From NCBI GenBank assembly GCA_963706955.1, contig CAVPOC010000003.1:256001-320000 (forward strand): DNA of 64,000 bases. Direction: 5' to 3'. The translations under genes and the position numbers were made by a program. Position 1 is the first letter of the stretch. Each line of letters begins with the position of its first letter. The stretch is from an uncultured Verrucomicrobiae bacterium. Lineage in GTDB: Bacteria; Verrucomicrobiota; Verrucomicrobiia; Chthoniobacterales; Terrimicrobiaceae. This document shows positions 1 to 64,000 of the stretch, piece by piece. The notes beneath the pieces are model-generated. The model made no database searches and had not been told where the DNA came from. It saw only the letters and a list, made by a program, of their open reading frames with translations.

Positions 1-684
1 TTCAACCCGGACAAACCCGGGTCTTCGAAGTTGCTTTCGAAGTCTCTTCCCCAGGGAGTTATCGATCTGCCATTACGATTGCCTCAAGCGGTGCGAACAC
101 CGGTCACGATCCCCGTTGTCGGTAATGCCGTTATTCACGCTGGTCAGGCCAAAAAGATTTCCACGGAGGCGCTGAGTTCGGCGATGCAGCCAAACTCATC
201 GGCTAACGAAGCTGAGCCTGCATTGGGATCAGGTCCGGTCAAGGAAGTGCGAATTCTGAGAGCGAGCAGCCGTGTTTTTGAGGTTGGCTGGGATAGGCCC
301 GAGCCCGACCCGGTGGCTTGGATTATCCAACAACGGCACTTGGAAATGACGAGCGCCGGTCCGCCGAAGCCGGTGTGGCGAGACCTTAAGAATGTGCGGT
401 TCTTTGAGCAGGGCAGGCTGATCGGAGCGCGCTTCGAGAATCTTGCGCCCGGCCAGATCTGGTTCCTGCGCATTATCTCGATCGACGAACAAGGCCGGCG
501 GTCAGCTGCCTCTCCAACCTTCATGATGACCAGCCCGCCGGCAAAGAACCAGATCTTCGGCCGAACGCTGCTCGTGATTCTTGCCCTGGGTGCCGCGGTT
601 CTCGGCGTGCTCAAGTTTCGACAGCGCCGGCAGACAGAAGCCTCTGCGCAGGCGGAACAGATCGCACGCCTCGAAGGCCGTTGA
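1..684 (+). CDS. 5'-truncated protein with a fibronectin type III-like domain and a C-terminal membrane anchor
   Basis: Frame is open from base 1. FN3-like pattern (VGWDRP...[23 protein letters not shown]), then a hydrophobic helix and a basic tail. Confidence 0.6.
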
Positions 685-757
685 AAATCTCCCCTTAAAT
701 CTTGTTGCTCCCGAAGTGCGCCGCCCTCACACTCCGCGGTTGGAAATCCCACTCCTC

Positions 758-1771
758 ATGCAACTCGGAATGATCGGTCTCGGCAGGATGGGCGCCAACA
801 TGGTTCGGCGTCTCATTAAGAATGGTCACCAATGCGTCGTCTTCGACGCAAACCCACAAGCGGTGAAGCAACTCGCCGGCGAAGGCGCGGTCGGGACCAA
901 CTCACTCGCCGACTTTGCCTCGAAACTGACCGCTCCCAGAAACGCATGGATCATGGTGCCTGCCGCCATCACCGACAAGGTCGTGGATGAACTCGCCAGT
1001 CACCTTCAGTCGAACGACACCATCATTGATGGCGGCAATTCTTACTTCCGGGACGATCGCCGACGCAGCGCCCATCTCAAGAAATCGGGTATCCACTACC
1101 TGGACGTCGGAACGAGCGGCGGCGTCTGGGGACTCGAGCGAGGCTACTGCATGATGATCGGCGGTGATAAGGAAGCCGTCGATCGCATGGATCCAATCTT
1201 TAAGACACTCGCTCCCGGCCGCGGCAGCGTGGAACGGACGCCCGGACGCGATAAACTCGGCGGCACGTCCGAAGATGGCTATCTGCATTGTGGGGCTTCC
1301 GGGGCCGGTCACTTTGTAAAGATGGTCCACAACGGAATCGAATATGGCCTCATGGCGGCCTTCGGCGAGGGTTTCGACATTCTCGCCAGCGCAAATGCCA
1401 GTCTGAAAAAAGGCCAAGTCGACGCGGAGACGGCGCCGATCGGAGATGACTATGTCTATGACATTAACCTGGCTGACGTTGCCGAGGTCTGGCGCCGTGG
1501 CAGCGTCGTCAGTTCCTGGTTGCTGGACTTAGCGGCAACGGCCTTCGCCGAGAACCCCACCCTCTCAAACTTTTCGGGCCGTGTCTCCGATTCCGGCGAG
1601 GGCCGCTGGACCATCATGGCGGCCATCGATGAAGCGGTCGAGGTGGATGTTCTCAGTGCCGCGCTTTTCGCACGCTTTCGCTCGCGCAAGGATCACACGA
1701 TGGCAGAAAAGGTCTGCTCCGCCATGCGCTTTCAATTCGGCGGACACCTCGAGCGGGCGGCCGGCGGCTGA
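758..1771 (+). CDS. gnd: 6-phosphogluconate dehydrogenase, decarboxylating (short YqeC type)
   Basis: [37 protein letters not shown] and DSGEGRWT motifs; ATG at 758. Confidence 0.95.
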
Positions 1772-1804
1772 GGATTGACCAACGCCAGCGCTTGAGCACG
1801 ACAG

Positions 1805-3073
1805 ATGGCAAGGGCCTTGTTCGATGTCGTGGTGATTGGTGGGGGACCTGCCGGGAGCATCGCTGCAACCTCATTGGCACTCTCTGGGCGGACCGTAGCC
1901 GTCATCGAGCGTGAAAAGTTCCCCCGTTTTCACATCGGAGAGTCTTTGCTTCCCTTCAGTATGGACGCGTTCGAGCGCCTCGGTATTCTCCGGAAGCTCG
2001 ATGCGGCGGGCTTCATTCGTAAATACGGCGCTGAGATTACCTCGGGCTGCGGAAGTGGAGAGATCCGCTTCTATTTCAAAGATGGATTCCGCTCGAAGAC
2101 AGCCACTGCCTTTCAAGTTGAGCGCTCAAAATTTGACAAGATCCTCTTGGATCATGCACGCGAATGCGGCGCCCATGTGCGCGAGGAGACCAGCGTGGAA
2201 GACATCGCTCTTTCGCCTGGGCGTCCCAGACTGACCATCAAGGCCAAAAGCGGTTTGCTGGAGGAAATCGACGCGGAATACTTGCTCGATTGCAGCGGAC
2301 GCCACTCGGTGCTGGGCACTCGACTTGGGCTGAAACGCGAGTATGCCGGGCTGCAAAAGTTCGCGGTATACGCCCACTACGTCGGAGCGCAGCAGCCGAG
2401 CGGGATCGACGGGACGCTTACGAGAATGGTCCGCGCGCAGGACCATTGGTTTTGGATCATCCCCCTTTCGCCCGAGAAAATCAGCGTTGGAGTGGTGATG
2501 GATACACACCGCTACCGGTCGCTTCGCCGGGATCCGGCAGAGATTCTCGATATGTTTTTGGCGGAACAGCCGATCATGCGTGAGCGCTTGCGTGGGGCAC
2601 GGCGGGTGAGCAAAGTCTACGCCAGTGGCGATTATTCCTATCGAAATTCCTCCCTTCATGGCGACCGATGGCTCATGGCCGGTGACGCCGCCGGCTTTAT
2701 CGACCCGATTTTCAGCAGTGGCGTATTTTTAGCAATTCTCAGCGGTGAAAAAGCCGCTGAGGCGATTGACGGAGCGCTGTCGGCTCCGCATCAGGCAAGC
2801 AAGTTGTTCGCTCGCTACGAACGGCATCTGGCCAAGATCATGCGGCTGTATCTTAAGTTCGTTTACTCCTGGTATCGGCAGGAGTTCGTCGAGACAGTTC
2901 TCGCTCCGCGTGAGTTCTTGCAGGTTGTGCCGGCGGTTAATGCGGTGCTTGCCGGCAATGTCGGCCGCTCGTTTGCACTACGGTGGAGGATTTGGCTGTT
3001 CCACTTAATCGTTGCGGTGCAGCGCCGCTTTCATATCTTTCCGCGACTTTCTCTCGCACCAAAGATTTCATGA
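1805..3073 (+). CDS. FAD-dependent oxidoreductase, flavin-dependent halogenase family
   Basis: GGGPAG, FPRFHIGESL, WFWIIP (WxWxIP) and GDAAGFIDPIFSSGV. Confidence 0.85.
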   Translation: MARALFDVVVIGGGPAGSIAATSLALSGRTVAVIEREKFPRFHIGESLLPFSMDAFERLGILRKLDAAGFIRKYGAEITSGCGSGEIRFYFKDGFRSKTATAFQVERSKFDKILLDHARECGAHVREETSVEDIALSPGRPRLTIKAKSGLLEEIDAEYLLDCSGRHSVLGTRLGLKREYAGLQKFAVYAHYVGAQQPSGIDGTLTRMVRAQDHWFWIIPLSPEKISVGVVMDTHRYRSLRRDPAEILDMFLAEQPIMRERLRGARRVSKVYASGDYSYRNSSLHGDRWLMAGDAAGFIDPIFSSGVFLAILSGEKAAEAIDGALSAPHQASKLFARYERHLAKIMRLYLKFVYSWYRQEFVETVLAPREFLQVVPAVNAVLAGNVGRSFALRWRIWLFHLIVAVQRRFHIFPRLSLAPKIS

Positions 3074-3549
3074 AGCGCGCTCTGGTCGTATGTTTTGCCT
3101 TCCTCATGGCCGGTTGTGTCGCCACGCGTGAACTTACCGCATTTCAGGCGGATTCATCAGAAAAAGCCCTTATTCGGTGGCAGCGGAAAGGCAGGTCCCT
3201 GGTCTACGATGCCGTCTGCGCTCGTGCTCGAGACGGTTCAGTCTCAGTTCGGCTATACAAGCAAAGCCCTATGCCGCTCGCCGAGTTTCGGCTCGGATCG
3301 GCGAATTTTTTCGAGGCAAGCGGCCGTCTCGCCGGACGAGGCTGGTCCGGACCAGCTGCCGACGCCCCGCCTCCTTTCTCAACCTGGCTCTGGTTTTTGA
3401 GTGCCTACCAGAAATTCGCCCAATCAGGCTCTCCGTCACTGCAAAGCGAGACCATGCGGGTGACTTCTACGAAGTCCGGTGACAAATTGAAGGTGCTGAG
3501 TGTCTCCAACAGCAAGACAGGCGAGGTGATATCGGCGATTTTCAATTGA
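3070..3549 (+). CDS. Hypothetical lipoprotein
   Basis: MKRALVVCFAFLMAGC lipobox; ATGA overlap with the upstream stop. Confidence 0.7.
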   Translation: MKRALVVCFAFLMAGCVATRELTAFQADSSEKALIRWQRKGRSLVYDAVCARARDGSVSVRLYKQSPMPLAEFRLGSANFFEASGRLAGRGWSGPAADAPPPFSTWLWFLSAYQKFAQSGSPSLQSETMRVTSTKSGDKLKVLSVSNSKTGEVISAIFN

Positions 3550-3600
3550 AATGCCGCCGGAGAGTTCATCCGCCGTCGTTAGCGGCTGGATCGACCATCG

Positions 3601-3984
3601 ATGAGTGCGTCGGAACTTTATCCCTCCGATGCGAAAATGCAGCTGGAGGAAATCACCACCGCGACACGACACCTGTTTCTCTGCGTCGGTCCCGATTGTT
3701 GTGATTCAGCCGTGGGCGAAGCTCTTTGGAGTGTCCTCAAGACCGAAACCCGAAAACTTTCCGTGCCTGTGCTTCGCACTAAGGCAGCCTGCCTGCGCGT
3801 CTGTAGAGGTGGCCCGTGGTTGGTTGTCTATCCCGACGGAATTTGGTATGGCGCACTCACTGCCGAGAAGCTGCGCCGCATCCTCAAGGAACACATCGAA
3901 GAAGGCGCGCCAGTCCGCGAGTGGATCGCAGCGGAGATGCCCAAGCTGGCGAAACGGAAAGATGCGAACGGAAGATCAGAGTAA
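3601..3984 (+). CDS. Thioredoxin-like [2Fe-2S] ferredoxin
   Basis: HLFLC..PDCC, CLRVCRGGP and VYPDGIWY motifs. Confidence 0.9.
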   Translation: MSASELYPSDAKMQLEEITTATRHLFLCVGPDCCDSAVGEALWSVLKTETRKLSVPVLRTKAACLRVCRGGPWLVVYPDGIWYGALTAEKLRRILKEHIEEGAPVREWIAAEMPKLAKRKDANGRSE

Positions 3985-4003
3985 GTCGAACGGCAACGGC
4001 TGG

Positions 4004-4471
4004 TCATGCGCCGGTCGGTTTTTCAAACTTCTTAGCGACTCCGTTGTACAAGAGTAATCCGCTTCCCGCGCCGACGAAGAGCAAGGCAGCTAATAGATGC
4101 CACCCACTGATGTGACCGCTCATGACAGCTCCAAAGCACCCACAGGATATGTCGAGCCCACGCCACCACGCCGAGCCGACTGCGACCGTAAAGGTCATCC
4201 CTAGAGCGCAGACCGAAAGCAGGGCGCCCAGATAGAGCGGCGTCGAGAGCAACCCGACGGCTGTCACTAGTTCGAGCCAGGGTAGAAAGTAGCCCAGGAC
4301 GACTGACAGCAACCATGGCGTCAATTGGAAGCGGTCCACCTCCACGGCAAAATTCTCTGGCTGGAAAGCCTTGGCCGCGCCAGCGACCAGCAGGGCTAGC
4401 GCTAGCAGCGTGCGAAGGCCCCACTCCACTACCTGGCCCGCCATGCCTCGTAGCCTCCTTTCAGCACCCAA
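4004..4471 (-). CDS. MauE/DoxX family membrane protein
   Basis: LPWLEL and GLDISCGCFG motifs with hydrophobic helices; the start may be the internal Met at 4444. Confidence 0.85.
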   Translation of the reverse strand: MGAERRLRGMAGQVVEWGLRTLLALALLVAGAAKAFQPENFAVEVDRFQLTPWLLSVVLGYFLPWLELVTAVGLLSTPLYLGALLSVCALGMTFTVAVGSAWWRGLDISCGCFGAVMSGHISGWHLLAALLFVGAGSGLLLYNGVAKKFEKPTGA

Positions 4472-4863
4472 ACATTCTCGATCGCGGACTCCTCGCGAAG
4501 GCGACTCGCCACTTCATAGCCGTTGTCTGAGTCAGCTTCCCCATAAACGACGACCTGGCAGCCTGGCTGCCACTGATCATAGAACTTCGAGACAAGACTG
4601 TCCCATTCTGCCTGGTTCAGAAGAACTGCTTCGGGAATATGGCGGCTCTCGAACTTGGCCTTCGAACGTGCGTCCACCCACAGTATCTCGGGAGCGCCCA
4701 TGGAACTTAAAACTTGCAAATCGACCTCGCCGGCGGCGAGCGGTTCGGAGGGCCTCGTTTTTCGAAGCGCCCAGGAAAGAGACGCAAACAAAACAGCGAA
4801 CAGGATCAGCCAGCTGAGCTGACGCACTGCTGTGGCTAGGACCTGCCGAAGACGCCTGTGCAC
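4429..4863 (-). CDS. Rhodanese-like domain protein with an N-terminal membrane anchor
   Basis: WVDARS..F...HIPEA and VLKGGYEAW motifs. Confidence 0.85.
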   Translation of the reverse strand: MHRRLRQVLATAVRQLSWLILFAVLFASLSWALRKTRPSEPLAAGEVDLQVLSSMGAPEILWVDARSKAKFESRHIPEAVLLNQAEWDSLVSKFYDQWQPGCQVVVYGEADSDNGYEVASRLREESAIENVWVLKGGYEAWRAR

Positions 4864-4871
4864 GGCGGAGA

Positions 4872-5558
4872 CTACTTGACGCGGACATGCAACGGATAGC
4901 TCTTCGGCGCATCAGGCGGATAGTCCGTCTCTATGGTCACGACCGTGGAGAGTTTTTCCGCTGTGTCGGCCGGAGCCACCGTCAGGGTATAGTCAGACGC
5001 CTCTGTGTTGACGTGGAGCTGAGTAGTCACGCGCGGGCTCGACGACGTGATAGAGCGAATCTTAACCGGAACGTCTTTTGGCGCTGTCAATTGCACCATC
5101 TTTGGAGTGGCGCTTTCGCCAACCCGCCAAAGTAGAAGGCCTGGTCTGACCGTCAGAGGTTCGAGGATGGCAACGTTGAGTCCAAGCTGTTTCTCGGTGC
5201 CGTCGCTCAGTCCCACGGTGATCACTTTTCTCTGGAGACCCTTCCGACTCCCAAAGGTGAAGCGGGCCGTGATTTGCCCGCTCTCGCCTGGCAGATAGGT
5301 CTTTTTGTCAGTTTGCGCTACGGTGCACCCGCATGAGGAACTGACGCGCACGATCATGACAGGGCTCGAACCCGCATTCTTGAAGGCATAATGGGCTTCG
5401 ACCGACTCGTCGGCGGGGACGCGCTCGAATTCCTGGATGGGATTCTCCCAAACTAGTTGTCCGAGCGCGGAGACAGCCGTGGCAAGAATGGTGCTGGCGA
5501 GGATTATGCCACGCCTCTGGCGAGATAAGGTAATCATCCTAGGCTTAGGGTCGATCAT
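4872..5558 (-). CDS. DUF1573 domain exported protein
   Basis: FKNAG..P..I..V.SSCGCT...PGESG motif; signal peptide. Confidence 0.8.
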   Translation of the reverse strand: MIDPKPRMITLSRQRRGIILASTILATAVSALGQLVWENPIQEFERVPADESVEAHYAFKNAGSSPVMIVRVSSSCGCTVAQTDKKTYLPGESGQITARFTFGSRKGLQRKVITVGLSDGTEKQLGLNVAILEPLTVRPGLLLWRVGESATPKMVQLTAPKDVPVKIRSITSSSPRVTTQLHVNTEASDYTLTVAPADTAEKLSTVVTIETDYPPDAPKSYPLHVRVK

Positions 5559-5717
5559 CTAGGGTTGAGAGTATGGTCGACGAAGCCGGTTTTTTTCAAG
5601 CACCCCGCGTATTCTTTGATCCAAAGTCTACGTGATTCCACAAATTGCACGGTTCTAGCAAAGGGTAGGGACGCCGCTAGTTGAGAACAACGCGAGGCGC
5701 CTCAGTCGTCTTGGTCT

Positions 5718-6314
5718 TTAGCGAAAGCGCACTTTGTCGGATGTCCTGGTATCCGCTTTGAGTCGCTGGGTCATGTGGTCCAGGGCAAATCGATATTGGC
5801 GCTTGGTCTCAGAGGCGATGCAGTCGCAAGGCACGACGACATTGAAATCTCGCATGTAGGCGTCGTTGGCCGTATACAAGACGCAAATGTCGGCGGCGAA
5901 CCCGGTAAGCACGAGACGCTGAATTTGGAGCCGCTCAAGGAGCACCTCGAGTGTCGTCGAGAAGAAGGCCGAGTGCATCGGCTTAAGAACAAAATAATCA
6001 TCTTCATCGGGCTTCAGGAGTTCGACGATGGTTCGGCCTGGCCGCTTTTCCGCCATGCAATGTTCTATTTGCTGGTGGAAGTCTGATCGCCACCGTCCGA
6101 AGTTGTCATTCGCATAAATGACGGGAACGCGGCTCCGTTTGGCACGTCCCTTCAGCGTCGCGATCTTGCGAGAGGCTGGCAAGGCGTAACGCAAGAGCTG
6201 GTCGGCGCGGGGAAAGTCAAAATCATTGATCACGTCGATCAGAATCAGCGCCTGGCCAGGCCGTTCCTTCGTAACAGCCTTCTTCTGCTTGGCAGTTTTA
6301 TTTGTCTGCTTCAT
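5718..6314 (-). CDS. Isochorismatase-family cysteine hydrolase
   Basis: ALILIDVINDF, KPMHSAF and GFAADICV. Confidence 0.9.
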   Translation of the reverse strand: MKQTNKTAKQKKAVTKERPGQALILIDVINDFDFPRADQLLRYALPASRKIATLKGRAKRSRVPVIYANDNFGRWRSDFHQQIEHCMAEKRPGRTIVELLKPDEDDYFVLKPMHSAFFSTTLEVLLERLQIQRLVLTGFAADICVLYTANDAYMRDFNVVVPCDCIASETKRQYRFALDHMTQRLKADTRTSDKVRFR

Positions 6315-6394
6315 AAACCTACTCCTTCTTCAACGATGCCGTCCTTCCGAGAGCCCAAGCAAGAAGTGGAGCAGATGACTTGCGTCTGTTGCGC

Positions 6395-7702
6395 CTACAC
6401 TTGCGAATGAAACGGCAGCATCACCCATTCGACGAATCGGTCCCATAACGATCGTTTCTCGAAGTCTTCCAGCGTGTAGCGCCTCGAGCGCAGCAAATCG
6501 CGCTCGAATACCTCCTGCATCTGGCGGCCAAAGGCGCGATCATAGACGGTGATGTCCAGTTCCTCATTAATTTGCGCGGAGCGGGCGTCAAAATTTGATG
6601 AACCGAGCACTGAGAATATCCCATCGACCACGATGGTCTTGGAATGAATCATCGTCGGGCTGTACTCGTAGATTTGCACGCCGGCCTCGAGCAACTCGCC
6701 GTAAGCTGTGCGCCCGGCGGCCTTGGTGGCAGGCTGGTCGTTGTGTTTTCCCGGAAGCAGCAGGCGGACATCGACACCGCGTTTGACCGCCGCAACCAGC
6801 GAGCGAGTCTGACTGCTGCTTGGGGCGCAGTAAGCGTTGGTAATATAAATGGACTTCTGGGCCGCCGAGAAGGCGACTGCCTGCACAAGAGAGAGGGGCG
6901 CGGTTGAAAAAGAGTGACTGGGGACAACCTGGGCACGGAGATTTCCAGCCGGAGGCAATTCGGGGAACTCTCCGCTTCCGCTAAGCGTTTCTCCGACCTC
7001 CTTGAACCAATGTTCTTGAAAGGCGGCCTGTAGTTTGCCGACGATTGGACCTTCCAAGCGGGCATGAACCTCACGCCAGTGATCGGGCGCATCAGCGTCG
7101 CCCAACCACTCGTCAGAAAAACCGACTCCTCCGGTAAAGCCGACACGGCCATCGACTACCAGGATTCGGCGGTGCGTGCGCCGATTCACACGGTCAATTC
7201 GCCACGAGGCGATCGGATGATAATAGGCGAACGCACACCCGGCTTGCATGAGTCGCTCGAGATCTGCCTTGTCCAAAGCCAAGCCGGAACCGATGCCGTC
7301 GAGCAACACGCGCACCCGCACACCAGCGCGCGCGCGCTCGGCCAGCGCATCGCAAAACTCGGTCGCAACTTGACCGGAGTGAAACAGGAACGCCTCGAAG
7401 TTGACACTTTCGCGCGCGCCCTTGATGGCTTCCAGCATGGCCGGAAAGATCATTTTTCCGTTATGGAGAAGCTCAATTTTATTCCCAGCAATCGCCAGTG
7501 GATCCGCCAAGGCATGAGCGGAGGGAAAAAACTCCGGGTCATCGACCGTAAACTTGTGATCGAGATAATACTCGACCGTGTCGCGGCGGATAAAGAGAAC
7601 ACCGAAGACGATCGCTGCTCCCAGGAAAACCGCCAACGCCAGGAGCCAGGCAGGTGCCTGTCGCCGGAACCAGCCTCGATTCTGCGCTCGCTTCTTCGCC
7701 AT
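6395..7702 (-). CDS. cls: Cardiolipin synthase-like phospholipase D
   Basis: Two PLD motifs (HRRILVVD and HSKTIVVD) and GSSNFD. Confidence 0.85.
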   Translation of the reverse strand: MAKKRAQNRGWFRRQAPAWLLALAVFLGAAIVFGVLFIRRDTVEYYLDHKFTVDDPEFFPSAHALADPLAIAGNKIELLHNGKMIFPAMLEAIKGARESVNFEAFLFHSGQVATEFCDALAERARAGVRVRVLLDGIGSGLALDKADLERLMQAGCAFAYYHPIASWRIDRVNRRTHRRILVVDGRVGFTGGVGFSDEWLGDADAPDHWREVHARLEGPIVGKLQAAFQEHWFKEVGETLSGSGEFPELPPAGNLRAQVVPSHSFSTAPLSLVQAVAFSAAQKSIYITNAYCAPSSSQTRSLVAAVKRGVDVRLLLPGKHNDQPATKAAGRTAYGELLEAGVQIYEYSPTMIHSKTIVVDGIFSVLGSSNFDARSAQINEELDITVYDRAFGRQMQEVFERDLLRSRRYTLEDFEKRSLWDRFVEWVMLPFHSQV

Positions 7703-8707
7703 CTAAAAGGAGGTCTGACCCGTGGAAGAAGTCTCGAGCGCGAAAGGGCGGTGCGCCGCCCAGCGTTGTGCCAAGAACGCACAAACCATCAATTGGATCT
7801 GGTGAAAGAGCATCAAGGGAAGAATCATTGGCCCGACAATGCTCCCCGCAAACAGCACATTCGCGATGGGCACTCCCGTCGCCAGACTCTTCTTCGAGCC
7901 GCAAAACAGAATGGTAATTCGATCCGCGCGATTGAAACGAAACAACGCGCTGGATAACCACATCGTCGCCATGACGATCGCCAAGAGCAGGCAATCGATC
8001 ACGAGAACTCCGACGAGGACTCGCCAGGGGGTTTGCCGCCACAATCCCTCGACAACAGCTCCGCTGAAGGCCACGTAAACGACCAGCAATATCGAGCCGC
8101 GATCGACGAGGCTGGTGAGTCGGCGCCGGCGCTCGACCCACCCACCAATCAACGGCCTGACCGCATGACCGAATGCAAAAGGAACAAGAATCTGCAAAAC
8201 AATTTCCCAAAATGAACCGGACATCGAAACTCCGGCGCCCTCTCGGGCAATAAGCACCCCGACCAAGATGGGTGTCAGAAAGACTGCGAATACATTTGAG
8301 GCTGACGCACTGCAGACGGCTGCAGGCACGTTCCCACCGGCGATCGAGGTAAATGCGATGGACGACTGCACCGTGGAAGGCAGCACGCAAAGAAAGAGGA
8401 TGCCGAGATAGAGATCCGGAGTGACCACCAGAGAACCGAGTGGCCGGAGAAGCAATCCCAAAAGAGGAAAAAGCACAAAGGTGCCGAAAAACACCAACGC
8501 GTGCAGACGCCAATGTGCGGCTCCCGCAATGATCGCTTCCCGCGAAAGTTTTGCGCCATGGAGGAAAAACAGGAGAGCGATGGCGGCACTGGTAATAACC
8601 GCAAACGCTCCCGCAACCTTTCCTCGGCAGGGCACCACTGTGGCCAGCAGAACTGTAAAGAGTAGCGCAATCGTAAATGAGTCGACAAACCGGCGCACGC
8701 TGCCCAT
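7703..8707 (-). CDS. Bile acid:sodium symporter family transporter (YfeH-like)
   Basis: LFFLHGAKLS, LPSTVQSSIAFT and FCGSKKSLA; many TM helices. Confidence 0.9.
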   Translation of the reverse strand: MGSVRRFVDSFTIALLFTVLLATVVPCRGKVAGAFAVITSAAIALLFFLHGAKLSREAIIAGAAHWRLHALVFFGTFVLFPLLGLLLRPLGSLVVTPDLYLGILFLCVLPSTVQSSIAFTSIAGGNVPAAVCSASASNVFAVFLTPILVGVLIAREGAGVSMSGSFWEIVLQILVPFAFGHAVRPLIGGWVERRRRLTSLVDRGSILLVVYVAFSGAVVEGLWRQTPWRVLVGVLVIDCLLLAIVMATMWLSSALFRFNRADRITILFCGSKKSLATGVPIANVLFAGSIVGPMILPLMLFHQIQLMVCAFLAQRWAAHRPFALETSSTGQTSF

Positions 8708-8852
8708 GGAAAGCCGCAGCATAACAGAAGTTAAGGCTGAGCAGAGAAAAAAGCAGGCGCCTGAGCACCCGCCCTTCATTCGCCCTGATCAAAAGCTAGC
8801 GATTTTTGCCTGGTTCCGGAGCAGGGTTTCTATGATCTTTTCGCGAGCAGCC

Positions 8853-9368
8853 ATGAGTGAGGTCGAGACTCATCAATTTCCCGACGGAGGCGAGATACCG
8901 AACAATCCAAGATTGCCTTTGCTTATTTACAAAGGGGCCGTCGCGGCGCGGGGAGAAGAGGCCGCAGAGCTGATCGAGGCGCTTTACGCCAGGAACGAGT
9001 GGCGAGCCGCCTGGCGCTATGGCGTATATCCGTTTCCCCATTACCACAGCACCGCGCACGAGGTGCTGGGTGTCTATCGTGGGCATGCTTTGATTCGCCT
9101 TGGCCATACAGTCGGCATTAGTGCACACGTCGAAGCGGGCGACGTGATCGTCATTCCAGCTGGGGTAGGGCACCAGAACCTTGGCAGCAGTCCAGACTTT
9201 CACGTCGTCGGAGGTTATCCGATCGGTCAAAGTGCCGATCTCTTGCGGGGTAACCAGGGCGAGCGACCGGCCGCTGACGATCGCATTCTCGCTGTTCCCC
9301 TGCCAAAGGCTGATCCGGTGGAGGGTGTGAGCGGACCTCTCGCTAAACTCTGGGGCGCTCGGCGGTGA
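8853..9368 (+). CDS. Cupin domain protein (YjlB-like)
   Basis: IPNNPRLP, HYHSTAHEVL and IPAGVGH. Confidence 0.85.
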   Translation: MSEVETHQFPDGGEIPNNPRLPLLIYKGAVAARGEEAAELIEALYARNEWRAAWRYGVYPFPHYHSTAHEVLGVYRGHALIRLGHTVGISAHVEAGDVIVIPAGVGHQNLGSSPDFHVVGGYPIGQSADLLRGNQGERPAADDRILAVPLPKADPVEGVSGPLAKLWGARR

Positions 9369-9416
9369 GTTTTCTCGAGCTACCACGGGCGAGCCCAACA
9401 AGCTATTCTTCGAAGT

Positions 9417-10028
9417 ATGGAGACGAGGGATACTGAAGCACCGGCCACTCACGACAGCATCAAGCCCGCGGAGGCAAGCAGAGCCTTTTCGGTCTGGCTA
9501 CTCATGCCGATTGCGTTTCTCGCGATGGGGATCCTTTGCCTTTGGATGGGTGCGCTCATGAGCGTTCGTTGCGAGCGCGCCAAGTCGGCTGCGAGCGATG
9601 CGCCGCGGGCGCACATGGCCAGCGTCACCGTCGAGCGCAGCCTTCTTGGCGTAATTCCAATTTCAAAAACTACGCTGCCCAATGTCGTCGGGGTGGTTTC
9701 TGTTCATGGCTCTTCGGCGCAAGCTCAAGTCGCGCGCCCTCAAATCGATGCGGTCTTGACGCTGCGACTGGCGGATGGGCGCATCTGGAATGCGCCGCCG
9801 GCCTATGCCCCGCTGGGAACCCCGCCGTGGAAGATGGCCAGGCAAATCACCCAGTTCATCGACAATCCTTCCGCTCCACCGCTCAGCTTGTGGTGCGTGT
9901 CGTGGATGCTGCATCTGGCGGCCACGCCTTTCTTATTGGTTGGCGTATTTTCGGCGTATTTTGGCGTGAGATCGCTCATTCGCCTTAGAGCTCAGCTTAG
10001 ATTAGCGCGGCCGAGCGGCTCGCCATGA
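9417..10028 (+). CDS. Hypothetical membrane protein
   Basis: 203-aa ORF filling the gap between two genes, with two hydrophobic segments. Confidence 0.55.
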   Translation: METRDTEAPATHDSIKPAEASRAFSVWLLMPIAFLAMGILCLWMGALMSVRCERAKSAASDAPRAHMASVTVERSLLGVIPISKTTLPNVVGVVSVHGSSAQAQVARPQIDAVLTLRLADGRIWNAPPAYAPLGTPPWKMARQITQFIDNPSAPPLSLWCVSWMLHLAATPFLLVGVFSAYFGVRSLIRLRAQLRLARPSGSP

Positions 10029-10068
10029 ACCCGACAAGCTGCAATCTTAGGCGTTTCCGGCTGAGGAT

Positions 10069-10791
10069 ATGAATTCGTGGATTGGTACCTCTGGCTTTCA
10101 GTATCCGGAATGGAAGGGCCATTTCTACCCGGAAAAGTTGCCTGCGGCGAAAATGCTGCCTTTTTACGCCGAGCGATTCCAGACCACCGAGATCAACTAC
10201 ACTTTTCGGCGGACCCCAAGCGGCAAGACTATTGAAAACTGGTGCGAGCTAACGCCTCCACGATTCACCTTCAGTCTGAAGGCGCCTCAGCGCATCACGC
10301 ATTTCGCCAAGCTCCAAAATTGCAGCGATAGCCTGAATTTTTTCTTCGGTGCGATTCAAGGGCTCGAAGACAAACTTGGACCCATTCTTTTCCAATTGCC
10401 TCCCTTTTTCAGGAAGGATGCAGGGATCTTGGCGGCCTTTCTCGGGCAATTACCCGACGGCGTTCGGGCTGCCTTCGAATTTCGGCACAGGTCCTGGTTC
10501 GACGATGAGATTTTTGCGAGCCTCCGAAAGCACAACGCCGCGCTTTGCATCGCCGAGAGCGCCGACCTTAGCACGCCGATAGAGGCGACCGCCAACTTCG
10601 GCTATCTCCGCTTGCGCCGGGAAGACTATGGTCCGGAGGATATCGCCCGGTGGTCGGAAAGGCTACGCTCGCACACTAGCAAATGGAGCGATGCCTTCGT
10701 CTATTTCAAACACGAAGAGCAAGGGATGGGACCAAAGCTTGCCACGCAATTGATAAATTCTCTGCTCTCAAGCAACTCGAGTCACGACTAA
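10069..10791 (+). CDS. DUF72 (YecE-like) protein
   Basis: IGTSGF.YPEW, EINYTF, LFQLPP and FEFRH. Confidence 0.9.
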   Translation: MNSWIGTSGFQYPEWKGHFYPEKLPAAKMLPFYAERFQTTEINYTFRRTPSGKTIENWCELTPPRFTFSLKAPQRITHFAKLQNCSDSLNFFFGAIQGLEDKLGPILFQLPPFFRKDAGILAAFLGQLPDGVRAAFEFRHRSWFDDEIFASLRKHNAALCIAESADLSTPIEATANFGYLRLRREDYGPEDIARWSERLRSHTSKWSDAFVYFKHEEQGMGPKLATQLINSLLSSNSSHD

Positions 10792-10933
10792 CACGCACCA
10801 ACCCCGAGGACAGACGGTTCGAGCGCGCGTTGTCTTCACAATGACCACGGCTGGCGAGTCCACCGGCGCGTGATTCTCGCCGCTCGGAAACAGTCTGATT
10901 GATGCGGCGCCGGAAAGCCCTAAGATCCCGAGG

Positions 10934-12622
10934 ATGCAACGGCAATGGATCTTCCCAAGCCTGGATGAGGATGAGGCCGTTGGTCGGTTGAGTAACGAGC
11001 TAAGCGTGCCGCTCTTCCTGGCACGCGTCCTGATGCGCAATGGACTTGGGGATTTCAACGCCGCCACAACTTTTCTTGAGCCGCGTCTTCGCCAACTCCA
11101 GGATCCTTTCCTGATTCCCGAGATGGAGGAAGCGGTCGCTCGCATCCGTCATGCCATCGACTGCCGCGAAGGAATTGTTCTCTATGGGGACTATGACGTC
11201 GATGGAGTTGCCTCGCTGGCGCTCCTGCAACGCATTCTCACGGCGATGGGCGCGCGGGTCAGCTGCTTTCTGCCTCTTCGTGCCGAGGAGGGTTATGGAC
11301 TCAGCGCCTCAGGAGTCGAACGCTGTTTCCAGCAATACTCTCCGGAGCTTCTCGTCGCCGTGGACTGCGGGACCAACTCGGCGCGCGAAGTGGCCGTGAT
11401 TCGTCAGCGCGGAGCAGACGTGATCGTTCTCGATCATCACGAAGTCTCCAGCGAAAGGCCTGATTGCGTGGCGCTGATCAACCCTAAAACCGATGGAAGG
11501 TTTCATTATCTTTGCAGCGCAGGAGTAGCCTTTAAAGTCGCCCACGCGTTGCTCAAGCGATGGCCGAACCCCGGCATCGATCTTAAGGACTATCTGGACA
11601 TCGTCGCGCTGGCCACCCTCGCCGACCTGGTTCCCTTAGTCGGCGAAAATCGGATCCTGGTGCACCGAGGTCTCCAGCAGATGGCACGCACTCGGTGGCC
11701 AGGCCTGGCTGCATTGATGACAATTTCCAATGTGCGTGCGCCGCTTCGGGGAAGCGACATCGGCTTCCGCCTCGGACCGCGCATCAATGCCTCGGGGCGT
11801 CTGGGCACCGCGCTAGAATCGCTCCGGCTCCTGCTATGCGACGACATTCGCGAAGCAACCCAGGTCGCGGAAAGCCTGGATCGCCAGAATCGCGCCCGCC
11901 AAAGCGTTGAAAGAGACCTGATCCTGGAAGTCGAGCAATGGGTCGAAGAACACTACGATGCTACCTGCCACGCAAGCATTGTTGCCGGCCGTCGTGAGTG
12001 GCACCATGGAGTGCTCGGGATCGTCGCCGCGCGCGTCATGCGCAGACATCATCGGCCAACACTATTGGTGGGATTCGACGAAAGCGGACTTGGCAAAGGC
12101 AGCGGCCGGAGCATCGAAGGCGTTTCGCTGGTGGACGCGCTGCGGCAATGTGCCGGTCATCTCGAAAAATTTGGCGGACATGAGATGGCTGCGGGCGTGA
12201 CCGTCCACCAGGATCGATTCGAAGAGTTTCGCCGGGCGTTCGAGGTTTCCACGCGCGCGCGGGTCAACGACGATATCCTCACGCCCAAGCTGCGACTCGA
12301 TGCCGAAATGCCAATGGAAGACATTTCATTCTCCCTCCTCCAGATGCAGGAATTGCTCGAGCCTTACGGAATGGGCAATTCCCAGCCCGTCTTCGCGGCG
12401 CGCAGGGTGACTCCGACGAGCGTCCCCCGAATTCTGAAGGAACGGCATTTGCGGTTCGACTTTCGCGCGGGAGGCCGCATCATCCAAGCCATCTACTTCC
12501 GAGGCGCAGAAGAAGCGCTGCCTGGCCCACCATGGGATGTTGCCTTTACCCTCGAACGCAACGAATTCAACGGGCGTATCGATGCCCAAATACAAATCGT
12601 GGGCATTCGCGCCGCCGCCTGA
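10934..12622 (+). CDS. recJ: Single-stranded DNA exonuclease RecJ
   Basis: YGDYDVDG, VDCG, LDHH, GPRINA and FGGHEMAAG. Confidence 0.97.
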   Translation: MQRQWIFPSLDEDEAVGRLSNELSVPLFLARVLMRNGLGDFNAATTFLEPRLRQLQDPFLIPEMEEAVARIRHAIDCREGIVLYGDYDVDGVASLALLQRILTAMGARVSCFLPLRAEEGYGLSASGVERCFQQYSPELLVAVDCGTNSAREVAVIRQRGADVIVLDHHEVSSERPDCVALINPKTDGRFHYLCSAGVAFKVAHALLKRWPNPGIDLKDYLDIVALATLADLVPLVGENRILVHRGLQQMARTRWPGLAALMTISNVRAPLRGSDIGFRLGPRINASGRLGTALESLRLLLCDDIREATQVAESLDRQNRARQSVERDLILEVEQWVEEHYDATCHASIVAGRREWHHGVLGIVAARVMRRHHRPTLLVGFDESGLGKGSGRSIEGVSLVDALRQCAGHLEKFGGHEMAAGVTVHQDRFEEFRRAFEVSTRARVNDDILTPKLRLDAEMPMEDISFSLLQMQELLEPYGMGNSQPVFAARRVTPTSVPRILKERHLRFDFRAGGRIIQAIYFRGAEEALPGPPWDVAFTLERNEFNGRIDAQIQIVGIRAAA

Positions 12623-12740
12623 TTCGTGGCGATCTCCGATGAGCGATCGGCTGGCTTTTCCACCAACCCGAGATCCAACTGTCGCAGTCTTCGCCGCAGC
12701 AGGACCAGTAGCGTGCTAGGGCTTTCGTGTTTGTGCCACA

Positions 12741-15498
12741 ATGAGTGACATTCACTCAATGAGCTTGGCCTTACTCCGGCCGGAAACGCCACTAGGCGAA
12801 CTCGATTGGGTCCCTCGCGCAAAGCTGGCCCCACTGAGGCGACTGGGGCTGGAGACACTCGGCGATCTGCTCAAACACTATCCCAGGCGATATGAAGATC
12901 GCAGACGGTTTGACCGGTTCCCCGATGATGAAATGATCCAGCCCGTCTGCCTTTTCGGTTTGGTCACCCGAACGTCGCTCAAGCGAATCGGCGGATGGCG
13001 GAGAATGTTTGAGATCACGTTGGAAAACGAGTCCGCCGGCGTGCTGAGCGAACCGGTGACCTGTCGCTGGTTCAACATGCCGTACATGCAGAAGTTGATC
13101 GTCACGGGCCAGCACCTGGTGATCTTCGGAAGACCGAAGAAGAAAGGTCAAAAGATTTTCATTGATCACCCGGAATTCGAAGGCGTGGAAGAAGACGAGG
13201 AGACTTCCATCCACATGAATAGGATCGCTCCCGTGCACCCTGCCGGAGACGGGGTGTCCCCACGATTGCTCAGAGCATTGGTCTTTCAAGCGCTCGCCAA
13301 CACCGATCTTGCCACAGTGCCTTCGCTGCTCCCGACATCGCGCGTCGCGGCGCTCCGCGACATTCATTTTCCGCTCACGTTCGAACATCTGGAGGATGCC
13401 AGGCAGGAGTTGGTGCGTGAGGAATTTTTTTCCATGCAGTTGCTGATCCATGCTCGCCGAGCCGACTGGCAGAGGCTGCCCGGAGTCGCCAAGAACGGCA
13501 AGGGCGAGCTTCTCGAGAACCTCTTACAAGAGCTCCCGTTCCCCCTAACCAGTTCGCAATTGGAAGTCATCGGCGAAATTCGTCGTGACCTTGCGGCGCC
13601 GAAGCGGATGAATCGCCTGCTTCAGGGCGATGTCGGATCCGGAAAAACATTGGTGGCCCTGGCAGCGATGCTGCTGGCGGTGGAGGCCGGCTGGCAGGCT
13701 GCCCTCATGGCTCCAACGCAGATTCTCGCGGAACAGCATTATTTGAACTTCAAGAAATTTCTCGAGCCGCTCGGCATTTCGATCGCCCTCCGCACGGCCG
13801 ATCGCAACGAAGATACTGCCCCGCTGCCCCTCTTCGCGCGTGCCGCGGATCGAGGAGCATACGCGTCCACGGGTGCGGTTTCCGGCGTCCCGCCGGAAAA
13901 CCCTGCTCGGCGGGACGCCGACCAGCACACGCGGGACGCGTATGCTCCCCAGGAATCGCGTTGTTCGAAGCGCAATTTGCCGCACTTCGAACGACCGTGG
14001 GCGAAGGTACGTCGTTACCTTTACCACCCGAGAACGAACGGCTCTCACGCCTGAGGAGCGCGATATCGTTCTCAACGCCGTGCTACATGAGCGTATACGC
14101 TTCACGCTTTACGCCACCTGCGTGATGCCTGATCACGTCCATCTGCTTCTCGAGCCGGCGATCAAAGAGGAGGACACCGCTGGAGCTGCAATCTTCTTCT
14201 CCCTCACCGAAATACTTCACTCCCTGAAGTCGTTTACGGCCCATGAGATCAACAGAGTTAGAGGCAAGAGAGGACCCGTTTGGGAAAAGGAATCATTTGA
14301 TCGGCTGATCCGCTCCGAGGAAGACCTGCAGGAGAAGTTTCATTACATAACTCGCAATCCATGGGACGCGGGCGTGGTAGGCGCAAACGAGGAGTATCCG
14401 TGGGTTTGGTTTCCAGGTTGCGCAAAGGATCGGGGAGCGCACCCGTCCCCGGGTGCAGTTTCCGGCGTCCCGCCGGAAAACCCTGCTCGGCGGGACGCCG
14501 ACCAGCACACGCGGGACGCGTATGCTCCCCAGATCATTGTCGGCACGCATGCGCTTCTTTATGAAGCGAGCGGATTCAACGATCTCGGCCTTATCGTGAT
14601 CGATGAGCAACATAAGTTCGGCGTGCTGCAGCGAACGGGTTTGATCGCCCGGGGCGATTCCCCTGATGTCCTCGTCATGACCGCGACGCCGATCCCGCGC
14701 ACGCTCACGCAAACCATTTACGGCGACCTGGATGTTTCTCTCCTCCTGGAAAAGCCGGCCAATCGCGGAACGATCGCCACGGTAGTGCGTGAGACAGTGA
14801 AACTGCCCGAGGTGATTGAATTTGTAAAAAAGCAGATCGCCAGAGGACGCCAAGTATACATCGTTTACCCATTGGTTGAGGACTCCGAGAAGCTCGCGGC
14901 GAAGTCTGCGACTGCGGAGTTTGAAAAGTGGGGGCCTCTCCTGGCGCCGTACTCTGTCGGGCTTCTTCATGGCCGGATGCCCCCGGGCGACAAGGAAGAG
15001 GTGGTCGCCAAGTTTCGCACGGGGCGACTGGCCGCGCTGATCGCTACCACGGTGGTCGAGGTCGGAGTTGACGTTCCCAATGCCAATGTGATGGTCGTGG
15101 AGAACGCGGAGCGTTTCGGATTGGCACAACTCCATCAGCTTCGCGGCCGTATTGGTCGCGCCGAGCACAAGTCGTTTTGTATTCTACTCCACGACGCCAA
15201 AGCCGACCAACTGGCCTTGGAGAAGCTTGCCGTCCTCGAGAGGACTTCCGACGGGTTCGTGATCGCTGAAGAAGACCTTCGTCTGCGTGGCCCTGGCGAT
15301 TTGCTCGGAACCGCTCAGACCGGCTTGCCTCCTCTGAAGCTCGGAGATCTTTTTCGCGACACGCAGCTGATGAAGGAGGCCGCGGCCCTGGCCGCTAAGA
15401 TTTTCGCGAATGATCCCCAACTGCAAAAGACCGAGCATCGCGCTTTGCGTGATTTCCTGGCGCGATCAACGGCGAAAATCGCTGCCTCAGCTGGTTGA
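12741..15498 (+). CDS. recG: ATP-dependent DNA helicase RecG with an internal REP-RAYT-REP insertion; +1 frameshift near 13998-14007
   Basis: ORF 12741-14054 carries the wedge domain, QGDVGSGKT and APTQILAEQH. ORF 13840-15498 carries IVGTHAL, IDEQHKFG, MTATPIPRT and QLHQLRGRIGR. Confidence 0.92.
13847..13952. repeat. 106-bp nested palindromic REP-like element, copy 1 (coding, inside recG)
   Basis: Outer inverted repeat GGAGCATACGCGTCC/GGACGCGTATGCTCC and inner CGGCGTCCCGCCG/CGGCGGGACGCCG; direct repeat of 14427-14532. Confidence 0.95.
13953..14426 (+). mobile_element. REP-associated tyrosine transposase (RAYT, IS200/Y1 HUH family) domain inserted in recG
   Basis: KRNLPHF...YVVTFTT, HUH motif CVMPDHVHLL, HSLKSFTA, WEKESFDRLIR and the catalytic-Tyr helix HYITRNP. 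Confidence 0.9.
14427..14532. repeat. 106-bp nested palindromic REP-like element, copy 2 (coding, inside recG)
   Basis: Six mismatches to copy 1, all in the first 31 nt; the last 75 nt are identical. Confidence 0.95.
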
Positions 15499-15551
15499 GC
15501 GCTCGAAATCGCACTTGATTTCAGAATTAACCGCTCGTTAATTGCGCCAAA

Positions 15552-16922
15552 ATGGCGCTCGATAAGACTCTTCTAATCGTAGATGACGAGAAGAATACCC
15601 GCGATGGGCTTCGAAATGCCCTGCAGGACCATTACGAAGTCTACGCGGCTGCGGATATTGCCGGCGCGTTTGCGGCTTTGGAAACGGAGCCGGCGGACGT
15701 GCTGATCACGGATTTACGACTCGGCGGCGAAGACGGTATGGAGTTGATGGAAAAGGCGAAGAAGCTGCCGAAGCCTCCCATCTGCATCATGATGACCGCC
15801 TACGGCAGCGTGGATACAGCGGTGGAGGCGATGAAGCGCGGCGCTTACGACTTCGTGACCAAGCCGGTGAATATCGATCGGCTCGAGTTGTTGATTCAGC
15901 GCGCCCTGCGGGAGCGGGATACCCGGCGCGAAAACGTGGAACTTCGCCAGCAGGTCAGCCGACGCGCGGGACTGGAAAGCATGATCGGCCATTCTCCGGC
16001 TATGGTCGAGGTCTTCGAAACAATCAAGCAAGTTGCTCCGTCGAAGGCTACCGTGCTGATTCAGGGCGAAACCGGAACCGGCAAGGAGCTTGCCGCGCAC
16101 GCTATTCATGCCCTCAGCACCCGAGCAGAGAAAAAATTCATCGCCGTGCACTGTAAAGCATTTTCACCACAACTTCTTGAAAGCGAGTTATTTGGTCATG
16201 AGAAGGGCGCCTTCACAGGGGCATTTGAGCGACGCATCGGTCGTTTTGAACAGGCGGCGGGCGGAACGCTCTTTCTCGATGAGATCGGCGAAATCGATGA
16301 GAACACCCAGGTCAAAATCCTTCGCGTCCTCGGTGAGCGCACCTTCGAACGGGTCGGCGGCAACCAGACACTGAATACCGATGTCCGCCTGATCGTAGCA
16401 ACCAACAAAGACCTCGCCACACTGGTAGGGGAAGGAAGGTTCAGGGATGATCTCTATTTCCGACTAAACGTCGTGCCCTTGACGATGCCACCCCTGCGTG
16501 CACGTAAAGAAGATCTGCCCCTCCTGGTGCAGGCGTTCCTCCGAGAGTCGGCCAAGGAAAACGCCAAACCGATCCGTGAAATCGCCCCCGAGGCGATGGC
16601 CTGCATTCTCGAGTATAACTGGCCAGGAAACGTCCGCGAGCTGCGGGCCGCGATCGAACATGCTGTCGTCATGTGCAGCACGCCGAAGATCGGCGTCCGT
16701 GATTTACCCGCCAGTGTCCGCCGCCCGCTGCAAATCCCGGAAGGTCCCCCAGAAGAGTCCCACGGATTAAATTTGCACCAATCGGAGCGAAACCTTATTT
16801 TCCGAGCCCTTGAAGAAAGCGGCGGCAATCGCACCGAGGCGGCCCGGATTCTTGGAATCAGTCGTCGAACGCTGCATCGTCGTTTGAAGGAACTGAACAT
16901 CACAAAGGACACGACCATTTGA
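15552..16922 (+). CDS. Sigma54-dependent response regulator (NtrC/AtoC family)
   Basis: Receiver domain (IVDDE, ITD), GETGTGKE, GAFTGA and a Fis-type HTH. Confidence 0.95.
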   Translation: MALDKTLLIVDDEKNTRDGLRNALQDHYEVYAAADIAGAFAALETEPADVLITDLRLGGEDGMELMEKAKKLPKPPICIMMTAYGSVDTAVEAMKRGAYDFVTKPVNIDRLELLIQRALRERDTRRENVELRQQVSRRAGLESMIGHSPAMVEVFETIKQVAPSKATVLIQGETGTGKELAAHAIHALSTRAEKKFIAVHCKAFSPQLLESELFGHEKGAFTGAFERRIGRFEQAAGGTLFLDEIGEIDENTQVKILRVLGERTFERVGGNQTLNTDVRLIVATNKDLATLVGEGRFRDDLYFRLNVVPLTMPPLRARKEDLPLLVQAFLRESAKENAKPIREIAPEAMACILEYNWPGNVRELRAAIEHAVVMCSTPKIGVRDLPASVRRPLQIPEGPPEESHGLNLHQSERNLIFRALEESGGNRTEAARILGISRRTLHRRLKELNITKDTTI

Positions 16923-17077
16923 TGCTCCCAGCGACGCCCGCGTTCTAAGCCCTCGTGCATCCACTCGAGCCAGAGTGTTCGTTATCTTCCTCAACAGGGC
17001 GACATCTGTCGTCCTATTGACCGATCCATCGTGGTTTCCGATCGTCGGCGTTGGAAGCCGACCCACATACTAGCACC

Positions 17078-17338
17078 ATGAGCGACAAGGAGGCCGTTGC
17101 CGTCGAACTAGTCTCCATCGAACAAGCGATGGAGAGGTTGGAGAATTTGGTTCGCGAGATGGAATCTGGGCAACTGCCTCTGGAGCAGCTCATCAGCAGC
17201 TACGAAGAAGGGGTTAAGCTGGCCAGCCAGTGTCAGGAAAAACTCGACGCCGCCGCAAAAAAAATTCAGGTTATCACCAAAAATTCCTCTGGACGAACCG
17301 TTTTGGAGGACTTTCCTCTTGCTGCCGATGAATCATAA
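17078..17338 (+). CDS. xseB: Exodeoxyribonuclease VII small subunit
   Basis: EQAMERLE.LV..ME.G.LPLE..I..YEEG..L...C; located upstream of dxs. Confidence 0.9.
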   Translation: MSDKEAVAVELVSIEQAMERLENLVREMESGQLPLEQLISSYEEGVKLASQCQEKLDAAAKKIQVITKNSSGRTVLEDFPLAADES

Positions 17339-19229
17339 GCCGTTTCTGCCAACCATTCACTCCCCTGCGGACGTGAAGGCCCTCGAGGAAAAGGATCTAC
17401 CTTTCCTGGCCGAAGAGGTGCGCGCTGAGTTGATCCGCGTGCTCTCGCAAACTGGTGGCCACTTGGGGCCCAACCTCGGCGTTGTAGAACTCACGATCGC
17501 CCTGCACCGGGTTTTCAATACCCCAAGAGACAAGTTCGTCTTTGACGTAAGCCATCAAGGATACGTTCATAAGCTCTTCACCGGCCGGCGTGAGCGCTTT
17601 TCCTCGATTCGACAGTATCAAGGTCTCAACGGCTTTCTCCTGAGGACGGAGAGTGAGCACGATTGCTACGGGGCAGGGCACGCGGGCACGGCGCTATCGG
17701 CGGCGCTAGGAATGGCGGCCGCGCGCGACATGCTTGGAGGCGACGAACATGTTGTCTGTGTGGCCGGGGACGCCGCCTTTACCTGTGGGGTAAGCTTCGA
17801 GGCTCTCAACAATCTCGCAGCCACCACGAGGCGGCTGATCCTCGTGCTAAACGACAACGAGTGGTCAATTGCCAAGAACGTGGGCGCGGTGGCTGAGTAT
17901 CTGAACCGCATCGTCGCCAATCCTGCATTTGCCCACTTGCACGACAAAGCCGGGCAGTTCGTCGAGTGGCTCGCCGGAAAGCAGGCGCGACATTTCGCCC
18001 ATAAGGTGGAGGCTGGCGTCAAGAACCTGCTGGCGCCGAGCGTGATCTTCGAGGACCTCGGCTTGCGCTACTACGGCCCGATTGATGGGCACGATATCCC
18101 GCTCCTTATCCGAACGTTCGAATTCCTTAAGACCCAGAATGAGCCGGTTATCCTCCATATTCTGACGAAAAAGGGCAAAGGCTATGCTCCTGCCTTGGAG
18201 AAGCCCGACAAGTTTCATGGGCTTGGCAAGTTTCACCTTGATACGGGGGAGACCGCGGCTTCGGCAAAGCCGACCTATTCCGAACTTTTGGGGAAGACGC
18301 TTGCCGATTTTGCCGATCACAACAACAAGATCGTGGGCGTAACTGCTGCCATGCCCAGCGGCACAGGACTGGTCCATTTCTCAAAGCGACATCCGAATCG
18401 CTGTTTCGACGTCGGCATCGCCGAAGAACATGCCGCCCTCTTCGCCTGCGGACTCGCCGTTCGCGGCATGAAGCCCTTTTTGGCCATTTACTCGACGTTT
18501 CTACAGCGCGCTTACGACATGATCATCCATGATATCGCGCTGCAAAACCTGAACGTCGCGCTTTGCATGGATCGTGCGGGGCTCTCCGGCGACGATGGTC
18601 CTACTCACCACGGTCTCTTCGACATCGGCTATCTTCGCCCGGTTCCCGGAATCGTCCACATGCAACCAAAGGACGAAGATGAGTTCTGCGACATGCTTTG
18701 GACGATGGCGAATTATCATCCCGGCCCCATCGCCATTCGCTATCCGCGAGGAATGGGCACGGGCGCCGAGCCTAAGGAACGTCCAGTGATCCTGGAGATA
18801 GGAAAGGCCGAGGTGCTCTGCCATGGTTCACGCGTGGCCATTATCGCTCTCGGAACGATGGTCGAGGTCGCGTTGGAAGCGGCCACCAAGCTTGAAGAAC
18901 AAGGCATCTCGACCGCGGTAATCAATGCCCGCTGGATTAAACCGCTCGATGTCACCACGATCGAGTTCTTCGCGCGGGGATGCGAGGTGGTCTGCACGAT
19001 GGAAGACCATGTCCTTCACAACGGATTTGGATGTGCGGTGATGGAACACCTCGCCGAGCTGAGGATTACCACTCCGGTCGTCCGGGTCGGCTGGCCTGAC
19101 CAGTTCATCGAGCATGGGAGTGTGCCGATCCTCCGTAAGAAGCATGGCCTCACTGCTGAGGCCACCGTGGAGAAGATCGTGACGGCACTTCCGGTGCGCA
19201 GAGGCATTCGCGTCAAGTCGGCCGCGTGA
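17328..19229 (+). CDS. dxs: 1-deoxy-D-xylulose-5-phosphate synthase
   Basis: GGHLGPNLGVVEL, GIAEEHA and DRAGLSGDDGPTH. Confidence 0.97.
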   Translation: MNHKPFLPTIHSPADVKALEEKDLPFLAEEVRAELIRVLSQTGGHLGPNLGVVELTIALHRVFNTPRDKFVFDVSHQGYVHKLFTGRRERFSSIRQYQGLNGFLLRTESEHDCYGAGHAGTALSAALGMAAARDMLGGDEHVVCVAGDAAFTCGVSFEALNNLAATTRRLILVLNDNEWSIAKNVGAVAEYLNRIVANPAFAHLHDKAGQFVEWLAGKQARHFAHKVEAGVKNLLAPSVIFEDLGLRYYGPIDGHDIPLLIRTFEFLKTQNEPVILHILTKKGKGYAPALEKPDKFHGLGKFHLDTGETAASAKPTYSELLGKTLADFADHNNKIVGVTAAMPSGTGLVHFSKRHPNRCFDVGIAEEHAALFACGLAVRGMKPFLAIYSTFLQRAYDMIIHDIALQNLNVALCMDRAGLSGDDGPTHHGLFDIGYLRPVPGIVHMQPKDEDEFCDMLWTMANYHPGPIAIRYPRGMGTGAEPKERPVILEIGKAEVLCHGSRVAIIALGTMVEVALEAATKLEEQGISTAVINARWIKPLDVTTIEFFARGCEVVCTMEDHVLHNGFGCAVMEHLAELRITTPVVRVGWPDQFIEHGSVPILRKKHGLTAEATVEKIVTALPVRRGIRVKSAA

Positions 19230-19233
19230 CAAT

Positions 19234-19336
19234 GGGAAGTGCACGCGTCCCCGCGTGCAATTTTGAGCGTCCCGCCGGGAGACCGGGTGCGGCGAGACGT
19301 TGCGGAAACCGCCGGACGGCCCGCGTCGGCGTCTCT
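19234..19336. repeat. Degenerate intergenic copy of the recG-type REP element
   Basis: GGGAAGTGCACGCGTCCCCGCGTGCAATTTTGAGCGTCCCGCCGGGAGACC aligns to GGGGAGCGCACCCGTCCCCGGGTGCAGTTTCCGGCGTCCCGCCGGAAAACC; the right end is approximate. Confidence 0.75.
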
Positions 19337-19356
19337 ATTCTGTAGCTATTGTTCTC

Positions 19357-20721
19357 ATGTCGAAAGATTCCGCCCTCAATCAACGCATGGAAAAGATCGT
19401 CAGCCTCTGCAAGCGCCGGGGCTTCATTTTCCAATCCTCTGAAATTTATGGAGGGCTGAATGGCTTTTGGGATTACGGCCCCCTCGGCGTGGAGCTCAAA
19501 CGCAACCTCAAGGATTTCTGGTGGCGCCGAAATGTTCGCGAACGTGAAGATATGGTTGGCATGGATGGGTCGATCATCATGAACCGAGCTGTCTGGAAGG
19601 CTAGTGGACACGAGGATACTTTTAGCGATCCAATGGTGGACTGCCGTTCGTGCAAGTCGCGCCATCGTGCAGACCAATTGCCGCTCAAGGATGGCGTGAA
19701 GTATTGCCCAAATTGCGGGAGTCGGGATCTGACCGAACCGAGGGCATTCAACCTGATGTTCAAAAGCTTCGCCGGCCCACTCGAAAGCGACGAGAATTTG
19801 GTGTATCTGCGGCCGGAGACCGCCCAGGCGATCTTCGTGCAGTTCAAGAACGTCCTGGAAACTTCGCGTCAAAAGCTTCCCTTCGGCATTGCGCAAATTG
19901 GGAAGGCCTTCCGCAACGAAATCAACCCACGCAACTACACGTTTCGCTCTCGCGAATTCGAACAGATGGAGATCGAATATTTCTGTCGTGGGGAGGAAGG
20001 ATTGCGTCTGACCGACTATTGGCTGGAGGAGCGTCTCAGGTTTTATGAGGATATCGGCATCCCCCGCGCAAAGATCCGCGTTCACGATATTCCCGACGAG
20101 GAACGCGCCTTCTATTCGAAGAAGACATACGATCTCGAATACGACTTTCCTTTCGGAGTCAGCGAGCTCGAAGGGATTGCCTACCGCACCGATTACGATC
20201 TCTCCCGGCATATTGAATGCAGTGGCAAGCCGCTCGAATACTTCGACGAGGAGACAAAGCAAAAGTTTGTGCCCCACGTTGTCGAACCGAGCGCGGGCGT
20301 CGACCGAACTGCCCTGGCCCTACTTTGCGAAGCTTACGATGAAGAGGTGGTTCCGGCAGAGAACGGCAAGAGCGAGATGCGGACCGTTCTCCGTTTCCAT
20401 CCAAGAATGGCTCCCGTAAAGTGCGGTATCTTTCCGCTTCTGAAAAACAAACCCGAACTGGTCGCCAAGGCGAGGGAGATCGCCCGCGCATTGCGACCGC
20501 TCATGGCGATCTTCTACGATGAGGCCGGGGCGATCGGGCGGCGCTATCGCCGCCAGGATGAGGCTGGCACACCCTTCGGTGTCACCGTCGACTTCGATAC
20601 CATCGGCGAAAACGGACCGGCAAAGAAAGACACCGTGACTTTGCGCCATCGCGACAGCATGAAGCAGGATCGAGTCGCCATCTCCGACCTCAAAGATCTT
20701 CTGCAGGAAGCGATCGCCTGA
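19357..20721 (+). CDS. glyQS: Glycine--tRNA ligase (alpha2 type)
   Basis: CKRRGF...SEIYGG, LRPETAQ, FRNEI and EFEQME. Confidence 0.96.
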   Translation: MSKDSALNQRMEKIVSLCKRRGFIFQSSEIYGGLNGFWDYGPLGVELKRNLKDFWWRRNVREREDMVGMDGSIIMNRAVWKASGHEDTFSDPMVDCRSCKSRHRADQLPLKDGVKYCPNCGSRDLTEPRAFNLMFKSFAGPLESDENLVYLRPETAQAIFVQFKNVLETSRQKLPFGIAQIGKAFRNEINPRNYTFRSREFEQMEIEYFCRGEEGLRLTDYWLEERLRFYEDIGIPRAKIRVHDIPDEERAFYSKKTYDLEYDFPFGVSELEGIAYRTDYDLSRHIECSGKPLEYFDEETKQKFVPHVVEPSAGVDRTALALLCEAYDEEVVPAENGKSEMRTVLRFHPRMAPVKCGIFPLLKNKPELVAKAREIARALRPLMAIFYDEAGAIGRRYRRQDEAGTPFGVTVDFDTIGENGPAKKDTVTLRHRDSMKQDRVAISDLKDLLQEAIA

Positions 20722-20831
20722 CGCTTACGCCGTCCTGCTCAAGGTTGTTCTCTCCCGAACCCACACCAAAAAATTCATAAAAAACGCAAGATTTTCGGAT
20801 ACTCCGGGAGGGCAGGCGTGTTCAATGGTGT

Positions 20832-21116
20832 ATGAGAGCACGTTCCTTTGCAATTTTGATGGCGGCGTTCGTGGGCGCTTTCGCCCTGTTCGCGACTCCG
20901 GCTGAGGCTGGCGGAAGGAGATATTACAAGAACTACTACAACGGTGATTGCTACCGTGGCGGGGGCTATCGCGGTGGCCACGGGTATTACAACCGAGGAT
21001 GGAACCGAGGATATGGGTATTATCGCCCGGTGCGGTACTATCGACCCGCCTACTACTTTCCACCCCCGGTCTTTCAGATCGGCTTCTCCTTTGGCGGCGG
21101 CGGCTACTGCCGCTAG
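20832..21116 (+). CDS. Small secreted Gly/Tyr/Arg-rich protein
   Basis: Signal peptide ending PAEA, a low-complexity G/Y/R body and a downstream terminator. Confidence 0.75.
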   Translation: MRARSFAILMAAFVGAFALFATPAEAGGRRYYKNYYNGDCYRGGGYRGGHGYYNRGWNRGYGYYRPVRYYRPAYYFPPPVFQIGFSFGGGGYCR

Positions 21117-21143
21117 GCCGCACGACAATTCCGTGGGAGGGTT

Positions 21144-21177
21144 GAAAGCGCCCGAGCGCACGGACTCGGGCGCTTTC
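21144..21177 (+). terminator. Probable intrinsic terminator hairpin
   Basis: Perfect 13-bp stem GAAAGCGCCCGAG/CTCGGGCGCTTTC starting 27 bp after the stop at 21116. Confidence 0.6.
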
Positions 21178-21255
21178 TAGGGTCTTGGACTGACCATGCC
21201 GCCCCGCGGGCGCGTCGCGCCAGCGTTGCCTTTGGCCGCCACGTTAAAGGCTCAT

Positions 21256-21347
21256 TGTAGAGACCGTGCCCCAACGGTCGAGGGGCCGTTGTGGCGACCA
21301 TGTCCTCATAGTCGGAGGCCCCTGGCGGCGGGGACGCCGCCGCTACA
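21256..21347. repeat. GTAG-type REP cluster (three units, partly degenerate)
   Basis: TGTAGAGACCGTGCCCCAACGGTCG, TGTGGCGACCATGTCCTCATAGTCG and the inverted GGCGGCGGGGACGCCGCCGCTACA. Confidence 0.7.
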
Positions 21348-21429
21348 GTCGAGCGCTGCTGGAAGTTTTCTGCGAGAGCGGATGTAATCGGGCTTTTCAA
21401 GCGAGAGCGCTTCGCGAGAATGCGCGCCC

Positions 21430-22152
21430 GTGCCCTTAAGGAAAAAGTCTAGACTTGTTCGGGCAGCGCAAGTGCTCCTTCTTGCGACTCTCGTCATAAT
21501 GACGATTCCGCCGGTGCAAGTTGCCCTGGCGACCGTTTGGAACCCTCCGTTGGTCCCAATGCAAATCCAAAGGAAACTCGAGGCTTGGCTTACGGGACAG
21601 TCACTTGAGGAAGCTCCAACTAGGTGGGTACCGCTGAAGGAGATCCCCGAGCGGTTCATTCACTTTGTGTGGGCTTCCGAGGATCAGCAATTCTTCCAAC
21701 ACCATGGCTTCGACGTCCGACGCATCCGCGAAGCGATCGAGGAAGCGCAGGATCGAAATGACGAACCGCGCGCGGTGTCGACGATTACCATGCAATGTGC
21801 GCGCACGCTCTTTCTATGGCAGGGGCGATCCTACCTGCGCAAAGCGTTGGAAGCATATTACACCCTCTGGATGGAGCTCCTGATGAGCAAGCAGCGCATC
21901 CTCGAGCTCTATCTCAATCACATTGAGCTTGGTCCTGGAATTTACGGAATCGGTGCCGCGGCGCACAAATACTTCGACACCCCACCGAACCAACTGTCTC
22001 GCAGTCAGATGGTTGCATTAGCCGCAATTCTTCCCAACCCCCTGAAATGGTCGCCGACACACCCGAGTAAAGCGGTGGTTCGCAAGATCCGCCGTGTTGA
22101 GCGTCTTGCATCGCAAGCGCCGTTCCCCAGTGAGCAATTACAGCGTAAATAA
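21430..22152 (+). CDS. mtgA: Monofunctional peptidoglycan transglycosylase
   Basis: SEDQQFFQHHGFD, STITMQCAR, RKALE and ILELYLN. Confidence 0.92.
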   Translation: MPLRKKSRLVRAAQVLLLATLVIMTIPPVQVALATVWNPPLVPMQIQRKLEAWLTGQSLEEAPTRWVPLKEIPERFIHFVWASEDQQFFQHHGFDVRRIREAIEEAQDRNDEPRAVSTITMQCARTLFLWQGRSYLRKALEAYYTLWMELLMSKQRILELYLNHIELGPGIYGIGAAAHKYFDTPPNQLSRSQMVALAAILPNPLKWSPTHPSKAVVRKIRRVERLASQAPFPSEQLQRK

Positions 22153-22196
22153 CCACCCTTGCCACGGTTTCATGTCCCACCTAGTGTCGCCCAGCG

Positions 22197-22880
22197 ATGC
22201 CCGGAGACCTGCGCCTAGATCTGAAGCCGCTCTTTGATTACAATCGGAGCTGGGCGCTCGGGATGCGCGAGAAGCAGCCACGGTTCTTCGAAAATCTCGC
22301 CCAACAACAGATTCCAAAATTCCTGTGGATCGGCTGTTCGGATAGTCGTGTGCCCGCCAATGAGATCGTCGGCCTGCAACCGGGCGAAGTCTTTGTCCAT
22401 CGCAACGTTGCCAACATCATCTCCCTGACCGATTTCAATTGTCTTGCGACGGTGCAATACGCTGTCGATGTCCTCAAGGTGCTCCACATCATTGTTTGCG
22501 GACACTACGGGTGTGGCGGGGTTCAGGCGGCGCTCGGGGGAACTGCCGTTGGGCTCGTCAACAATTGGCTTTGGCCGATTTCCGAAGCCTTTGAAACCTT
22601 CCGTGAGCAGATCGAAACAATTGAAGATCCTGCCGGGCGGGCAGAAAAACTCTGCGAGATAAACGTGATCCTCCAGGTTCGGAACCTATGCCGTTCCGCG
22701 CTGCTTACAGAGACCTGGCGCAATGGCCGCGATTTGGCGGTGCACGGGCTCATCTATGGGCTTCACGATGGAATTCTGCGCGATCTTCAGGCCAACATCG
22801 TCAGTCTGGCAACGGCAGAGGCGGTCTGTCACATCGCGCTCCAACGTATTCTCGAGACGCAAGGTCGCGTGGTCTCTTGA
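22197..22880 (+). CDS. can: Beta-class carbonic anhydrase
   Basis: WIGCSDSRVP, FVHRNVAN and GHYGCGG. Confidence 0.95.
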   Translation: MPGDLRLDLKPLFDYNRSWALGMREKQPRFFENLAQQQIPKFLWIGCSDSRVPANEIVGLQPGEVFVHRNVANIISLTDFNCLATVQYAVDVLKVLHIIVCGHYGCGGVQAALGGTAVGLVNNWLWPISEAFETFREQIETIEDPAGRAEKLCEINVILQVRNLCRSALLTETWRNGRDLAVHGLIYGLHDGILRDLQANIVSLATAEAVCHIALQRILETQGRVVS

Positions 22881-22886
22881 CGGGCC

Positions 22887-23541
22887 ATGTCGTCGGTCGA
22901 ACTCTCCCTGGAGCCTAAATACACGCGCGGCGAAGAGATCGCGAACACGTTGTCCGCTGCAGCCGGCCTTGTCCTCTTTCTCGGAATCTCCCCTTTTCTC
23001 ATGGCCGCCGCGTCGGGCAGCGAGCGACCTTTGGCGCTCGGCAGCACTGTCGTGTTCCTCGCATCGATGCTTGGATTGTACCTGAGTTCAATGCTCTACC
23101 ATGCGCTGGCGCCTTGCCCGATGAAGCGCATCGTCCGAATCCTCGATCATTCGGCGATCTTTGTTCTGATTGCGGGGACCTACACACCCTTCGCACTTGG
23201 GCCGCTCGCCGCGAGCGGCGGATTCGTCCTCGCGATCATCGAGTGGACGATGGCGGTGTTGGGCATTGCCTTCAAATGGGCGCGGCGGCATTCAATACAG
23301 GCGCTTGTCAAACCTGATCTACTTGTGCATGGGCTGGCTGGGAATTTTGTGGATCCGACCGTTTATCGAGAGTGTTGGTTGGTCCGGATTCTTTTTGGTG
23401 CTTTCGGGGGGAATCGCCTACACTGTCGGGATCACCTTCTACGCCGCGAAACATCGCAGCTACGCGCATCTCGTCTGGCATCTGTTCGTCATCGCAGGCT
23501 CTCTCTGCCATACCATCGCCATCTGGAGGTATGCAATTTAG
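22887..23541 (+). CDS. Hemolysin III (PAQR) family membrane protein with a +1 frameshift near 23278-23280
   Basis: EEIAN, S.LYH and LDHSAIF..IAGTYTP in one frame; YLCMGW, GGIAYTVG and HLVWHLFV in the +1 frame. Confidence 0.85.
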
Positions 23542-23596
23542 GCGGACGTAGATAATGCTTCCCGCGGGAGCTGAGCAGATTACATTAAAAATCCCT

Positions 23597-24046
23597 ATGG
23601 AAACCTCTCTCCTCCTTTTGAAGCCTGATTGCGTGGCGGGCCGAAAAGTCGGCGACGTGATCAAGCGCTTCGAAGACAACGGATTTCAAATTCGCGGATG
23701 CAAGATGTTCAGCGCATCACCAGAACTCTTGAAGGAACACTATTCCCATCTGCTCGACAAAAGCTTCTTCCCTCAGCTCGAGGCATTCATGCAATCCACT
23801 CCGGTCATCGCGCTCGCACTCACCGGGAAAGACGCCGTCGACCGGGTCCGGACGATCATCGGCCCAACCGACTCGCGAAAGGCGGAAAAGGGAACGGTTC
23901 GCGGTGACCTGGGCATCGATGTGATGGTAAACATTGTCCATGCTTCCGATTCACCCGAAAATGCTGAGATTGAACTCCAGAGGTTTTTCGAGCCCAACGA
24001 GCTTTTTTCGTATGAGATGAATTACAGCACCGAGGTTCGGAAATAG
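23597..24046 (+). CDS. ndk: Nucleoside diphosphate kinase
   Basis: LKPD, GTVRGD and NIVHASDS. Confidence 0.96.
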   Translation: METSLLLLKPDCVAGRKVGDVIKRFEDNGFQIRGCKMFSASPELLKEHYSHLLDKSFFPQLEAFMQSTPVIALALTGKDAVDRVRTIIGPTDSRKAEKGTVRGDLGIDVMVNIVHASDSPENAEIELQRFFEPNELFSYEMNYSTEVRK

Positions 24047-24105
24047 GCTTGGTCTACGCGAGAGTTGTAAATTTCGAATCCATCGAGGGCCTCGGATCGC
24101 GATAC

Positions 24106-24726
24106 TTAATGCGTGACCGTGACCGGTGTTCCTGAAGGTGCGTTCGCGTAGAAGAGTTGCGCCATTCTCAGCGGCATGCGGATACACCCATGAGAATCAG
24201 GAACTCCCGGGAGGTAGCCTGCGTGCATCCCGACGCCACTGTAAATCCTCATGAAGTACGGCATCGGCGCCCCTCGAAAGCGGGTCCCCGGCGGTTTCGG
24301 ATCCTCCACAATGCCGACATTTCGCACGACGACATTGCCGGAGGCGTCCACGTAGTCTCCGTAGAGGTTGGAATGATGATCCCGGTTCTTTTGAAGGATT
24401 TTGAATCTTCCGGTAGGAGTTCGGTATCCCTCGCGTCCGCTTGAAATTGGGGACATGCCGACCACCTGTCCCGATCTGTAGAAATATGCCCTTTGATTAC
24501 CGAGGTCGATGACGATGGAAGGAGCGCCAGCCACCTCATCGCCGCGCCAATACCCCTCCTCCTGAGGTCGCGAAGCCTGCGTCTGCCTGGTCACGACAAC
24601 GCCATCCTCCCCGAGGTAGAGAGTGGCATAGCTATCATTGAGATAGCGAGCCTGCGGCGGCGGGGGCGGAGTGCTCGAACACGCCGCCAACACAGCCGAA
24701 CTGACCAACAGGAAAAATTTTCTCAC
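24106..24726 (-). CDS. L,D-transpeptidase family lipoprotein
   Basis: LAAC lipobox, TPTG.F and H.G......SHGCIR. Confidence 0.9.
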   Translation of the reverse strand: MRKFFLLVSSAVLAACSSTPPPPPQARYLNDSYATLYLGEDGVVVTRQTQASRPQEEGYWRGDEVAGAPSIVIDLGNQRAYFYRSGQVVGMSPISSGREGYRTPTGRFKILQKNRDHHSNLYGDYVDASGNVVVRNVGIVEDPKPPGTRFRGAPMPYFMRIYSGVGMHAGYLPGVPDSHGCIRMPLRMAQLFYANAPSGTPVTVTH

Positions 24727-24771
24727 CTCTCTTTTAAGTAGCGCGAACTGTGTCTAGCGAAAAGAGACAAA

Positions 24772-25326
24772 GTGGCTTGCGGGAGCGCCTACCATAGGAT
24801 CAATTGGCTCGTGAAAGAAAAGGTGCAGGAGATGGAGATGGAGGTGCTTCCTCCCGAGTCCAAGGCTCAAAAGGAAGAGTTTTCCCGCATGCTCGCCTAC
24901 ATCCTTGATGACCTTATTCCCATTCCGGGAACAAAGTATCGTATCGGTCTAGATCCCCTCATCGGTCTGATTCCTGGGCTTGGAGATACTTCCACTGCCG
25001 CGTTCTCGTCGTTGATCTTGGTTCACGGCGTTCGCGCAGGAGTTCCTCGGGTCGTCCTGCTGCGGATGGCGCTAAATATCTTGATCAACTCGATCCTCGG
25101 AGCTCTCCCGGGCCTTGGCGATTTGTTTTCTGCGTGGTTCAAGTCCAACCAGCAAAATTATCGCCTCTTGAAGCGTCACTCGGGTGGCGCTCGGGTTTCG
25201 ACAAGTGGAGACTGGATTTTTCTTATCGTGCTGATCACGCTCATCTTAGCCATCGCGGTGACGATCGCACTTGCGGTCGGCTACCTGGCCTTTCGGATGA
25301 CTTCGGTGCTCTTTGGCGGATCGTGA
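24772..25326 (+). CDS. DUF4112 membrane protein
   Basis: LDD.IPIPGT..RIGLDPLIGLIPG.GD and GDLF...FKSN; start uncertain. Confidence 0.85.
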   Translation: MACGSAYHRINWLVKEKVQEMEMEVLPPESKAQKEEFSRMLAYILDDLIPIPGTKYRIGLDPLIGLIPGLGDTSTAAFSSLILVHGVRAGVPRVVLLRMALNILINSILGALPGLGDLFSAWFKSNQQNYRLLKRHSGGARVSTSGDWIFLIVLITLILAIAVTIALAVGYLAFRMTSVLFGGS

Positions 25327-25946
25327 GCGCGCTGCGCGTGCATCTGCAGGCGCTGGCCAACTGCCGCCGATGCCCGGGCATGCATAAACCTGTTGTCGTT
25401 GGACGCCCTGTGCCGAGCCAGATCCTCCTCATCGGACAGGCTCCGGGCGGTAAAGAACCGGTCCTTGGTCGTCCGTTTGCCTGGACGGCGGGCAGGACGC
25501 TTTTCCGGTGGCTTGAGTCCGCACTCGGGTGGGACGAGGAAACGGTGCGCAGCCAAATTTACTTTGCGGCGGTCTGCCGTTGCTTTCCCGGAAAAGATCC
25601 TCGCGGTGGCGATCGTGTTCCAAGCGATCTGGAGATTCAGCAATGTTCTCACTGGCTGCGGCGGGAGTTTGAGCTTCTCCGACCCGAACTGGTCCTCCCG
25701 GTGGGACGATTGGCGATAGCACAGTTTCTGCCATTTGACTCGCTGGCCGATGTGGTCGGCAAATGTTGGACGGTCAACTTTCATGGAGCGAGACGAGACT
25801 TCATTCCGCTGCCACACCCCTCCGGCGCTTCAACATGGCATCGCACCGAGCCGGGGAGGACTCTTCTTGAGGATTCGCTTCGGCTGATTGCCGGCCATTC
25901 GGCGATACGCCGCCCAGCGAGATGCAAGCTCGGCCGCCCATTGTAG
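25323..25946 (+). CDS. Uracil-DNA glycosylase superfamily protein
   Basis: CRRC, IGQAPG, PF..TAG, CRCFPG and LPHPS; GTG start overlaps the upstream stop. Confidence 0.88.
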   Translation: MSALRVHLQALANCRRCPGMHKPVVVGRPVPSQILLIGQAPGGKEPVLGRPFAWTAGRTLFRWLESALGWDEETVRSQIYFAAVCRCFPGKDPRGGDRVPSDLEIQQCSHWLRREFELLRPELVLPVGRLAIAQFLPFDSLADVVGKCWTVNFHGARRDFIPLPHPSGASTWHRTEPGRTLLEDSLRLIAGHSAIRRPARCKLGRPL

Positions 25947-26001
25947 GGTCGGCCGTGACAACCGCCTGACGCCAGGACCTTGGCACAAGGACCCGCTACA
26001 A
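25941..26001. repeat. Degenerate GTAG-type REP doublet that supplies the stop codon of the UDG gene
   Basis: Ends are TTGTAG...CGCTACAA; the inner part is degenerate. Confidence 0.45.
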
Positions 26002-26106
26002 CCCTTCAATTGCAGACTCGGATCAAGCAGGGACCATCTCCCGCTCACTTTGGCGATCTTCGCTGAGCAAGCATCAGGGACCAGCCTTTCTCCGGCTCTG
26101 CAGACC

Positions 26107-26454
26107 TCAGAACGCCGCCTGCCATTCAGGAAGCTTGAATCCCACCAGTCGGACACTCTCGCCGATCAAGAACGGACGTTTGACGAGATTTCCATTTTTC
26201 GACAGGAGTCCGAAGACCTCTCGCTCGGACATACCTGGCAATTCTTCGCTTAGCTTGAGCGCCTTGTAGTCCGAGCCTGACGAGTTGAAGAGTTTACGAA
26301 GGTCACCGTAAGCCATGGCCATGGCCTTCAACTCTGATTCGGATGGCGGGGTGTCGCGAATGGAAATCTGATCGAAGGTGACGTTGCGCTCACGCAGGAA
26401 TTTTAAGGCTCGCCGGCAGGTGTCGCATTTCGAGTAGGTATAGATCCTTAGCAT
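26107..26454 (-). CDS. ArsC/Spx family protein
   Basis: CDTCRRA and LVKRPF. Confidence 0.9.
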   Translation of the reverse strand: MLRIYTYSKCDTCRRALKFLRERNVTFDQISIRDTPPSESELKAMAMAYGDLRKLFNSSGSDYKALKLSEELPGMSEREVFGLLSKNGNLVKRPFLIGESVRLVGFKLPEWQAAF

Positions 26455-26505
26455 TGGCGTGATCTCTGCCGCCGCTGGGCATGACAGAATGCTGTTAGCC
26501 GAGGC

Positions 26506-27204
26506 CTAAGGTTTCCGGATTCGGTCCCGAAGGGCAAGAATCCGCTCACGCTTTCGGTCATATTCGAGAGCGTGAAACAGCCGGATCTCTTCGACGCGTC
26601 TCGAGGCGGCCAGGCTCTCAAGGTAGCGCGTGTAGGATTGCGCCAAATAGGTCGTCTCCGCATAACGCGCGGAAATTGTCTTGTCGCGAAATGAGCGACT
26701 GAGTCGCGATTCAAACATGTGAAAGCGCAGCCAGCGACGATCCGCGCGCGTAATCTTCCCTGGCCTGCGGAAGAACGCCACGAAGAGCAGCAGCACCAGA
26801 TAGGTATCCACCTGTGCCTGCAGCTCCAAGTTGCGGGCATACGCCTCATCGTAGGTCGGCGCCTCGCCTCGTTGAAACTTCAATGCGGCATGCAAAGCAT
26901 GGTTGATTTCTTCGACGAAGGCGATGAGCGCGTTGATATTAGCATCGCTCAACCCGGAACGCGGATCGTGTATCTCGAGCTGTTCGATAAGCCAGACCGA
27001 ATAGTAAATTCCAACACGCAAGCGACCGTCGGCAGCGCGAAGAAAGGTTCGGGCGAGCATGCTCAACTCGGCGGCCTGCGCGCCAGCAAGGGCTGAGAGC
27101 TGGGTGCATCGCCGCCGGTCAATCAGACATTCCTCGAGATTCACCCCGACGCTGGCATAGGTGCGCTCGAGTAAGCGCTGAATTTCACTAAAGAGTGTGC
27201 TCAT
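26506..27204 (-). CDS. Hypothetical protein
   Basis: 232-aa ORF coupled by ATGA to the upstream gene; EEINH...LELQAQVDTY. Confidence 0.75.
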   Translation of the reverse strand: MSTLFSEIQRLLERTYASVGVNLEECLIDRRRCTQLSALAGAQAAELSMLARTFLRAADGRLRVGIYYSVWLIEQLEIHDPRSGLSDANINALIAFVEEINHALHAALKFQRGEAPTYDEAYARNLELQAQVDTYLVLLLFVAFFRRPGKITRADRRWLRFHMFESRLSRSFRDKTISARYAETTYLAQSYTRYLESLAASRRVEEIRLFHALEYDRKRERILALRDRIRKP

Positions 27205-27896
27205 GTCGCGATGATCAGCGCCGAAGGAGCGTCCAGATGGAGAAGACGGCTCGCCAGATCGTTCAAGGCCAGGCGCACCTCCCTGAAGCCACCAGCCAGT
27301 TCTTCATAGATGGCTTGCAACTTGAAGCGCTTGGCTTCGCGGTACTCCGAAGCCGCCCGATAATTCATCTGGCCAACCGCCTCGTAAAACGAAAGGTCGG
27401 GTGCCCCGCGTTGGCGTGTCCGCATCTCGACGTTGTCCGCAAAGATCCCGCTGATAAAGAGTGCATAGTTCGCCGCGTGCGAACGCAGCAGGAACGCCTC
27501 TCGGGTGCCCGCGTTATTCATCGCGCGCATGATGTCGGAGAGATATTGCATGCTGCGCATGCCCGTTTCGTCCGAAACTTCCATCCGTGCTGTTCTCATG
27601 AATCCTTCGAGCAGCGAGGCCACGAAGTCCGCCGCTTCGCGGCTCTTGACGGGCGTCTCGCGAAGAACCTTGCGGCAAAGGACGTAAAACAACAGCTGGG
27701 GAGAGATCGGAAGACGTTGCGGAGACTCAAGAATGGCTTTGGCGAGCAGTTCATGATCCAGAATCGCATCCCGGGTATCCTCGTCAACGAGTAGCTTCAC
27801 CAGCGAAACGTGGTCAGTTTCGCTTCTCGACAGGACTTTGACGACGAACGTGAAGTCGTCGGCCGTCAGCCGTATCCGACAATTCGCATGGATCAT
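27201..27896 (-). CDS. Hypothetical protein
   Basis: 231-aa ORF; NYALFISGIF and FYEAVG..NY. Confidence 0.75.
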   Translation of the reverse strand: MIHANCRIRLTADDFTFVVKVLSRSETDHVSLVKLLVDEDTRDAILDHELLAKAILESPQRLPISPQLLFYVLCRKVLRETPVKSREAADFVASLLEGFMRTARMEVSDETGMRSMQYLSDIMRAMNNAGTREAFLLRSHAANYALFISGIFADNVEMRTRQRGAPDLSFYEAVGQMNYRAASEYREAKRFKLQAIYEELAGGFREVRLALNDLASRLLHLDAPSALIIAT

Positions 27897-27911
27897 CGGG
27901 ACTTATCGTTG

Positions 27912-27928
27912 AGCATTACACGTGCCAA
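27912..27928 (-). promoter_or_regulatory. Putative sigma54 -24/-12 promoter
   Basis: Minus strand TTGGCACG-TGTA-ATGCT with exact GG-N10-GC spacing, just upstream of the ATG at 27896. Confidence 0.6.
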
Positions 27929-28057
27929 CATTCTTTGGGGGGTTCTTGGCAGGACAACGGCCATCATACTCTCTCCTTGAATTTTACTCAAGGTTCTTCG
28001 TCACCTCGTGCTGTTCCGGATGCCCGGTCGACGATGCCGGGGTCCGATGCCAGCAAG

Positions 28058-29422
28058 CTACTTAATGAGAGGGGCAAGGGAGTCGATCACGCCCTTGGCA
28101 CCGTCCTTGGCAGCATTTGGAAGATCCTCGATGAGGCGTCTGCCTTGATAGATGGTTTCATCGCGAACGGCGGCTGCCAGGCGGGAAGAGAGATCTTCCT
28201 GGGGATTTTGAAGCGAGCCGCCAATTCGAACGTCCGTCCAGACGTAGCCATTCTGGGCTACAGTGAAGACCCGCTCGCGCGAGCCCGGTAGCCATTGAAG
28301 AGTTTGGGGAGCAACGCCGACGCGAAGCGATCCATTGAGCCGTCCCCCTTCCGCGATGGTGCATGCTCCCTCGAGGCGCAAAAGCCCCTTCGATTCGGCC
28401 ACCAGGTTGGTAATCTTTAGAAGATTCCGGGTCCATTCATAGTTTCCTGAGAGTTCCTGAAGGGGCATCCTCCGAAACTGCGGGGCTCCCGTGAAGGTGG
28501 CCACCTGGTCGAGCATCTCGATGTTTTCGGCGACGCCATCGGTCAGCCGAAAATTTCCGACCGCCCTACCGGCGGTGATGCCGGATTCGGGCCAGTCGAT
28601 CGAGGCGCTGCCGGCTAGGAAGCCATCGAGACGCGAGCGCCACGGCTCCTCGAGAAATGGGTCGATATCGACCTGGCTCCATTCGACGCGAAGCTTCGAG
28701 TTATCGCTAAACTCGCCCGAAGCCGATATTTTGCCCGTCTCGCCAAGTCGAAATTCGCCGTTCGTGAGAAAGAACATGTCGCCTTGCGTTCGCGATCGAA
28801 AGCTAACCACCTTCAACGCAGGGAGTTTGGAGACCGAAAGAAGTCCTCCTTTGCCGTCGATTGCCCAACCCGCGCCGTCAGGATAGATATCCAAGGCGGT
28901 ATTCTGCAGGGAGGCCATTTCAGCGCCGCGTTGGCTGCGAAAATGAAGGCGAGCCCGCCCGATGTCGAGTTCGCCGACTTCAAAACGGGTCGGGAGCCAT
29001 GAGGCGATGCCCTTTCTTGGCGGCGGCCGTCGAGACACTTCCACCGATTCCTTTGGAACGATCGACCCGGGACGGAAGGTTGCGTCAAAACTGACGACTT
29101 GAATCTGGTCAACTCTCCAAGCACCTTGAAAAATCGCCCGCCAATTGACATCGGCCCGCACCTGATCGGCACGCAAGCTTTCCACGATAGAGCCTTCCAA
29201 GCCGGTAGCTTGGAGCGAATCAACAAACATCGAGGAACCAGACCACCGCAACGGGCTGAAGGTAGCGTCGGAGTAGAGCGCCTCCCCGGTCTTGGCCCCC
29301 ATCAGCTTGCGAAAGGCTTCGCTCCGCAGGAATCGACTGATCATCAGGGAAGCGGCCAAGGCGCTGAGGACGATGAGCACCAGCACCGACGCCAGAGAGA
29401 TCCAGAGCACTCGGCTGTTCAT
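28058..29422 (-). CDS. AsmA-like envelope protein (hypothetical)
   Basis: N-terminal TM anchor, beta-rich body and a C-terminal IGGSLQNP motif. Confidence 0.6.
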   Translation of the reverse strand: MNSRVLWISLASVLVLIVLSALAASLMISRFLRSEAFRKLMGAKTGEALYSDATFSPLRWSGSSMFVDSLQATGLEGSIVESLRADQVRADVNWRAIFQGAWRVDQIQVVSFDATFRPGSIVPKESVEVSRRPPPRKGIASWLPTRFEVGELDIGRARLHFRSQRGAEMASLQNTALDIYPDGAGWAIDGKGGLLSVSKLPALKVVSFRSRTQGDMFFLTNGEFRLGETGKISASGEFSDNSKLRVEWSQVDIDPFLEEPWRSRLDGFLAGSASIDWPESGITAGRAVGNFRLTDGVAENIEMLDQVATFTGAPQFRRMPLQELSGNYEWTRNLLKITNLVAESKGLLRLEGACTIAEGGRLNGSLRVGVAPQTLQWLPGSRERVFTVAQNGYVWTDVRIGGSLQNPQEDLSSRLAAAVRDETIYQGRRLIEDLPNAAKDGAKGVIDSLAPLIK

Positions 29423-29537
29423 GAGAAGCTGGAGCGAAGCTAGCCTAGAGAATGGCCGTCGCCAATAGTTGAAATGCGCCGTTAACGAAATAGGATTCTC
29501 AGGGAATGCAAGTCAGAGCCTGTATGTTGAGCCGCCC

Positions 29538-31331
29538 ATGAGCGCAACTGTCGCATCTGCCCCCGCTCGCAAGCAGATGATCTCCGAGCGCCAAAAGCGT
29601 TCGGCTGTTTGGCGACTGATCCACGTTTTCGGATCGCTGCAACTCGCGCTCATCCTGCTGGCTACCATCGCCATCGCCTGCGCAATTGCCACCTTCACTG
29701 AGTCAAATTTCAACACGAAGATCGCTCAAACCTACATTTACAAGGCGCCATGGTTTACCCTTTGGTTGGCTCTTCTATGCGTCAACCTCTTCGCGGTGAC
29801 CCTGACGCGTTGGCCTTGGCAGAAGAGGCACATCGGGTTTGTGGTCACTCATTACGGAATAATTACGCTCCTTCTCGGCGCGATGATCGGAACGCAAACC
29901 GGCTTCGAGGGCAACGTGACACTTCGCAAGAACGCTCCACCGGTAAATCGGATCACCACCAATCGAAGCATTATTCAGCTCGAAAGTCCGGCAGATTCCG
30001 CACTTTATCTCATGGGCTTTGACGCGGAGGCCACCCCTCCAACCGCGCGCCATCCACGAACGTTTCCGGTTCCAAAGACAGATCTCAAGGTGGTCGCGGA
30101 TGACTTCAGTCCAAACCTCGTCCGCGACCGGAGATTTGTTTCCGCAGAGGCAGCCGATGCCGGACCCGCGGTCCGTCTAAGTCTTTCCAGCAAGATGGCA
30201 GGCCAGACCGTCGACGTTCTTTTGTCGCTTTCGCCGGGTCAGGAAGCCGAGTCCGACTTTTTCGGGCTGGCTCGGATTTCTTTTCATCCTGAGTTGGCGC
30301 AACCCCCTTCCTCAAGTGCCCCTGAGACGCGGGTGATTTTTGCCCATTATGCGCCGATTAGCCAGACCGAGAGTCCATCCGACGTCATCGTGCGGCTGAG
30401 CGAAGATGGATCGAAGGTGACGATTCTGTCTAGTGAGGGATCAGGCGCCACCTATTTGCGCCGCGAGATCATGAATCGACCGATCACCGAGGCGGGCGCG
30501 ATCATTTTGGTAGAGAACTACTGGCCGGATTTCGTCATGAACGCGGGGCGTCCTGAAACGAAATCACAATCGCCGAACAACCCGGCAGCCCTGGTCCGCA
30601 TTTCCAAGTTGACCGAGCAAGGAGATGCCAAACCCTCCCTTCAACTTGCGCCGGCCGACGACGGGGTTGCCTATCAACTTCGACGCGGCGAACAAGTAAT
30701 CGGCAGCGGAAAGGCAAAGGTGGGGGAGTCCTTTGCGCTCGGCTGGGCCGACTGGCAAGCCGAGGTGATGCAATCTCTCGCCAAGGCCGAATTGATCACT
30801 GAAACCAAACCGAGGCCACCGCTCGCAAACGGGGAACACGGTTTGCCGGGCTTTCGCGCGCGGCTAGAATCCAGCGACGGCAAGCGGGGGCCTGATCGAT
30901 GGATCGAGTCAGGACAAGTCACTGCGTTGAGCGAAGGCAGCCGAGTCATCCGAATCGGCTACGGGCTTGAGACAAAGCCAATTCCTTTCACACTCCGATT
31001 GATCGACTTCCAAGTACCCCGCGACGAGGGAACCGATACTCCCTCCAACTTTCTGGCAACGATTGAGTTTCGAGATGCCAGCACGGGAGACAGCAAGACC
31101 GGGGTCGCCAGGATGAACCATCCTGCGAGCTTTCCGGGCACCCTCGCAGCGAACCTTACCGGTATTAACTACAAGTTCTCGCAGGCGGAGTGGAATCCGC
31201 GAAACCTGGAAGAAACCACCCTGCAAGTTCTTTACGATCCTGGCTGGCTCTTGAAATGGATTGGATCTCTTGGCATCTGCATCGGTATTGCAATCATGTT
31301 CTACTTGCGGCCTGGAGGCCAACGTGACTAA
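29538..31331 (+). CDS. ResB-like cytochrome c biogenesis (system II) protein
   Basis: GSLQLA..LL, YKAPWF, TH.G, a large periplasmic loop and C-terminal DPG..LKWIG. Confidence 0.75.
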   Translation: MSATVASAPARKQMISERQKRSAVWRLIHVFGSLQLALILLATIAIACAIATFTESNFNTKIAQTYIYKAPWFTLWLALLCVNLFAVTLTRWPWQKRHIGFVVTHYGIITLLLGAMIGTQTGFEGNVTLRKNAPPVNRITTNRSIIQLESPADSALYLMGFDAEATPPTARHPRTFPVPKTDLKVVADDFSPNLVRDRRFVSAEAADAGPAVRLSLSSKMAGQTVDVLLSLSPGQEAESDFFGLARISFHPELAQPPSSSAPETRVIFAHYAPISQTESPSDVIVRLSEDGSKVTILSSEGSGATYLRREIMNRPITEAGAIILVENYWPDFVMNAGRPETKSQSPNNPAALVRISKLTEQGDAKPSLQLAPADDGVAYQLRRGEQVIGSGKAKVGESFALGWADWQAEVMQSLAKAELITETKPRPPLANGEHGLPGFRARLESSDGKRGPDRWIESGQVTALSEGSRVIRIGYGLETKPIPFTLRLIDFQVPRDEGTDTPSNFLATIEFRDASTGDSKTGVARMNHPASFPGTLAANLTGINYKFSQAEWNPRNLEETTLQVLYDPGWLLKWIGSLGICIGIAIMFYLRPGGQRD

Positions 31332-31610
31332 GCCGCTCCGCATCGGTTTGTAGCGGCGCTACAAAGGACGCGTTGTTAGACAGGTATACTACTATCCATT
31401 ACCATCTTGTAGACAGTAGAGCCTTTCGACTGGCAGGTGCTCTCGCAAATGGCTAACTATTTCGGGTTGTGCGGTTCCTCTCGATGATCTCCTCGCTCAG
31501 GATTCCCCAATTCATGTCAGGCATTTTGACCGCCCGGCGTGGCTCCGCCTTCAAGAAGGTTCAACCGTGCCCTTGGCGAGGCTCCCCGAAGCTGGACGTC
31601 CTTCAGTCTC

Positions 31611-32612
31611 ATGAAAAAACTCATTAACAATCCCGAAAACGTCGTCACAGAAGCGCTCAAAGGAATGGAGTTGGCCTATCCGGACCTGATCAAGGTGCAA
31701 TACAACCCGAATTTCGTGATGCGCGCCGACGCGCCAGTGAGAGACAAAGTCGCGTTGATATCAGGGGGTGGAAGCGGGCATGAACCGATGCACGGAGGGT
31801 TTGTCGGCAAAGGCATGCTCGACGCCGCGTGTCCTGGTGCCGTCTTCACAAGCCCGACTCCTGATCAGATGCACGCCGCCACGAAGGCGGTCGCAGGCCA
31901 GAAGGGCGCTCTGCATATCGTGAAAAATTACACCGGTGATGTCATGAATTTCGAGCTCGCCGCCGAGATGCTGCGAGCCGAAGACATTCCGGTCGAAAGC
32001 GTCGTCATCGACGATGATGTGGCCGTCCAGGACAGCACGTGGACGGCAGGCCGCCGCGGCGTCGGAGCCACGGTGCTTGCAGAAAAGCTTTGCGGCGCGG
32101 CGGCTGAAGACAGCCGTCCGCTCGACTCGCTCCGCGATCTCTGCAAACGGATAAACTCTCAGGCCCGCAGCATGGGAATGGCCCTGACATCCTGCACAGT
32201 CCCCCATGTAGGGAAGCCGACGTTCGATCTACCAGAAGACGAGATGGAGCTCGGGGTGGGAATTCACGGTGAACCGGGACGAAAGCGCACCAAGTCAGCC
32301 GGGGCTGATGAGATCGTCGAACTGCTCATGGAACCGATCATCAGCGACATGCCCTTCAAGTCCGGCGATGAAGTGCTGCTCTTTGTCAACGGTCTCGGCG
32401 GCACGCCTTTGATCGAGCTCTTTATCATTTATCGCAAGGCCGCTGAGATTGCCCAACGCGCGGGATTGAAAATCACACGGAATTTGGTCGGCTCCTACAT
32501 CACAAGTCTCGAGATGGCGGGAACATCGATAACCTTGCTGAAATTAGACGACGAATTGACCCACCTTTGGGATCTTCCCGTCCTGACACCAGCGCTCCGG
32601 AAGGGGATCTGA
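31611..32612 (+). CDS. dhaK: Dihydroxyacetone kinase subunit K
   Basis: [16 protein letters not shown] and GIHGEPG. Confidence 0.96.
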
Positions 32613-33247
32613 TGAGTTCGATCTCCGCGGCAATCATTGAGGCATGGCTGCGACATTGCGCCGAACTCTTTGTCCAGCACAAGGATGAGCTCACCGACTT
32701 GGATGCCAAGATCGGCGACGCTGATCACGGCGCGAATATGGCTCGCGGATTCGCGGCCATACCGCCCAGATTGGACGAGCTCGTCGACAAGTCGATCGGA
32801 TCGCTCTTTAGAACCTGCGCCATGACGCTCATTTCTCAGGTCGGCGGGGCAAGCGGACCGCTATACGGCACGTTTTTCCTGCAGGCCTCTCGTCCCGCCA
32901 ACGGCAAAACTACGCTCAGCCATGAGGAGCTCTGCGAATGTTTCGATACTGGACTCACCGGCGTGGTGAAGCTCGGCAAGGCCGTTTTGGGCGACAAGAC
33001 GATGATCGATGCGCTTACTCCGGCTCTCGTGGCCCTTCATCCCAGGAATGGGGACTCGCTCGAGGATGCCATCTCGCGAGCGGCAACCGCGGCGCGCGAA
33101 GCTGCGGAGGCGACGATCCCGTTGATCGCCAGAAAGGGCCGAGCGAGCTATCTGGGAGAGCGTAGCGTCGGGCATAAAGATCCGGGCGCCGCCTCCTCCG
33201 CCCTCCTGATCGCGGCGCTGGCCGAGGCGCTTAAAGCGACTGCCTAG
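32612..33247 (+). CDS. dhaL: Dihydroxyacetone kinase subunit L
   Basis: GDADHG, GGASGPLYG, GDKTMID and GRASYLGERS; TGATG coupling to dhaK. Confidence 0.96.
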   Translation: MSSISAAIIEAWLRHCAELFVQHKDELTDLDAKIGDADHGANMARGFAAIPPRLDELVDKSIGSLFRTCAMTLISQVGGASGPLYGTFFLQASRPANGKTTLSHEELCECFDTGLTGVVKLGKAVLGDKTMIDALTPALVALHPRNGDSLEDAISRAATAAREAAEATIPLIARKGRASYLGERSVGHKDPGAASSALLIAALAEALKATA

Positions 33248-33271
33248 GCGGTTATATACTCGGGGCGAAAC

Positions 33272-35782
33272 ATGGTTGGTCTTGTCCTTGTCTCTCACAG
33301 CCGAGCCCTGGCGACGGCCGTTCAGCAACTCGTGACTTCCATGAGCGGCTCGAATCTGCCGATTGCAATCGCCGCAGGAACCGGTCCGGAGCGTGCTGAG
33401 TTGGGCACGGACGCCACTGAGATCTTGAACGGCATCAACTCAGTAATGAGCGAAGAAGGCGTGCTCGTGTTGCTCGATATTGGAAGCGCCATCCTAAGTG
33501 CTGAAACCGCCCTCGAATTTCTCGATGAGCCGCAGCGGCAAAAGGTGCGCCTGTGCGGAGCGCCTCTTGTTGAAGGTGCTGTCGCTGGAGGCGTCCTGGC
33601 TGCTCTTGGAGCCAGCTTGGACGAGGTAAGCAGAGAAGCTCAGAAAGCCCTTCGCCGAAAGACCGAACACCTCGACGGCTCGGCCGAGGATCACGACGAC
33701 TCGCCGACGGAGGAGACAATCTCCGATGACAACCCGCTTCTCACAGCGACCGTGGTCGTGCGAAATCCTCATGGGCTGCACGCTCGCCCTGCCGCCGACC
33801 TTATTCGCCTGGCAGCCAGATTTGACTGCGAAATCCTGGTGCGCAATCTGACAAACGGCAAGGGACCTGCCTCGGCCAAGAGTATGAGCGCACTCGCCGC
33901 CATCGAGGTTCTTCAAGGTCATGAGATCGAGCTCGCCGCCCGAGGGCCAGACGCTCAGAGCGCCCTGGCCGGGCTCAAGAGCCGAATCGAGGCGGGCTTG
34001 GGAGAGGCGCTCGAATTTCCGAATCCTCGAGAAGCGGGAGTTGAGGTCCCTGTTGAACATCCCGCGACCGCCGGTCCGGTGCCCGTTTCGCCTGGCATCG
34101 CCATTGGAGCACTTTTCCTTTGGAAACTCGTGCACTCCGAGATCCCCGTTCACAAGGTTAGTGATACAAGAAGGGAGAGGGAAAAGCTCAGGCGGGCCAT
34201 CGAGGCTGCTAAAGTCGAACTGGCCCGAGACGAAACGACGCTCAGACAGTCTCTCGGAGAAGAAGAGGCGGAAATCTTCCGGGCGCAGGCGCTTATTCTC
34301 GAAGATCCAGAACTGCTGGAAGCCTCCGAGAAGGCGATCGGGGATGCGCATCAGAACGCTGCCCTCGCCTGGCAGCGCTCCTACCAGGCGGCGGCTGCTG
34401 CCTACCAAGGCTTGAGTGACGAATATCTGCGGCAACGCGCCGCGGACGTCCAGGACATTGGCCATCGCGTTCTCGAGGCGCTCGGAATTCAACGCCGCCA
34501 GGCTCCTCATCTCCCCCAACCAGGAATTCTGGTCGCGGAGGATCTGACACCCGCGCAGGTGGCCGGCCTGTCGCGGGACTCAGTGGTCGGAGTTATTTGC
34601 CTGCAAGGCGGCAGGACATCGCACGCGGCCATTCTCTTACGCGCCCGCGGCATTCCAGCAATCGCCAAGGCCAAGCCAATGTTCGATCGCGAGAGCGTCA
34701 GAACGGTAAACGGAACCACTACTGCCGCTTTCGATGGCGAGAGCGGAAAACTCTGGTTCAACCCGTCAGCCGAAGAATTGCAAGAGCTGCAGAGACGCAA
34801 GGACGCGCGTGAACAAGAGACCGCGAGAGTCGCCCACCTCAGCCATGAGCCAGCGACCACCACCGACGGCCACACCGTGAAGATATTCGCCAATCTCGGC
34901 CACGCTGCGGAGGCGCCAGATGCCTTGAGCAACGGCGCTGAGGGAGTCGGACTCTTCCGCACAGAGTTTCTTTTCCTCAATCGAAACGATATCCCGGGCG
35001 AAGAGGAGCAGTTCGCGGTCTTGCTCGCCCTTAAGGAGGCAATGGATCAAAGACCGGTGGTGATCAGAACCCTCGATATCGGCGGGGACAAGCCGGTGCC
35101 CGCGCTGAGTCTGCCAAGCGAAGCCAATCCTTTTCTTGGAGTTCGCGCCATACGGCTCTGCCTTGAGCGCCGCGAGCTCCTCCACACGCATTTACGCGCC
35201 ATCCTGCGCGCGGCTCATGGTGGCAATTTTCGCATCATGTTTCCGATGATTACCGATCCACACGAACTTCGGGAGGCAAGGGCGGAACTGGAAAGGGTTC
35301 ACGCCGCCCTCGAGAGGGAAAAGAAAACTCACGCCTGGCCAATCCCGCTGGGAATAATGATCGAGGTACCCTCCGCGGCAATCCTCATTGAGCAACTCGC
35401 GCGCAACGTGGACTTTTTTAGCATAGGAACCAACGACCTTACCCAATACATACTCGCAGCTGATCGTGGTAATCCCGGTCTGGCGCAGTTCCACGACGCG
35501 CTTCATCCCGCCGTCTTGCGCTTAGTCTCGACAATCACTAGCAGCGCGCATGAGCAGGGCAGGCCCGTAGGTGTTTGCGGCGAGGCGGCGTCCGATCCAT
35601 TAGCGGCGAGTCTATTCATCGGCCTTGGGGTTGACGAACTGAGCCTCGCTCCGCCGCTCATTCCAAAGATCAAGGAGAGCATCCGTAGAATCGCCCGAAG
35701 AGACATGGAGGCGCTCGCCGCGGAGGCACAGGAACTTGCCTCCGCCGCGGATGTGCGCGCCCTGATCAGTCGACAATTGTAA
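33272..35782 (+). CDS. dhaM: DhaM-HPr-Enzyme I multiphosphoryl transfer fusion
   Basis: LVSHS (DhaM), GLHARPA (HPr), and TSHAAI, GLFRTEF, SIGTNDL and VCGE (EI). Confidence 0.92.
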   Translation: MVGLVLVSHSRALATAVQQLVTSMSGSNLPIAIAAGTGPERAELGTDATEILNGINSVMSEEGVLVLLDIGSAILSAETALEFLDEPQRQKVRLCGAPLVEGAVAGGVLAALGASLDEVSREAQKALRRKTEHLDGSAEDHDDSPTEETISDDNPLLTATVVVRNPHGLHARPAADLIRLAARFDCEILVRNLTNGKGPASAKSMSALAAIEVLQGHEIELAARGPDAQSALAGLKSRIEAGLGEALEFPNPREAGVEVPVEHPATAGPVPVSPGIAIGALFLWKLVHSEIPVHKVSDTRREREKLRRAIEAAKVELARDETTLRQSLGEEEAEIFRAQALILEDPELLEASEKAIGDAHQNAALAWQRSYQAAAAAYQGLSDEYLRQRAADVQDIGHRVLEALGIQRRQAPHLPQPGILVAEDLTPAQVAGLSRDSVVGVICLQGGRTSHAAILLRARGIPAIAKAKPMFDRESVRTVNGTTTAAFDGESGKLWFNPSAEELQELQRRKDAREQETARVAHLSHEPATTTDGHTVKIFANLGHAAEAPDALSNGAEGVGLFRTEFLFLNRNDIPGEEEQFAVLLALKEAMDQRPVVIRTLDIGGDKPVPALSLPSEANPFLGVRAIRLCLERRELLHTHLRAILRAAHGGNFRIMFPMITDPHELREARAELERVHAALEREKKTHAWPIPLGIMIEVPSAAILIEQLARNVDFFSIGTNDLTQYILAADRGNPGLAQFHDALHPAVLRLVSTITSSAHEQGRPVGVCGEAASDPLAASLFIGLGVDELSLAPPLIPKIKESIRRIARRDMEALAAEAQELASAADVRALISRQL

Positions 35783-35928
35783 TGGTCAGTCCGACCTCGG
35801 CCAGGCAAGCCGGCCGAAGCGCCATGCAGCCCTCCTGAAGGTCGCTTTCGCACTTGCGAAAGGCACATCCTGGTGTCCAATGCGGTTGGAGCCGAGACTT
35901 CGCTTTCCAAGAACGAGCTATTCCTAAG

Positions 35929-36534
35929 ATGAAATCCTATGTCCTGATCGCCGCAGCGCTGATTGCGGTCTTAAACGCTCTGCTGCTGCTCCCGGTAATG
36001 GGGGTCTACACGATCCCGATCGCCGCCTTGGCGCTGCTACTGGCGATTGCAATTCTCGCACTTTCCTTGTTCGAGCGCCGCGAGACTCCTGCACCCCTGC
36101 CGCCACCGGTTGCCGCCAAGCCTCCGCCTCCGCCTCCTGAACGTCACCCCGAGGCCGAAGTCGTTGCCTTCCTTGGCTTGCTTCAGGAAAAGGGCCGCCT
36201 CGTCGATTTCCTGATGGATGATGTCTCCATCTACGACGACTCACGTGTGGGAGCGGCGGCTCGCGTTGTGCACTTCGGCTGCCGCGATGTCCTGCAAGAG
36301 CATTTCAAGATCACGCCAATTTCCGATGCAGAGGAAGGATCACAGGTGATGATCCCGGAAAACTATTCCATCGACGAATACCGGCTCATGGGAAAGATCA
36401 CTGGAAACCCGCCCTTCAGGGGAATCCTGCTCCACAAGGGTTGGAAAACGGAGTCCGTCAAACTCCCTCGCCTCATCAAGACGGAGGAAAAGCGTCTTCC
36501 GAGCATTACTCCCGCCCTGATCGAGGTCAAGTAG
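35929..36534 (+). CDS. DUF2760 domain membrane protein
   Basis: LLQEKGRLVDFLM, VGAAAR.VH.GC and G.L.HKGW. Confidence 0.8.
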   Translation: MKSYVLIAAALIAVLNALLLLPVMGVYTIPIAALALLLAIAILALSLFERRETPAPLPPPVAAKPPPPPPERHPEAEVVAFLGLLQEKGRLVDFLMDDVSIYDDSRVGAAARVVHFGCRDVLQEHFKITPISDAEEGSQVMIPENYSIDEYRLMGKITGNPPFRGILLHKGWKTESVKLPRLIKTEEKRLPSITPALIEVK

Positions 36535-36555
36535 GGCAAGGTCGGCTCTCTGGAG

Positions 36556-38394
36556 ATGAATGCACGATTTAGCCTGGGAATAGATCTGGGCACCAGCAAC
36601 AGCGCCGTCGCGGCAGATAATTTCGAGGAAGACGAAGCCAGCATCGTTGAAATCACCCAGGTTCTGCGACCGAATCAAGTCGGAGAAAGCTCGTCCCTGC
36701 CCTCTGCGCTCTACCTTCCTCATCCCGATGAGTTTCCCGCAGATGCGTTGAAGGTGCCCTGGGTAAAGGACTCGCGAACAGCCATCATCGGGCACTTTGC
36801 GCGCGAGCATGGCGCGCTTGTGCCGGATCGCCTGGTGACCTCCGCGAAATCCTGGCTCTCAAATTTTCACGTTGATCCGCGGCGTCCGGTGCTGCCGTGG
36901 AAGTCAGAGATTAACGAGCCGAAGCTCTCGGCCTTCGATTGTTCGAGACTATACCTCGAGCATTTGAAGGAGGGCTTTCTCTATGCCGAGCGACTCCAGG
37001 GTCGAAACTGGGACTTATCCGAAGGCCAGATCGTCCTCACGGTGCCGGCGTCCTTCGATGAAGTGGCCAGAAATCTGACGGCGGAAGCGGCCGAAGCGGC
37101 TGGTTTGGGAAGAGTCATCTTGCTCGAGGAGCCCCAAGCGGCCTTCTACGCCTGGACTGCACGTGCCGGCGGCTCTTGGCGCGACCAGGTGAACTCCGGC
37201 GACATCATTCTGGTCTGCGACGTCGGCGGAGGCACGGCGGACTTTAGCCTCATCGCCATCAGCGGTAAGGATGGGAATCTCGAACTCGAGCGAATCAGTG
37301 TTGGCGAGCACATTCTCCTCGGTGGCGATAACATGGATCTCGCCCTTGCCTACACCCTGCAGGCACAACTCGAAAGCACAGGCAAATCGCTCGATGCATG
37401 GCAGTTTCTGGCGCTGACCCACGCCGCCAGTCGCGCCAAGGTCGATCTGTTCAATGACGAGTCGGTTGTGCAAGCGCCGATCTCGGTCCCTTCCCGCGGT
37501 TCAAGCCTCTTTGCCAAGACGATCTCGACGACTCTCGACCGTCGGACGCTGGAACAAGTCGTTTTGGACGGTTTTTTCCCCATCACCAAGGTCACCGACC
37601 TGCCGGCCGAACGGCGCAGCGCGGGCTTGCAAGAATTTGGCCTGCCTTACGCCTCCGATCCGATCGTCAGCAAGCATCTGGCAAGATTTCTTACGCGCAG
37701 TCTGGTCAATGTTAAGGCAAGCGATTCACTGAAGGCCCTCGTTGGGTCGAGTGCAGAGGCTTCCGACTACCTTCGGCCGACGGCGGTTCTCTTCAACGGC
37801 GGGGTGTTCAACGCTGCTCCGATCCGCAAACGAGTTTTGGAACTGCTGGCCTCGTGGAATGGGGGCCCGCCTGTTCGAGAACTCGAGGGATTTCAGCCGG
37901 ATCTGGCCGTGGCAAAAGGCGCCGCGCTCTATGGACGACACCGCGCCACCGGCAAGGGAATTCGTATCAAAGCGGGCAGCGCGCGCTCCTATTACGTCGG
38001 GCTCGAATCCTCGATGCCAGCCATCCCGGGTTTTAAACCTCCTATCAAAGCGCTGTGTGTCGTTCCTCAGGGAATGGAGGAAGGCAGCGAGTTGCTTATT
38101 GAGGAAAAGGAATTTGGTTTGATGACCGGACAGCCGGCGGAGTTTCGCTTCTTTGCCTCCGAGGTGCGTAGCGGTGACACCCCTGGTCAAATTATCCCGA
38201 ATGCCGAGAGCGAGCTCGAGGAAACCAGCCGCCTCGAGTTAACCCTGCCCGCCATAGAAGGCCTGCCGGAAGGTCAACCAATTCCGGTCCAAATGAATCC
38301 CGTCGTCACTGAGCTGGGAAATCTCGAACTCTGGATGAAGCACACCGGCTCCGATCGGCGCTGGAAAGTCGAATTTCAGGTGCGGATGGAATAG
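36556..38394 (+). CDS. Hsp70/DnaK-related protein
   Basis: GIDLGTSN, TVPASF, EEPQAA, DVGGGT and LGGDNMD. Confidence 0.88.
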   Translation: MNARFSLGIDLGTSNSAVAADNFEEDEASIVEITQVLRPNQVGESSSLPSALYLPHPDEFPADALKVPWVKDSRTAIIGHFAREHGALVPDRLVTSAKSWLSNFHVDPRRPVLPWKSEINEPKLSAFDCSRLYLEHLKEGFLYAERLQGRNWDLSEGQIVLTVPASFDEVARNLTAEAAEAAGLGRVILLEEPQAAFYAWTARAGGSWRDQVNSGDIILVCDVGGGTADFSLIAISGKDGNLELERISVGEHILLGGDNMDLALAYTLQAQLESTGKSLDAWQFLALTHAASRAKVDLFNDESVVQAPISVPSRGSSLFAKTISTTLDRRTLEQVVLDGFFPITKVTDLPAERRSAGLQEFGLPYASDPIVSKHLARFLTRSLVNVKASDSLKALVGSSAEASDYLRPTAVLFNGGVFNAAPIRKRVLELLASWNGGPPVRELEGFQPDLAVAKGAALYGRHRATGKGIRIKAGSARSYYVGLESSMPAIPGFKPPIKALCVVPQGMEEGSELLIEEKEFGLMTGQPAEFRFFASEVRSGDTPGQIIPNAESELEETSRLELTLPAIEGLPEGQPIPVQMNPVVTELGNLELWMKHTGSDRRWKVEFQVRME

Positions 38395-38400
38395 GTCGGC

Positions 38401-38462
38401 AGAGGTTGATGGTTGATTGATTGAGCTGACCCTCTCTCAACTCTCAACTTTCACCTCTCAAC
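38401..38462. repeat. Inverted heptamer repeat tract (GTTGAtg / CTCTCAA)
   Basis: GTTGATG-GTTGATT-GATTGAG followed by CTCTCAA-CTCTCAA-CTTTCAC-CTCTCAA. Confidence 0.7.
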
Positions 38463-38470
38463 GTCATCGA

Positions 38471-41230
38471 ATGAGCAAGTTCAGCATTGGCATCGACCTC
38501 GGCACGACCAATTGTGCCATGGCCTACGTGCCACTGAACGGCACGGACTCCACCAGCGAGACGTTTCCCATCTCGCAATGGGAGACACACGGTTCCCTGA
38601 CTGAATCCCTCACTCTTCCCTCCTTTCTCTATTTGCCACGCGAGGACGAGGCCGGCCAACTGCTCGGGAAAGGGGTTGTGGGCCGGGAATGGATTGCTGG
38701 ACGCTTCGCCCGTCGGCAAGCGGCCGAATCGCCAGGGCGCGTCGCACATTCGGCCAAATCCTGGCTTTGTCATCATGCCGTCGACCGCAGCGCGCCCTTC
38801 TTGCCATGGAGATCCGACGAGATATCCGTCGAAAAGCGGATCTCTCCGATACAGGCTTCCGCGCTGTTGCTCGAGTACCTTCGGGCGGCTTGGAATGTTC
38901 GCTTCGCGGATGCCGATTTTGTCGAGCAGGAAGTGACTGTCACGGTTCCCGCATCATTCGATGCGGTCGCTCAACGCCTCACCTTGGAGGCCGCCGCCGC
39001 GGCCGGCTTCCCGAGCAACGTCCGCCTTCTCGAAGAACCGCAAGCCGCTTTTTACCGCTGGCTGGAGGAGCACCCTTCGCCGGAAGCCTTGGAATTGCCG
39101 CCGTCCGGGGTGTCTCACGTCCTCGTCGTCGATATCGGTGGAGGGACGTCCGATTTCAGTCTCTTCGAAATGTCTGCTCAGCCAGGATCAACAATTCCCC
39201 ACATCAAACGTATCGCCGTAAGCGATCACTTGCTCCTCGGAGGTGACAACATCGACCTAGCGCTGGCACACCATATCCAAGAGCAACTCGCCACTGAACT
39301 TTCTCCGACACAGTGGAATTTCTTGGTGGCGCGGTGCCGTGATTTGAAGGAGCGCTGCCTCACAGATTCGCAGCAAGATGAACAACTCCCGATCTCGATT
39401 CCGTCGCAGGGATCAAGCCTTCTGAGTAAGACTCTGAGCGCACGCGTCAGCCGCAAAGAAGTCGAGGCGCTCGTTCTCGATGGATTTTTTCCCGAGTGCG
39501 GTCCTGACGAGCGCCCTTCCCGCGTGCAGGCAGGCCTCCGAGAATGGGCCCTGCCCTATGCGCCAGACAGCGCCGTCACGCGTTACCTCGCGGACTTTCT
39601 CCGGGGCAGGCCACTGGTGAACTTCATCCTCTTCAACGGCGGATCGCTCCATGCGGAAACAGTGCGGCTGCGCCTCCAGCGGCAGGTCGGCAACTGGCAG
39701 TCAGGCAGGGAGCCCAAAATTCTCAACAACTCTGAACCTGACCTCGCCGTCGCGCGTGGCGCGGCCCGCTTCGGCAGACTTGTCCATGGGCGCGCCGAAC
39801 GCATCGAAGCGGGCGCCGCACGAGCCATCTACCTCGAAGTGCATCGGGCCGGGAACAAGGAGAGCGCAAAATCCATTCTCGTTTGCATTCTCCCCAAGGA
39901 TGCTCGCGCCGAAGAGGAGTTCAAAATTTCCCAGCCTGGGCTGGAACTGAGAATCAATCATCCGGTCCGCTTTCAACCTTATTATTCTACGCGCCATGAC
40001 GATGATAAATCGGGCGCGCTAATCCCTTGGAATGAGAGTGATTTTCAGCGCCTTCCTCCTCTACAAACGATTGCCAAGCTCGATGACCCGCGCTCTCGAA
40101 CTGATCGTGTGCCGGTTACTCTGAGCGCAAAGATGAACGAGCTCGGGCTGCTCAAGCTAGCCTGCCAAAGCGCAGATCCACGTCTCAAGCGTTCTTGGCC
40201 GCTCGAATTCAACTTACGGCAGGAGGTGACCGAAGGAGGTCGGGAGCAGAGCGCCTCGGTTGAGGACAGCGGCCTTGACGATGCGAGATTGGAATCCGCA
40301 CGCGTGCGGATGCGGTCGTTGTTCTCGCGTCCCCTGGATAAGCGCGACAAACTCAGCGCGACGAATCTGCTTAAGAATTTGGAGCAAATCCTCGCCTTGC
40401 AGAAGGCGAACTGGAATGGGGTCCTTATTCGCCACCTTTGGCAAACCTTGTCCGAGCAGATCGACCGCCGCAAAGAATCCGTTGATCACGAGGAGGCCTG
40501 GTTAATCCTGGCAGGCTTCTTTCTACGTCCAGGGTTTGGTGCAGAGGGCGACGACGCCCGCATTGACCAGCTTTGGCAAGTGAGGACGGAGGGTCTTTTC
40601 TATCCCGGAAAGCGTATCCAACTTCAGGAATATATTCTCTGGAGACGCGTCTCAGGCGGGCTAAGCCAGGCACGCCAACAAGCGGTGCTCCAGCCAGAAC
40701 TCCCAAAGCTATTCTCTCCAAAAAGCCCAAGCGCGGAGCTGATTCGTCTCGCTGGATCTCTCGAAAGAATTCCTCAAAGCGTGAAGCAGGAGATAGTGGA
40801 TCAATTCATCAACAGCGCAAAGGATCTCGCGGACAAAGAGGAGCATTGCGCGCCCTACCTGGTAGCTCTGGGGCTTCTTCTCAACCGGGCGCCGCTCTAC
40901 GCCAGCATCGAAGATGTTCTGGTTCCAGATTGCGTCGAACGCGCCTACGAGGCGCTCTGCCATCTCGATTGGGCCGAGCCGGAGTTGGTCGAAACCCAGA
41001 CGCTCTTCCTTCGTGCCGCCCGCGTTACTAATCATGCAGCCATCGATCTCCCGCGCTCACTGCGCGAGAAAATTGCTTCCAAATTGGAGAAGACTGGCGT
41101 GGCGCCGCTAAAGGTCGAGCGAATCCGGCGTTTTCTTCCCATCGAGCGCGCTGATCGCGCCAGCCTCTTTGGAGAATCTTTAACGCCCCCCGGGCTCATC
41201 CTGAGGGAGACTGGCGAAGGAGATTGCTAA
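38471..41230 (+). CDS. Hsp70/DnaK-related protein with a long C-terminal extension (DUF3731-like)
   Basis: GIDLGTTN, TVPASF and DIGGGT; C-terminal W..LAGFFLRPGFG...D and LWRRVSGGL. Confidence 0.85.
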   Translation: MSKFSIGIDLGTTNCAMAYVPLNGTDSTSETFPISQWETHGSLTESLTLPSFLYLPREDEAGQLLGKGVVGREWIAGRFARRQAAESPGRVAHSAKSWLCHHAVDRSAPFLPWRSDEISVEKRISPIQASALLLEYLRAAWNVRFADADFVEQEVTVTVPASFDAVAQRLTLEAAAAAGFPSNVRLLEEPQAAFYRWLEEHPSPEALELPPSGVSHVLVVDIGGGTSDFSLFEMSAQPGSTIPHIKRIAVSDHLLLGGDNIDLALAHHIQEQLATELSPTQWNFLVARCRDLKERCLTDSQQDEQLPISIPSQGSSLLSKTLSARVSRKEVEALVLDGFFPECGPDERPSRVQAGLREWALPYAPDSAVTRYLADFLRGRPLVNFILFNGGSLHAETVRLRLQRQVGNWQSGREPKILNNSEPDLAVARGAARFGRLVHGRAERIEAGAARAIYLEVHRAGNKESAKSILVCILPKDARAEEEFKISQPGLELRINHPVRFQPYYSTRHDDDKSGALIPWNESDFQRLPPLQTIAKLDDPRSRTDRVPVTLSAKMNELGLLKLACQSADPRLKRSWPLEFNLRQEVTEGGREQSASVEDSGLDDARLESARVRMRSLFSRPLDKRDKLSATNLLKNLEQILALQKANWNGVLIRHLWQTLSEQIDRRKESVDHEEAWLILAGFFLRPGFGAEGDDARIDQLWQVRTEGLFYPGKRIQLQEYILWRRVSGGLSQARQQAVLQPELPKLFSPKSPSAELIRLAGSLERIPQSVKQEIVDQFINSAKDLADKEEHCAPYLVALGLLLNRAPLYASIEDVLVPDCVERAYEALCHLDWAEPELVETQTLFLRAARVTNHAAIDLPRSLREKIASKLEKTGVAPLKVERIRRFLPIERADRASLFGESLTPPGLILRETGEGDC

Positions 41231-41380
41231 ACGGCGATTTTGCGCCACCGTGCTGCTGCAAATTTATTTCCAGAGTGAGAGAGAGGCGATAATCGGGTCC
41301 GCGCTTCACAGACTCGAATTCACAATTGGGGATTTTGCTTCCGTTTGGCCAAAGTTCGAGAAAGACTTTCCGTCAGCCTT

Positions 41381-42694
41381 ATGAAGCCTGCATTTCCCGA
41401 CATACAGAAGATCACCTACGAGGGTCCGAAATCCAAAAACCCTCTCGCCTTCAAACATTATAACGCCGAGGAAGTCATTGAGGGAAAGTCGATGGCTGAT
41501 CACCTTCGCTTCGGCGTCGCCTACTGGCATACCTTCCGGAACGTTCTCGGCGATCCGTTCGGTCCGGGGACCGCCATCCGCCCTTGGGATGATGGCTCGG
41601 ACTCGGTTAAGAACGCCTGCAATCGGGCGCGCGTCGCCTTCGAATTCACCGAGAAACTTGGCGCTCCCTTTTACGCGTTTCACGATCGCGATATCGCGCC
41701 GGAAGGCTCAAGTCTCGCTGAATCGAACAAAAATCTGGATGCCGTCGTGAAGGTCCTCAAGGAAGAGCAGGAGCGCACGGGAATCAAGCTCCTCTGGGGA
41801 ACCGCCAGTCTGTTTACAAACCCGCGCTTTTGCCACGGCGCAGCCACCAGCCCAAACGCCGATGTCTTTGCTTACGCCGCCGCGCAGGTGAAGAAAGCGC
41901 TCGAGGTAACACACGAGTTGGGCGGCGCGGGTTATACCTTCTGGGGCGGTCGCGAAGGTTATGCAAGTCTCTGGAACACCGACCTCAAGAGAGAAGTCGA
42001 CCACCTTGCGAGGTTCCTTCACATGGCTGTCGACCACAAGAAGCAGATCGGGTTCACCGGGCCCTTCTACATCGAGCCGAAACCGAAAGAACCGACTAAG
42101 CACCAGTATGATTTTGACGCGGCGACGTGCCTGAACTTCCTCCGCGAATACGGTTTGCTCGAGTACTTCAAGCTGAACCTCGAGACCAATCACGCCACCT
42201 TGGCTGGCCATACGATGCATCATGAATGCGAAGTCGCCGCCGCCGCCGGAGCACTCGGCTCCGTAGATGCTAATACTGGTGATGAGTTGATCGGCTGGGA
42301 TACCGACCAGTTTCCGACAAGTCTCTACCTGACAACGCAAGTGATGCTGGTCATTCTGAAGATGGGAGGCTTCACCACCGGTGGCCTTAACTTCGATTCG
42401 AAGGTCCGGCGTGAGAGCTTCGAGCCGATCGATCTCTTCTATGCGCATATCGGAGGCATGGATGCTTTTGCCCGGGGACTTAAGATCGCCGCGGCCATTC
42501 GCGCCGACGGACGCCTCGCGAAAATGCTAAAGGAGCGCTATTCGTCCTGGGATAGTGGCATCGGGGCCTCGATCGAGGCTGGGAAGGAGAATTTCGCTTC
42601 ACTCGAAAAATACGCGCTCGGCCAACCGGACCCCGTTCAGCATGGAAGCGGACGTCAGGAACTCTTCGAGAACATTGTCAACGAGTTGATCTGA
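41381..42694 (+). CDS. xylA: Xylose isomerase (class II)
   Basis: YWHTF, FHDRD, WGGREG, EPKPKEP and WDTDQF. Confidence 0.97.
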
Positions 42695-42744
42695 CTACGC
42701 GCCACCTCGCATCAAGTTAAAGGGCGTGCGGAATGACACGTCGA

Positions 42745-42807
42745 TGTAGCGGCGGTGTCCCCACCGCCGAGCTAGGCCCTTTCGGCGCTGGGGACAGCGC
42801 CGCTACA
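42745..42807. repeat. GTAG-type REP doublet (REPIN-like) between convergent genes
   Basis: TGTAGCGGCGGTGTCCCCACCGCCGA ... TCGGCGCTGGGGACAGCGCCGCTACA; each arm is itself a hairpin. Confidence 0.85.
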
Positions 42808-42838
42808 GAGTGCAAGTTTCCGGAACGCTTCCGAGACA

Positions 42839-43183
42839 TCAGTCCTTCTTCTTTTCGTGCCGATAATGCACCACTCTGACCGGCTCCACGGTGATCATGC
42901 CGCCGAGGACCATTGCCTGGAGTTTATCCAGAAATGCTTCAATCTTAAGCTTGGAATCGATGATCTCGATGACAACGGGCAGATCGGTTGAGAGATTCAG
43001 GATCTTTGCGGTATGGATGCGACTGGTGGCTCCGAAGCCCATCGGACTGCGAAAGACGGTGGCCCCGGCGAGACCTTCGCTGCGTGCTTTCAGCACGATG
43101 GCTTCGTAGAGCGGCCGGCGCTCCCACTGGTCACTCTCGCCGGCATACACACGCAGGCGGAGACATTCTTCAGCCGGCTGCAT
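42839..43183 (-). CDS. DUF190 domain protein
   Basis: LRVY.GESD...PLYEAIV, GLAGATV and LS.DLP; directly downstream of crcB. Confidence 0.9.
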   Translation of the reverse strand: MQPAEECLRLRVYAGESDQWERRPLYEAIVLKARSEGLAGATVFRSPMGFGATSRIHTAKILNLSTDLPVVIEIIDSKLKIEAFLDKLQAMVLGGMITVEPVRVVHYRHEKKKD

Positions 43184-43187
43184 AATT

Positions 43188-43581
43188 TCAGGGCCTTCCA
43201 GCCAAGATGCTTGCCAAGGCTATCCCCACGGCCGCTGCGACAAGGCAAAGGACAACGGACGAGAGAACATTGCCGGCTGCAGAAATCCACTGGCCGTCCT
43301 GCAGCAAGAAGCATCGTTTGCAGGCTGAACGAGGAAAAGGTGGTGAAACCGCCGAGGATGCCGATGGTGACGAAGGCTCGTCCGACGGGCGAGACGAGCA
43401 GAGGTCCATCTGGACCGGTGAGGCCGGCAAACAATCCAATGATCAGAGAACCGAGCACGTTGACGGCCAGCGTCCCCCAGGGAAATGTGCTGTGCGTTGC
43501 TTCGGCAATCCAGGTGGACATCGCGTACCTTAGAGCGCTGCCAATTGCGCCGCCGATCATGACAGCCGCATAGAGCTTCAC
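43188..43581 (-). CDS. crcB: Fluoride efflux channel Fluc/CrcB with a +1 frameshift near 43305-43311
   Basis: [18 protein letters not shown] and GGFTTFSSF; the C-terminal helix continues in the shifted frame. Confidence 0.88.
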
Positions 43582-44147
43582 ATTCTCGGAATCGTAATGC
43601 CGGTTTGCCTCATGTACTTTCCCGCCCGATCCGCGTAGCTGGTCTCGCAGGTCTCCCCAGCGAGAAAAAATATCACCTGGGCAAGGCCCTCGTCGGCGTA
43701 GATCTTGGCCGGCAGCGGAGTGGTGTTTGAGATTTCCAGCGTGACGTGGCCCTCCCACTCCGGCTCGAACGGCGTGACATTGACAATAATGCCACAGCGA
43801 GCGTAGGTGGACTTTCCCACGCAGATGGTCAATACGTCGCGAGGAATTCGGAAGTACTCAACGCTGCGGGCAAGCGCGAACGAATTCGGCGGCACTATGC
43901 AAACATCGGTCTGCATATCGACCATCGACTGCGCGTCGAAGCACTTCGGATCGACAACGGTATTGAAAACGTTGGTGAAGACCTTGAATTCGCGGGAGAC
44001 CCTCAGGTCGTAACCATAGCTCGACAACCCATAACTGATCACGCGGGAGCCATCGTTGCGCGCTTTGGTCTGAGTCTCGACAAATGGCTCAATCATTCCC
44101 TTCTCCATCGCCATGCGACGGATCCACCTATCCGAACAGACGCTCAT
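43578..44147 (-). CDS. dcd: dCTP deaminase
   Basis: [19 protein letters not shown] and EPEWEG. Confidence 0.96.
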
Positions 44148-44151
44148 TCCC

Positions 44152-44463
44152 CTAGAAGGGCATTCCGGGGATATCCATGCCGCCTGTGACCTTCTTCATC
44201 TCCTCCGCCGCCATGGCGCGTCCATCCTCAATCGCCTGCTTGACGCCGGCGAGCACGAGGTCTTCCAGCAATTCCACGTCGTTTGGATCCACGACGCTCG
44301 GATCAATCTTGATCGAGAGGACATCGCCGGCTCCATTGGCCGTGACGGTGACTTTGCCGCCACCTGCGCTGGCCTCGATGGTCTTTTGGGAGAGTTCGGC
44401 TTGTTTCTCGGCGAGCTTCGCCTGCATGCGCTGGGCCTGCTGGAGCATCTTCTGAATGTTCAT
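44152..44463 (-). CDS. ybaB: YbaB/EbfC nucleoid-associated protein
   Basis: QAQRMQ, AGGG.V and LLEDLV. Confidence 0.95.
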
Positions 44464-46058
44464 TTACTCGCAGTCTGAATTTCGCCGGCGAAGATTTCGA
44501 GGGCTTTCTTGATCAAGGGATCATTTTTGAAATCATCCGGCGGATCCGCCGCTTTTGGGCGCGGGCTTTCAGCAGGCTTCTCGAGTGTTGCCGGAAGCTC
44601 TTTTGGCGGTGCCTCCGCCGCCGGCTCGGCCAGATCCTCACCGACTTCGAGGGCCAGCCTTATGTTTCTGCCGAGCATTGCGCTCAGCTTTGCTTCGGCA
44701 TTCTTGCGTCCGTCCTCACCGACCACCGAGCGAAGGGCGGCAGCGGATGAAGGAGGAAGTTTCACCAGGAGGCTGTTCTCGACCGCTTCCGCAACGACTC
44801 CTTTGGTGAGCCACCGGAACTTGATGCTAGCCTCGTATGAGGCAGCCACGCGATCCCAGGCGAGCGCCGCGTCGATGACTTCGCTGCTCGAGGACGGGAG
44901 AGCGGGATTGGACTCAACCAAGACACGCTTTGGTTCGGGTTGCACCGCCCGGGCGCCTGGCGCCGGAGGCGGCGTGTGCTCACGCAAGGCAGCCAGCGTC
45001 TCGATGACTTCGTCCAGGCTGGCTTGATCGAGGAGGTGGGCAGCTTTGATGACCGCGACATCGAGCTGAAGCTTCTTGTCCGCCGCCCATTTCATGCGGG
45101 ATTCTGTCTCGGCGAGATGGTCAAGCAAGATGAGGAGCTTGTCTCGCGGCGCGGAGGCCTGGTGCAAAACGCCTGCGATAAGCAGATCCCGAACCTGCCC
45201 GATTAAATCCCCGAGCAGACGTGAGAGGTCTTTTCCGAACTCAGATTGTTCGGCAACGATCTTCAGCCCGCCGGCCGCATCGCGCTCAAGAATTCTTTGT
45301 AACAACGCGGCCACGGCTTCGCGCGAGGTGAATCCGAAAACGGACATGACGTCCTGGCTGGTGACTTTGTCTCCGCAAAAAGCGATACATTGATCAAGCA
45401 TACTTTCGGCGTCACGGAGGCCTCCTTCGGCGCCGCGGGCGATCAATTCAGCAGCTGCCTCCTCCAGGAGAATTTTTTCTTTGTCCGCAATCAAGAGGAG
45501 GTGTTTGCGAATGGCATCCGCGGAGATTCTGCGCAAGTCAAAGCGCTGGCACCGGCTCGTGATTGTCGCCGGCACCTTCTGCCCCTCGGTGGTGGCAAAA
45601 ATAAACTTCACGTGTTCCGGCGGTTCTTCGAGCGTTTTAAGAAGCGCATTGAACGCCCCGGGCGTGAGCATGTGCACTTCGTCAATCAGGTAAATCTTGT
45701 AGGGTCCTCGCGCCGGTGAATAGGCGGCGTTGTCTCTCAATTCCCTGATGCTTTCCACGCCGTTGTGACTGGCGCCGTCAATTTCGAGAACATCCAAGCT
45801 CCGGCCTTCGGCGATTTCCAGGCAGGCGTCACATTTGCCGCACGGTGTCGCGGTCGGACCTTTCACACAATTGAGCGCCTTCGCGAGAATTCGCGCTGTG
45901 GAGGTCTTCCCGATTCCTCGCGGGCCCACGAAAAGATAGGCCTGCGCGACTCGTCCGGAGGTTATGGCGTTCTGCAGGGTGCGCGTGATGTGCTCCTGTC
46001 CCACCACCTCCTCGAATGTCTGCGGCCTGTACTTCCGCGCAAAGACCCGGTAACTCAC
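44460..46058 (-). CDS. dnaX: DNA polymerase III subunit gamma/tau
   Basis: ARKYRP, GPRGIGKT, DEVHML and SRCQ; probable GTG start at 46058. Confidence 0.96.
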   Translation of the reverse strand: MSYRVFARKYRPQTFEEVVGQEHITRTLQNAITSGRVAQAYLFVGPRGIGKTSTARILAKALNCVKGPTATPCGKCDACLEIAEGRSLDVLEIDGASHNGVESIRELRDNAAYSPARGPYKIYLIDEVHMLTPGAFNALLKTLEEPPEHVKFIFATTEGQKVPATITSRCQRFDLRRISADAIRKHLLLIADKEKILLEEAAAELIARGAEGGLRDAESMLDQCIAFCGDKVTSQDVMSVFGFTSREAVAALLQRILERDAAGGLKIVAEQSEFGKDLSRLLGDLIGQVRDLLIAGVLHQASAPRDKLLILLDHLAETESRMKWAADKKLQLDVAVIKAAHLLDQASLDEVIETLAALREHTPPPAPGARAVQPEPKRVLVESNPALPSSSSEVIDAALAWDRVAASYEASIKFRWLTKGVVAEAVENSLLVKLPPSSAAALRSVVGEDGRKNAEAKLSAMLGRNIRLALEVGEDLAEPAAEAPPKELPATLEKPAESPRPKAADPPDDFKNDPLIKKALEIFAGEIQTASK

Positions 46059-46229
46059 ATCACAAGCATAGACCGGCAACCCAATTTCGGAAGCCGGAAG
46101 GCGTAAAATTTTCGCGGAGCTGAGGCGAGGTGACGGCGGACGCCACCTTTCGGAACAAACCTGCCGTGGCCGCGCGCGCCGATGGCAGGAGGCTGATCGG
46201 GAACGCGAAGACCATGCCTTGACAAACGA

Positions 46230-46937
46230 TTACCAGGCATATTCTTCTCCATCTCGACCAAGGAATTTGCCGCTTTGCTCCATCGATAATCCGGTGATTG
46301 TTTTGAAAAGCGATTGCGCCGATTGGCGCGGAGAAAGCGGAGCATCGGATCCTCCCATCCGAGTCTTCACCCAACCGGGGCTGATGGCGGTCACAATCAT
46401 CTCTTCCTTGCGGAACTCCGCAGCGAGCGCCCGGGTGAGCATGTTCAAGGCCGCTTTGGAAACTGAATAAGGATAGTAATTAAAATCCTCTTTCTCGCTG
46501 ATGGATCCGGCGCCCGAGGAGATGTTAGCGATTCGCGCATGTGCGGATCTTCGCAGATGCGGCAAGAATGCCTTGGTCACCCGTGCGACGCCGACCACAT
46601 TCGTGTCGAAGGCTTGATTGAACCACTCCGGATCGATGGTCTCAAACGGCTCCTGACCCTCGCCAGGAAAGATTGCGGCGTTGTTGATGAGCACATCGAG
46701 TGCTCCGTCGGCAAGCCGTTTCGCGGCGTCCAAAATTGTCGATTCTTGGGCGACGTCCAGGGTCAGAACGGAAAGATTCTCCCATTGGCGAGTCAATTCG
46801 GAGAGCTCGGGCTGCTTGGCATTCCGGGCAGTCGCGAACACCTTCCAGCCCGCGCGCGCAAATTCCTCTACGAGCGCTTCTCCGATTCCTCCGCTGCTCC
46901 CGGTTATCAAAACACTTTCGGCCATGACAAAAATCAA
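46230..46937 (-). CDS. SDR family oxidoreductase
   Basis: TGSSGGIG, NNA, YSVSK and PGWVKT. Confidence 0.92.
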   Translation of the reverse strand: MIFVMAESVLITGSSGGIGEALVEEFARAGWKVFATARNAKQPELSELTRQWENLSVLTLDVAQESTILDAAKRLADGALDVLINNAAIFPGEGQEPFETIDPEWFNQAFDTNVVGVARVTKAFLPHLRRSAHARIANISSGAGSISEKEDFNYYPYSVSKAALNMLTRALAAEFRKEEMIVTAISPGWVKTRMGGSDAPLSPRQSAQSLFKTITGLSMEQSGKFLGRDGEEYAW

Positions 46938-49441
46938 AGCAGATCCAGTTGCCCAAGACCTTCGCGAATGGCGATCTTCTTGCGGCGCGCCTTGGCGAAC
47001 TGGGCTGAGCCATCCGATTGACCGGCCAAATGAGGCACACCGTCGGCATTGAGCTCGGCTTTCTCGAGGTTGTTCAGGATTTCCTTGGCCCGATTAAGGA
47101 CGCTATCGGGCAAGCCGGCCAGTCGCGCGACCTGAATTCCGTAGCTCTGGTCGGCGCGGCCGGGAAGAATCTTTCGTAGAAAGATCACTTGGTCGTTCCA
47201 TTCACGCACGGCCACGTTGAGGTTTACGACACCCGAGCGCGTTCGCGCCAAATCGGTGATCTCGTGATAGTGCGTCGCAAACAGCGTCCGACAGCGTATG
47301 AGGTCGTGAAGGTGCTCAGCCACACTCCAGGCAATGCTCAAGCCGTCAAACGTCGACGTCCCACGTCCAATCTCATCCAGGATAACCAGACTGGTCGTCG
47401 TTGCGTTGTTGAGGATGTTTGCTGTCTCATTCATCTCGACCATGAAGGTGGATTGACCTCTGGAGAGGTCATCGCTGGCACCCACCCTGGTAAAGATCCG
47501 ATCGGCAACTCCGATCCGCGCACTCACCGCAGGCACGTAGCTGCCCATCTGACTCATCAACGTGAGAAGTGCCACCTGGCGGATATAGGTTGATTTTCCG
47601 GCCATGTTCGGCCCCGTTATGATGGCAAAGCGCCTCTCGGAGCTATCGAGTTCGGTGTCGTTAGGAACGAAGCGTTCGCCTGCGGATTGGCGATCCAAGA
47701 CCGGATGGCGCCCCTCAATTATTTCGATGCGCCCAGAGTCGTCAACTTGCGGGCGACAGTAATTGTGCTGGCGGGCGGTTTCGGCGAGCGAGGCAAGCGC
47801 ATCGAGGATCGCAATGGCGACGGCCGTGGCTTGAATTGCGGCAATTTCGGCCAACGCCATGCTGCGCAATTCCTGGAAGATCTCGATCTCCCTGGCCTTG
47901 GCGCGTTCCTCGGAGCCGAGAATCTTTCCTTCAAAATCCTTAAGCTCCGGCGTAATGAATCGCTCCCCATTGACGGTGGTCTGCTTGCGAATGTAATCGC
48001 CAGGCACCGAGGAGAGATTCGCACGGGTGATCTCGATGAAGTAACCGAAGACCGACGTGAAGCGCACCTTCAGGGACTTGATCCCAGTTCGAGCGATTTC
48101 TTGTTCCTGGAGGCCTGCTATCCAGTCCTTGCCCTGGCGAGATCCGGCCCGCAGCTCATCAAGGGCACGATCATAGCCATCCCGCACGATCCCACCGTCA
48201 CGCAAGACTGCCGGCGGCTCATCGACGATCGCCTTGGACAGGGTTGAGACGAGATCCGGAAGGTCGTGAAGTTGCGTCGCCAGGCTGCCGAAAAGCATCG
48301 CCGAACCATCCGAGGCAAGGACGCGAACACAGTCTCGCACGCCCGGGACGAGCGACAGCGAAATGGCCAGAGCGGCGAGATCGCGCGCATTGCCCGCCGA
48401 ACCGTTGAGGCGCGCCACTGCTCGCTCGAGATCGCGGACGTCGCCCAAGTGCTCGCGGAGCGTGCCCAGCAGGAGGGAATCCTGCAGCAGGCGAGCAATC
48501 GCGTTCTGCCGTTGGCAAATCTCGCTGGGGTCACGCAGAGGATGGAGCACCCACTGCCTCAGAAGTCGTGCTCCCATTGGGGTCACCGTGCTGTCGAGGA
48601 CACCCAGAAGCGTCATCGTCTTGCCGGCGCGCGATTGGACAAGCTCGAGGTGACTTTGAGTGGAAGCGTCCAAAATGAGAAACTCGCTTGAGCGGTATGG
48701 CTGCAGCCTCCGGAGGTGCGAGGCATTTCGGCGCAGCTGTCGCGTCAAGTAGTGAACCAACGCTCCGGCCGCACTCACCGCTGCCGGCATATCATCGCAG
48801 CCAAAACCGGCCAAGGAATGGACTTTGAAGTGGTCGCGCAAGAACTCCTCGGCCTGCACAAGGTCGAAGATATACCCGTCAAGGAAATTTGCGTTTCCCA
48901 AGCTCTCAAAAAAGTCCCTCTGCTCTTCGGGGGCGATGGTTTCCGCCGGGAGAATCCGCGCCAACTCGTCGGCCAGAAGAAGCTTGTCGGCCACCTCGGT
49001 GATCCGGAATTCGCCGGTGGTCAACTCGCAAAAAGCAACGCCGATACTGGGATCAGAGCGGCAGATCGCGGCCAGGTAATTGGGACGCCGATCGTCGAGC
49101 CCGAAATCGTCCAAAGTTCCCGCGCTCAATATTTGGCTGACTTCACGACGGACGAGTTTGCCGGCTTGCACCTCCCCTACCTGGTCGCAGATGGCCGCGC
49201 GCCACCCCGCCGCGATGAGCTTCTCGATGTAATTGCGCGCTGCGTGGTAGGGAACGCCACACATCGGCGTGTCGCCCCGCTTAGTCAGCGCAACATTCAG
49301 GATCGAGGAGGCCTCCCGGGCGTCATCGCCAAACATCTCATAAAAATCCCCCAGTCGAAACAAGAGCAGGGTGTGAGGAGGCAATTCACGCCGGATCGCG
49401 TGATACTGCTTCATCATCGGCGTCTGCGAATCAAAGGACAC
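46934..49441 (-). CDS. mutS: DNA mismatch repair protein MutS
   Basis: TPMMKQY, GDFYE, TGPNMAGKS, STFMVEM and DEIGRG. Confidence 0.97.
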   Translation of the reverse strand: MSFDSQTPMMKQYHAIRRELPPHTLLLFRLGDFYEMFGDDAREASSILNVALTKRGDTPMCGVPYHAARNYIEKLIAAGWRAAICDQVGEVQAGKLVRREVSQILSAGTLDDFGLDDRRPNYLAAICRSDPSIGVAFCELTTGEFRITEVADKLLLADELARILPAETIAPEEQRDFFESLGNANFLDGYIFDLVQAEEFLRDHFKVHSLAGFGCDDMPAAVSAAGALVHYLTRQLRRNASHLRRLQPYRSSEFLILDASTQSHLELVQSRAGKTMTLLGVLDSTVTPMGARLLRQWVLHPLRDPSEICQRQNAIARLLQDSLLLGTLREHLGDVRDLERAVARLNGSAGNARDLAALAISLSLVPGVRDCVRVLASDGSAMLFGSLATQLHDLPDLVSTLSKAIVDEPPAVLRDGGIVRDGYDRALDELRAGSRQGKDWIAGLQEQEIARTGIKSLKVRFTSVFGYFIEITRANLSSVPGDYIRKQTTVNGERFITPELKDFEGKILGSEERAKAREIEIFQELRSMALAEIAAIQATAVAIAILDALASLAETARQHNYCRPQVDDSGRIEIIEGRHPVLDRQSAGERFVPNDTELDSSERRFAIITGPNMAGKSTYIRQVALLTLMSQMGSYVPAVSARIGVADRIFTRVGASDDLSRGQSTFMVEMNETANILNNATTTSLVILDEIGRGTSTFDGLSIAWSVAEHLHDLIRCRTLFATHYHEITDLARTRSGVVNLNVAVREWNDQVIFLRKILPGRADQSYGIQVARLAGLPDSVLNRAKEILNNLEKAELNADGVPHLAGQSDGSAQFAKARRKKIAIREGLGQLDLL

Positions 49442-49534
49442 AGCGAATCCCTTCTAGCATCCAGACCCACATCGATGCGATCGGTTCGAAAGACTTTCTG
49501 ATGCGTTCAGAGACACCTGGCCCTATTCCCTCCA

Positions 49535-50353
49535 TCAACCTCGATGGGCCGACGGCTCAGCAAGATCCGAAGATCGTTTCAAAAACGCGGCAAGCGGGCT
49601 GGTGGCTTCGGCGTGATCGAGCTGTGAAGGAAGTCCCGCCTCGAACGCCTCCCGCGCACACTCGACAACGGCCTTGAAAGCTTTGGCCATACGCACCGGG
49701 TCGCGGGCTGCGGCAATCGCCGTGTTGACGAGGACGGCATCCGCTCCCATCTCGAGGGCCTCCGCGGCGTGGCTTGGCGCCCCGATGCCGGCATCAACGA
49801 CGACAGGGACGGCAGCCTGCTTGATAATGATCTCGATCTGAGCACGCGTCTCAAGACCCCGATTGCTACCGATCGGCGAGCCAAGAGGCATGACCGTCGC
49901 CGTGCCAACATCCTGCAGCCGCTTGGCAAGAACTGGATCTGCATTGATGTAAGGGAGGACAGTAAAGCCCTCCTTCACCAATATTTCTGCGGCGCGCAGC
50001 GTTTCGATCGGATCGGGTAGCAAATATTGGGGATCCGGATGGATCTCCAGCTTTACCCAGCGGGGAAGACCGGCTGCGGCTGCGAGGCGAGCAAGACGCA
50101 CAGCTTCCGTGGCATCAATCGCGCCACTGGTGTTCGGCAGAAGCAGATACCTGCTTGGATCGATGAAATCCAAAATGTTCGCGTACGGGTCGCGTCGTCC
50201 GCTGATATCAGCGCGACGGAGCGCCACCGTGACAATTTCCGTCCCGCTGGCAGCCAGCGCGTCGCGCATGACCTCGTTCGAGGAAAACTTTCCCGTACCC
50301 AATAACAATCGTGACGAGAATTTGCGCCCCGCGATTTCCAGTTGATCGCTCAT
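49535..50353 (-). CDS. thiG: Thiazole synthase
   Basis: [21 protein letters not shown] and VDAGIG.PS. Confidence 0.96.
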
Positions 50354-50522
50354 TCTTTACCTTTACTGCGTCCCTTGGAGGACAGCAAGGGACCATGCCC
50401 AATCTTGGCAGGCGTTTACTCCCCCGACGGAAAGTTCGCGCGAACCGGCCACGTCTTCAATCAATAGAAGAGACGTTACAAACTTCATGAGAGTCGCGAG
50501 AATAGGCAACTTCTTCCGCGGT

Positions 50523-51413
50523 TCAAGCGATTCGAAATTCCGGCGATGGCGCAGCCTCAAAGGAGAGGCGCTCGCCAGAGAGCGGATGGCGAAATTGGAG
50601 CTTCCACGCGTGTAGCATGTGCCGCGAAAAGCTGCCGCGTCGGCCATACAATGGATCACCCAGCACCGGGCACCCCAGATGCTTCAGGTGCACCCGGATC
50701 TGATGCGTGCGTCCCGTGCGCGCACGGCATTCGATCAAGCTGACGCCGCCTGCCGATGTGAGCACGCGATATTCGGTAATTGCTTCCCGGCCGCGTCCGA
50801 GTGCCGCCACTCGCATCTTCTTGCGGTGCACGGGATCGCGAGCGATGGCCGCGTCGACAACGCCGTGCCGAAAACGCGGTGAACCTACAACCAGAGCAAG
50901 ATAGATTTTTACTACATCGCGACTGGCAAACTGGGCCGCGAGAGCACGGTGCGCTGCGTCGCTTTTCGCCACGACCAGGCAGCCACTGGTCTCTTTGTCC
51001 AGGCGATGGATAATCCCGGGGCGATCGACGCCGCCGATACCAGAAAGCTTGCCGAAATGATGGAGCAACCCGGACACCAACGTGCCTCCTCGATGCCCGG
51101 CCCCCGGATGCACCACCATGCCTGCCGGCTTGTTCAGCACCGCGAGAACGGCGTCCTCGAAGAGGATCTCGAGTGGCATTTCCTCGGCGCGGGCCGATTC
51201 GCACGGGGTGAGCGCGGGTTCGCGCCAGACGATCTCATCGTCGGGACGGACGATTTGTGCAGCCTTGGCCGCGACGCCATTGACCAGCACCCCGCCAGAG
51301 CGAATCACCGCCTGGATTCTCGATCGCGAGACGGCGGGTAAACACTCTGCCAGCCACCGATCGAGCCGGTTGCCCGCATTCGCCCGAGAAACGCTGAAGA
51401 TTCGCTCCCCCAT
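50523..51413 (-). CDS. RluA-family pseudouridine synthase (RluD-like, with S4 domain)
   Basis: RLD..L S4 domain, NKPAG..VHP, HRLDKETSG and TGRTHQIRVH; start inferred. Confidence 0.92.
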   Translation of the reverse strand: MGERIFSVSRANAGNRLDRWLAECLPAVSRSRIQAVIRSGGVLVNGVAAKAAQIVRPDDEIVWREPALTPCESARAEEMPLEILFEDAVLAVLNKPAGMVVHPGAGHRGGTLVSGLLHHFGKLSGIGGVDRPGIIHRLDKETSGCLVVAKSDAAHRALAAQFASRDVVKIYLALVVGSPRFRHGVVDAAIARDPVHRKKMRVAALGRGREAITEYRVLTSAGGVSLIECRARTGRTHQIRVHLKHLGCPVLGDPLYGRRGSFSRHMLHAWKLQFRHPLSGERLSFEAAPSPEFRIA

Positions 51414-51493
51414 CTGCGAAGCGGGCGAATTTCTTTGCGAAAAAATCATCAGCGCGGGATAATAACCGCCATACTCATCCATCTCTTGGAACA

Positions 51494-53428
51494 ATGTTAA
51501 AAGAGGAAAGTTCCGGCGAGGGCCTTCGCCGGACCGAGGACAGCGAGGGGAAAGAGATGCAGCGCTCGAGAAGAGCGCTTCACGGCGACCTCGTTGAAAC
51601 CTCTCCCGTCTCTGAGGAAGCGGCGATCGACGCGGGCGCAACGACAGGTCGAGTGATCGAGGCCTGCCCGCTCTGCGAGACGTTGATGGATGTGACCGAT
51701 CAACCGCCTTTATCGCAGGTCCGTTGTCCGAGTTGTGGGCAGCGCCTGCGCGCCCACCGACAGTTCAATAATTATCGCCTGTTGGAACTGCTCGGCGAAG
51801 GAGGGATGGGCTCGGTCTACAAGGCCACCGACCTGAATCTCAATCGCGAGGTAGCTCTCAAAATCCTCAAGAAGGAATGCAGCGCGAACGCCGAAGAGCG
51901 CGCCAAGCTCGAGGAGGAAGCCCGCATCATCGCCTCGATCAATCATCCACATGTCGTCAAGGTCTTCTCATTCGGTGAAGATCAGGGCCAGTTTTACCTG
52001 GCGATGGAACTCGCTGAGAAAGGCTCCCTCGATGATCTCATGAGCGTTCAACAGCGGCTCTCTGAAGCGCAAGTGCTGCGCGTCGGAATCCAGATCGCCG
52101 AAGGTCTCGATGCTGCTCTCGAACACAATCTCATCCATCGAGACATCAAACCGGGCAACATCCTTTTCGCCGATCCGCAGACTGCCAAGCTTGTCGACTT
52201 CGGGCTCGCCGTTGTCATGGACGAGGTCGCGCAGGCTCGCGGCGAGATCTGGGGGACGCCATATTACATTGCCCCTGAGAAGCTGGACAATCAGCCAGAG
52301 GATTTCCGCAGCGACATTTATAGTCTCGGGGGAACCCTCTTTCACGCCCTGGCGGGTCGACCACCGTACGAAGCTGAGACCGCATCCACGCTCGCCTTGA
52401 AGCAGCTGATGAGCCAGCCGGTAAGCCTGCAGGCGTTTGCGCCGGACGTCTCGAGCGAAACCGCCTACGTAATCAATCGTATGCTCGCCAAGAACCCCGC
52501 CGAGCGCTACGCGTCTTATACCGAACTCGTCGAGCATCTCTCTTACGCCCGAACCAAGCTACTTGAGCACACCACGCACTCCGACAGAGCCAAGGAGCGG
52601 GTGGTCATCGAGACACAAGCGGCCAAGAACGTTTCAGGCCTCCTCAGCCTAGGTCTCAGCATCTTTATTGCCGCGTGCATAATGGCCTACATTTTCCGCG
52701 ACGAGATCTTTGGCGATTCGGGCAAAGAGCAAGCTGCAGCCAGCTATTCTGAAGCGCAGTTGCAGCAGGAATTTCAAAGTGCCGTGCAATTGCTCGCTCA
52801 GGGAAAAGCCGAAAAAGCACTTACCGAATTCGACCGCCTTGCCAGCCTCTCTGGCGATCAACAGCCGATTAAGAACTGGATCCGCATGAATGGGGCCCTA
52901 GCCGCCCTCGTTGTCGGCGATGGTCAGGACGCCGTTCGTCGCTTCCGCGAGCTTGCCAACGAGAAGCCCTATTCTACCGCCGAAAAAGAGAGCGCCCTCG
53001 CCAGCTTCTTTGTCGAGGCAAGCGAACAGCTCGCCAAGGGAGACACACCGATCCCGGCTCCGATCACGAATTTGTACTCAAACAAGAACTTCGAAGCCTT
53101 CGGTCTGCTTTGCTTCGGCGTGCATGATTGGTCGATCGGCGAGGCGGCCACCGCCAGTGAGATCTTCACTTCGTTCCTCAGCGCAACACTGCCCGCGTCT
53201 GAAAGCTGGATCGACGAACTCAAGCCAATCGCCGCAGACTACGCGTCGGACTGCGATCGGGTCGCGCAAATTGAGAGAGACCTCGCCGTCGCCCGGGACG
53301 CGGAATCCTCCCAGGCGCTGGCCAAGAAAGTGCGTGCGGCGCAGGACGAACTCAAACTCGGCGGGAAGCTGGCGACACGGTTGAAGTCGATCGAAGCCCA
53401 ATTGATCGCCAAGGGCGCTCATCCCTGA
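51494..53428 (+). CDS. Membrane Hanks-type Ser/Thr kinase with an N-terminal Cys ribbon
   Basis: CPLC...CPSC, GEGGMG, VALK, HRDIKPGN, DFG and a TM helix; start uncertain. Confidence 0.9.
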   Translation: MLKEESSGEGLRRTEDSEGKEMQRSRRALHGDLVETSPVSEEAAIDAGATTGRVIEACPLCETLMDVTDQPPLSQVRCPSCGQRLRAHRQFNNYRLLELLGEGGMGSVYKATDLNLNREVALKILKKECSANAEERAKLEEEARIIASINHPHVVKVFSFGEDQGQFYLAMELAEKGSLDDLMSVQQRLSEAQVLRVGIQIAEGLDAALEHNLIHRDIKPGNILFADPQTAKLVDFGLAVVMDEVAQARGEIWGTPYYIAPEKLDNQPEDFRSDIYSLGGTLFHALAGRPPYEAETASTLALKQLMSQPVSLQAFAPDVSSETAYVINRMLAKNPAERYASYTELVEHLSYARTKLLEHTTHSDRAKERVVIETQAAKNVSGLLSLGLSIFIAACIMAYIFRDEIFGDSGKEQAAASYSEAQLQQEFQSAVQLLAQGKAEKALTEFDRLASLSGDQQPIKNWIRMNGALAALVVGDGQDAVRRFRELANEKPYSTAEKESALASFFVEASEQLAKGDTPIPAPITNLYSNKNFEAFGLLCFGVHDWSIGEAATASEIFTSFLSATLPASESWIDELKPIAADYASDCDRVAQIERDLAVARDAESSQALAKKVRAAQDELKLGGKLATRLKSIEAQLIAKGAHP

Positions 53429-53493
53429 GGAATGCCACCGGCTCTTCGCATGCTTCCTCTTGCGGGACGCTCGGACATGACGGATAAAGCAAG

Positions 53494-55062
53494 ATGATGA
53501 GCGAGCCAAATCTGCCTACTCCCGAGCAGCTGCAGCAACGTCTCCAGGAGTTCTTTCGCGCCAGCTTTGCCACGCCCGCGCAGGCAAATCCAGGGGAGGC
53601 CGCCGAAGAACCTACCACCGAGCAGAAGACGCATCCCGTCTTTGAGTTCAAGCTAACTCCACGCGATATCAAGCGCCATTTGGACCGCTTCGTCATCCAG
53701 CAAGACGAAGCCAAGAAAGTCCTCAGCATCGCGGTCTGCGACCACTATCATCATGCTCAGTATGCCGCTTCACTTGCGGCCGAAGAGGCCAATCGGCTCG
53801 AGTATGCGAAGCAAAACGTTGTCCTAGTCGGTCCGACTGGTGTCGGCAAGACCTACCTCGTCCGCCACATTGCGGACTTGATCGGCGTCCCCTTTGTCAA
53901 GGCAGACGCCACCAAGTTTAGCGAAACCGGCTACGTCGGCGGCGACGTGGAAGACCTGGTGCGCGAGCTTGTCCATAAGGCAGACGGGGACCTGGCGCTG
54001 GCCCAGTATGGCATTATCTACATTGATGAGATCGATAAGGTCGCCAGTGCGGGAGAAATGATCGGACGAGATGTCAGCGGTCGCGGAGTCCAGACTGCCT
54101 TGCTCAAGCTGATGGAGGAAACCGAAGTGCCGATACGAGGGGGCAATGATCTCCAAGCCCAATTACAAGCCGCTTTGGAATTTCAGCGCAAAGGCAAGGT
54201 AACGCGCGAATCTATCAACACGCGCCACATTCTTTTTATCGTCTCGGGGGCCTTTGACAAGTTGGGGGTTCGTGTGGCCAGCCGGTTACGTCATTCGCAG
54301 ATTGGCTTCGGGGCGGAGCCGACAAAAGTCCTGGAGGGTTCTGATCTTCTGCGGCAAGCGGAGACGAAAGATTTCATCGACTATGGGATGGAGCCTGAAT
54401 TCATCGGCCGCTTGCCCGTGCGTGTAGTTTGTGACCCGCTAACCAGCAACGACCTATTTGACATCCTCAAGAAGTCCGAAGGAAGCATCATCCGGCAATA
54501 TGAACGCTCGTTCCGCGCCTATGGGGTCGAAGTCTTTTTCGAGGATGAAGCCCTGCGCGAAATAGCGCAGAAGGCCTCCGGTGAAAATACCGGAGCGCGC
54601 GGGCTGCTGACGACCTGCGAAAAGATCTTCCGCGATTTCAAGTTCGAGCTGCCTGGTTCTGGGGTCACTTCCTTTACGGTCACGCGGGAGTTGATCGGAA
54701 ATCCCGGGGCGGCCCTGGTTGAGCTTCTGCGAGCCGGTCACGCCGAGCGCGAGAAGGCACAACGCGGGATCGTGGCGGAGTTTTGCGAAAGATTCACCTC
54801 CGAGCACGGCGTGAAGATCACGTTTGAAGACGACGCCGTCGAACGCATTCTCGCCCGGGCGACTGAAGAGAATGTGGGCGTTCGCGAGTTATGTGAACGG
54901 GCATTTAAGGATTATCAGTTCGGTTTGACACTCATCAAACGTAATAGCGGTCGAATCGAATTTGCCATTCCTGCCCGGGCGGTGGACAATCCCGATGGCG
55001 TCCTCAGCGAGTGGGTGGTCGCTTCTTACCGCAATGTTCCAGGTGAACCCCATGCAGCCTAG
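53494..55062 (+). CDS. ClpX-like AAA+ ATPase
   Basis: [40 protein letters not shown] loop and TGARGL. Confidence 0.88.
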
Positions 55063-55160
55063 GCGGCGAATAGGAGAGCTGGCACTTTGCGGCGCGGCCC
55101 ACTCCGATGGTCAGGCGGAGCCGATCCGTAAGATCGAAAGTGCCCGGGACGGTCATTTTC

Positions 55161-56432
55161 ATGAGATATCTTAAGGCCGCTATTCTCATCGGCACTTTTA
55201 GTGCAGGCGTCGTCATCGTGCTTTTCGCCACGGGTTGGATTTCGACAACGCCCGACATTGTTTTACGCGAGCACATCTACAAGATGTCCAATCCGCTGGT
55301 TATCCCCGGTGGAGCCCAAATTGTCCTCATCATCCTCCTCGCCTTCGCCGCAGCCTGGACGACGGTTGACATCACCCGGCCCATCCTCAAAGGGGTTGTC
55401 GCGGTCGCTGCCATCTTCCTCTTGATGACGGGCTCAGCTACCTTGTCCCTCTACAACGTCTTCTATTCTCCCTTTCCCGGTGCCTTCGCAATTCTTGTCA
55501 GCTTTCTGGGTGGTCTTGTCTATGGTCGCAGCGGCAGCGGGTCCCGGAAGAAAGTAATGGAACGCCTCTTCGGTCAGCGAGTTTCTCGCAGCGTCTTCAA
55601 TCGTCTGGTGAATTCGGAAGTGCCGCTAGAATTTCCGGGCGATCTCCAGGATGGGACTGTCATCGTTTGCGAAGTGCAGAATCACAAGGAGCTCATGGAG
55701 TTGCTTCCACCCGAGCACTACGCCGCGATGACGAACCTCTATTTGCAGAATGCATCGGACTACCTTGTAGACGTTGGCGGTTACCTGGATGAATGCACCG
55801 GCGAAAGCCTGCGGGTCGTCTTTGGCACCCCTTTGCCGGATGAAAAGCATGCGTCACGGGCCAGCCGCGCCGCCATTGATCTGCTGTCGCGGCTCGACAA
55901 TCTTAATCGCGAATGCGATTCCACCTGGCAACGGCGCTTCGATTTTCGAATTGGGATCAACTCAGGGGAAATGATCGCCGCCGCTTATGGCGGTTCACGC
56001 CTAGCCAGTTTCAGTGTCGCCGGGCCCGCGGTGGAGTTTGCACGACGGCTTTGCGCGGCCTGTGCCACCTACGGTTGCCGGATTCTGATCGGTCCGGAAA
56101 CCTTCGAGCAAGCCGCAGAGACTTTTGAGGCGCGCCCGATTGAAGTCTTGAAAGGGGTGGGCGAGCGACGTCGCATCGAGCTCTACGAAATCCTGGCGCC
56201 GAAGCACGAGCTTTCTCCGGAGCGCGAGCGGAGTCGCGACCATTTCTGGCGGGGTGTCATCTACTTCCGCGAGAAGCAGTGGGAGAAGGCAACGCAGGAA
56301 TTCTCCAAGGCTCGCATCAGCGGCATTCCTGATGCCGCGCTCGATTTCTACATCCAACGGGTCGAGCGCAATCGGCGAGGCGAGGAAGACGTCGTCACCA
56401 AAGACCAGATGGCGCTCTTTACGTCGTCGTAG
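55161..56432 (+). CDS. Membrane adenylate/guanylate cyclase-like protein with a degenerate active site
   Basis: Four TM helices, then a class III cyclase fold (RIGINSG, A.RL, ILI...T). Confidence 0.75.
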   Translation: MRYLKAAILIGTFSAGVVIVLFATGWISTTPDIVLREHIYKMSNPLVIPGGAQIVLIILLAFAAAWTTVDITRPILKGVVAVAAIFLLMTGSATLSLYNVFYSPFPGAFAILVSFLGGLVYGRSGSGSRKKVMERLFGQRVSRSVFNRLVNSEVPLEFPGDLQDGTVIVCEVQNHKELMELLPPEHYAAMTNLYLQNASDYLVDVGGYLDECTGESLRVVFGTPLPDEKHASRASRAAIDLLSRLDNLNRECDSTWQRRFDFRIGINSGEMIAAAYGGSRLASFSVAGPAVEFARRLCAACATYGCRILIGPETFEQAAETFEARPIEVLKGVGERRRIELYEILAPKHELSPERERSRDHFWRGVIYFREKQWEKATQEFSKARISGIPDAALDFYIQRVERNRRGEEDVVTKDQMALFTSS

Positions 56433-56474
56433 GGCGAAGCGAAACCGCCCTAAATTTCGCCTTCGCTCTGGCAG

Positions 56475-57086
56475 ATGAAGCCCGTTGATTATCCGCAACC
56501 TTTCGGCGACCTCACCCGTGAGCTGCGGCGCCTACCCGGGATCGGACCGCGCACCGCCGAACGTATCGCTCTCTGGTTGGCTTCTTCCAAAGACGCTCGG
56601 CCTCTCGAGTTGGCCAGAGTGCTTCGAGACGCTGCTGAAAATCTTCGCGCCTGCACCATCTGCGGCTTCTTTGCTACGCAGGAACGTTGTCAAATCTGTC
56701 AGGACGAAAACCGCGGCGGCAGGGAGATTTGCGTCGTCGAGCAGGCCACTGACATTCTCCCTCTTGAACGAACGGGTTTCCTCAAAGGTCGCTACCATGT
56801 CCTCGGCGGGCGGCTCGCTCCCTTGGATCACATTGGCCCGGAGCAGCTCCGCATCGGGGCGTTGCTCGCGCGGGTCAAGAATGAGGCGGTCAGCGAAATC
56901 ATTCTCGCGCTAAGTGCGGACGTGGAAGGCGAAGCTACTACCAATTATCTGGCGGAAGCCCTCGCTCCACTGGGAGTTCCCATCACGCGTATCGCGCATG
57001 GGCTCCCGGCCGGGGGAGGATTAGAGCACGCCGATCCCTTGACACTCCAACGGGCTCTCGCCGGACGCAATCCGCTCAAGATTTGA
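56475..57086 (+). CDS. recR: Recombination mediator RecR
   Basis: LPGIGPRTA, C4 zinc finger, VVE, YHVLGG and EGEAT. Confidence 0.96.
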   Translation: MKPVDYPQPFGDLTRELRRLPGIGPRTAERIALWLASSKDARPLELARVLRDAAENLRACTICGFFATQERCQICQDENRGGREICVVEQATDILPLERTGFLKGRYHVLGGRLAPLDHIGPEQLRIGALLARVKNEAVSEIILALSADVEGEATTNYLAEALAPLGVPITRIAHGLPAGGGLEHADPLTLQRALAGRNPLKI

Positions 57087-57118
57087 CAGCCGCGACCGAA
57101 AACCCGAAAGTTCCCTCC

Positions 57119-58012
57119 ATGGCCACGCCGAAGATCGATCCAGCGCTTCATCAGGCCAAAAAACCCGAGTGGATCAAGGTTCGGCTGCCTTCAAATCCGG
57201 TGTTTTTCTCCACCAAGGCGCTCGTCGCGGACCTCCGCTTGCACACAGTTTGCGAGAGCGCGCAGTGTCCGAACCGCTGGGAGTGCTGGAGTCAGGGAAC
57301 GGCCACATTCATGATCGCAGGTGAGCGCTGCACCCGCGCCTGCGGGTTTTGCGCGGTCACGACGGCGAAACCTTTCGCGCTGGAGGTTGACGAACCTCAG
57401 CGTGTCGCCGAGGCGGTTCGCCGCCTGAAGCTCAAGCATGTCGTCATCACCGCGGTGGCTCGCGATGACCTCGACGACGGTGGCGCAGAGCACTTCGCAA
57501 GAACGATTGAGGCCATTCGTGCGATGGATCCGACGATCATCATCGAGGTGCTCACCCCAGACTTCAAAGGCAAGGAAGGGGCCCTACGGCTGGTTCTCGA
57601 CGCCAGGCCTCACATCTTTAATCACAATATTGAGACTGTCGAACGACTCACCTCGCTGGTCCGGTCGCGTGCCAAATACCGCCTCTCCCTCGAGGTCCTG
57701 CGATTGGCCAAGGGCATCGCTCCCGAAATTGTGACCAAGAGTGGCGTAATGCTGGGGCTCGGCGAAACAGAAAACGAGCTCTTCGACGCGCTTGATGACC
57801 TCCGCAGCGTTGGGGTGCAGGTGCTGACGATGGGACAGTACCTCCGCCCTACCCCGCAGCACTTGCCGGTTGTCGAATACGTCAACCCGGAGACTTTTGC
57901 CCTCTATGGCGAGATTGCGCGCCGCAAGGGTTTCGAGTTCGTCGCCAGCGGACCCCTGGTCCGAAGCTCCTATCACGCGGCGGATTTTAACCCCGTTCAG
58001 CGCAAGGATTAA
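57119..58012 (+). CDS. lipA: Lipoyl synthase
   Basis: VCESAQCPNRWEC, CTRACGFC and VRSSYHA. Confidence 0.97.
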   Translation: MATPKIDPALHQAKKPEWIKVRLPSNPVFFSTKALVADLRLHTVCESAQCPNRWECWSQGTATFMIAGERCTRACGFCAVTTAKPFALEVDEPQRVAEAVRRLKLKHVVITAVARDDLDDGGAEHFARTIEAIRAMDPTIIIEVLTPDFKGKEGALRLVLDARPHIFNHNIETVERLTSLVRSRAKYRLSLEVLRLAKGIAPEIVTKSGVMLGLGETENELFDALDDLRSVGVQVLTMGQYLRPTPQHLPVVEYVNPETFALYGEIARRKGFEFVASGPLVRSSYHAADFNPVQRKD

Positions 58013-58020
58013 CTTCACCC

Positions 58021-58461
58021 TTGCGCTGGTGCATCGTCGCGGTCGGTAAATCTCGCCTGGCCTACGCCCGTGCGGGCATTTCCGAATACCTCGCCCGCCT
58101 GCGGTGCTTCCACACTGTCGAGACAGCCTACGTCAAACCGTCGAATCCGCCTCGTGAAGGCACCCAACTGCTCAGCCGGAGCGAAGGATGTTTTCGCCTG
58201 ATCCTGGACGAGAGAGGCAAACGCCTGAGCAGCCGCGCATTTGCCGAGGAGATCAGGAAAATCGAGGGCAATCCCCGAAAAACGTGTGCCCTTCTCGTTG
58301 GAGGCGCGGACGGGCTCTCCGCGCGCGTCGTCGAAAGCGCGGACTTGCTCTGGTCGCTCAGCCCGCTCACGCTCCAACACGAACTTGCCCTCGTCGTCGC
58401 TCTCGAACAGATCTATCGAGCCCATACCATCCTCACCGGAATTCCCTACCATCGAGACTGA
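58021..58461 (+). CDS. rlmH: 23S rRNA pseudouridine1915 methyltransferase
   Basis: LDERG, GGADG and EQIYRA..I....PYHR. Confidence 0.92.
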   Translation: MRWCIVAVGKSRLAYARAGISEYLARLRCFHTVETAYVKPSNPPREGTQLLSRSEGCFRLILDERGKRLSSRAFAEEIRKIEGNPRKTCALLVGGADGLSARVVESADLLWSLSPLTLQHELALVVALEQIYRAHTILTGIPYHRD

Positions 58462-58471
58462 TTCGCCCTTT

Positions 58472-58530
58472 TGTCGCGGCGGTTCCCCCACCGCCGGGGC
58501 GCCCTCGACCGTGGGGGCACGGTCGCTCCA
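58472..58530. repeat. GTAG/GGAG-type REP doublet
   Basis: TGTCGCGGCGGTTCCCCCACCGCCG ... CGACCGTGGGGGCACGGTCGCTCCA; homologous to 42745 and 21256. Confidence 0.75.
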
Positions 58531-58616
58531 ACAGCCTGGACTGGCGAGGCGTTGTGCCAACTTAAGGCTTCAATCTGCTCGCATCGAAGGCCACTATCTA
58601 ACCCAGCTTCTTACAT

Positions 58617-58631
58617 TTAGAATTATTCTTG
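58617..58631 (+). promoter_or_regulatory. Putative Fur/PerR-type 7-1-7 box upstream of fur-sufCBD
   Basis: TTAGAAT-T-ATTCTTG imperfect palindrome in an AT-rich stretch. Confidence 0.5.
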
Positions 58632-58664
58632 ATTTAGATAGTCACCCGGGTAGGTTCAAAGGTG

Positions 58665-59097
58665 ATGAAACCGGTTGCGCAGGAGAATCCCGGCTATGCG
58701 GAGACGATCAGCCATAATGGCCATCGGCTTACCCCGCAGCGTCGCGAGGTGTATGAGGTTCTCGTTGCCGAGCGGGATCATCCGACAGCCACCCAGGTTT
58801 TCCTGCGCGCGAAGCAGCGGATGCCTTCGATCTCTCTAGCGACTGTTTACAACTGTCTGGAGACTCTGGTGGAATGCGGCCTGGCGAAGCAGGTCAACGT
58901 GGAACGTGACGCGACCCGGGTACTGCCCCAATTTGAGCGAGCACGGGCATTTCATGTGTGAGCGCTGCGGGAAGATTTACGATGTTCCTTTGCTGGCGAG
59001 TAAACGCGTGGGACGGACCTGGGATCTTCCGGTGGGTTTTACGGTCGTCCACAGCGACATCACGCTCCGCGGAGCGTGCGCAGAGTGCAACACATGA
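58665..59097 (+). CDS. Fur/PerR family regulator with a +1 frameshift near 58915-58920
   Basis: RLTPQR, HPTA and SLATVYN in one frame; HGHFMCERC...CAEC in the +1 frame. Confidence 0.88.
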
Positions 59098-59118
59098 TCC
59101 TAAATTCTTGACGTCTCG

Positions 59119-59874
59119 ATGAGCCTTTTGATCCAAAACTTGTGCGCGAACATTGCGGAGCGGGAAATCCTGAAGGGCGTGAGCTTGGAGGTTCCCAAGG
59201 GGGAGGTCCATGCCATCATGGGTAAAAACGGGTCGGGCAAGAGCACCCTTGCCAAAGTGATGGCTGGGCATCCGTCCTACGAGTTGACGAACGGTGACGT
59301 GCTTCTTGATGGCCAAAGCATTCTCGAGATGGAGCCCGATGAGCGAGCCCGTGCCGGGCTTTTCCTGGCGTTTCAATATCCGATGGAGGTTCCGGGAGTC
59401 ACGATCGCCAACTTTTTGCGCGCCGCCCTCCAGGCGCGACTGCCGGAGGGTGAAGAGCTCGATGCGGTCGCCTACTACCGGCGGCTCTATTCGAAAATGG
59501 ATGCCCTCAAGGTGCCACGCGAATTCACCTCGCGTTCGGTCAACGAGGGCTTTTCTGGTGGAGAGAAGAAGCGTTGTGAGATTTTGCAGCTCGCCATGCT
59601 CGAACCCGCCTATGCGGTGCTCGACGAAACCGACAGCGGGTTGGACATCGACGCGCTGAAGGTGGTCGCCGAAGGAGTCAACGCTTTGCGCGCGCCCGAT
59701 CGAGGATTTCTTGTGATCACTCATTACCAACGTCTGCTTAACCATATCGTGCCCGATATGGTTCACGTAATGGTCGATGGCCGCATCGCCCGTAGCGGCG
59801 ACAAGGACCTCGCCCTTCGGCTGGAAGCCGAGGGCTATGATTGGGTGGAAAAGGAGGCGGCCATTGCCGCCTGA
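59119..59874 (+). CDS. sufC: Fe-S assembly ATPase SufC
   Basis: [23 protein letters not shown] and DETDSGLD. Confidence 0.97.
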
Positions 59875-59885
59875 AGGAGGGAGCC

Positions 59886-61298
59886 ATGAATACAGAGACT
59901 ACACACGACATCGCGATCGACCGATCAATCGGTGATTTCCGTTACGACGTCGACTACCAGTTCGACGCGGGGACCGGCTTGAGCGAACGAACCGTTAATT
60001 ACATTTCCGATGTCAAGGGCGATCCGGATTGGATCCGGGAGTTTCGCCTGGACGCCTATCGCAAATTTATGGACAAGCCGATGCCGACGCATTGGGCCAG
60101 CCACGATCTCGATAACATCGTTTTCGACAAGATCCGCTATTATCTCTCACAGGGAACGACCCCTAAGCGCTCGTGGGATGAAGTTCCCGAGAACGTCAAG
60201 CGCACGTTTGAACGGTTGGGAATTCCCGAGCAAGAGCGCAAGTTTCTCGCGGGCGTAGAAGCGCAGTTCGACAGCGAGGCGGCCTACTCAAACATCAAGA
60301 AGGCGGTGGGCGAGCAGGGCGTCATCTTTGTCGGCTCGACCGAGGGATTGCACAAACACCCGGAAATCTTCCGGAAGTGGTTTGGCAAGGTCATCCCGAC
60401 CGGAGATAACAAATTCAGCGCTCTCAATAGTGCTGTTTTTTCGGGCGGCTCGTTCATCTACGTGCCGCCGGGTGTCAAGGTAATGCATCCTCTCCAGGCG
60501 TATTTCCGAATCAATGCGGAAAACTTTGGCCAGTTCGAACGCACTCTGATCATTGCGGACGAAGGGAGCGAAGTCATGTATATGGAGGGCTGCACGGCGC
60601 CGAAATTCGACACGACGACCCTGCATAGTGCGGTGGTCGAGCTCGTCGCCCTCCCCGGCGCCAAGATCCAATATGTGACCGTTCAGAACTGGAGCCCGAA
60701 TGTCTTCAACCTGGTGACCAAGCGCGGCCTCGCCCACGAGGAAGCGGAGATCAAATGGATCGATTGCAATATTGGATCGCGGCTGACGATGAAATATCCG
60801 GGAGTGGTCATGCGAGGGCGGAAAGCACGCGGCGAAGTCATTTCGATCGCCCTGGCCAGTGACGGACAACACCAGGATACCGGCGCCAAGATGATCCATG
60901 CCGCCGATGAGACCACCAGCAATATTGTCTCCAAGAGCATCAGCGTTGGGACAGGCCGCGCGACTTATCGTGGTCTGGTTCATGTGCCCAAGCATCTCAA
61001 AGGATGTAAGAACAACACGGAGTGCGACGCGTTGCTGATCAATGCCCACAGCCGCACGGATACCTATCCAACCATTTCCGTGCGAGGCCAGGGCAATGCG
61101 TGCCAGCACGAGGCCAGCGTTAGCCAGATCAGCGAAGAACAGATCTTCTACATGCAGCAGCGGGGCATTTCGGAGGGTGCGGCCATGAGCCTGGCCGTTA
61201 ACGGTTTTGTCAACGACCTCGTCCAGCAGTTCCCGATGGAATATTCCGTGGAACTTAAGCGCCTCATCGATCTCGAAATGGAGGGGTCGGTGGGATGA
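59886..61298 (+). CDS. sufB: Fe-S assembly protein SufB
   Basis: [21 protein letters not shown] and HEAS. Confidence 0.97.
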
Positions 61299-61389
61299 AC
61301 CACTGGAGGGACGCTGCTTTGCGAGCAGCGCACTTTCCCGCGCAGGGCACGCCGGCCTCGCAGACTCAACTCGGGAGCGATCGCCATTT

Positions 61390-62676
61390 ATGAGTCTTAC
61401 CGCCTCTGTCCCCGTCTCGAAAGAAGCCGAACAGAACTGGCCAGCGTGGTTCCAGGAGCAGCAGGCTTCTGCCTGGTCCGACTACGAGGCCACTCCGGAA
61501 CCGAGCCGCAAGGATGAGGCCTGGCGCTTTTCAAATATCGCTGCGCTGCGGTTGTCCGACTTTGAAGTCGCCGGACCTGTCACGAGCGAGGGACGATTGA
61601 TTAACCAGTCGCAAGGGCTGGCAGACTTTTCTGGGAAGCTGGTTTTTGGCAACAACGCCTTGCTTCACCAAGACGTGGAGAGACTGCCGGCAGGCGTCCT
61701 GTTCAAGTCGCTTGAGGTCGCCGCTCGCGAAGACGAAGAACTCTTTCGCAAGTTTTTCATGGTGCAGCCGGTCGAACTCGGCTCCCACAAATATGCAGCG
61801 CTGCATAAGGCGCGTCTCGGGACGGGCGCGCTGCTCTACGTTCCCAGGAACGTGGAGGTCGCGCTTCCGGTGGAGATCTTTCACTGGGTTGACGGGGAAA
61901 ACAGCTGCATCTTTCCGCATACGCTCGTGGTCTGCGGCGAGAACAGCAAGATCACGGTCATCGATCATTTCAGAAGCGCCGATGGCAAACGCGCGTTCGC
62001 CTGCGGGGTAAATGACCTGCACCTGGAACGTGGCGCACAGTTGAACTACATCGCCGTTCAAGAGTGGGCGACCGAGTCGCTGGCCTTTCACCTCAATTCG
62101 ACGATCGTCGGACGGGATGCCTTCTCCACTGCCCTCAATATCAACTTCGGCGGGAGATTCGTCCGAGGCGAATCCCTAAGTCGTCTGAGCGGCGAAGGAG
62201 CCCGCAGTGTCATGCTGTCACTAAACCCGATGCAGGGAGAACGTCAGATCGATCAACGCACCCTGCAGGACCACGCTGCTCCCTATGCGTCGAGCGATCT
62301 GCTCTACCTCAATTCGCTCGATGACGCTGCGCGAACAATCTTTGCCGGGCTTATCAAGGTCGAGCGCGGCGCGCATAGGACAGATGCTTACCAGAAAGTG
62401 CGCAACTTGATGCTGAGCGATCAGGCCGAAGCCAATTCCATGCCGGGCTTGGAAATTCTTGCCGACGATGTGCGCTGCACGCACGGAGCAACCACCGGCG
62501 AGATTAGTGAGGATGAACTTTTTTACATGCAAGCCCGCGGCATTCGTCCGGCCGATGGACGGCGCCTTATCGTCAATGGATTTTTTCAGTCGCTCCTCGA
62601 ACGATTGGAATCGGACTCGTTACGCGAATACCTTGGCCGTTTAATAAGTGAAAAACTTGGCGTTACGAGCACTTGA
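61390..62676 (+). CDS. sufD: Fe-S assembly protein SufD
   Basis: EAWRF and PGLEILADDVRCTHGAT; follows sufB. Confidence 0.92.
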   Translation: MSLTASVPVSKEAEQNWPAWFQEQQASAWSDYEATPEPSRKDEAWRFSNIAALRLSDFEVAGPVTSEGRLINQSQGLADFSGKLVFGNNALLHQDVERLPAGVLFKSLEVAAREDEELFRKFFMVQPVELGSHKYAALHKARLGTGALLYVPRNVEVALPVEIFHWVDGENSCIFPHTLVVCGENSKITVIDHFRSADGKRAFACGVNDLHLERGAQLNYIAVQEWATESLAFHLNSTIVGRDAFSTALNINFGGRFVRGESLSRLSGEGARSVMLSLNPMQGERQIDQRTLQDHAAPYASSDLLYLNSLDDAARTIFAGLIKVERGAHRTDAYQKVRNLMLSDQAEANSMPGLEILADDVRCTHGATTGEISEDELFYMQARGIRPADGRRLIVNGFFQSLLERLESDSLREYLGRLISEKLGVTST

Positions 62677-62804
62677 AAAGAGAGTTGTGGGGGTCGTCGC
62701 AAGCGCCGAACGACGCTCTCAGGAGCTCAGCGTCAGGCATCCCTTGTGCAACGATTGGGAAAGCGGTTTCCCAACGACGTTAAAAAACCGTCAATGCTCT
62801 AGAC

Positions 62805-63086
62805 TCATCTGAAAAGCTCACTGTGCGATCCGAGCCGTACTAGTAGCAAAACAGAAGCGGATCGCTGGTAGATCAACAGCAAATCGGGTAGAATGTGGCA
62901 TTCTCGATAGCCTTTCCATTTGCCGCTCAAAGGATGGTCGCGATTGCGGTCCGGCAGAGGCCGTTCCGACTCAAGAAGCATCAAGACGTTCTCGAGTAGA
63001 AGGTCGACGTCGAAGCTCTGGGAGGAAGCCGACTTGATCTTGCGATGATCGCGTTTAAATGCGGACGACCATTTAATCGTCCGCAT
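62805..63086 (-). CDS. yafQ: Type II toxin, YafQ family mRNA interferase
   Basis: FKRD, DHPLSG.WKGYRECHI.PDLLLIY and RLGSHSELF. Confidence 0.92.
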   Translation of the reverse strand: MRTIKWSSAFKRDHRKIKSASSQSFDVDLLLENVLMLLESERPLPDRNRDHPLSGKWKGYRECHILPDLLLIYQRSASVLLLVRLGSHSELFR

Positions 63087-63462
63087 TCAACTTGGCAAAG
63101 AACTCCTCGACTGTTGAAGCTCTTTCACCACCACCGCTCTCCAACTCCTCGATAGCGGCAAGTGTTTCCGCGTTCGGACTGTTGTCGCCTTTTCCGCTAC
63201 GGACCAACGCGATCATCTGAATCAATCTCGCGGTCACGTCGTCGTGTGCGGCGATAGATTGCAAGATTTCTGATGGTTCATTGTCCTCCGTCTCTACAGC
63301 CTGGCTTTCAATGCGCTCGATCAAGAGGTGCAATCCGCGCACGGTAAGTCCAACGGCGGCTTCGTGCCGACTCCCGCCGTAGCCGACCACCGCCGGAAGG
63401 TCGGGCATTCTGGCAATCCAGTTTCCGTCCTCCTGCTCTTCAAACTCTGGCTCTATCTTCGT
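63073..63462 (-). CDS. Antitoxin with a HicB-like N-terminus and a DinJ/RelB-like C-terminal tail
   Basis: In-frame extension upstream of Met 63408 reads FEEQEDGNWIARMPDLP..VGYG.SRHEA; C-terminal PNAETLAAIEE...EEFFAKL; overlaps the toxin start by 14 bp. Confidence 0.7.
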   Translation of the reverse strand, partial: TKIEPEFEEQEDGNWIARMPDLPAVVGYGGSRHEAAVGLTVRGLHLLIERIESQAVETEDNEPSEILQSIAAHDDVTARLIQMIALVRSGKGDNSPNAETLAAIEELESGGGERASTVEEFFAKLNADD

Positions 63463-63765
63463 TTTCTCTTGAAGGGCAAAGCAAAGCCGCGCCTGCGATG
63501 GTGCAAGCTCTGCCCCGCTACACGCGCGTTAACCATCACCGAAATCCCGCAAAATCCATAAGAGGCAGAAAGAAGAAATTGCCTAAACTTTCCGTTTTCT
63601 GAATTTGCCCGACCTAATTGTGCGACTGCTTTTGTCAAGCTAGGTCCGGATGACTCAATTCAGCCGTCCGATCAATCGACAACCATTTGGGACTAAGCGC
63701 GATTTGGTATCACGCGCTTGAACGCAAGCGCAAGGTTTCGAATCCATCCGCCGAGGCCCGCGGGG

Positions 63766-64000
63766 TCAGATCGGATATGCCCTCTGCAAACCTTCGCGGA
63801 AACTGATTGGGTCGTAGCCGAGATCGGCGCGGGCTTCACTGTTATCGAGGTTGGCGTCCTGCATGATGCCGGCGATAGCGTTCCAGGTGAGGATCGGCTT
63901 CTTTTGAAAGCGCTCTGCGAAAAGGGCGATTAGTTTGCAGATCGGGATCGGAATAGAAATGAAGGGCTTTTCTTGACCAACGTGCTTGAGCATGAGCTTG
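63766..64000 (-). CDS. C-terminal end of a probable NAD-dependent epimerase/dehydratase
   Basis: D.SEARADLGYDPISFREGL tail; the gene runs off the window. Confidence 0.6.
   Translation of the reverse strand, partial: KLMLKHVGQEKPFISIPIPICKLIALFAERFQKKPILTWNAIAGIMQDANLDNSEARADLGYDPISFREGLQRAYPI

Follow-up and report, generated by a model that had tools for sequence, protein, structure and literature searches.

How a transposase domain has come to lie inside a housekeeping helicase, and what becomes of it there, is the question raised by recG in the stretch of DNA analyzed here (the window, 64,000 nucleotides from an uncultured Verrucomicrobiae bacterium). The nearest named proteins bear the label Terrimicrobiaceae, and the source is most likely a Verrucomicrobiota member living in soil. 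The N-terminal part of the gene (12741..13846; this and all other features are on the + strand unless marked otherwise) encodes the wedge domain and helicase motifs I and Ia, and the C-terminal part (14533..15498) encodes motif Ib, DEQH, the helicase C domain and RecG domain 3; between them lies a cassette, set in a variable loop with motif Ia (13710-13739) on one side and motif Ib (14533-14556) on the other. In recG as assembled, NCBIfam RecG models cover residues 13-356 in the first frame and residues 217-548 in the second, and together with Pfam (RecG_wedge and DEAD in the N-terminal part) they account for the wedge, two helicase domains and all motifs expected of RecG; a genome search found recG as a single copy in the source genome.

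The cassette consists of two 106-nt direct repeats (13847..13952 and 14427..14532, 94% identical to each other) enclosing a domain of ~153 aa (13953..14426) assigned to the RAYT (TnpA-REP) proteins, with the HUH motif at 14134-14142 and the catalytic Tyr codon at 14344-14346. A preliminary description, made from the sequence alone, had reported a Y1/HUH domain in recG with a series of motifs, all of which we found. It had further held that both repeats are stop-free in the RecG frame and that the RAYT runs on into the C-terminal half of the helicase, and this is confirmed: the domain has neither start nor stop of its own, and the right repeat reads in frame into motif Ib. Each repeat had been called a 106-bp palindrome; the two copies stand, although each is better described as an inverted pair of ~47-nt REP units, that is, a REP dimer (REPIN), with units at 13853-13899 (+) and 13904-13950 (-) on the left and at 14432-14479 (+) and 14484-14530 (-) on the right. 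Both repeats are imperfect hairpins (z -10.5 and -6.9, none of 200 shuffles folding as well).

As assembled, recG (12741-15498) measures 2758 nt, or 3n+1, and its frame shifts near position 14006, inside the N-terminus of the RAYT. Four runs were compared at this position, run X1 having no coverage there, and the base was absent from all four covering contigs (runs X5, X6 and X7, from three studies); moreover, four proteins from other assemblies, at least 99.5% identical to the RecG of the window, are intact, with 912-918 aa. Because the base is missing from every covering contig and the near-identical proteins are intact, the extra base (14006..14006) is an assembly error and the source of the apparent +1 frameshift; the true spacer is therefore 473 nt, one less than the 474 bp given previously, and the domain plus one repeat amounts to 579 nt, or 193 codons. 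The cluster of protein P0009 has 13 members: four reach the full length of 912-918 aa and share at least 99.6% identity, two are the window's own halves, and seven are broken at other places, four of them inside the cassette. The scatter of these breaks suggests long-read indels.

The assignment of the domain was examined by profile searches. NF047646 (REP-associated tyrosine transposase) matched the recG segment with 81.1-81.3 bits (cut-off 80) and Pfam Y1_Tnp (PF01797) matched 14008-14427 with 25.9 bits (cut-off 23), both above threshold as anticipated in the preliminary description; a profile of 28 clade members found E. coli TnpA-REP (4ER8, E 9.2e-5) as the best solved structure, while phmmer with the RAYT domain alone gave no match in the PDB. 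Aligned to 4ER8, the domain in the window displays the HUH, the conserved W, the catalytic Tyr and the Asn four residues on. The residues H, H and Y are kept in 204 of 212 clade domains across all hosts, the W in 212 of 212 and the N in 211 of 212; among distinct RecG-borne domains, 61 of 65 keep both HUH and Tyr, or 62 of 66 when the row of the window is counted. All of these are counts that are biased in that the sequences were collected by similarity to the query. An IS200/IS605 insertion sequence was also considered and rejected: the IS200 model scored 18 bits against a cut-off of 55, the motif reads Y-x-x-x-N instead of Y-x-x-x-Q, and such elements are expected in many near-identical copies, the source genome holding a single clade copy. 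With regard to the REPtron pattern, the flanks are a REP and an inverted REP from a family repeated in the genome, as expected; the RAYT is an internal domain of RecG rather than a stand-alone extragenic gene, and the hairpin foot carries GGAG instead of GTAG in 54 of 65 units, a variant, since a supplementary table of PMC6006769 records GGAG feet for certain REPs. By sequence comparison the cassette is thus classed as a RAYT through its domain and its REP association, not through the tag or a stand-alone position.

A profile of the REP family recovered 65 units at 44 loci in the genome, 19 of these loci being inverted dimers, and gave no match in the reversed genome; exact REP cores numbered 39, against 0 in the control. 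The 54 units with a GGAG start have two hairpins. At just two of the 44 loci does an open frame extend for 100 codons to either side of the repeat; these are the right-hand copy in recG and a further locus that is doubtful, the left recG repeat being absent from this count through merging or masking by the frameshift. A single GGAG REP unit at 19234-19278 of the window sits between convergent genes (a 636-aa ORF whose end is at 19229 and the gene that follows, which is on the minus strand). Among the five RAYT matches of the genome (G000), the recG-borne one alone adjoins the GGAG family; the others lie more than 5 kb from any GGAG unit, and three of them (L046, L047 and L048; G000 C8:934716, C10:57776 and C8:542767) are stand-alone RAYT-like genes with repeats of their own: two have GTAG-type units, and the third has inverted repeats of the GGGGTCAG type. 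Because the other RAYTs are distant and three have different repeats, the RecG-borne domain is the sole candidate partner of the REPs. The GGGGWSAS TIR consensus of Di Nocera et al. does not suit the GGAG REPs but fits repeats beside another RAYT of this genome. Within the genus, REP cores number 39, 31 and 17 in genomes with a clade RAYT and 37, 28, 24, 17, 7, 4, 1 and 0 in genomes without one; no clear dependence of REP abundance on the embedded RAYT was seen in the genus, and since clade-free genomes keep as many as 37, 28 and 24 cores, such a dependence is in doubt. In five clade-free genomes of the genus no other RAYT flanked by the GGAG family was found. A slow decay of REPs after RAYT loss has been described (10.1101/2021.07.10.451892) and would fit these counts, while the 1+1 REP counts in four genomes of another genus probably represent the cassette's own flanks. 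In genome G002, at L200:1518-2016, an inverted pair of GGAG REPs with a spacing of 482 bp, which would accommodate a full cassette, lies right behind a large ORF, with no RAYT between them.

We then compared the recG loop among relatives, in which empty, REP-only and full alleles are all present. Eight of 30 recG loci read carry a RAYT at the same loop, namely the window and seven relatives with an open frame, and they belong to three families, its own included. In the genus (15 of 19 genomes read), four loops hold the full cassette, ten hold one repeat (degenerate in three) and one holds a short scar; four of the ten single-repeat alleles were aligned, and these are in register with the repeats of the window. 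Across the family, recG was matched in 79 genomes, and in 5 of them it contains a RAYT. A tree was built from 76 RecG proteins after deletion of the insert, a set enriched for full alleles by the route of collection; on this tree the RAYT state requires 13 changes, at least nine of them being forced by starred branches, and full, one-dimer, scar and empty alleles are intermixed; P0018 (with RAYT) and L009 (REP only) have almost identical hosts, with end branches of 0.003 and 0.008. The flanks differ in layout, with the tags outside the gene (e.g. L018, L149) or beside the gene (L007, L053), the genus having a full dimer on each side. The preliminary description had proposed that the element inserts in frame in a tolerant loop; the reading frame and the tolerant loop hold, with the qualification that the recG cassette is no recent arrival: it is an old resident, for the most part vertically inherited in the genus and repeatedly lost.

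Within the order, 401 genomes were searched and 107 of them hold the same RAYT clade (E 1e-25). Of its 150 matches, 136 sit in open frames no shorter than 583 aa and 14 in frames of less than 400 aa; the unpublished genomes G404 and G242 contribute two of the 107 genomes, two of the 150 matches and one row of the domain comparison (L088), and the conclusions are independent of both. A search for longer RAYT-bearing proteins gave 1381 matches among 1673 candidates; the 120 matches listed are, as judged by Pfam domains, RecG, AlaRS, MetH and ThrRS, some with two RAYTs. In housekeeping proteins the clade thus resides at a few fixed loops, with one site seen in RecG, three in AlaRS, two in MetH and one in ThrRS, besides a pyruvate formate-lyase (PFL)-like enzyme, so that the in-frame cassettes looked for in other housekeeping genes do exist. 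L156 represents the third AlaRS site, and L178:1452-4700 encodes the PFL-like protein, a glycyl radical enzyme with an in-frame cassette. Two RAYT domains occupy different loops of single MetH or AlaRS proteins in P0001, P0002, L128, L137 and L162. A cultured carrier is available in Fontisphaera persica, through its AlaRS (P0079). Automatic annotation names RAYT-bearing proteins inconsistently, and JGI labels pair both names.

Many MetH proteins (542-565 aa; L121, L136, P0050-P0052, P0071, P0082, P0094 and P0098) end just past the first RAYT; in L121 the rest of metH is a separate downstream frame, so that two genes may have arisen from one metH through the cassette. Seven of the 14 short-frame cases were fetched, and all seven are free ORFs that read through REP-like ends. 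Five of them (L201, L202, L203, L204 and L207) share one position in an operon starting with a pilM-like gene; there the RAYT ORF (L207:2867-3568, for example) abuts both operon neighbours, and its REPs are translated as the ends of the ORF. The remaining two lie among transporter-like genes. In-frame insertion is also seen for a RAYT type that is more distant, has other flanking repeats and bears a long insertion ahead of the HUH, at L034 and L035 (ValRS), L036, L038 and L040 (LeuRS), L039 (CarB), L042 (cation efflux) and L037.

Regarding selection, the comparison of the window with G004 gave pS 0.90 and pN 0.10 for the RAYT and pS 0.72 and pN 0.12 for the C-terminal part of RecG, and the median dN/dS over 12 unsaturated pairs was 0.27 for the RAYT and 0.21 for RecG. 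In the 25 loci parsed, from a set of 28, synonymous sites are near saturation and pN is low; dS is therefore unfit for dating transfers. As judged from these substitution patterns, the RAYT domain, catalytic residues included, is under purifying selection.

Distances among RAYTs correlate with those among their hosts (Mantel rho 0.46, reached in 0 of 2000 permutations). Of 12 supported RAYT splits in a comparison of 48 RecGs with P0011 left out, six are in the host tree, two more are compatible with it and four conflict; the RAYT branch of the window agrees with the host tree, and P0102/P0105 are discordant. Discordance is also seen in the pairs L015/L018 (host pN 0.03, RAYT pN 0.31) and L153/L183 (host pN 0.06, RAYT pN 0.30). 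An AU test rejected the host grouping for L168 (p 0.003) and left it standing for L018 (p 0.25), the two groups having been picked once the comparison of domain identities was known. Outside the genus, cassettes have evidently been swapped at the same recG site.

Identity between RecG-borne RAYTs and RAYTs in any other host gene does not exceed 77%, and the nearest or tied nearest neighbour of 65 of 66 RecG-borne domains is also in RecG; domain identities across hosts revealed no recent jump between host genes. Mobility may thus be long past, since the RAYTs in different host genes are not near-identical. On a tree of 133 domains, a quick tree in which 56 of 130 inner branches are open, the six host sites require 16 changes (minimum 5, shuffled mean 72). 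We read this history as one of old jumps among a few sites and mostly vertical descent, with frequent loss and an occasional swap at the same site.

A structure model of the intact protein P0009 was built from a 66-row alignment (mean pLDDT 78.1, pTM 0.63; a single-sequence model reached pLDDT 34). RecG and the RAYT (residues 411-556) are mostly above pLDDT 70, and the REP-encoded residues 353-410 and 557-587 fall below 50. The best structural match is RecG 1GM5 (Foldseek E 2.2e-37; Z 35.3, rmsd 8.8, 611 aligned), and fold searches with the whole model have helicases alone among the matches listed. The prediction proposed earlier for the intact protein of about 918 aa thus yields a folded RecG and a folded RAYT, modelled as two distinct domains with disordered linkers, encoded by the REPs, between them.

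Three other accounts of the locus have to be weighed. That recG is a pseudogene broken by a disruptive insertion, or the cassette an artefact of misassembly, might be drawn from the frameshift at 14006, from the seven other broken members of the cluster and from the fact that no single compared contig spans the whole stretch; this account is, however, refuted by the covering contigs, all four of which lack the base, and by the four near-identical intact proteins of the cluster, the other breaks being scattered. Dozens of independent assemblies also have the same arrangement. The preliminary description had named a frameshift beside a separate intact recG as the sign of a simple disruptive insertion, and we found instead an assembly error in the only recG of the genome, so that we give this account practically no credence. 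The insert might otherwise be removed or uncoupled, by splicing, an internal start or hairpin processing, to leave a normal RecG and a free RAYT, as the strong hairpins at both junctions and the existence of free-ORF forms in the clade would allow. Against this, Pfam detected no intein or Hint family on the intact P0009, and the junctions are REP-encoded peptides, not intein splice residues; Rfam searched to E 1 over 12500-15700 gave no intron model, its two matches being weak sRNA hits (20.8 bits against thresholds of 196 and 50). Only 6 of 46 RecGs have a Met anywhere from motif Ia to the RAYT core, at positions that they do not share, and the RecG of the window has none there; a promoter scan ahead of the RAYT, a weak test, gave no site. 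In every host the reading frame stays free of stops across the two REPs, which is what translation predicts, and we regard removal as quite improbable.

A more serious contender, if still an unlikely one in our judgement, is a domesticated fusion, in which the RAYT is kept for the benefit of the host, e.g. in the processing of single-stranded hairpins at the forks on which RecG acts, and is now immobile. The strong purifying selection and the mostly vertical descent in the genus are what it would lead one to expect, RAYTs in general have been described as domesticated, single-copy and vertically inherited (10.1101/2021.07.10.451892), and RecG is a DNA motor. The cassette is nevertheless carried by just 5 of the 79 family genomes with a recG match and is repeatedly lost on the recG tree, and the same clade, with the same conserved residues, resides in AlaRS, ThrRS, MetH and the PFL-like enzyme, which have no role on DNA. 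Since it is rare, often lost and present in such hosts, a benefit specific to RecG is unlikely; a general benefit of RAYTs to the host is possible.

The reading that we favor, and hold to be probably correct, is that of a REPtron residing in the reading frame of its host, translated unspliced and persisting by descent, with the site at times re-entered or its cassette exchanged. The RAYT cassette would be transcribed and translated as part of RecG, without being spliced out, and the peptides encoded by the REPs would act as flexible linkers between helicase and RAYT, so that both could fold independently and a monomeric RAYT could work while tethered, as we propose; E. coli TnpA-REP is a monomer (PMC6006769). 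The tethered RAYT would nick and rejoin single-stranded DNA at GGAG-tagged REPs, thereby spreading REP dimers through the genome; TnpA-REP is reported to cleave and recombine REP dimers in vitro and to cut at a distance, and its authors considered that it could capture flanking genes (PMC3333891). Recombination between the direct repeats would remove 193 codons and leave a working recG with one REP dimer. Besides descending vertically, the cassette would now and then re-enter the same site, or be exchanged there, from related genomes; moves into new host genes would be rare and old. Because the cassette is kept, lost and swapped at one spot in relatives, a mobile element seems to have become an extra domain of housekeeping proteins.

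More tentatively, and here we would lean slightly towards doubt, the cassette could represent an undescribed class of element: an active HUH transposase that is nearly always an unspliced internal domain of a housekeeping protein, with an intein-like cycle that needs no splicing machinery and DNA ends that serve as linkers. If this is true, the cycle of the element consists of entry into REP-marked alleles at fixed loops, swap and clean in-frame loss, and the host enzyme itself is the transposase behind the REP family of the genome. The listings and abstract openings of the literature describe no RAYT domain inside housekeeping proteins, although supplements and subscription papers could mention one. 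Quentin et al. 2018 set aside proteins of excessive length as 'gene fusions or annotation errors' (PMC6006769), and embedded RAYTs were missed by earlier surveys because fused proteins were filtered out in this way. A splice-free route into conserved genes would be open to a mobile element whose own ends are compatible with protein, and embedded cassettes would be a source of domain insertion in core enzymes. The finding bears on why RAYTs are kept and on whether REPtrons ever move as a unit; a cleavage and strand-transfer assay on single-stranded REP DNA is available (PMC8266576). Both questions can be put to the test, since one gene occurs naturally in full, REP-only and empty forms and a cultured carrier exists.

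Inteins with homing endonucleases reside in frame at fixed sites of conserved genes, are expressed from the host gene and have a patchy distribution shaped by gain, decay and loss. The recG cassette is likewise an in-frame resident of conserved genes with fixed sites and a patchy distribution; in contrast to inteins, it has no detected Hint domain and occupies a variable surface loop, not a conserved motif, its enzyme is a single-strand HUH transposase and its ends are DNA hairpins. Intragenic REPs and Rickettsia palindromic elements offer a second comparison: in-frame palindromes have been described in DNA-repair genes, helicases and tRNA synthetases, in greatest number in Opitutus terrae, and the REP-only recG alleles are of the same kind, whereas the intragenic REPs, in the sections of that source drawn on here, are non-coding repeats of ~20-30 codons without a transposase (PMC3733652). 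REP insertions are also described within subclass 2.4 tnpA-REP genes (PMC6006769). The REPtron itself (E. coli TnpA-REP 4ER8; class 2, PMC6006769; PMC3333891) is like the recG cassette in its HUH, Trp and Y-x-x-x-N-P, in its flanking REP dimers of ~100 bp, which are found throughout the genome and for the most part away from long frames, and in having, here, one clade copy per genome with vertical descent and loss. Unlike the REPtron, with its GTAG tag and one hairpin, the recG cassette has a GGAG tag and two hairpins, and its RAYT lies inside the frame of another gene, without start or stop, with its REPs read in frame.
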